The notes under the pieces are model-generated. The model searched no databases. It saw nothing but the letters and a program-made list of their open reading frames with translations, and was not told the origin of the DNA. The position numbers were made by a program, and so were the translations under genes. Below, piece by piece: positions 1 to 64,000 of a stretch of 64,000 nt of DNA. Source of the DNA: the human T2T-CHM13v2.0 reference genome, Homo sapiens; NCBI RefSeq assembly GCF_009914755.1, contig NC_060943.1; one strand, written 5' to 3'. Position 1 is the first letter of the stretch. Every line of letters begins with the position of its first letter.

Positions 1-139
1 CTCAGGAGGCTTAGGCAGGAGAATAGTTTGAACCCAGGAGGCGGAGGTTGCAGTGAGCTGAGATCGCACCACTGCACTGCAGCCTGGTCAACAGAGCGAG
101 ACTCTGTCTCAAAAAAAAAAAAAAAAAAAAAAACAAAAA

Positions 140-530
140 GACCATGAGTGCCATGGAGAAAGATGGGGGAGGGAGGGGCACAGCTTTAAGCAGGGGCTCA
201 GGGGAGGGTGGACTGAGATGGGGATGTTTGAACGAAGTCCTGAGGAAGTGAGGGAATGAGCACTGGAGATGTGGGGGAAGAGCATTCCTGGCAGAGGGAA
301 CAGCCTGTGCAAAGGCCCTGAGGCAGGAAAGGGGTGGCATATTTGAGGGATTGACACTTCTGGTGGTGGAGCTGCAGAGGGGTGGGGAGTCTCAAACGCC
401 AGCCTAGGAGGTTGGGACTTTGTCCTGGGGTGCTGGGGAGCTGTGGGAGGGCTGGGAGCAGGGGTTGGACAAATTCAGCTCTGGGAGCAAGAAGACCCCT
501 TGGGGGCCGTGTGAGAGACACACTGGAGTG
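140..530 (-). mobile_element. L2 LINE fragment
   Basis: gaagagcattcctggcagagggaacagcctgtgcaaaggccctgaggcagg is the typical antisense L2 3' segment; boundaries approximate. Confidence 0.7.
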
Positions 531-642
531 GGTGGTGCTGAGACCAGAAGGAGGCTGCTGAGGCTCTAGGGAAGGCTCAGGACGCTGTCCCAGGGCTGCT
601 CAGGTTGGCCCAGGCTGCGCGGCACTGGTTATTTGGTGTTAA

Positions 643-1020
<378 letters not shown>

Positions 1021-1043
1021 TGACAGCAGCTCTGTCTCAGTGC

Positions 1044-1785
<742 letters not shown>

Positions 1786-3608
1786 AGTACGTAGGTGGAC
1801 CTCCGCCTTTTCAGAGGCTGCGTAATGTTTCATTGTTTGCGTGAACTATGATTCTTTTAACCAAGCCCTCCAAAGAAAGACCTTTAGGTGTTTCTGGGCT
1901 GAGCCAGGGCCGCCTCTGGGTCTGATTGTCTTCTGGTCTCTGGCGCTGTGGGAGGCCCCAGGAGCTATTGTTGGCTCCAGGGCCGGATTGGAAGTGCTGG
2001 AAATGGAGCGTAGCTTGGCTGTCTACCCAGGCTGCAAACAGCCGGGCCTCTTGTGGCCTATTGACACAGGGTCTTGGGCCTCTCCCACCCCCACCCCGCC
2101 GCATTTCCCAACCAGGGTTGCATAATTCCCCAGCCTGCATGACTCCGCAGCTGGGCAGCTGGCACACAAATTCAGACTGTGGCTGCAATGGGGACCTGGG
2201 CCTCCCAGCCTGTCCTCTTAGGTCCTGCCTGGCCTCTTGTCACCATGAGCTCATGTGACCCTCCTGGCAGCTGCCCTGCTGTGTGGCAGGCGCAGGCAGC
2301 AGCTCTGATTTTTGGAATTCAGAAATAAAAACTTTGCAGCAACCTATGCATGTAGTAACATAAACTGAATGTGGCTAAAGGTTGTACTGACAAAACCAAG
2401 CCTTCCCACTCTTCCCTGGCCCTAGTTTCCCACTGTTGAGCTTCTTGTATCTCCTTCCAGAAATATTTTAAGAATATAAGAAAAGACACATATTATTTGT
2501 CTATAGGAGGAGGCATTCTCTAACCCCACAGCTGATGTTCAGCTGTCAACATCACTGTGGTGATAAAAAAAATGTGAAGCAATTTCTCTATTGGTTCAAA
2601 AGTTCCGGCCAAGTGCAGTGGCTCACGCCTGTAATCCCAACAGTTTGGGAGGCCGACTGAGGTCAGGAGTTCGAGACCAGCCTGGCCAACATGGTGAAAC
2701 CCCGTCTCTACTAAAAATACAAAAATTAGCCAGACATGGTGGTGGGCGCCTGTAGTCCCAGCTACTCAGGAGGCTGAGGCTAGAGAATTGCTTGAACCTG
2801 GGAGGCAGAGGTTGCAGTGAGCCAAGATCTCACCACTGCACTCCAGCTTGGAGCAGAGCGAGACTCCATCCAAAAAAAAAAAAAAAAGTTCCTGGATGTT
2901 GGTTGCTCCAGCTGGCCCCCCAGCTCCCTACCCTTCCACTAGAGACCCCCCTGGACCCTGGCCCAGCACTCTGGCCTAGGTTAGTCTGGGCCAGGCAGTG
3001 CTAGAGTTAAATACTCAGCTTGTCATTGGCTCACTCCTGTAATCCTAACACTTTGGGAGGCCGAGGTGGGAGAATCACTTGAGGCCAGGAGTTTGAGACC
3101 AGCCTGGGCAATATGGTGAGACCCTGTCTCTACTAAAAATTAAAAAAAAAAAAAATTAACCAGGTGTGGTGGTGCAAATCTGTAGTCCCAGCTACTTGGG
3201 AGGCTGAGGTGGGAGGATTAAGTCCAGGAGTAGGAGACTACAGTGAGCTATGATTGCACCACTGTACTCCAGGCTGGTGATAGAATGAGACCCCATCTCA
3301 AAACACCCCAAAACAAAGAAACAAATTACTCAGCTCATCATTCCCATGGAAGGATGCTCTGGACCCCCTCTCCACTGCCCTTTCCTACAGACTGGTATAT
3401 TTTGGCCATAGTTGTGGTTCAAAATAGATGGACCTCATTCCTTTTTGCAGCTGCGTAAGGTTTTATTGTTTAAATAAACTATGATTCTTTCAGCCAATCC
3501 CTTGCAGATAGAGCCTTAGGTTGTTTCCATTCCATTACTATTGGAACAATTAAAAAAAAAAATGCTAAGCCAGCGCAGTGGCTCACGCCTGTAATCCCAG
3601 CACTTTCA

Positions 3609-4347
<739 letters not shown>

Positions 4348-4791
4348 TTAAACTGTGCAATTCCATAGCATTTTGTGTATTCATAGAGTTGTGCACCTAT
4401 CATACAGTCACTTTTAGAACATTTTCAGTAGCCCAAGAAGATAACGCATACCCTTTAGCTGTCCCCCCAGGCCCTGTCCACAGCCTCTGGCAACCACTCT
4501 TCTGCTTTCGGTCTCTATGGACTTGCGTATTCTGGACATTTCATAGCAGTGAAATCATGCCGTATATGATCCTTTGTGACTGGCTGCTTTCTCTTGGCAT
4601 CATTTTCAAGTTTCATCCACATTGTAGCATGCAGTAGGTTTCCTTCCTTTTTATTGCTGAATAATTTTTATTGTTATCTTCTTATCATGGAAAATTTCAA
4701 ACATGTATGCAAACAGAGTGCAGAATGTAATGAATGCCCCACCACCACCAGCTGGCAGCTGTCACCAGCTCCATCAATGATGAACCGGTGA

Positions 4792-5145
<354 letters not shown>

Positions 5146-5186
5146 TGAGCATTTTTTAAATTGCAGAGAATCTACCTCGTCGCTGT

Positions 5187-5202
5187 CCACAGGGTGGCGC
5201 TA
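5187..5202 (+). promoter_or_regulatory. Candidate CTCF site
   Basis: CCACAGGGTGGCGCTA resembles the CTCF core CCASYAGRKGGCRS; motif match only. Confidence 0.5.
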
Positions 5203-5993
5203 GTTTCCAGTTCCTCCAGCATATACCTGGAGCACCTGTGTCCCCACCTGCACCCAGCAACGATGGCTGGAGCTTTTTTGTCTTTGCTGATGTGGCAGAT
5301 GAATGAGCTCTCATTACAGTTTCATTCTGTGTTTTGCTTACAAGGAGTGGAGTTAGTCACCTTTTCACAGACTTTTTTTGACAAGAGACAGAGGGTCAGG
5401 GAGGTGGGGTGTCCTGTCCTAGGACTCACCCCAATTCAAGAGGAGGAGGCAAAGCCATGGTGGAAACGTCTGACCCCAAAGCCAGCCCATGATCCAGAGA
5501 GAGAGGTGGACACCTCAGTGTCACCCACAGGGAGCCCAAGGCAGAAAGCATTTGGGGCCAATCAAGGCAGGGTGTCTGTCCATCTCCTTCCCCATTTTAC
5601 ATCTCTGCCTGCCACCCCTTGGCACCATAAATGCCATGCTGAGAGGTTGAGCAGGTAGCCTGGGACACAGGGAGGCATGCCAGCCTCTCACATGAGGCAT
5701 CCGCAGGCTGGGCTTGCTAGTGATGGGCGAGTCTGATGTCAGCAACAAGAGCTGACTGCCAGGTCCTCAGGGCATCAGATGCGCCCTGGGGCCTGGCACA
5801 AACACAGCTTCCTAAGCCAACTGCAAGAGGCCATTTTAAAGGCCATTGATGGAAGCCAGGTCTGGACGGGGTCTAAGCTGATGTTAAGGAATGATCATTA
5901 AGTTTGCTGGGCCAGATGCACTGTGGGTCTGTAAGGATGTGTCCTTCTTTATTTATCTTTTTTATTTTTTATTTTTTTTGAGATGGAGTCTAG

Positions 5994-6341
<348 letters not shown>

Positions 6342-6392
6342 TAGGTTATGGGTATCTTTGGGGTCTGTTATTCATCCTCCCACCTCCTCTGA

Positions 6393-7034
<642 letters not shown>

Positions 7035-7037
7035 TGA

Positions 7038-7226
<189 letters not shown>

Positions 7227-8155
7227 TAGCTAATTTTTTGTATTTTTAGTAGAGACAAGGTTTCACTGTGTTAGCCAGGATGGTCTCGATCTCTTGACCT
7301 CGTGATCTGCCCGCCTCAGCCTCCCAAAGTGCTGGGATTACAGGCGTGAGCCACCGCGCCCGGCCACACACACCTTTTTCTAAGCCACCTTTGTGTAGAA
7401 GTACAGTATACACACCAATAAAAGGAGCACAGGCCCTTGGCATCCAGCCTGGGGGAGTTTTGGGAGGGAACACCCTGTATATCCAGCACCCAGGAGCCCC
7501 CCATGTCCCTTCCCACCACCAGCACCCCCTCAAGGTAACCATTATTCCGACTTCTAAGAGCATGGAGTTGTGTTGCCTCTTCTTGGATTTGGTACAAATA
7601 GAATCACACGGTGTGCAGTTTCTCACCTGGCTTCTGTCACTCAGCCGTGTGTTTGTGACATTCATCCATGTCCAGTGAGGGAAGGGGGCTTTGGAGAGGC
7701 CAGTTCCACAGACACATTCACTTTGTAAACGTTCCTGGAGCTGGATGTCTATAGTATGTGTCCTTTTCTGTATGTGTGCTGCGCATATGTATTTACATTC
7801 ATAAACCTATGCTACGCCGGCACGGTGGCTTATGCCTGTAATCCCAGCACTTTGGGAGGCTGAGTTAGGAGAATCGCTTGAGCCGGGGAATTTGAGACCA
7901 ACTTGGGCAACATGCCAAGATCCCATCTGGACAAAACATTTTTTTAAATTAGCTGGGCATGGTGGTGAGCATCTGTAGTCCAGCTACTCAGAAGGCTGTG
8001 GTGAGAGGATCGCTTGAGCCCAGGAAGTTGAGGCTGCAGTAAGCTATGATCACACCACACCACTGCACTCCAGCCTGGGCAACAGAGCAAGACTCTGTCT
8101 CTTTAAAAAAAAATCTATGCTAAAATGAAAAAGGAAAATGGAAGCACAGAAATTA

Positions 8156-8434
<279 letters not shown>

Positions 8435-8734
8435 TCAGTTACCCTATCTGTAACATGGGAAGCATAGAAGGACCTGCCTTGTTCAGTGGTTATGAAGGGT
8501 ACCTGAAGTCATTTGTAAGTGTTTGGAACAGGTTGTGGTATGGAGGAAGTGAAAAATAAATCAAGGTCCATTTCAGTGCACAAATGGTACAAACTGTTCT
8601 AGAATGAATGGTTGACCAGGCGGCTGAGGGGTTGCACTGACCTATGGCCCCACCATGAAAGCATCAGATGCAGCCAGGCTTGGTGACTCATGCCTGTAAT
8701 CCCAGCACTTTAGGAGGCCCAGGCGGGCGGATCA

Positions 8735-8974
<240 letters not shown>

Positions 8975-9179
8975 TCAGATGCAAACACAAACACAGCCTC
9001 ACCTGCTGTCCCCTTGACTCAAACACCACACACAGCTCTGCTGTCAGGGGAGAGTGTTCTGAAAAGGTGATCAATTTTGATTGAGTCCTGAGCAAAGCAA
9101 AGAACAGCCTTCTCTGGGATTTACACAGTGGCTGTCCTCCTGGAAAATTCACTGTATATTAATTTTTTTTTTTTTTTGA

Positions 9180-9374
<195 letters not shown>

Positions 9375-9755
9375 TGATCTCAAACTCCTGGACTCAAATG
9401 ATCTTCCCGCCTTTGCCCTCCCAAAGTGCTGGGATTACGGGCGTGAGCCCGTACCACCACCACCACACCGCACCAAGCCTCACTGTGTATTAAAACCAAG
9501 CACAAAACACTGCTGTATTTATACGTAAAACTGTTGGGAATTTGTTGCAGATAATTACAAACCATGACTTCATGGACGCAAATGTCCAGGGGGCCATTTT
9601 TCAGAAGCCATGTGGGCTGTAGAAACCGTCCGCATCCAAGTGGACTGCCTAGTCCTGGTGACGTCCAGAAACACCCGACCCCTCCACAAGTTCCTGAGAC
9701 ATATTCTAGGGGGCAGCACTACCCACTTCCAATGCACTTTCTAGAACTCTGCACA

Positions 9756-11005
<1,250 letters not shown>

Positions 11006-11333
11006 GGTGGTGGTACACACCCGTGGTCTCAGCCACTCTGGGGGCTGAGGCAGGAGGATCACTTGAGCCCAAGAGGTCAAGGCTGCAGTGAGCTATGATC
11101 GTGCCACTGCATACCTGCCTGGGCAACAGAGCAAGACCCCATTCAAAATAATTTTTTAAGAAAGAACATGACCAGTGCAAGTCACAAGAATCGACTATAC
11201 TTTATATTTCCTCCCTTTTGCACATAGATAGCAGTAAGCCACACACAGCATTGTTTGTTTGCCTCCTGTTTTTCACTCATTGTGGTAGAAGTCTTTCCAT
11301 ATCACTGTAGACCTTCTTCATTCATTTCCCTAA

Positions 11334-11639
<306 letters not shown>

Positions 11640-11662
11640 TAAGCTGAGGGGTGGTGATATAA

Positions 11663-11935
<273 letters not shown>

Positions 11936-11938
11936 TAG

Positions 11939-12181
<243 letters not shown>

Positions 12182-13429
12182 TAGTAGAGACGGAGTGTCA
12201 CCGTGTTAACCAGGATGGTCTTGATCTCATGACCTCGTGATCTGCCCACCTCGGCCTCCCAAAGTGCTGGGATTACAGGCCTGAGCCACCGTGCCTGGCC
12301 GATTTCCTGCTTTTTGCTGAGTCTTTGCCAAAATAACATCAACCACTCTTTTCCTGATTCTAAAAGCGTGAGCTCTGCTGAAAGTGAACCGCACCAGCAC
12401 GACAGTGGGGAACAGCAGGAGCCCATCCTCCCAGACCCCCTCTCCCCACAGGGAGCCACCATTAGCATTTGGCGTAGCTTCTCCAGCCTCTGCACTCTGC
12501 AGAGACACACTTCTTTTTGCCTTTCAAGAACAGAATTATAGTCAATATCCCTTACTTTAAACCAAAATAGAAATAGCTATGTCTCTTTATTATTATAAAA
12601 TAATACAAGCTGGAAGGGGGAAAAATCTGGCATGACAGAAAAGTAGAAAGGAAGAGAGAAAATTACCCATAATCACCTGTAATCCCAGCACTTTGGGAGG
12701 CCAAGGCAGGCAGATCACTTGAGGCCATGAGTTCGAGACCAGCCTGGCCAACATGACAAAACTTCTTCTCTACTAAAAATACAAAAATTAACTGGGAATG
12801 GTGATGGGTGCCTGTAGTCCCAGCTGCTCAGGAGGCTGAGGCAGGAGAATTGCTTGAACCCAGGAGGCGGAGGTTGCAGTTGAGCCGAGATTGTGCCGCT
12901 GCACTCCAGCCTGGGCAACGGAGCAAGAATCTGTCTCCAAAAAAAAAAAAGAAGAAGAAAGAAAGAAAAAGAAGAAGAAAGAAAGAAAAAGAAAAAGAAA
13001 GACAATTACCCATAATCATATTCCCAGAGATAATTGCTGCTCACATTTTGGGATGTGTCTCTCTGGGCTTTGTTCTGTGTCTGTATCACTGTGGATATAG
13101 AGTGTCACAGAAATGGAATCGTGCTTCACCCCCTCTTCCCCTGGAGACAGCAAGAGCTTTCTGTCCTGATTATGAAATCCGATGGGCTCATTTCTGAAAG
13201 CTGCACAGCACAGAAAATAGGAGGACAGGATGTATTACCCCACTATGCTGCTGGTAACAGCATTACCTGAGGCACCTGGGGGCTCTGTACATAGGCACCC
13301 AGCAGGTGTGCCGTGCACACACATTTACTCATTTGTTTTACAAAACTGGAGTCAGACCCTGCAAACTGTTTTGAAACCTGCTTTTTTTTCCCCTGAATGC
13401 TTTCGGGATAACTTTTCAGGTTATTCACA

Positions 13430-13680
13430 AGAAACTCTACTGGGATCCCTTCCCTCCCTCCCTCCCTCCCTCCCTCCCTCCTTCCCTCCCTCCTTCCTTC
13501 CTTCTTTTAGATAGAACTGTACTGGGATTCCCTCGCTCCCTCCCTCCCTTCCTCCTGCCCTCCCTCCTTCCTTCTTTTAGATAGAACTCTACTGGGATTC
13601 CCCCCCTCCCTCCCTCCCTCCCTTCCTTTCTTCCTTCCTTCCTTCCTTCCCTCCTTCCTTCCTTCCTTCCATCTTTCCTC
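13430..13680. repeat. Three-unit duplication (period about 70 bp) of agaactctactgggattccc plus (CCTT/CCCT)n
   Basis: Units at about 13430, 13513 and 13583, adjoining an antisense Alu tail. Confidence 0.85.
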
Positions 13681-14030
13681 TTTTAAATGAAGTCTCGCCC
13701 AGACTGGAGTGCAGTGGCACCATCTCAGCTCACTGCAACCTCTACCTCCTGGGTTCAAGCGATTCTCCCTGCCTCAGCCTCCCAAGTATCTGGGATTACA
13801 GGCACGCACCACCATGTCGGGCTAATTTTTGTATTTTTAGTACAGACGGGGTTTCACCATGTTGGCCAGGTTGGTCTCAAACTCCTGACCTCAGGTGATC
13901 CGCCCACCTTGGCCTCCCGAAGGGCCTCCCTGGGATTACGGGCGTGAGCCACCGTGCCCCGCCTCCAGTGTAGCTTTTAGTGACTGCAGAACATTCTTTC
14001 AAATGGGCCAGGCACCTGTAATCCCAGCTA

Positions 14031-14138
<108 letters not shown>

Positions 14139-14391
14139 TCAAACAAAACAAAACAAAACAAACAAAAAAACCATCAGAACATTCTTTCAAATGAATGAAG
14201 CCCGACCCATCTAACCAATTCCCGCTTCTTGGGCACTGAGGTTGTTTCCTAGCTTTCTCCGATTATAAACAACACTGCGCTGAACATCCTTGTGGCACGG
14301 TCTTTGCTCACATGCAGGGTTATTTTGCCAGTGCTGGTTCCTGGAAAAAAAATAGTTGGGCAGAGAATGTACACACTTTTGGGACTCGTAA

Positions 14392-14700
<309 letters not shown>

Positions 14701-14837
14701 TAAACAGTGTATGCTGTTTTTCCCACCACTCAACAGACTTTTGCTGAGTGCCCGCTCCGTTACCGATCCTGGTCTAGGTGCCAGGCGTAAAAGCAGTCAT
14801 CGAAACAAATAACCAGGCCCTCAGGGACCTCAAGTTA

Positions 14838-15117
<280 letters not shown>

Positions 15118-15432
15118 TTAGATGGTGAGAGCACCTGTGAAGGGGAGGTTTTGTTGGTCAGGAAAGTCCTCTCTAAGGAAGCTCTAAGGATGAAACATTC
15201 GAGATGAGACCTAGATGGTTCGAGGCAGACGGAACCGCAAGTGTAAAGGCCCTGGGGGTGGAGCAGGCTTGGGGAGTTGGGAACATTAAGCAGGTCAGTG
15301 AGGCCGGGTGTGGGGGCTCATGCCTGTAATCCCAGCTCTTTGGGAGGCTGAGGCGGACAGATTGAGCTCAGGAGTTCAAGATCAGCCTGGGCAACATGGT
15401 GAATCTCCGTCTCTACTAAAATACAAAAATTA

Positions 15433-15627
<195 letters not shown>

Positions 15628-16104
15628 TCAGTGAGGCTGAAGAGCAAGGGAGAGAGGGTGGGTGAATCCACAGTCAGAAATGTCAGCAAGGGGCAGATCA
15701 TGCAGGGTCTTAGGGGCCACAGTAAGGAGGTGAGTTTTATTCAAACTACATAGGAGGCCATTGAGGTTTTAAGCCAGGGAGTGACTTGATTCAGTTTGTC
15801 TTTCATAGAAAGATCCCCTTGGCTGCTGCATGGAGAATTGGGTTCAGGGATGCAGGTAGAGGCGGGGAGACCTAAGGAGGCTGCATCCAGAGTCTTGGCA
15901 ATCGTGGGAGCTCACACCATGAGCAGGGAGGGTGGAGTGGAGCGACCACAGGCCAGGGAGGGTTTCAGAATCCAGCTTTTGGGCAGAGGCCTCTGCTGGC
16001 CCCAGGCTGGGCAGTGAGGTACCTGGATGAAGACCCCGTGGGGGAGATGAGGAGTCTGGGAGCCACACTGACCCGGGTTCAATCTCAGCTGGGGTACTGT
16101 TGTT

Positions 16105-16240
16105 AGTTCCCATTTTACAGAGGAGAAAACTGAGGCACAGAGAGGTTTATTCACATGCCTGAAATCACACAGCCCCTAAGTGGCAGAGCTGGGATTCAAA
16201 CCCAAGTTGTCCGGCTCCAGAGTCCACGCTCTTAACCGCT
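16105..16240 (-). mobile_element. MIR SINE (other MIRs near 8360-8530, 23065-23245, 41460-41660, 59415-59530)
   Basis: cccattttacagaggagaaaactgaggcacagagagg...gtggcagagctgggattcaaaccca core. Confidence 0.85.
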
Positions 16241-16465
16241 GTGCGGTAGAAACTGCTTTGAGGGGGTGAGGGAAGGATTCAAGGGCTAACACATCCGAGC
16301 CCGTCATGTAGTACCTGGTGCGCAGTAGGACTTCAGGAATGTCTGCCTGTTGTTCATGGCATTGTTCTTGATGGTACTTACACTCAAGGAGCTGGGAGGC
16401 GACCTTAAGGGGGACGAGCTGGGGGCCCTTCCCCGGTTCACCCCCGACGTCTTTCAGTCTGCTGA

Positions 16466-17467
<1,002 letters not shown>

Positions 17468-17508
17468 TGACAGCACCTGCTTCCTCGATCTTTTGTGACC
17501 ATAGGTGA

Positions 17509-17847
<339 letters not shown>

Positions 17848-18032
17848 TGACCTCGTGATCTACCCGCCTCGGCCTCCCAAAGTGCTGGGATTACAGGCGT
17901 GAGCCACCGTGCCTGGCATCTCACGTTTGTTTTTATGTCCAAGTGTGACTTATAAGAGCTAAAAATCAGCAGCCACCTGAGTGTCCAATATGTGGGGATC
18001 TGACTTACTCTCCCCCTGCTGTCAATGGCCAG

Positions 18033-18206
18033 GCCAACCCCCCTGGACTCCTGGCCCTGCTGGATGAGGAGTGCTGGTTCCCGAAGGCCACAGACAAGTC
18101 GTTTGTGGAGAAGGTAGCCCAGGAGCAGGGCGGCCACCCCAAGTTCCAGCGGCCGAGGCACCTGCGGGATCAGGCCGACTTCAGTGTTCTCCACTACGCG
18201 GGCAAG
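18033..18206 (+). CDS. MYH14: MYH14 coding exon, motor domain (174 nt)
   Basis: gccag|GCC...AAG|gtaggg; [21 protein letters not shown]...FSVLHYAGK. Confidence 0.97.
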
Positions 18207-18720
18207 GTAGGGGCTGGGGCCGGCCTTGGGGCATGTGGGAGTGGGGATCAAGGGATCTCCACTGGCTACAGATGGGGGGAGGGTGCAGAGGGAAAACAGG
18301 GTCCTCCTGAGGTCCAGACAAACAGAGCAGGGGCTAGGAGAGCCCAGGGAGGAGCAAGGATTCTGTCTGATGGGATCACCAAAAACTTCCTCAAAGAGGT
18401 GATATTTGCAGTGGGTTTTGAGGGATGGGTAGGAGTTCATCAGGAGGCGATCTATGTGCATTTTATCCACTTATTCAGCAGATATGTGCGGGGTGCCATT
18501 TGTGTGCCCAGCTCGGGGCCGAGCAAAGCTGGATACACAGATCAAACATGGTTTCTGTCCTCACAAAGATCCCTATCTGGGAGGGAGGCAAATACAGACG
18601 ATCAGGATATAAGGTTAATAGGTCTTTCAGTGGAGGCAGCTGAGGGTAGTGTCAGAGCCCAGAAGAGAAGTACCTGGGAAAGCTTCACAGAAGAGAATAT
18701 GCTCAATCTCAAATCTCAGT

Positions 18721-19467
<747 letters not shown>

Positions 19468-20092
19468 GTTTTGATGATGTGGACCAGGCAGCCCCAGAGG
19501 ATGGGTGAAGGGTGGGAAGGGCTCTCCAGGCAGAGGGAACAGCATAGACAATGGCTGGGAGGCAGGAGATTCCATGTGTTCTGTGTCTAGCCCTCAGTTT
19601 CTTCCCCAGACATACTCCAGAACTCCCCCTGTACCCAGCCCTCTGCTAGGCCGTGAGTCAGACCTGGGCCCTGCCCTCGGGGGACCGCTGTCTGGTGGGG
19701 GGCACATATGCAGAGAATTGTAGCGGCCAAGATCGTGACTCTATGGAGCCCCACAGCAAAGCCCTGAGTACCCAGAAGGAGCCAGTGGTGTGAAACCCAC
19801 AGAGACAGAACCCCAGGTGGCAGGAACCGCAGGGGTAAAACCCCGAGGTGGGAGTAAGCTCGCATGTTTGAGGAACAGTGCGGAGGCCAGGGTGGCTGGA
19901 GCGGAATGAATAGGAAGAAAGTGGTGGTGGTGGAGGTCACAGAGGTGGCAGGGGGCATAGAGGGGAAGGAGAGAGAGGGGACCATGCTGGTGGGGTGCAG
20001 TTCAGAATATGGACACAAGGTGGCACCAGTGCTCGCTTGTCCATGGTGAGCTCCAGACCTGGGAGTCTCAGAGCTTCTGGAAGGCTCCTTAG

Positions 20093-20296
<204 letters not shown>

Positions 20297-21385
20297 TAGG
20301 GGTCTGTGCGGCCATTCTCCAAATCCACAGCGTGAGCACCTTTGTTTCAGAGGCGGAGGTCTGAACCTGAGTTTTCTGCTCAGACCCAGAATAGCCAGTG
20401 TCACAAATAGTATTTCAAATCAGTGATGGATGGATCCATAGATTAATTGATTGACTATTGATTTGATTGATAAGCCAGCATCCTTCTCAAGGATAAAGCA
20501 CTCCGCCTTAATCAGAAACGTGGCAAAGATACCCACTAACACTACTGTTAAACATCGTTTTTTTAGCAATACTAGCCTATGCAATCAGACCAGAAAAAGT
20601 ATGAATATCGAACAGGAAGAAGTAAACTTATTATTTTTAGATGGCCTGTGTTCCCTAAACAATTAGGAGATTTGGCTGGGCATGGTGGCTCACACCTGTA
20701 ATCCCAGCACTTTTGGGAGGCCAAGGTGGGCGGATCACTTGAGGTCAGGAGTTCAAGACCAGCCTGGCCAACATGGTGAAACCCTGTCTCTACTAAAAGT
20801 ACAACAATTAGCCAGATGTCCTGGTGCATGCCTGTAGTCTCAGCTACTAGGGAGGCTGAGGCAGGAGAATCGCTTGAATCTGGGAGGTAGAGGTTTCAGT
20901 GAGCCAAGATTGTGTCACTGCAATCCAGCCTGGGTGACAGTGTGAGACTCTGTCCCAAAAAAAAAAAAAAAATTCTACTGAGAAATAATTTATAACAATA
21001 AGAGAACACAGAATGATGATCTTTTGCAGGTCAGTCAACTTTTAGGCTTTGCTTTCTTTGTTTTCTTACAAAGTTCCCTTCACGCCCCCAGGGAAGAAGA
21101 AAGAAAAAACAGACTGAGATACAGTTTTGGAGGGCTTTCCTGCCCCCAAAAGGCCCCCATGAGTGTGACTGTCTTTTTGGATTGACACTTCTAGGGGTCA
21201 TAGGCAGAGATGCCAAATGCCCTGTGGTAGGACTCTGACCTTTTCCAAGCCTTTTCTGCCACTGCCCCTGCCCCCCCATCCTTAGAGGAGGTTTGAGAAA
21301 TGGTTTTAGAAAGCTGGCAGAACTGGCATCCTGTTTTTTCCAGGTTCCAAGTTTCTGGCATTTGTCAGTTTGCCTTAATCTTTTA

Positions 21386-21838
<453 letters not shown>

Positions 21839-22733
21839 TCATGCTAGAAAGATAGATTTTATTTTTATGTCTCATATAGTATTTACACAAGGAGATTGGA
21901 AAGCAGAGTTTGATGTTCAGGAACAGAACCAGATTATGCTACGAGAATCATCTCCCGGCTGAAAATCTGCTGCCCTTTTAAAATATTTGTGCTGTCTTCA
22001 TAAACACATGATTCTCCACAGTGAGCCCTCATTTGTCACACTCTGTGTGTGCCTGACTCTCAGAGGGTTCCAAAAGAAAAAGTGGAAGCTGCAAAACCTC
22101 CTGGCTCAGCCTCCCGAGTAGCTGGGGAGCTGCCATAATGTCACTTCCTCCATAATCCTCCTAAACAAAGCTAGTCACAAGGTCTTCCCAGATTCAAGGA
22201 GCTGCAAGACACAGGCAAAGGGTGTCAATACAGGGGAAAGTGGGGAATCGGGGCCATTTTTGCCCAATCTCTGCTAGAGCTGCTTTGAGCCCAGAATTGG
22301 ATGCCCAGCATCCTGACAGCCCAGGGAAAAACGGAAATGAGATTAGCTCTCCTCTGAGAGGCAAAAACAACAAGTGGCCTGGGAGCATCAAGTTCATTCT
22401 TGAGCTTCCTGGCAGCCAGAGCAAAAAGGGCAACCTACTAAAACAGACACAACCTCTAGAGGGAGAGATTTTTTATTCTTTGCACTGAATTCTTACAGAG
22501 GACATTCGTCCTTTTGGCCAACAGTGTGTGGATACAAAGATGAACAGGAGTTCAGAAGTTTATGGCCAACATTCTGGTTTTCCATCTTGCTTTGCTCTGT
22601 ACTGTTGACTAATAACCCTCTCCTCTTTTTCTTCCTGCCACCTCCTCTCCTTCCCCTCTTTTCATGCATCTCTCTCCGCCATCTCTCTGCCATCTCCCCT
22701 CCACCCACCCACACATCTGTCCTCACTCCCCAG

Positions 22734-22832
22734 AACATGGGGGCTTCCAGCAGTTCTCTTTCCTTGGCTCCTTCCCACCGTCGCCCCCAGGATCTGCAGA
22801 GAGGTGCAGCTCTGCTATTTCTCCGCCAGGGG
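22734..22832 (+). CDS. MYH14: MYH14 alternative C2 cassette exon (33-aa loop-2 insert)
   Basis: cccag|AAC...GGGG|gtgggt; 99 nt, phase 1-1; EHGGFQQFSFLGSFPPSPPGSAERCSSAISPPG. Confidence 0.9.
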
Positions 22833-23745
22833 GTGGGTGTCTCTGTGCATCGATGGGTGAGGCTTGCTGGAGGAGGAGGGTGGACCTGTTGGGCTGGGGA
22901 CCTGGTTTTGAACATCTGTCCCCTCTCCTCTTACTGTGGAGGTCTCTCACTCTTCCTTTCCCTCCTTGTTGGCTCCCTTGGAAGTTTCCAGACTCTGTAG
23001 CAGCAGAACCCCTTCTTCTAACTAAACTGCATGTAAAAGTACAAACAAGCGTGATAGTACCAGCTCGCGTTTCTTGAGCACTTACTATGTGCCGTTCACC
23101 ATGTGAAACCCCTTTAGAATTATCAACACCCCATTACACAAATGAGGAAACTAAAGCACAGAGAAGTTAAGTAACTTGCTGAGGTCACACAGCCAGTAAG
23201 TGGCAGAGCTGGGATTTGAACCCAGGACATCAGATTCCAGAACTTTAGTTCTTATCTGTGCTATGAGGACTTAATAAATGATAATTATCATTTTGAAAAT
23301 GACAGGGAGTACGGGGTAGGGGAGACGGTTGAACCTGGGGAAGAAAATAACATATTTGAGCCCCTGCCATGACCTGGCCCTGCCCTAAGCACAGATTATC
23401 TAGTTGACGGTTGATGGCGCTTGAATGGGATGAGTTTTGCAGGACATCAGATTCTGCCCTAGCTGTGGGTTCCTGAGGAACCTGGCATGATTCAACACAT
23501 AGAATTTGGGACCAGGTGCATTGGCTCACCCCTATAATCCCAGCGCTTTGGGAGGCCGAGGTGAGAGGATCACTTGAGGACAAGAGTTTGAGATTAGCCT
23601 GAGCAACACAGGAAGACCCCGTCTCTACAAAATAAATTTAAAAATTGGTGGGCATGGTGGTGTGCGCCTGTAGTCCAAACTACTTGGGAGGCTGAGGTAG
23701 GAAGATCACTTGAGCCTAGGAGGTTGAGGCTGCAGTGAGCTGTGA

Positions 23746-24066
<321 letters not shown>

Positions 24067-24570
24067 TAGTAGAGATGGGGTTTCACCATGTTGGCCAGGC
24101 TGGCCTCGAACTCCTGACCTTAGGTGATCCACCCGCCTTGGCCTCCCAAAGTGCTGAGATTACAGGCATGAGCCACCGCACCCTGCCAAGAAAATAGAAC
24201 CTCTATGAAATCAGGCTCTTCTGGAAAAATGGTTAAAATAGAGACAGTTTGCCCTATTTCAAATATTGCATATAATGCAAGAATTTATTACATCTTTTAA
24301 TATGTTTCAGATTCCTAAAATGCAACTGCAGTGGTTATGTTATCACTGTTTTCTCTATGCCTCAGTTTCCAAATCTGTAAAATGGGAATGATTCTTACAG
24401 GCTTATAAAGCCATTGATGTAAATTGCTTTGAGCAATGCCTGCCAGAGTATCTATGCTAGGTAAGCATTTGCTGTTATTGTCATCATTTATTGATAAGGA
24501 AAACAGAGATCATGTCCTTGAAGAGAAGAAGGGTCAAAGACCAGAGTTTGAGAGGACTCCTACTGTCTGA

Positions 24571-25098
<528 letters not shown>

Positions 25099-25467
25099 TA
25101 GCTGTGTGGCTTTGAGCAAATTGCTTCTATTCCTAGGCTCAGGGTCCGGTTGGGAAAATTCATGCATTCATATGACTTAATGTATTGAGCATCTACTGTG
25201 CTGGGAACAGGTACTGGGGAGGCATTGGAGAGAAAGGCACAGCCAACTCCTGTTCTCAGGGAGCTCACAGTCTGATGGGGAGCATAGACATTCATCTAAC
25301 CATCCAAAATGAACGTCCAGTTAAATCTGTAGGGGTGGTGAGTATCACACAGGGCTTGATCTGGTCAGTGAAGTTAGGGAAGGTTCCCTGGGGGACGTGA
25401 TGACTGAGCCCTGAAGGATACGTGATATTCCAGGCAGAGAACAGTTTGTACAAAGGCCCAATGGTAG

Positions 25468-25785
<318 letters not shown>

Positions 25786-25970
25786 TAGCGTCTCTGAAGT
25801 CGAGATGTAGCTTAGTCAACGGCCTGTCAGGGTTTAATTACCAGTCTTTTTCCTTTCTTGGTGGCATATTTAACGACAGCGTGTGCCACTGGAATTTTTG
25901 TACTGTTTAGATTTTTGCCATTTGTGTATTACTGTTGAAAAGAGAAAAGGCGGCCTGGCACGGTGGCTCA

Positions 25971-26360
<390 letters not shown>

Positions 26361-26565
26361 TCAGCCCCACCCACCTCCCTCCCTGCGGATCTTTTCTCCT
26401 TAGCACTTAGTATTTCTTCTTTATTAGTGACTGCTTCACCTAGGGTATTTCTAGTTTCTCCTACTGAACTCTCAGTTCCCCAGGGCAGGATTTCCCCCTG
26501 GTTTGAGCATTGCTGTCTTCCCAGGGCCTAGAACCGTTCCTAGGCACCTAGTAGGTGCTCAGTAA

Positions 26566-26781
<216 letters not shown>

Positions 26782-27232
26782 TGAGCTAGAGCGAGGGCCC
26801 AGGCCCGGCGGAGGGGCTGGGTGGGACCCGGGTCTGGAAGCCGACACACCTGCATTCAGGTCTCCACCCACTCTTGTTCCTTCTGCGCTGGGGAAGTTGA
26901 GGCAGATTACTCACTTTGCTGAGCCTCAGTTTACTCGTCTGTGTATGGGAGAACAATAGCCCACTTGATGCACTCCTGAGAGAAAGCACACAGAGTCTAT
27001 GGGGATCTGGGGTACATTGCTGCTGCTGTTTAGGGCAGTAGGCCCCAAACTATGAACGTGAAATCACTGCATGGTGTTACAAATCTGCATGTCTTTAAAA
27101 ATGAAGTAGAAGGCGGGGCGCGGTGGCTCACGCCTGTAATCCCAGCACTTTGGGAGGCCGAGGCAGACAGATCACCTGAGGTCGGAAGTTCGAGACCAGC
27201 CTGACCAACGTGGAGAAACCCCATCTCTACTA

Positions 27233-27391
<159 letters not shown>

Positions 27392-27732
27392 TCAAAAAAA
27401 TAAATAAGTAAATAAAGAAGTAGAATAGGACAGAATAGAAAATACCAAGGCCTAATGAGCAAGTAATACAGCAAATGTAACAAAAATGATGCTTCACACA
27501 AGCTGTGTAGAGCAGCACCGTCCCTTAGAAGTAGAATGGGAAGCCTTGTACACAATTGAACATTTTCTAATAGCTACACTTTTACAAGTGAAAAAAATGA
27601 AATTAATTTTAACAAGATATTTTACTAAAGCCAATACATCCAAAATACTGGCCAATACTGGCTGGGCACTGTGGCTCATGCCTGTAACCCCAGCACTTTG
27701 GGAGGCCGAGGCGGGTGGATCACTTCAGGTCA

Positions 27733-28014
<282 letters not shown>

Positions 28015-28160
28015 TCAGATGTGAGTTTTGTGACTGTCCTTGTTATTGTCACTGTTGTTCCTGCTGTGTGTCACTCTGAGCCCAGTGCCTGGCCCGCAGC
28101 AGGCACTAGGTGAGCGTTTGCTGTAACTCTCTCCTCCCCACCCCTCCCTGCTCATTGCAG

Positions 28161-28230
28161 ATACGAGATCCTGACACCCAATGCCATCCCCAAGGGCTTC
28201 ATGGATGGGAAGCAGGCCTGTGAAAAGATG
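28161..28230 (+). CDS. MYH14: MYH14 coding exon, converter (70 nt)
   Basis: tgcag|ATAC...ATG|gtgagt; [23 protein letters not shown]. Confidence 0.96.
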
Positions 28231-28252
28231 GTGAGTGGGGCAGAGCCTGGAA

Positions 28253-28430
28253 TGCGTGTGTGCGTGTGTGTGTGTGCGTGCATGAGTGTGCGTGCATGTG
28301 TGTGTGCATGCATATGTGTGCATGCGTGTGTGTGCAAGTGTGTGTGCATGCACGTGTGTGCGTGTGTGTGTGCATGCATATGTGTGCATGCGTGTGTGTG
28401 CATGTGTGTGTGTGCATGCGTTTGTGTGCA
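28253..28430. repeat. Alternating purine-pyrimidine (TG/TGCA/TGCG) repeat
   Basis: Seen directly; contains nine TGCATG hexamers. Confidence 0.95.
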
Positions 28431-28464
28431 GGGGCCCAGGTGGTCGGGGAGTGGGGCTGGGATC

Positions 28465-29209
<745 letters not shown>

Positions 29210-29787
29210 TGACCAGATGGCTCTAGGTGTCAGGGCCTCCAGGATGGGTGCAGGGCTGAGGAGCAGGTGGATGGAGGTGCCGGGTGTCCAGGCTTCTTGG
29301 TTCTGCAGTCCCTGAGGGGCCCTGTGGGCAGGGCAGGCCCTGTTCAGAGTAAGACTGGCAACACAGAGGCTGGACTTAGCCGCAGGGTGACCAGCTGTCC
29401 TAGTGGGCCTGGGTCTGGGTTTCCCAGGGTGCAGGACTTCCAGTGCTAAAACAGAGAAAGCCCGGGGCAACCCAGGTCAAGCTGTCCGCTCTCCCTGGCC
29501 AGTCCCTCGAGGGGCTCCAGTCTGGAGGTGAGACTTCCATGGGCATAGAGTCCCAGTCCCGGGTGAGACCTGCTTTGATGGGGGCCATAGAGGTGCAGCA
29601 AGGAGGCCCTGCTGCAGGCCATGACTCCCCCAGGCCACACCGGACAAGCAGGTGGATGAAGGAAAATGGGAAAGGTGATCAGGGCAGGAGCAAGCTTGTG
29701 CAAAGACCCAACGATGCAAGATCCTGGCACGCTTCAGGAATACAGGGAGTTTGCGGGAGAGTCTCCTTCCTCCTTAGAAGTGGCTCA

Positions 29788-29940
<153 letters not shown>

Positions 29941-30605
29941 CTACTCAGGAGGCCAAGGCAGGAGAATGGCTTGAACTCGGGAAGCAGAGACTGCAGTGAG
30001 CCAAGATCATGTCACTGCACTCCAGCCTGGGTGGCAGAGTGAGACTCTGTATCAAAAAAAAAAAAAAAGCTGAAAGAATAGAGTGGCAGGAAAGGATGGC
30101 CCAAACACCAGGCTGAGTGGGGCCTTGTCCAGAGGAGCTAGGGAGCCATGGAGGGCTGTGAGCAGGGGAGGGGTGGGTCAGCTCTGGGTGTAGAAAGACT
30201 CTCTGGAGGCGTGTTGGGATGGGCTGATAGGAGAGGCTGGAGAAGGAGGCCAGGCAGAGGATCCAGGCAAGGGAGGGTGGGGCCTGAACTGCGGCTGGGG
30301 CTTTGGGACTGGGCAGAGAGAGTCGGGAGCAGGGGGACGAACGGCCAGAACACAGTGAGATCTCAAAGTAATAAGAGTGCCTGCACACAGTAGGCATTTT
30401 ATGATGGCTGACTAAGTGAAAGGAGCTTGGCTTGGTCAGGCATGGTGGCCCACCCCTGTAATCTCAGCACTTTGGGAGGCCGAGGTGAGTAGATCACTTG
30501 AGGTGGGGAGTTGGAGAGCAGCCCGGCCAACATGGCAAAACCCCATCTCTACTAAAAATACAAAAATTAGCCGAGTGTTGTGGCACGCACCTGTAATCCT
30601 AGCTA

Positions 30606-30770
<165 letters not shown>

Positions 30771-30774
30771 CTAA

Positions 30775-31044
<270 letters not shown>

Positions 31045-31170
31045 TAAAATGGGGCCAGTCGGCCCAGGCTTTGCTAGCTGGGATTCTTTAGTTAGCAAGC
31101 AACAAGAAAAATCTGACTCGAACCAACATGGATCAAAGATTCAAGACAATGTGGGCTGCACCTGGATCCA

Positions 31171-32084
<914 letters not shown>

Positions 32085-32635
32085 AGGGTCCAAACAGTGA
32101 CGTCAGTATGCAGTGTTCTGCATCTCCCGCTTGGCTTTCCTCCGTGATGATCACCAACAGAGGCTTTCCACACAGGGGCCACCAGCAGATGGAGTCTTGC
32201 CCCTAACAACCTTGGCCAGCCTGGTCTCTCTTATCATAGAGCTCCAGCCAGATTCCCAGGTTTCATGCTCATTGGCCCAGCTGGAGTCATGTGACCATCC
32301 CAGAGCCAGTTAGTAGGGATCAGATGAGCCAGGCTGGCATCACATGCCTACCCAAAGCAGAGGGTGCCAAGCCAGGTCGCCATGCACCATGGAGCTCAGG
32401 GACTAGGTGTTCCCCCAGGGGGAAATTGGAAAGGAATGAGAAGGATGGAGGTTTTGGGGGCAGTAATGTAATTCTGAATACGATGTCTGAGAGATCAGCC
32501 TGCATTCCCTTGGTCAGTGTTAACTGAGCACCTACTATGTGCCCAGAACTTTTATAGAGGCTGGGGTAAATGGTGATTAAAAAGAGACAAGGTCCTGCCA
32601 CCATGGAGCTCACAGTCTGGGACAAGAGTTGCTGC

Positions 32636-33452
<817 letters not shown>

Positions 33453-33857
33453 GGTGTTGGGGGTTGGGGTCAAGTAGGATTTGATTGGCATCATTTGAGA
33501 AATGTGAATGATACCTGCGAAAGATGCAAGGAGTCGGGGCAGAAAAGGAGAGAATAGAAGGGATACAGAATTGGGTGGAGAGGAAAAGAATCAAGTAGAC
33601 TTGTGTAGAACGGAGTAGAATATGATTGAACAGAAATTATCAGAGCAGATCTCACTTAGCAAGGGCGACGAGGTTTTGTGAAATTTTTGTTTCAGTTCTG
33701 TGTGTACCTCTGTCACTGCAGCCTGAATCATGCCATGTAAAGCTCATCTCTCACTAAGGACCTTGGACTAACAGGCTTAAGAAACACTGGCCTTTGGCCA
33801 GGCATGGTGGCTCATGCCTATATCCCAACACTTTGGGAGGCTGAGGTGGGTGGATTA

Positions 33858-34175
<318 letters not shown>

Positions 34176-34392
34176 TTAGCCAGAGAGATTAGATAGATCA
34201 ATAGTGTATTTAGTGGTGCTTGCCTGTACCTGTCAGTGTTCTAGGCCTGTGACCAGGGACTGTTGCCAAGGCGGGGACACACAGCTAATAGGTGGAGGAG
34301 AAGGGATTTGAACCCAGAAACTCAAACCCCACTAAGAGTGTGAGGTCTTGGCGCCTGAAGTCAGCCATTCCACCCCTTTCACCTCCACCTAG

Positions 34393-34730
<338 letters not shown>

Positions 34731-35511
34731 AGCAGGGCCCTGGGGGTGTAGCCAGGGTATGGGCCGGGTAGGGGTGGGGTGGGAGAGTCCTGCAGAGCCA
34801 GAATGGAGCTGGGCTGTAGGATCTGGGGGCAGGGGCCTCAGCTGTGGCCGGGCTATGGTATGCAGGTGGCGAACTTATAACTGTTTCCAGTATTTCAGCT
34901 ATCTTAAAATAATGCTAGAACATTTGGGAGGCTGACGCGGGCAGATCACCTGAGGTCAGGAGTTCAAGACCACTCTGGCCAACATGGTGAAACCCCGTCT
35001 CTACTAAAAATGCAAAAATTAGCCGGGTGTGATGGCGCACGCCTGTAATCCCAGCTACTCTGGGAGGTGGAGGTTGCAGTGAGCCGAGATGGCGCCACCG
35101 CACTCCAGCCTGGTCGGCAGAGTGAGACTCTGTCTCAAAAATAATAATAATAATAATAATAATGCTAGAACAAACCCCTTCTTGAGCATTTTTCTGTTTG
35201 CCTTTTCTGCATTATTTCCTGTGGTTACATTTTAGGTATGAAATGTATTAAATGAAATGTGAGGTAGTAGAAAGACCCCTCGGGGGTTATTTGAAGGATG
35301 GACTGGAAGGGGAAAGGCTAGAGTCTGGGAGGCTGGGGAGGAGGCTGGAGAGAGACAGGTGAGAGAAGGAAAGACCTGAGCCTGTTGGGGCTGTAGGGAC
35401 AGAGAGGAGGGGCCAGAGAGAGCAGGGGTGCAGACTGATGGCTGTGAGAGGTGAGGGAGGGCATCCCCAGGATTCTGACTTAGTGATTAGGGGGATGTGG
35501 GCTCATCCTGA

Positions 35512-35976
<465 letters not shown>

Positions 35977-36061
35977 TGAATTTGTAGAAAACTCAGTTCT
36001 AAGTGAATTTGCAAAAAGAATACATTTTTGATTCAGATCGCGGGAGACCTTAAAATGTGTG

Positions 36062-36364
36062 AGCTTCACCTATGGATGGATCCAGGCATCCAAGTGATAT
36101 GTTCAGCTTCAGGCCTGGCTGGATCCAGGTGTCTGAGTGATTTCCTCAGCTTCAGGCATGGCTGGATGCAGGAATCCAAGTGATATCCTCAGCTTCAGGC
36201 ATGGCTGGATCCAGGCGCCTAAGTGATGTCCTCAGCTTCAGGCATGGCTGGATCCAGGCATCCAAGTGATATCCTCAGCTTCAGGCATGGCTGGATCCAG
36301 GTGCCCAAGTGATGTCCTTAGCTTCAGGCATGGCTGGATCCAGGCATTCAGGCAATGTTCTCAG
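36062..36364. repeat. 43-bp minisatellite, 7 copies
   Basis: agcttc starts at 36062, 36105, 36148, 36191, 36234, 36277, 36320. Confidence 0.95.
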
Positions 36365-36430
36365 TACTCCCCCTCTCTCCGTCTCCTGGCTGCATTCACG
36401 GGCAGGCTGCCCTCATGGTTCCCCTTCAAA

Positions 36431-37022
<592 letters not shown>

Positions 37023-37622
37023 TGATCCCTTTGGTGAGGGAGGGACCCTACCCTAGGTTTATGGGGATGGCTGAGCACACAGCACTGGGCACCAGACAGG
37101 TGAGGGGGGCCGACATCACACCACAGACGGCCACATGGATGTTGCCCTCAAGAGCAGAGTGAACAAGCAGGGGCTGTGGGAAACAGGCTTTGTCACAACA
37201 ACAGGTGGAGGTGACCCCTGGGTGCCGTGGGAAAATGTGTTTGGTTTGTTTCAGTAATTCCATGGGCTGGCAGGGAGCTGGAATGTGCTTCTCAGGGATA
37301 AGCAGGCACTGTGCCTGGTCCCCAGGATAAGGAGGGTCCCCAGATAAGGCTGGGGGACCTTATCTATGGGAGCAGAGGGAGTAGGAGGACTTCTGTTTAG
37401 GCCATTTGAGGCCCCTGCTACTTTTAGCAAATGTCAAGGCAGCACATAAAATTGAGTCTTGGCTAGGTGCAGTGGCTCAATGTGTAATCCCGGCACTTTG
37501 GGAGGATCTCTTAAGCCCAGAGGTTCAAGACCAGCCTAGGCAATGAAGTGAAACCCTTTCTCTACAAAAACAAAAACACAAAAATTAGCCAGGCATGGTG
37601 TCACACACCTGTGGTGTTGTCA

Positions 37623-37886
<264 letters not shown>

Positions 37887-38109
37887 TTAGCCAGGTGTGG
37901 TAGCGGGTGCCTGTAATCCCAGCTACTCGAGAGGCTGAGGCAGGAAAGTCACTTGAACCCCGGGAGGTGGAGATTGCAGTGAGCCAAGACTGCACCATTG
38001 CACTCCAGCCTGGGCAACAAGAGCAAAACTCCGTCTCAAAAAAAAAAAAAAAAGAAAAGAAAAAAATTTAAACAGAATAAAATAAAATAAATTCAAAAAA
38101 TAAAATTGA

Positions 38110-38415
<306 letters not shown>

Positions 38416-38816
38416 TAGCCAGGATGGTCTCGATCTGCTGACCTCGTGATCCGCCTGCCTTGGCCTCCCAAAGTCCTGGGATTACAGGCGTGAGCCACTG
38501 CGCCTGACCTATTTACTATGTTTATAGTTTATAATCTGTACCCCTAACCCCCACACAAGAATGTGATTTCCACAAGGATAGGTGTTCCTTTTTTTTTTCA
38601 GAGGCAAGATCTCGCTCTGTTACCCAGACTTCAGTGCAGTGGTGCGGTCATCTCTCACTGCAGAAGGACAGTCACTTTTACCCATCCTCAGTGCCTAGAA
38701 CCGTGCCTGGCATACACTAGGCACTCAATAAATGCTTGTTGCGCTAATGAATGAAATGGGAAAGCCAATAAGAGTTTGATCCTTCCCGGCCTCACCCAGG
38801 GCATGGACATCTCTGA

Positions 38817-39508
<692 letters not shown>

Positions 39509-40017
39509 TAGGGGTCTGTGTGTGCTCTAATGGGGGACCTCAGGCAAGCCCCATGTGCTACAGGGCCTCAGTGGCTGTGTCTGCTAAATGGGATAGGAAG
39601 GAAGGCTCAGGGCAGATTGAGTGTCCTCCCAGCTCTTGAGTTCTTAATGCATCTCTAAATCCAACTCTCTTTCTCTCCTTGGTGTCTTGGGTTGTCCTCC
39701 TTTCTTCCCATCTGACTGTCCCACTGTCTGTCTGTTTCAGACATGTTTTTGTCTCCCTGTCCCTTCCTGTTGACTTAGAATCAGAAACAGAAGGGAAGGG
39801 GCACAGGGAGGAGGCAGGGCTGTAGACACAGGGCAGAGAGAGTCAGAGGGTGGAGGCATGGGCTGTTGGTGGGGATGAGGAGGAGAGGACAGTGCGTCTA
39901 GGACAACATTGTGGGAAGAGTCCCTGAGATAGATGGGGAAGGTGGGAGGAGGAGAAGGCGTTAAGGGAGGTGCTGAGCTTAGCCTTATATGTGACTGGGG
40001 ACCTGTGGTCTCTGTGA

Positions 40018-40410
<393 letters not shown>

Positions 40411-40620
40411 TGAAGATAGCAAGAGTTCCAGGCCCACTAGGTTAAGGGAAAAGTGAAACAAGACTCTATGTGTCTGGTAACTTGCATAACAGTGCACAAT
40501 GGGAACAAGAAAATGCTATTTCTAGGCCAAGTACGATGGCTCACACCTGTAATCCCAGTACTTTGGGAGGCCAAGGCAGGTGGATCACTTGAGGTCAGGA
40601 GTTTGAAACCAGCCTGGCTA

Positions 40621-40797
<177 letters not shown>

Positions 40798-41031
40798 CTA
40801 TGTCTCAAAAAAAAAAAAAAAAAAAAAAAAAAGAGCTATTTCTTCCTCTTCCCTGCTTGGCCTCCCCACACCAAACAGCCCAGAATCAGCTGAGATTTGC
40901 CAAGTGGCCTATGTTAGGAATCATAATAATTATATTTACACTCGTTCACAGTAATTGAGCTCCTACTGTATGCCAAATGTGGTGCTTAGTGTTTCAAATG
41001 CTTTTTATGCACTGTGCTTCATGCAATCTAA

Positions 41032-41389
<358 letters not shown>

Positions 41390-41787
41390 TGATCCATTCG
41401 CTGAGGTTAGGATTATAGGCGTGAGGCACTGCACCCGGCCGTGAACACACATCTTTGAGTCTGACTTCTGGGTTGGAATCCTGGCTTCTCCCCTTTCTAG
41501 TCATGTGACCTCATGCAAATCACATCACCTCTCTAGCCTCAGTTTTTTCATCTATAAAATGGGGTAATTGTAGACAGTACTCCTAAGGTTAGTGTGAGGG
41601 TTAAAGAAGAAAGTGCTCCTCAGACACTTCGCATACCCTGAGCCCTCAATAAATGCCGGATGTTTCTGTTACTACTTTATTACTCTTGTTAATTTTTTTC
41701 TTTTTTACTGAGGTGAAATTCACATAAAAGTAACCATTTTTTAAATGTACAATTCAGTAGATTTTGCCCATTCACAATGCTGTGTAA

Positions 41788-42153
<366 letters not shown>

Positions 42154-43357
42154 TAACCAATCACAGCCAGGCACAGTGACTCACGCCATAATCCAGCACT
42201 CTGAGAGTAGGAGGCAGGAGGGTCGCCTGAGCCCAGGAATTCAAGACCAGCCTGGGCAATATAATGAGACCCTGTCTCTACAAAAAACTTTTAAAAATTA
42301 GCCAAGCATGGTGGCATGTGCCTGTAGTCTCAGCTACTTAGAGGACTGAGGTGGGAGGATCCTTTGAACCTGGGAAGTCGAGGCTGCAGTGAGCTATGAT
42401 TGTGCCACTGCACTCTGGTCTAGGTGACAGAACGAGACCCTCTCTCTCAAAAAAAAAAAAAAAAAGAAAGCAGCCACTCCCCATCCCTCCTTCTCCCCAG
42501 CCTGGCAGCCTCTGATCCACTTTCTGTCTAAATAGAATTTGCCTATTCTAGATATTTCATACAACATGTGGCCTTTTGTGCTTTAGTTATTTTTATCGCC
42601 ATCTCCCCAGCAACCCTGGTAAAGGGGAGTGTTCATCGTCATGTCCTCCCACAAATCAGGACCCTGCCCTTCTTAAGTCACTTGTTGGAGCAGGGGGCCA
42701 GGAGAGGATACTAAGCCAGGCCTGTGTGGCTCCTGAACCATTAACCCCCAGGTCCCAGTTGGTGCTGCCCCCAGATCCAGCTTCTCTTTGCAATGACGCT
42801 GTGTGAAGGGACAGGAAGCCACATCCCTGTGAGAGCTGTAAGGAGGGACTCCGGGCCAACCCAGCCACTCACGGACCCGGTAACCTCGGCAAGTGCTTTC
42901 TCCACGCTAGACCTCAGTTTCCTCATTTGGCAGGAACATTAAATGAGGTGATACAAGTAAAGCACTGGCATGAGGCAGGAACTTACTAAGTGTCTCCTAC
43001 GATTACTGTTGCTGTCATTCCCACTTTACAGCTAAGAAAACTGAGGTTCGAAATGAGTCAGGCTGGGCGAAGTGGCTCACTCCTGCAATCCCAGCACTTT
43101 GTAAGGCCGAGGTGGGAGGATGACTTGAGGCCAGGAGTTCGAGACCAGCCCTAGGCAACATAGGCAGACCTTGTCTCTTTGGGGAAAAAAGATTAGCCAG
43201 GCATAGTGGACCGCACCTGTGGTCTCAGCTACACGGGATGCTGTGGTAGGAGGATCACTTGAGCCCAGGAATTTGAGGCTGCAGTGAGCCGTGACTGCAC
43301 CACTGCACTCCAGCATGGGCAGCAGAGCGAGACCCTGTCTCAGAAAACTTAAATTAG

Positions 43358-43720
<363 letters not shown>

Positions 43721-44270
43721 TGAGGCCCGGTGGCAGGCCGCTGTCACAGCCTGTGCACATACAGGGCTGGGGGAAGGACTTAGGTACAAAGTCTCTGTCT
43801 ATACAGAGGCTTACTTATTGTACAGTTGTTCATGAACCACCGGCTCTAGGTCCGGCCTGGGTCAAGCTGGGGACAGAGATGGGTCAGACCCAGGTGTTAC
43901 CCTTGGGAACTTCCAGTCTCAGGGGAGGCAGATTCAGGCAAAGACAATCTCAACCCAGAACAAGGGGTGCTTTAGCGGAGTAACACGGGGCACTGTGGGT
44001 GATAAGTGAAGACCCCTAAACCAAGTCTATGGGAGATCCAGGAAGACTTTCCTGAGGAAGGGCCTTTTGGAAAAGGGTTTTGAAAGGTGAATAGGAGTTC
44101 ACCCTTAAAGCCACACTCCTTCCACAGCATCACCACCCAGATCTCCTGAGGAGCATAACATGAGGCCCTCATATTTTAAGGAAACATGAAAAGGAGAAAC
44201 AACCAGCTCCCCCAAAGCCCCTGCCTTCCTCTGCTCTGAAATTCCCATCCTCTCTCCTTTCCCCCAATAA

Positions 44271-44504
<234 letters not shown>

Positions 44505-45124
44505 TAGGCTAGCTCATCTCCCTGGGCCCCTTTCCTCACGCATTCATGTGCATCTTTCATTCAGCAAGCATTAATGGGGTGTGGACTATGTTCCAGGAGC
44601 ATTGCTGGGGAACCAGCCATGAACCCAACAACCAGCACTGCCTTCCCTTGTGGAGCTTTCCTTTTAGTGAGAGAGGCAGAGGGTAAACAATATAAACACT
44701 TTCAGTTTATATTGGGGTGATAAGTGCTATGGGGCCATAATGAACAGGAAAAAGGGATCAGAATTCTAAGGCGGGTGAGTTTTTAAGTAGAGAGGCTGTG
44801 GAGGTATTCTGCGAGAAGGTGACATCAGGGTAAAAAACTGAGGGAGTGGCCGGGCATGGTGGCTCTTGCCTGTAACTTTGGGAGGCTGAGGCAGGCAGAT
44901 CACTTGAGGCCAGGAGTTCGAGACCAGCCTGGGCAACATGGTGAAACCCCATCTCTACTAAAAATACAAAAACTAGCTGGGCGTGGTGGCACACACGCCT
45001 ATAGTCCCAGCTACTTGAGAGGCTGAGGCAGGAGAATCACTTGAACCCAAGAAGCAGAGGTTGAAGTGAGTCAAGATTGTACCATTCCACTCCAGCCTGG
45101 GTGACAGAGCAAGACTCTGTCTCA

Positions 45125-45431
<307 letters not shown>

Positions 45432-45529
45432 TCAAAAAAAAAAAAAAAATTGGGAGTGAGGGGTGAGCTATTTGTTCACTGGGAGAAGTGTGTTCCAGGC
45501 AGAGGGAACAGCCAGTGCAAAGGCCCTGA

Positions 45530-45841
<312 letters not shown>

Positions 45842-46069
45842 TGACCTTGGTGACATGCCTGCCCTCTCTGGGCTTCTATTTGGTCCATATCAAACCAATT
45901 GTCTCGTTTGGCTCTTCCAACATAATCATGTACAAGTCTGGGCACAGTGGCTCATGTCTGTAATTCTAGCACTTGGGAGGCCAAGGCAGGAGGATTGCTT
46001 GAGCCCAGGAGTTCGAGACCAGCCTGGGCAACATAGTGAGACCCCATCTTCAGAAAAAAAAAAATTTTA

Positions 46070-47480
<1,411 letters not shown>

Positions 47481-47551
47481 GAGTTGAGGCAGATGGGGTC
47501 ACTGGGTGGAAGCCACGATTGGAGGGCTTCATTCCCGTCCCTTCCCTGCAG

Positions 47552-47656
47552 GCTGAACTGGAGAATGTGTCTGGGGCGCTGAACGAGGCTGAGTCCAAAA
47601 CCATCCGTCTTAGCAAGGAGCTGAGCAGCACAGAAGCCCAGCTGCACGATGCCCAG
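47552..47656 (+). CDS. MYH14: MYH14 coding exon, rod (105 nt)
   Basis: tgcag|GCT...CAG|gtgacc; [35 protein letters not shown]. Confidence 0.97.
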
Positions 47657-47721
47657 GTGACCCTGCCTGCCCTTCGGCTCCACCGTCACCCTCCCCTCCT
47701 TGTCCTCCCAGCCACACCTGA

Positions 47722-47913
<192 letters not shown>

Positions 47914-48994
47914 TAAGACCTTCAGGGAGGCACAGCCCCCCTCACTGCTCCTCCTGGGTTCCCCAGCTCAGGGATGGCCATGCTGCCCACCTTCTCATAG
48001 GCCAGACCCATGGGTGCCTTTCTCATCTCTGACTCCCCCTTACCCCCCACAGCCCATGCCCAGCCCTGGCTGTCCTGACCCCTGACTCTCAGCCTCATCC
48101 CTTGTCCCAGCTCCAGCTCAGCCCCAGCTCCAGTGCCGTCCTCTCCCATCTAGATCCTCCTCTTGGCCTCTGGGCCTCCAGCCTCTCCCCTAACAGCTCA
48201 TCCCCTGCACAGCCCCAGAAGCTTCTTTCTTTACCTGGAGCTGACCCTGTCCCTCCTCTGCTCACAGCTCTCCCACGCCTCCCCAGTACTCCTAGACAAA
48301 GTCCATGCCTCTCAGTCAGGCATTGAGGCCCTGCAATCTCTGGTCCTTCCTCTGCCTTTAGCTGTATTCATCTCTATCTCTACTTTCCTATTTTATTTGA
48401 AAAAAACCTTTTATTTTTCCAGACTTAGCATTAGGCTCCCCTGTGGGAAGTTTCCTGACCCGTCTTCTCTTTCTCCTCTGTCCCAACTCCAGTCACCTTG
48501 GGCTGGGACTGTCTCTGCCCATGAGTCTCCCCACCAGACTGAGAGCCCCTTCAAACTAGAATCCCATCAGAGTTAGATCCAGGTCTGTAGCACAGCCTGA
48601 TATAGGGCCTGATGTATGGTAGGCGTTGAGAAATGCCTATTGAATGAATGAGTGATGGTACGTGCCTGCAGATATCCTTCAACTGGCAGACTTCTATGCA
48701 TACTTCAAGACCCATCTCAAATGCTCCTCCTTCAGGAAGTTTCTCCTGAATGTTCTAAACAGATTCTGGGCACTTCCTGTGGACCTCCATAGCTCCCATA
48801 CTGCTACCTTAACCCCTATCACCCTGGCTGTGACTCTGTGTCTCCCCCAGCAGCCGAGGGGCTCCCCAGGAAAGACTCCAGGTCTGATTCACCTCTGCAT
48901 CTTGGAGGGAGTAATTTTAATTCCCTGGAAGAACTAGGGCTCATAGTATTCACAACTTCACACCACTCAGAGGCAGAAGAGCCCAGCAGAATGA

Positions 48995-49510
<516 letters not shown>

Positions 49511-49915
49511 TAAAATAGGACATCCCTCTGTCCTGATTCATGCCTCTTGCCACAGCATAATTCCTCGTAGCACCCACTTTTACTTTCAGAGCTGCCCTGG
49601 TTTTTGGATGACAAAATATACGAATACCTTCAGTACCCCAGAGATTGCTTATGAGAATTAAATCAAATAACTCATCTCACTTCTGCTGATTCACGGGGTA
49701 CCTCAGGCAAGTTGCTTTTTCCATCTCAGCTTCAGTTCGCCCATCTGGAAAATGGCAATAATACCAAGCATCTGGCAGCCTGAGGATGAAATAAAAATCA
49801 CAGAACCTTAGAGAGTTCAGATCAGGCAATCCTGAGGTTCAGATCCCAATTCGGCCTCTTGATGGCTGTGTGGCTTGGGCAAATTGCTCAACCTCTCTGT
49901 GCTTTATTTTATTCA

Positions 49916-50234
<319 letters not shown>

Positions 50235-50259
50235 TTAAAAAAAATTTTTTTAAATTGTC

Positions 50260-53700
<3,441 letters not shown>

Positions 53701-53822
53701 TACATTTAAAAATATATATATGTGTATTTTTTCTACTGCCACTCTTAAGAGGAAGGAATGCCCTTTCTTCTGTTGAACATATAGAGTTAGGGACTGATCA
53801 GTTTGATCCATTCAAGAGTTAA

Positions 53823-54758
<936 letters not shown>

Positions 54759-54783
54759 TCACCAGAGGCAGGTCTTCATGTAG

Positions 54784-55098
<315 letters not shown>

Positions 55099-56845
55099 TA
55101 AATTTTTTGTGGAGATGGGGTCTTGCTGTGTTGCCCAGGCTGGTCCTGAACTCCTAGGCTCAAACAATCCTCCCACTTCAGCCTCCCTAAGCATTGGGAT
55201 TACAGGCATGAGCCACTGCACCTTGCTGAGAATTTTCCATTAAATACACATATTCATGTGCATATGTACACATACAGCATGAGAAAACTACTCACCACAC
55301 ATATGTATGGATGCTCAGAGAGAGAACACGAAGAGAATTTACTACAACACACAGCCTGAGAACCACTCCCCCGACATGACTAGGTGCATGCATACATACA
55401 TAACACACATACACACACACACACACACAGTGTGAGGACTCCCACTTTGCCTGCCACCAATTCCACTGAGCACACACAGACTCTCCCACCAAGCCTCTGT
55501 CTTCCCTTAACTCGTGTATCCCTCCAGGGCCTGTAGGGTGGTGCCCCAAGGCTTCTCGCAGGCTCCCCTCACCCAGCCAGTGTCCCAGCCTTCCGAATGG
55601 TCAAAATGACCCGCCACATCCTCCACTCCATCCTTCCTTCATTCATCCTCTGAATACATTTATGGATCACACCCAGGGACACAGGCCACCCTCACTAATG
55701 ATGGGAGGCACTGGCAGAATTTGTTGAGCTCCTGAATAGATGCTGTCTTGACATCCTTATTTCTTTATTTTCCCAACAACGTGCTTCTAGGAGTCCAATG
55801 GGTGAGGGCTTTATCTTCTCCACGCACTTAGACGTTGATCCGATTTTGCTTTTAGCCAGGCCTGGAGAGAACCCCTCTCTCCCTGACACAGACCTGGCCT
55901 GCAGCCCTAGGGATAATTGAGCTAAAACCCAGCTCATACTTGAGCCGTTAAGGTCCGTCCCTTGGGAAAAATGTCAGGTTATTTGTAGTGACTCCAAAGG
56001 CCCTTGTGGGAAACAGGATGTTGATGGGAGAAAGTTTGATCCCTTCAAGTAAACAAAATAAATTGGCAAGTACCAAATAGGAAGGGAGGCTAGAGGGCCC
56101 ATTCCACGGACCGAAAGTAGATACTGTCAGTGACCAGAATTGTAATGAACATCATGTGGGCAGTGGCGATCCACAGACATAGGCCTTGCTCTGTGGAACT
56201 CACAGTTCAGTGCGGGAGGCGGGTGTTGCACAAAAAGCCACCTAAGCAAATGTCAAATGACCACTGTGACTAGGGCTAGGTAGGAGAGGGGCCCCAGTGC
56301 CAGGAGCATGGGTAGCAGAGAGGCCCTGATGGGTTAAGAGAGGCTTCCTTGAGGAGGTGACAGTTAAGTAAGGAGAGGGGTGAAGGGGGAGTCTCTGAAA
56401 ATTCATAAGCCCAGCTCTATTTTCACAGCATTTGGGGGTTTAATTCATACCTCCCTGAAAGATCAGGGACCCTCCCAAACAGAAAACCCAATAGAAGTAG
56501 ATAGTGGGTCGGTGACACCCTGGGGAGTCTGGCAAACACCAGCACTGATGACCCTGGAGCTACGTGCCTTCAACCCATTCGCACAGAATTCCCAAAGATG
56601 AATTCCCAGTGAGTGAGCTCACAGTGCAAAATTACAAAACTCAGAGGGAATAATCCACCATGAGTGAGAGTCAGCTGACCTAACAGACGCTTGTATTGGA
56701 CTCTGAAGGGCTTCAGATAATAGAATTATGAAGCATCAGTTATTCATGAAATACATTTTGGGGTGATGCTGAATGAGACACCTAGGAAGGAGCCGTTCAG
56801 CAGATTTTGAATGGATGAATGAACAAACTAGGATGGGCACACTGA

Positions 56846-57460
<615 letters not shown>

Positions 57461-58401
57461 TGACCCATTAACCCACACACATATCCTGTTGACCTGTTGC
57501 TGTACCCAATCATACATCCTCCATCCACCACACAAACCATTCACCCATCCATCTGCCACCCCATCTATTCAACTACCCTAACCACCCACATACAGCCTCT
57601 CCCCCAACCAGCGTTGTGTCCAACTACTGCTCCATCCACCCAGTGACTCCCTTCCAACCCATCTCCTCTCCCCAACCCAACCCCTCCCCTATTTACCCAA
57701 CCCCAGCCCCTCAGCACCCCCTGCTGACTCCACTTAGTCACTGACTCACTGACCTGCTCATCCGCCCTCCCCTCCATCCACATCCTTCCCCAATCCAGTC
57801 AGTCATCGCTCCCTCGCTTCCTTGTTTGTTCCATTGCTCTCTCCCTCCCTGCATCGTTCATTCATTACTCGTTCAGTCCAGGAACTTCCCATGTCTCCCC
57901 TCTACTAGGTGGTGAGGGGCAGGGGCAGCTCTGGGTGTCAGAAAGACCCCGCTGGAGCCATGTAGGCAACAGACTTGGGGTGGAGGGTGCTAGAAGCTGG
58001 GGAGGCAGGGAAGAGAGGTGAACAGGTGACCTAAGGCCAGGGGTCTCTGCAGGGTTTTGTCTCTGCTAGCCCCTTTGACTTAGACATGGCTGAGTGTCCA
58101 AGACTTGGCCCTGGGGGCACTGGGGAACCATGGGAGGGCTATGAGCAGGATCAGCTCTGGAGACGTGTTGGAATGGGCTGGAGGGGAGAGATGAGAGGCT
58201 AGAAAGGAGGCTTAGGTGAGATGGGGGACTGAGCTGGGGCAGTAGGGATAGAGAGGAGACCAAGTAAAGAGAGTCAGGGAGTGAGAGGAGCGGGGCTTGC
58301 AGCCTGGGCAGGAGCTCCAGGGCAGACATCCATGTCCCTAGCACACAGAGGGAGGCTGGGCTTCCTGTGTCTGACCCGGTCCCTCCTGACCTCCTCTCCA
58401 G

Positions 58402-58563
58402 CTGAGAGATGCAGAGGTGGAGCGGGATGAGGAGCGGAAGCAGCGCACTCTGGCCGTGGCTGCCCGCAAGAAGCTGGAGGGAGAGCTGGAGGAGCTGAAG
58501 GCTCAGATGGCCTCTGCCGGCCAGGGCAAGGAGGAGGCGGTGAAGCAGCTTCGCAAGATGCAG
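58402..58563 (+). CDS. MYH14: MYH14 coding exon, rod (162 nt)
   Basis: tccag|CTG...CAG|gtaaga; [26 protein letters not shown]...QLRKMQ. Confidence 0.97.
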
Positions 58564-59265
58564 GTAAGAGCCGGCGTGAGCTGCAGGGAGGGGAGGCTTT
58601 GGTGTCTTCAAGCCCCAACCATCACTCCAGGGTCTAAGGCTAGCTCGGACCCCTCGCTCTCAACCCACAGGCAGCATCCGCATGGGTCAGCACCTTTATA
58701 AACATCCATGCCCCAGAGGCTGGCTTCCTTCTTCTTCTATTTTACATTTCTTTCATTTAAAATGCTGCACTTTTAAGTCAAATTTCCTCATTTTTTTGTT
58801 TGTTTCTTTGTTTGTTCAGTTGGTTTTTTTTTTTTTGAGACAGTCTCATTCTGTCACCCAGGCTGGAGTGCAGCGACGTGATCTCAGCTCACAGCAACTC
58901 TGCCTCCCAGGTTCAAGCAGTTCTCCTGCCTCAGCCTCCTGAGTAGCTGGGATTACAGGCGTGCGCCATAATTTTTGTATTTTTAGTAGAGACAAGGTTT
59001 TGCCATGTTGGCCAGGCTGGTCTCGATCTCTTGGCCTCAAGGGATCCACCCGCCCCCATGGTTTTGTTTTTGAAGTGAAAATACCATATGGTTTTTTGGC
59101 CAGACACAGTGGCTCACACCTGTAATCCCACCACTTTGGGAGGCCAAGATGGGCAGATCACCTGAGGTCAGGAGTTCAATACCAGCCTGGCCAATATGGT
59201 GAAACCCTGTTTCTACTAAAAATACAAGAATTAGCCAGGCATGGTGGCACGCACCTGTGGTCTCA

Positions 59266-59431
<166 letters not shown>

Positions 59432-59775
59432 TCAGAGAGGGGCAGTGGCTGGCTCACAGTCACCCAGCAAGGATATGGCCAAGTTGTAATTCAAACCCAT
59501 GTCTATCTAACTTGAAGCCAGGCTCCATCAGGCTTCCAGCTGCCTTCTAGTTCTCAGCCAGGTCAACCTCCTCCCTTGAGGACCAGAGTGGGAGAGGCTG
59601 GCTCAGGGTCACACAGCAAGTGGCTTTATACACAGGAGCCCAGGTCTGCAGGGTTCGGAGAGTTCCCTGCTTGTTCACGGGAGCTGAGGAGCCCCGTCGG
59701 TCTGGCAAGGGGGTGGAGGAGTTCCCTGTGCTGTGTGGCCAGGCTGAGCCCATCTACCTATTCCGTTCCACCCAG

Positions 59776-59904
59776 GCCCAGATGAAGGAGCTATGGCGGG
59801 AGGTGGAGGAGACACGCACCTCCCGGGAGGAGATCTTCTCCCAGAATCGGGAAAGTGAAAAGCGCCTCAAGGGCCTGGAGGCTGAGGTGCTGCGGCTGCA
59901 GGAG
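59776..59904 (+). CDS. MYH14: MYH14 coding exon, rod (129 nt)
   Basis: cccag|GCC...GAG|gtgagg; [21 protein letters not shown]...[15 protein letters not shown]. Confidence 0.97.
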
Positions 59905-59940
59905 GTGAGGCTGGGGTAGGCTGGGCCCTGGGACAGGAAG

Positions 59941-60134
59941 CTGGGAGGTGGGCAAGGCTAACCTTGAGGTCCCTGGATGTGAAGCTGGGGAGGTGGGCGG
60001 GGCTAACCACAGGGTCCCTGGATGTGAAGCTGGGGAGGTGGGCGGGGCTAACCACAGGGTCCCTGGATGTGAAGCTGGGGAGGTGGGCGGGGCTAACCAC
60101 AGGGTCCCAGGGTGTAAGGCTCGGGAGGTGGGTG
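59941..60134. repeat. 45-bp G-rich minisatellite, about 4.3 copies
   Basis: Units start at 59941, 59985, 60030, 60075, 60120; units 2 and 3 are identical. Confidence 0.95.
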
Positions 60135-60690
60135 TGTCTTACCATGTGGCCTGCAATGCCAGCCTAAGAGCAGGGATTTTGTCTTAGGGCACTAGGGAGC
60201 CATGGAAAGATCCAGAACAGAGGATGGGCAGGGTCAGCTCTGTAGCAGTTGAACTGGAGTGGGGAGATTGGAGTCACAAAGGCTGTGGGAGTGGGAGTGG
60301 GAGAGGGGAGAGAGAGAGAGATTGAGAAAGAGAGAGAGAACCCTGAGCCAGGGCCAAGGGGATGCAGAGGACGGAGAAGGCAGTCAGAAGGCAGGAGGGA
60401 GAAGGCTATGGTGAGGGGGGCCGGAGGAGGGGAGGAGAGCACTGGGGGTCTGGCCCGGTGATTGGGGGACCCTGGAGGAGAGGCAGGTTTGAGAGGAGGA
60501 CCTGTGTGCAGTAAAAGGTGGAGAGGGTGAGGGGCCTGGGGGTTGGGCTGCAAGAGGTGAGCACAGGTCAGGGGCTCAGGAGACAGATTTAGGAGACATC
60601 TGTAGGTTGAAGCTCATTCCAGGGTTACCCAGGGACAGCATGAGAAAAAAGCCAAGAGCCTTGAGGTGTGAGGGACAGAGAAAGGGGTGA

Positions 60691-60837
<147 letters not shown>

Positions 60838-60838
60838 T

Positions 60839-61020
60839 AAGTGCCCCAAGGGTCTGAAGGCTGAGGTACTGCGTCTGCAGGAGGTGAAGCTGGGGTAGGC
60901 TGGAGGTGGCTGGGCTCTGGGACAGGAAACTGGGAGGTGGGCGGGGTTAACCTCGGGGCCCCTGGGGTGTGAGGCTGGGGAGATGCGTGGGGCTAACCAC
61001 AGGGTCCTGTAGTGTGAGGC
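60839..61020 (+). repeat. Dispersed copy of the exon 59776-59904 3' end, its donor and the adjacent intron
   Basis: 39/45 nt identical to 59860-59904, followed by collinear intron and minisatellite sequence. Confidence 0.93.
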
Positions 61021-61078
61021 AAGGCACCCTCCTCTGACCATCCTGTCCTTTCATCCCCACGCCTTCCTGTCTCCCTAG

Positions 61079-61202
61079 GGCAGCCATTCTGGAGGAGAAG
61101 CGTCAGCTGGAGGGGCGCCTGGGGCAGTTGGAGGAAGAGCTGGAGGAGGAGCAGAGCAACTCAGAGCTGCTCAATGACCGCTACCGCAAGCTGCTCCTGC
61201 AG
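61079..61202 (+). CDS. MYH14: MYH14 coding exon, rod (124 nt); last exon in window
   Basis: cctag|GGCA...CAG|gtgagc; [41 protein letters not shown]. Confidence 0.97.
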
Positions 61203-61858
61203 GTGAGCGTGATTGACTGCCCCCACCAGCCTCAGTCCCCATTGACCTGGGACCGTAACCTTCAGTCCTCTTATTCAACAAATATAGAAAGGGGATATTT
61301 GAGTTGGGTTTTGAAGGTTGAATAGGAGTTCTTAAAAGGGTTGAAAGGCATGATTCACTTGTATTTCTGAGGGGTTTCTTCAGGGCTAGATCCAAAGATG
61401 AATTATGTGGGGAAACAGACATGGGCCAGCAAGTGTGATCATGGAAGTCTCCTGGGCCCAGTAGAGAGAGAGAAAAGACTTTCTGCAGGAGTCATAAGAA
61501 AACATTTGGAAAAAGAGACATTTGGCTGGGGGTTTTAAAGCATAAGTTGGAGTTCAGCAGAGGGAGAAAAGCATGTTTTCCTTTGCATATTTATTTATAA
61601 ATATTTTCTGAGGATTCCGGTGGCCCAGATCCTATTCCGGGTTATGCTGGGGACCTGGAGATGGTTAATACTAAGCCTCTGCCCTCAAACACGTCTTAGT
61701 CTAAAGGAGGAAATAGACCATCCCAATACAGAGATACAAGTGAAAATGGAGGAAACACGGGCACTGTGGGAACCTAGAAGGGACTACCAACCTAGCCTGG
61801 AGGATAGAGGCCATCAGAGAAGGCTTCCTGGTGGAGGTGATGCCTTGAGAGATCTTAA

Positions 61859-62173
<315 letters not shown>

Positions 62174-62651
62174 TGAGGCTGCAGTGAGCTATGATTGTGT
62201 CACTGCACTCCAGCCTGGGTGACTGGATGACAGAGTGAGACCCTGTCTCAAAAAAAAAAAGGTAATAATTATATGCTCAACAGTTATGTGTAGTAAGACT
62301 ACTTTTTAAATGGAGAGAATGGGGAAAATATGCAAAATGTTTTAACCTACTTTAATTGATGGTGATAGTATTAGCACTGTTTTTCTGAGACACTGAGTTT
62401 ATAATGTGGGATAAAGTAAATGATCAAAGATGGGATACTATGTCATCTACTACGTCCTTGACATCAGGGTACTCAGCACCAAAGAACCTTGATATAGTTG
62501 TCCTAGAGAAGAGATTAAGTTTTTTTTTTTTAAAAAAAAAAAAAACAGGCCAGGTGTGGCCGGGCGCGGTGGCTCACGCCTGTAATCCCAGAACTTTGGG
62601 AGGCCGAGGCGGGCAGATCACGAGGTCAGGAGATCAAGACCATCCTGGCTA

Positions 62652-62903
<252 letters not shown>

Positions 62904-64000
62904 TCAGCACTTTGGGAGGCCAAGGTGGAAGGATCGCTTGAGCCCAGGTGTTTGAGACCAGCCTGGGCAACACAGTGAGACCCCATCTCTACAAAAAATA
63001 TATGTGAAATAAAAAGAGAAAAGAAATTACGTTTAGTGGGGCGCAGTGGGTCACGCCTGGAATCCCAGCACTTTTGGTGGATTGCTTTTAGCGTAGGAGC
63101 TCCAGACCAGCTTGGATGACATGGCAAAACTCCATCCCTACACAAAATTGAAAAATTAGCTGGGTGTGGTGGTGCACACCTATAGTCCCAGCTACCCAGG
63201 AGGCTGAGTTGGGAGGATCACCTGAGCCCAGGGAGGTCGAAGCTGCAGTGAGCCATGATTGCACCACTGCACTCCAGCCTGGGCAACATAGTGAGACCCT
63301 GTCTCAAAAAGAAAAGTGATAAATTATGTTTAAAAAATAGTTTAAGCCAGGCGCAGTGGCTCATGCCTATAATCCTAGCACTTTGGGAGGCCGAGGCGGG
63401 TAGATCATGAGGTCAGGAGTTCAAGACCAGCCTGGCCAACATGGTGAAACCCCGTCTCTACTAAAAATACAAAAACTAGCCAGGCGTGGTGGCGGGCACC
63501 TGTAGTCCAGCTACTCGGGAGGCTGGAGCAGAGAATTGCTTGAACCCAGGAGGCGGAGGTTGCAGTGATCTGAGATCGTGCCACTACACTCCAGCCTGGG
63601 TGACAGAGCGAGACTTCGTCTCAAAAAAAAAAAAAAAGTTTAAAAACAAAACTAAGCAAACCCCTGTAGTTCTCAGTTTGACTTCATCATATTCATGTGA
63701 ACTGGTGATGTATTTTATACAGATCCAGTCTCTCTGACCACCCAAAAGGCCTAGAAACAGGGAACCCAGTAGCAATGAGTATCCCTATGTCCACGTTGTG
63801 ATCTGGAAATGCTGTTTCCCTCTAAAAGAAACTGGGGCTGGCTGGGCGCAGTGGCTCACACCTGTAATCCTAGCTCTTTGGAAGGCTAAGGCAGGAGGAT
63901 TGCTTGAGCCCAGGAGTTTGAGACCAGCCTGAGCAACTCAGTAAGACCCCGTCTCTACAAAAAAAAAAATTAGCCAGGTGCGATGGCGGGCACGCCTGCG

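What the first reader, a model, noticed from the sequence alone, without database searches (positions are those of the whole stretch)
22734..22862. C2 exon has two in-frame donors: 33-aa versus 41-aa loop-2 insert
Seen: besides GGG|gtgggt after 22832 (99 nt) there is a second donor TGG|gtgagg after 22856 (123 nt). It has the same phase and no stop, and adds GGCLCASM. Recalled knowledge: the C2 insert is described as 33 aa in human and 41 aa in mouse, and it alters regulation of the IIC motor by light-chain phosphorylation. Inference: the distal donor corresponds to the mouse-type boundary and is still intact, so humans may make a second 41-aa C2 isoform with two extra cysteines in the actin-binding loop.
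Basis: partly seen in the sequence, partly recalled or inferred. Interest (0 to 1): 0.7.

Follow-up and report, generated by a model that had tools for sequence, protein, structure and literature searches.

The report
Spare splice donor in MYH14 C2
A neuron-type exon of the human myosin gene MYH14 has a second in-frame splice site 24 bases downstream, at the spot where rodent versions of the exon end, so humans likely make the longer rodent-type motor loop only as a minor, untested side product.

Summary
Observation confirmed: GT donors follow 22832 (99 nt, annotated) and 22856 (123 nt), same phase, no stop, adding GGCLCASM. The distal site is colinear with the 41-aa boundary: 11 of 54 named mammalian MYH14 proteins have a 41-aa insert ending there, and Marmota marmota has both lengths. 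The mouse sequence itself was not retrieved. The residues over the distal site are invariant in 9 of 9 read-through translations. So the published 33-versus-41 species difference likely reflects a choice between two old donors. Human use is not shown. 0 of 10 primate species has a 41-aa model, RefSeq lists three transcripts with the 99-nt form selected, and both crude scores rate the proximal donor equal or stronger. The gene models look like projections of two template proteins, so they are weak evidence either way. Eight uncharged residues in loop 2 would probably change little. Best reading: real conserved tandem donor, minor in humans (0.6); substantial human isoform 0.2; unused 0.2. One junction-read count would settle it. 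Interest 0.3.

The parts
22734..22832 (+). Annotated C2 cassette exon, 99 nt, 33-aa loop-2 insert
   Evidence: Hub annotation (NM_001145809.2); same 33-aa length in 11 of 11 primate records
22830..22840 (+). Proximal (annotated) donor GGG|GTGGGTGT; 6 Watson-Crick plus 4 wobble pairs to U1, -11.5 kcal/mol
22833..22856 (+). 24-nt in-frame extension coding GGCLCASM (uncharged, two Cys); exonic only if the distal donor is used
   Evidence: 72% mean identity in 9 read-through translations against 81% for the exon body and 44% for the 8 residues after the donor pair
22854..22864 (+). Distal candidate donor TGG|GTGAGGCT; 6 Watson-Crick plus 3 wobble pairs to U1, -9.8 kcal/mol; colinear with the 41-aa boundary of rodent, ruminant and bat gene models
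22559..22733 (+). 173-nt AG-free, pyrimidine-rich zone and acceptor (81% pyrimidine in -150..-3); second longest of 29 window exons; likely binding area for a PTBP-type repressor (inference; motif recalled)
22606..22613 (+). Branch-point-like TGACTAAT about 120 nt upstream of the acceptor; the matching stretch recurs in 7 of 9 read-through translations
22855..22899 (+). G runs at 22855, 22878, 22891 and 22896; the first overlaps the distal donor, the others lie downstream of both donors
23021..23033 (+). ACTAA (23021) and TGCATG (23028), QKI- and RBFOX-type motifs (names recalled); the matching stretch recurs in 5 of 9 read-through translations
20153..20267 (+). Upstream constitutive exon, phase-1 donor
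24809..24996 (+). Downstream constitutive exon, common acceptor for both donors

Best explanation
The C2 exon of human MYH14 has two in-frame GT sites 24 bases apart, and the second lies where 41-aa C2 gene models of other mammals end; human cells likely splice mostly at the first and would use the second only for a small share of C2 transcripts. Shown: both sites, the open frame, their U1 complementarity, colinearity with 41-aa models and conservation of the residues over both sites. Inferred: both donors are old in placental mammals, and the published 33-aa (human) versus 41-aa (mouse) difference comes from which one wins. Once the exon is selected in neurons (likely by relief of repression on the long pyrimidine tract and by the downstream RBFOX-type motif), U1 chooses between the two sites. 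In humans the balance likely favours the proximal site: it pairs with U1 out to +8, and the distal site has T at -3 where Thr-ending species have C. The 41-aa product would add eight uncharged residues to loop 2 and probably behaves much like the 33-aa form.
For: Both sites in frame, no stop. 11 of 54 named proteins have a 41-aa insert ending at the matching position; both lengths occur in Marmota marmota and Bos indicus x taurus. The two residues spanning the distal site are invariant in 9 of 9 read-through translations and identity then falls to 44%. U1 pairing of the distal site beats 75 of 107 real donors. For minor use: 0 of 10 primate species with a 41-aa model against 9 of 31 non-primates (Fisher p=0.083). 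Proximal site is equal or better on U1 energy (-11.5 against -9.8; -9.9 against -9.8 over 9 nt) and on the 107-donor matrix (5.4 against 2.6). The hub table lists three human transcripts with the 99-nt exon in the selected one. No MYH14 row in the new-transcript tables of a human cortex long-read study.
Against: No human junction read or peptide was seen in either direction. The gene models are weak evidence: 8 of 11 41-aa species-isoform entries lack the C1 insert against 3 of 31 shorter ones (p=2e-4), which looks like projection from two template proteins. The database shows one representative per 90% cluster (the macaque record stands for 255 sequences), so 41-aa primate members could be hidden. 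The matrix over-penalises T at -3 (0 of 107 training donors, many homologous); on the 28-donor matrix the two sites tie, 5.7 distal against 5.4 proximal. Two bat models use the distal boundary after Met, i.e. with the human-type T at -3. Protein read-throughs cannot see the T of GT. Flanking intron is conserved too. The long-read study has read N50 near 1 kb, too short for this junction.
Confidence: 0.6

Rival explanations
1. Humans make a real second C2 isoform: the distal donor takes 10% or more of C2 inclusion in some neurons or in the cochlea, giving 41-aa proteins (2036 aa without C1, 2044 aa with it) that were missed because the product differs by only 24 nt.
For: Distal U1 pairing beats 75 of 107 real donors and ties the proximal site over 9 nt; it ties on the 28-donor matrix. 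Bat models use this boundary after Met. Residues over the site are invariant in 9 of 9. Marmota marmota has both lengths.
Against: 0 of 11 primate records; absent from the hub's selected RefSeq model; lower 107-donor matrix score; the passages of human biochemistry and review papers that I read name only 33 aa or 99 nt.
Confidence: 0.2
2. The distal site is unused in humans: a relic weakened at -3, kept recognisable because it lies in the conserved intron flank of a regulated exon and only 24 nt from the working donor.
For: T at -3 in 0 of 107 myosin donors; distal score beats only 2 of 107 on that matrix; 11 of 103 exons have an equally scoring in-frame GT within 30 nt. Intron flanks are conserved as well (branch-point and GCATG stretches). 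No primate model.
Against: Nine of 11 U1 positions pair. Identity is higher in the extension (72%) than right after the donor (44%), though on 9 related sequences selected for an open frame. Good nearby GT sites usually show trace reads in deep data (own knowledge).
Confidence: 0.2

Closest known systems
Mouse NMHC II-C2 / C1C2 (41-aa C2 insert; Jana et al. 2009, not held, cited through PMC6249808)
   Same: Same exon, same start; 41-aa length matches the 123-nt human form; 41-aa models of squirrel-family rodents end at the human 22856 position.
   Different: In mouse it is the described product, with a donor scored 9.48 by MaxEntScan (PMC13158602 supplement text; the analysis input is stated as mouse for the figure, and which GT was scored is not visible). 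In human it is unannotated and unshown. Mouse letters were not retrieved.
Human NMHC-2C1C2 (NP_001139281; 33-aa loop-2 insert)
   Same: First 33 residues identical; same acceptor and downstream exon; kinetics described in PMC3122181.
   Different: The candidate form adds eight uncharged residues with two Cys at the C-terminal end of the insert.
Short-distance in-frame alternative 5' splice sites (tandem donors) on cassette exons
   Same: Two GT sites a multiple of three apart, no stop, comparable U1 pairing.
   Different: Use of the second site in human is not shown; major donor appears to differ between species.
Paralogous loop-2 cassettes A2 (MYH9) and B2 (MYH10), 63 nt each
   Same: Neuronal loop-2 inserts; A2 is RBFOX-dependent at a weak donor (PMC13158602).
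   Different: The passages read describe one length for each; I did not examine those exons for second donors.

Membership tests
Alternative 5' splice site pair | Second GT with good U1 complementarity | tested here: met
   6 Watson-Crick plus 3 wobble pairs, -9.8 kcal/mol, beats 75 of 107 donors
Alternative 5' splice site pair | Consensus-matrix score in the range of real donors | tested here: inconclusive
   Beats 7 of 28 on the window matrix but 2 of 107 on the larger one, which has no T at -3; MaxEntScan and SpliceAI not available
Alternative 5' splice site pair | Frame kept, no stop | tested here: met
Alternative 5' splice site pair | Both junctions present in human transcripts | not testable with these tools
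   No RNA-seq tool; supplement searches of four papers gave no MYH14 junction rows
Ortholog of the 41-aa C2 isoform | Boundary colinear with 41-aa forms of other mammals | tested here: met
   11 of 54 named proteins, from 9 of 41 species, end at the matching residue
Ortholog of the 41-aa C2 isoform | Boundary colinear with the mouse donor itself | tested here: inconclusive
   No mouse record among the hits; only the length (41 aa) agrees
Ortholog of the 41-aa C2 isoform | 41-aa protein annotated or detected in primates | tested here: not met
   0 of 11 primate records, 10 species; cluster representatives only
Ortholog of the 41-aa C2 isoform | Motor active without light-chain phosphorylation | not testable with these tools
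   Reported for C2 forms in passages; no data for a human 41-aa protein

The most novel reading that the evidence does not exclude
The 33-versus-41 'species difference' of the C2 insert is a live alternative-donor switch kept across placental mammals, and human neurons or cochlear cells make a substantial, regulated 41-aa myosin IIC whose two extra loop-2 cysteines change actin binding, light-chain independence or redox sensitivity; variants in 22833-22864, now read as intronic, would then be coding or splice-site variants in a deafness gene.
Probability: 0.15. Interest if true: 0.55.

Novelty: new member of a known kind. Interest (0 to 1): 0.3.

Why it matters
If used, human MYH14 has two more isoforms than annotated, and mouse C2 biochemistry (41 aa) would have a direct human counterpart. 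MYH14 is the DFNA4 deafness gene (PMC13158602 passage, names DFNA4 for these isoforms), so 24 bases now classed as intronic would need re-reading in variant interpretation. It also gives a simple cause for a length difference that the papers I read state but do not explain. The likely effect is modest: length changes of loop 2 without charge change have little influence on actin binding (PMC3122181 passage), and a cited title places the functional residues at the N-terminal end of the insert, shared by both forms (Saha 2016, title only).

Tried and rejected
Primary papers not held: Jana 2009, Saha 2013 (20), Saha 2016 (45), Wong 2018 splice-site activity table (25, 30), and a full-length myosin paper looked up by a recalled id (60). 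Searches for a human 41-aa or 123-nt form in print found none; one search used genome coordinates recalled from memory (0 papers; the numbers may be wrong, so it is nearly uninformative); sought published scores for the two 9-mers (7 papers listed, none opened; none looked relevant by title). Supplement searches: PTBP2 human neurons, one gene-level row only; cortex long reads, one gene-level row; glioma single-cell splicing, none; NM IIA2 paper, none; three of these files were cut when stored. RNA folding of 22780-22920 is unremarkable (z=0.90, 166 of 200 shuffles fold as well), so structure-based masking of a donor is not supported. No solved structure matches the insert. The identity table had an off-by-one error and was redone. 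In-frame GTs after 22838 and 22844 rejected as donors. No structure was predicted, as a flexible low-complexity loop insert would not inform the question.

Full report
Observation. The exon begins at 22734 after a canonical AG; GT dinucleotides follow 22832 (99 nt) and 22856 (123 nt). The frame is open through the extension, which reads GGCLCASM. The upstream exon ends in phase 1 and the downstream exon starts with TG, so either junction yields Val. Two more in-frame GTs (after 22838 and 22844) have no donor quality.

Donor strength. MaxEntScan and SpliceAI were not available, so I used two crude scores. U1's 5' end came from the genome. The proximal site forms 6 Watson-Crick and 4 wobble pairs (-11.5 kcal/mol), the distal 6 and 3 (-9.8); over nine positions they tie (-9.9, -9.8). 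A matrix from the 28 other window donors gives 5.4 (proximal) and 5.7 (distal), each above 7 of 28. I then added 79 donors from three paralogous myosin loci found by same-length exon matching. On these 107 the scores are 5.4 and 2.6, above 14 and 2 of 107; no training donor has T at -3, so this matrix probably over-penalises the distal site. Base rate: 3 of 28 window exons and 11 of 103 myosin exons (4 of 107 could not be placed uniquely) have an in-frame, stop-free GT within 30 nt scoring as high on the matrix; 0 of 28 on U1 energy. The site is a plausible donor, not a superior one.

Comparison with other mammals. Three protein searches returned 54 named MYH14 proteins with the insert: 41 with 33 aa, 11 with 41 aa, one with 30 aa and one reading on into the intron. 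All eleven 41-aa inserts extend the 33-aa form by eight residues that align without gap to the human extension and end at the position of 22856. They come from Marmota (two species), Ictidomys, Muntiacus (two), Bos (two), Rhinolophus and Phyllostomus; Marmota marmota and Bos indicus x taurus have both lengths. No primate record has 41 aa (0 of 11 records, 10 species, against 9 of 31 non-primate species, p=0.083). No mouse record was returned, so orthology to mouse rests on the length in print (41 aa, PMC6249808) and on other rodents. Eight unnamed open-frame translations across the exon plus one named read-through keep the two residues over the distal site in 9 of 9; identity to human is 81% in the exon body, 72% in the extension and 44% in the next eight residues. 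These are few, related, selected for an open frame, and blind to the third codon position, which is the T of GT. The residue before the distal site is Thr in rodents, ruminants and 5 of 8 unnamed sequences and Met in human, both bat models and 3 of 8 unnamed ones; by the genetic code that is C against T at position -3.

A caution on gene models. After dropping six records with no junction or unreadable loop 1 and counting each species-isoform once, 8 of 11 41-aa entries lack the C1 insert whereas 3 of 31 shorter ones do (p=2e-4; entries are not independent). That is what projection from two templates would give (a human C1-plus-33 protein and a C1-less 41-aa protein, presumably mouse; the latter is my inference). 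The models then show that the splice site is available in those genomes, not that it is used, and the absence in primates is likewise soft. Representatives also hide members: the macaque record stands for 255 sequences.

Regulatory setting. The exon has a 173-nt AG-free zone (second longest of 29), 81% pyrimidine, a branch-point-like TGACTAAT at 22606, G runs at and after the distal donor, and TGCATG at 23028; the branch-point and GCATG stretches recur in 7 and 5 of 9 read-through translations. Factor names (PTBP, RBFOX, QKI) are recalled. This fits a neuron-specific cassette, as the papers say, and shows that intron flanks are conserved too, which weakens conservation of the distal site as proof of use. 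Local RNA structure is unremarkable (z=0.90).

Literature, and what I saw of it. Passages: PMC3122181 (human 33 aa, kinetics, uncharged loop-2 extensions matter little), PMC6249808 (41 aa, constitutive activity), PMC13158602 (99-nt exon) with the text of its supplement 1 (C2 donor MaxEntScan 9.48; the 10-species alignment in Fig. S1B is a picture I could not see and may already show both sites), PMC10480317 (67% human-mouse identity), PMC3535348, PMC11335295, PMC9311317, PMC11502156, PMC5391180, PMC11863200. Supplement searches only: PMC10164156, PMC12699894, PMC10480317, PMC11863200; three files were cut, and bioRxiv supplements are closed, so junction tables I could not see may bear on the claim. 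In PMC11863200 MYH14 occurs once, in the gene-level sheet, and not in the 703-row or 3,432-row new-transcript sheets; read N50 was 0.7-1.6 kb, so this is weak. Jana 2009, Saha 2013, Saha 2016 and Wong 2018 were not held; I saw titles in reference lists only. Searches found no statement of a human 41-aa form; the primary paper might discuss it.

Mechanism and odds. Most likely both donors are old, exon inclusion is set by neuronal regulators, and U1 then picks between sites 24 nt apart; human favours the proximal site, and mouse the distal one (0.6 that human use is real but minor). A substantial human isoform gets 0.2 and non-use 0.2. Shown: sequence, frame, pairing, colinearity, residue conservation. 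Inferred: age of both donors, the cause of the species difference, the regulators, and any human use.

Novelty and score. The 41-aa protein is known in mouse and tandem in-frame donors are a known kind; a human counterpart would be a new member. The likely functional change is small, and one junction count decides the matter. Interest 0.3; 0.55 if a substantial, functionally distinct human isoform is found (probability 0.15).

Noticed in passing
window 28452-28990: The exon at 28991 has a 537-nt AG-free zone upstream with 85% pyrimidine in the last 150 nt, the longest of 29 exons; could be a simple repeat or a distant branch point.
   Followed up: no
window 54207-54217 and 16655-16665: Weak annotated donors AGC|GTGAGC (U1 -4.7) and CAG|GTCCAC (-5.6, lowest matrix score of the window).
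   Followed up: no
window 40247+12, 45805+9, 39062+27: Three other exons have an in-frame, stop-free GT within 30 nt of the annotated donor that scores as high as the C2 distal site on the matrix, though with weaker U1 pairing.
   Followed up: partly
L005-L010 (chr22 paralog), exon matched to window exon 58402-58563: A strong in-frame CAG|GTGAGG lies 21 nt after the donor that my same-length matching chose; either a second tandem donor or a wrong boundary from my matching.
   Followed up: no
P0062 (Loxodonta africana): C2 insert is 30 aa, an internal three-residue loss relative to the 33-aa form.
   Followed up: no
P0051 (Mandrillus leucophaeus): Model carries a 40-residue N-terminal extension before the usual start, hinting at an upstream in-frame start in primates; it lies outside this window.
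   Followed up: no
P0017 (Ictidomys): A named model reads through both C2 donors into the intron; likely a prediction artefact.
   Followed up: partly
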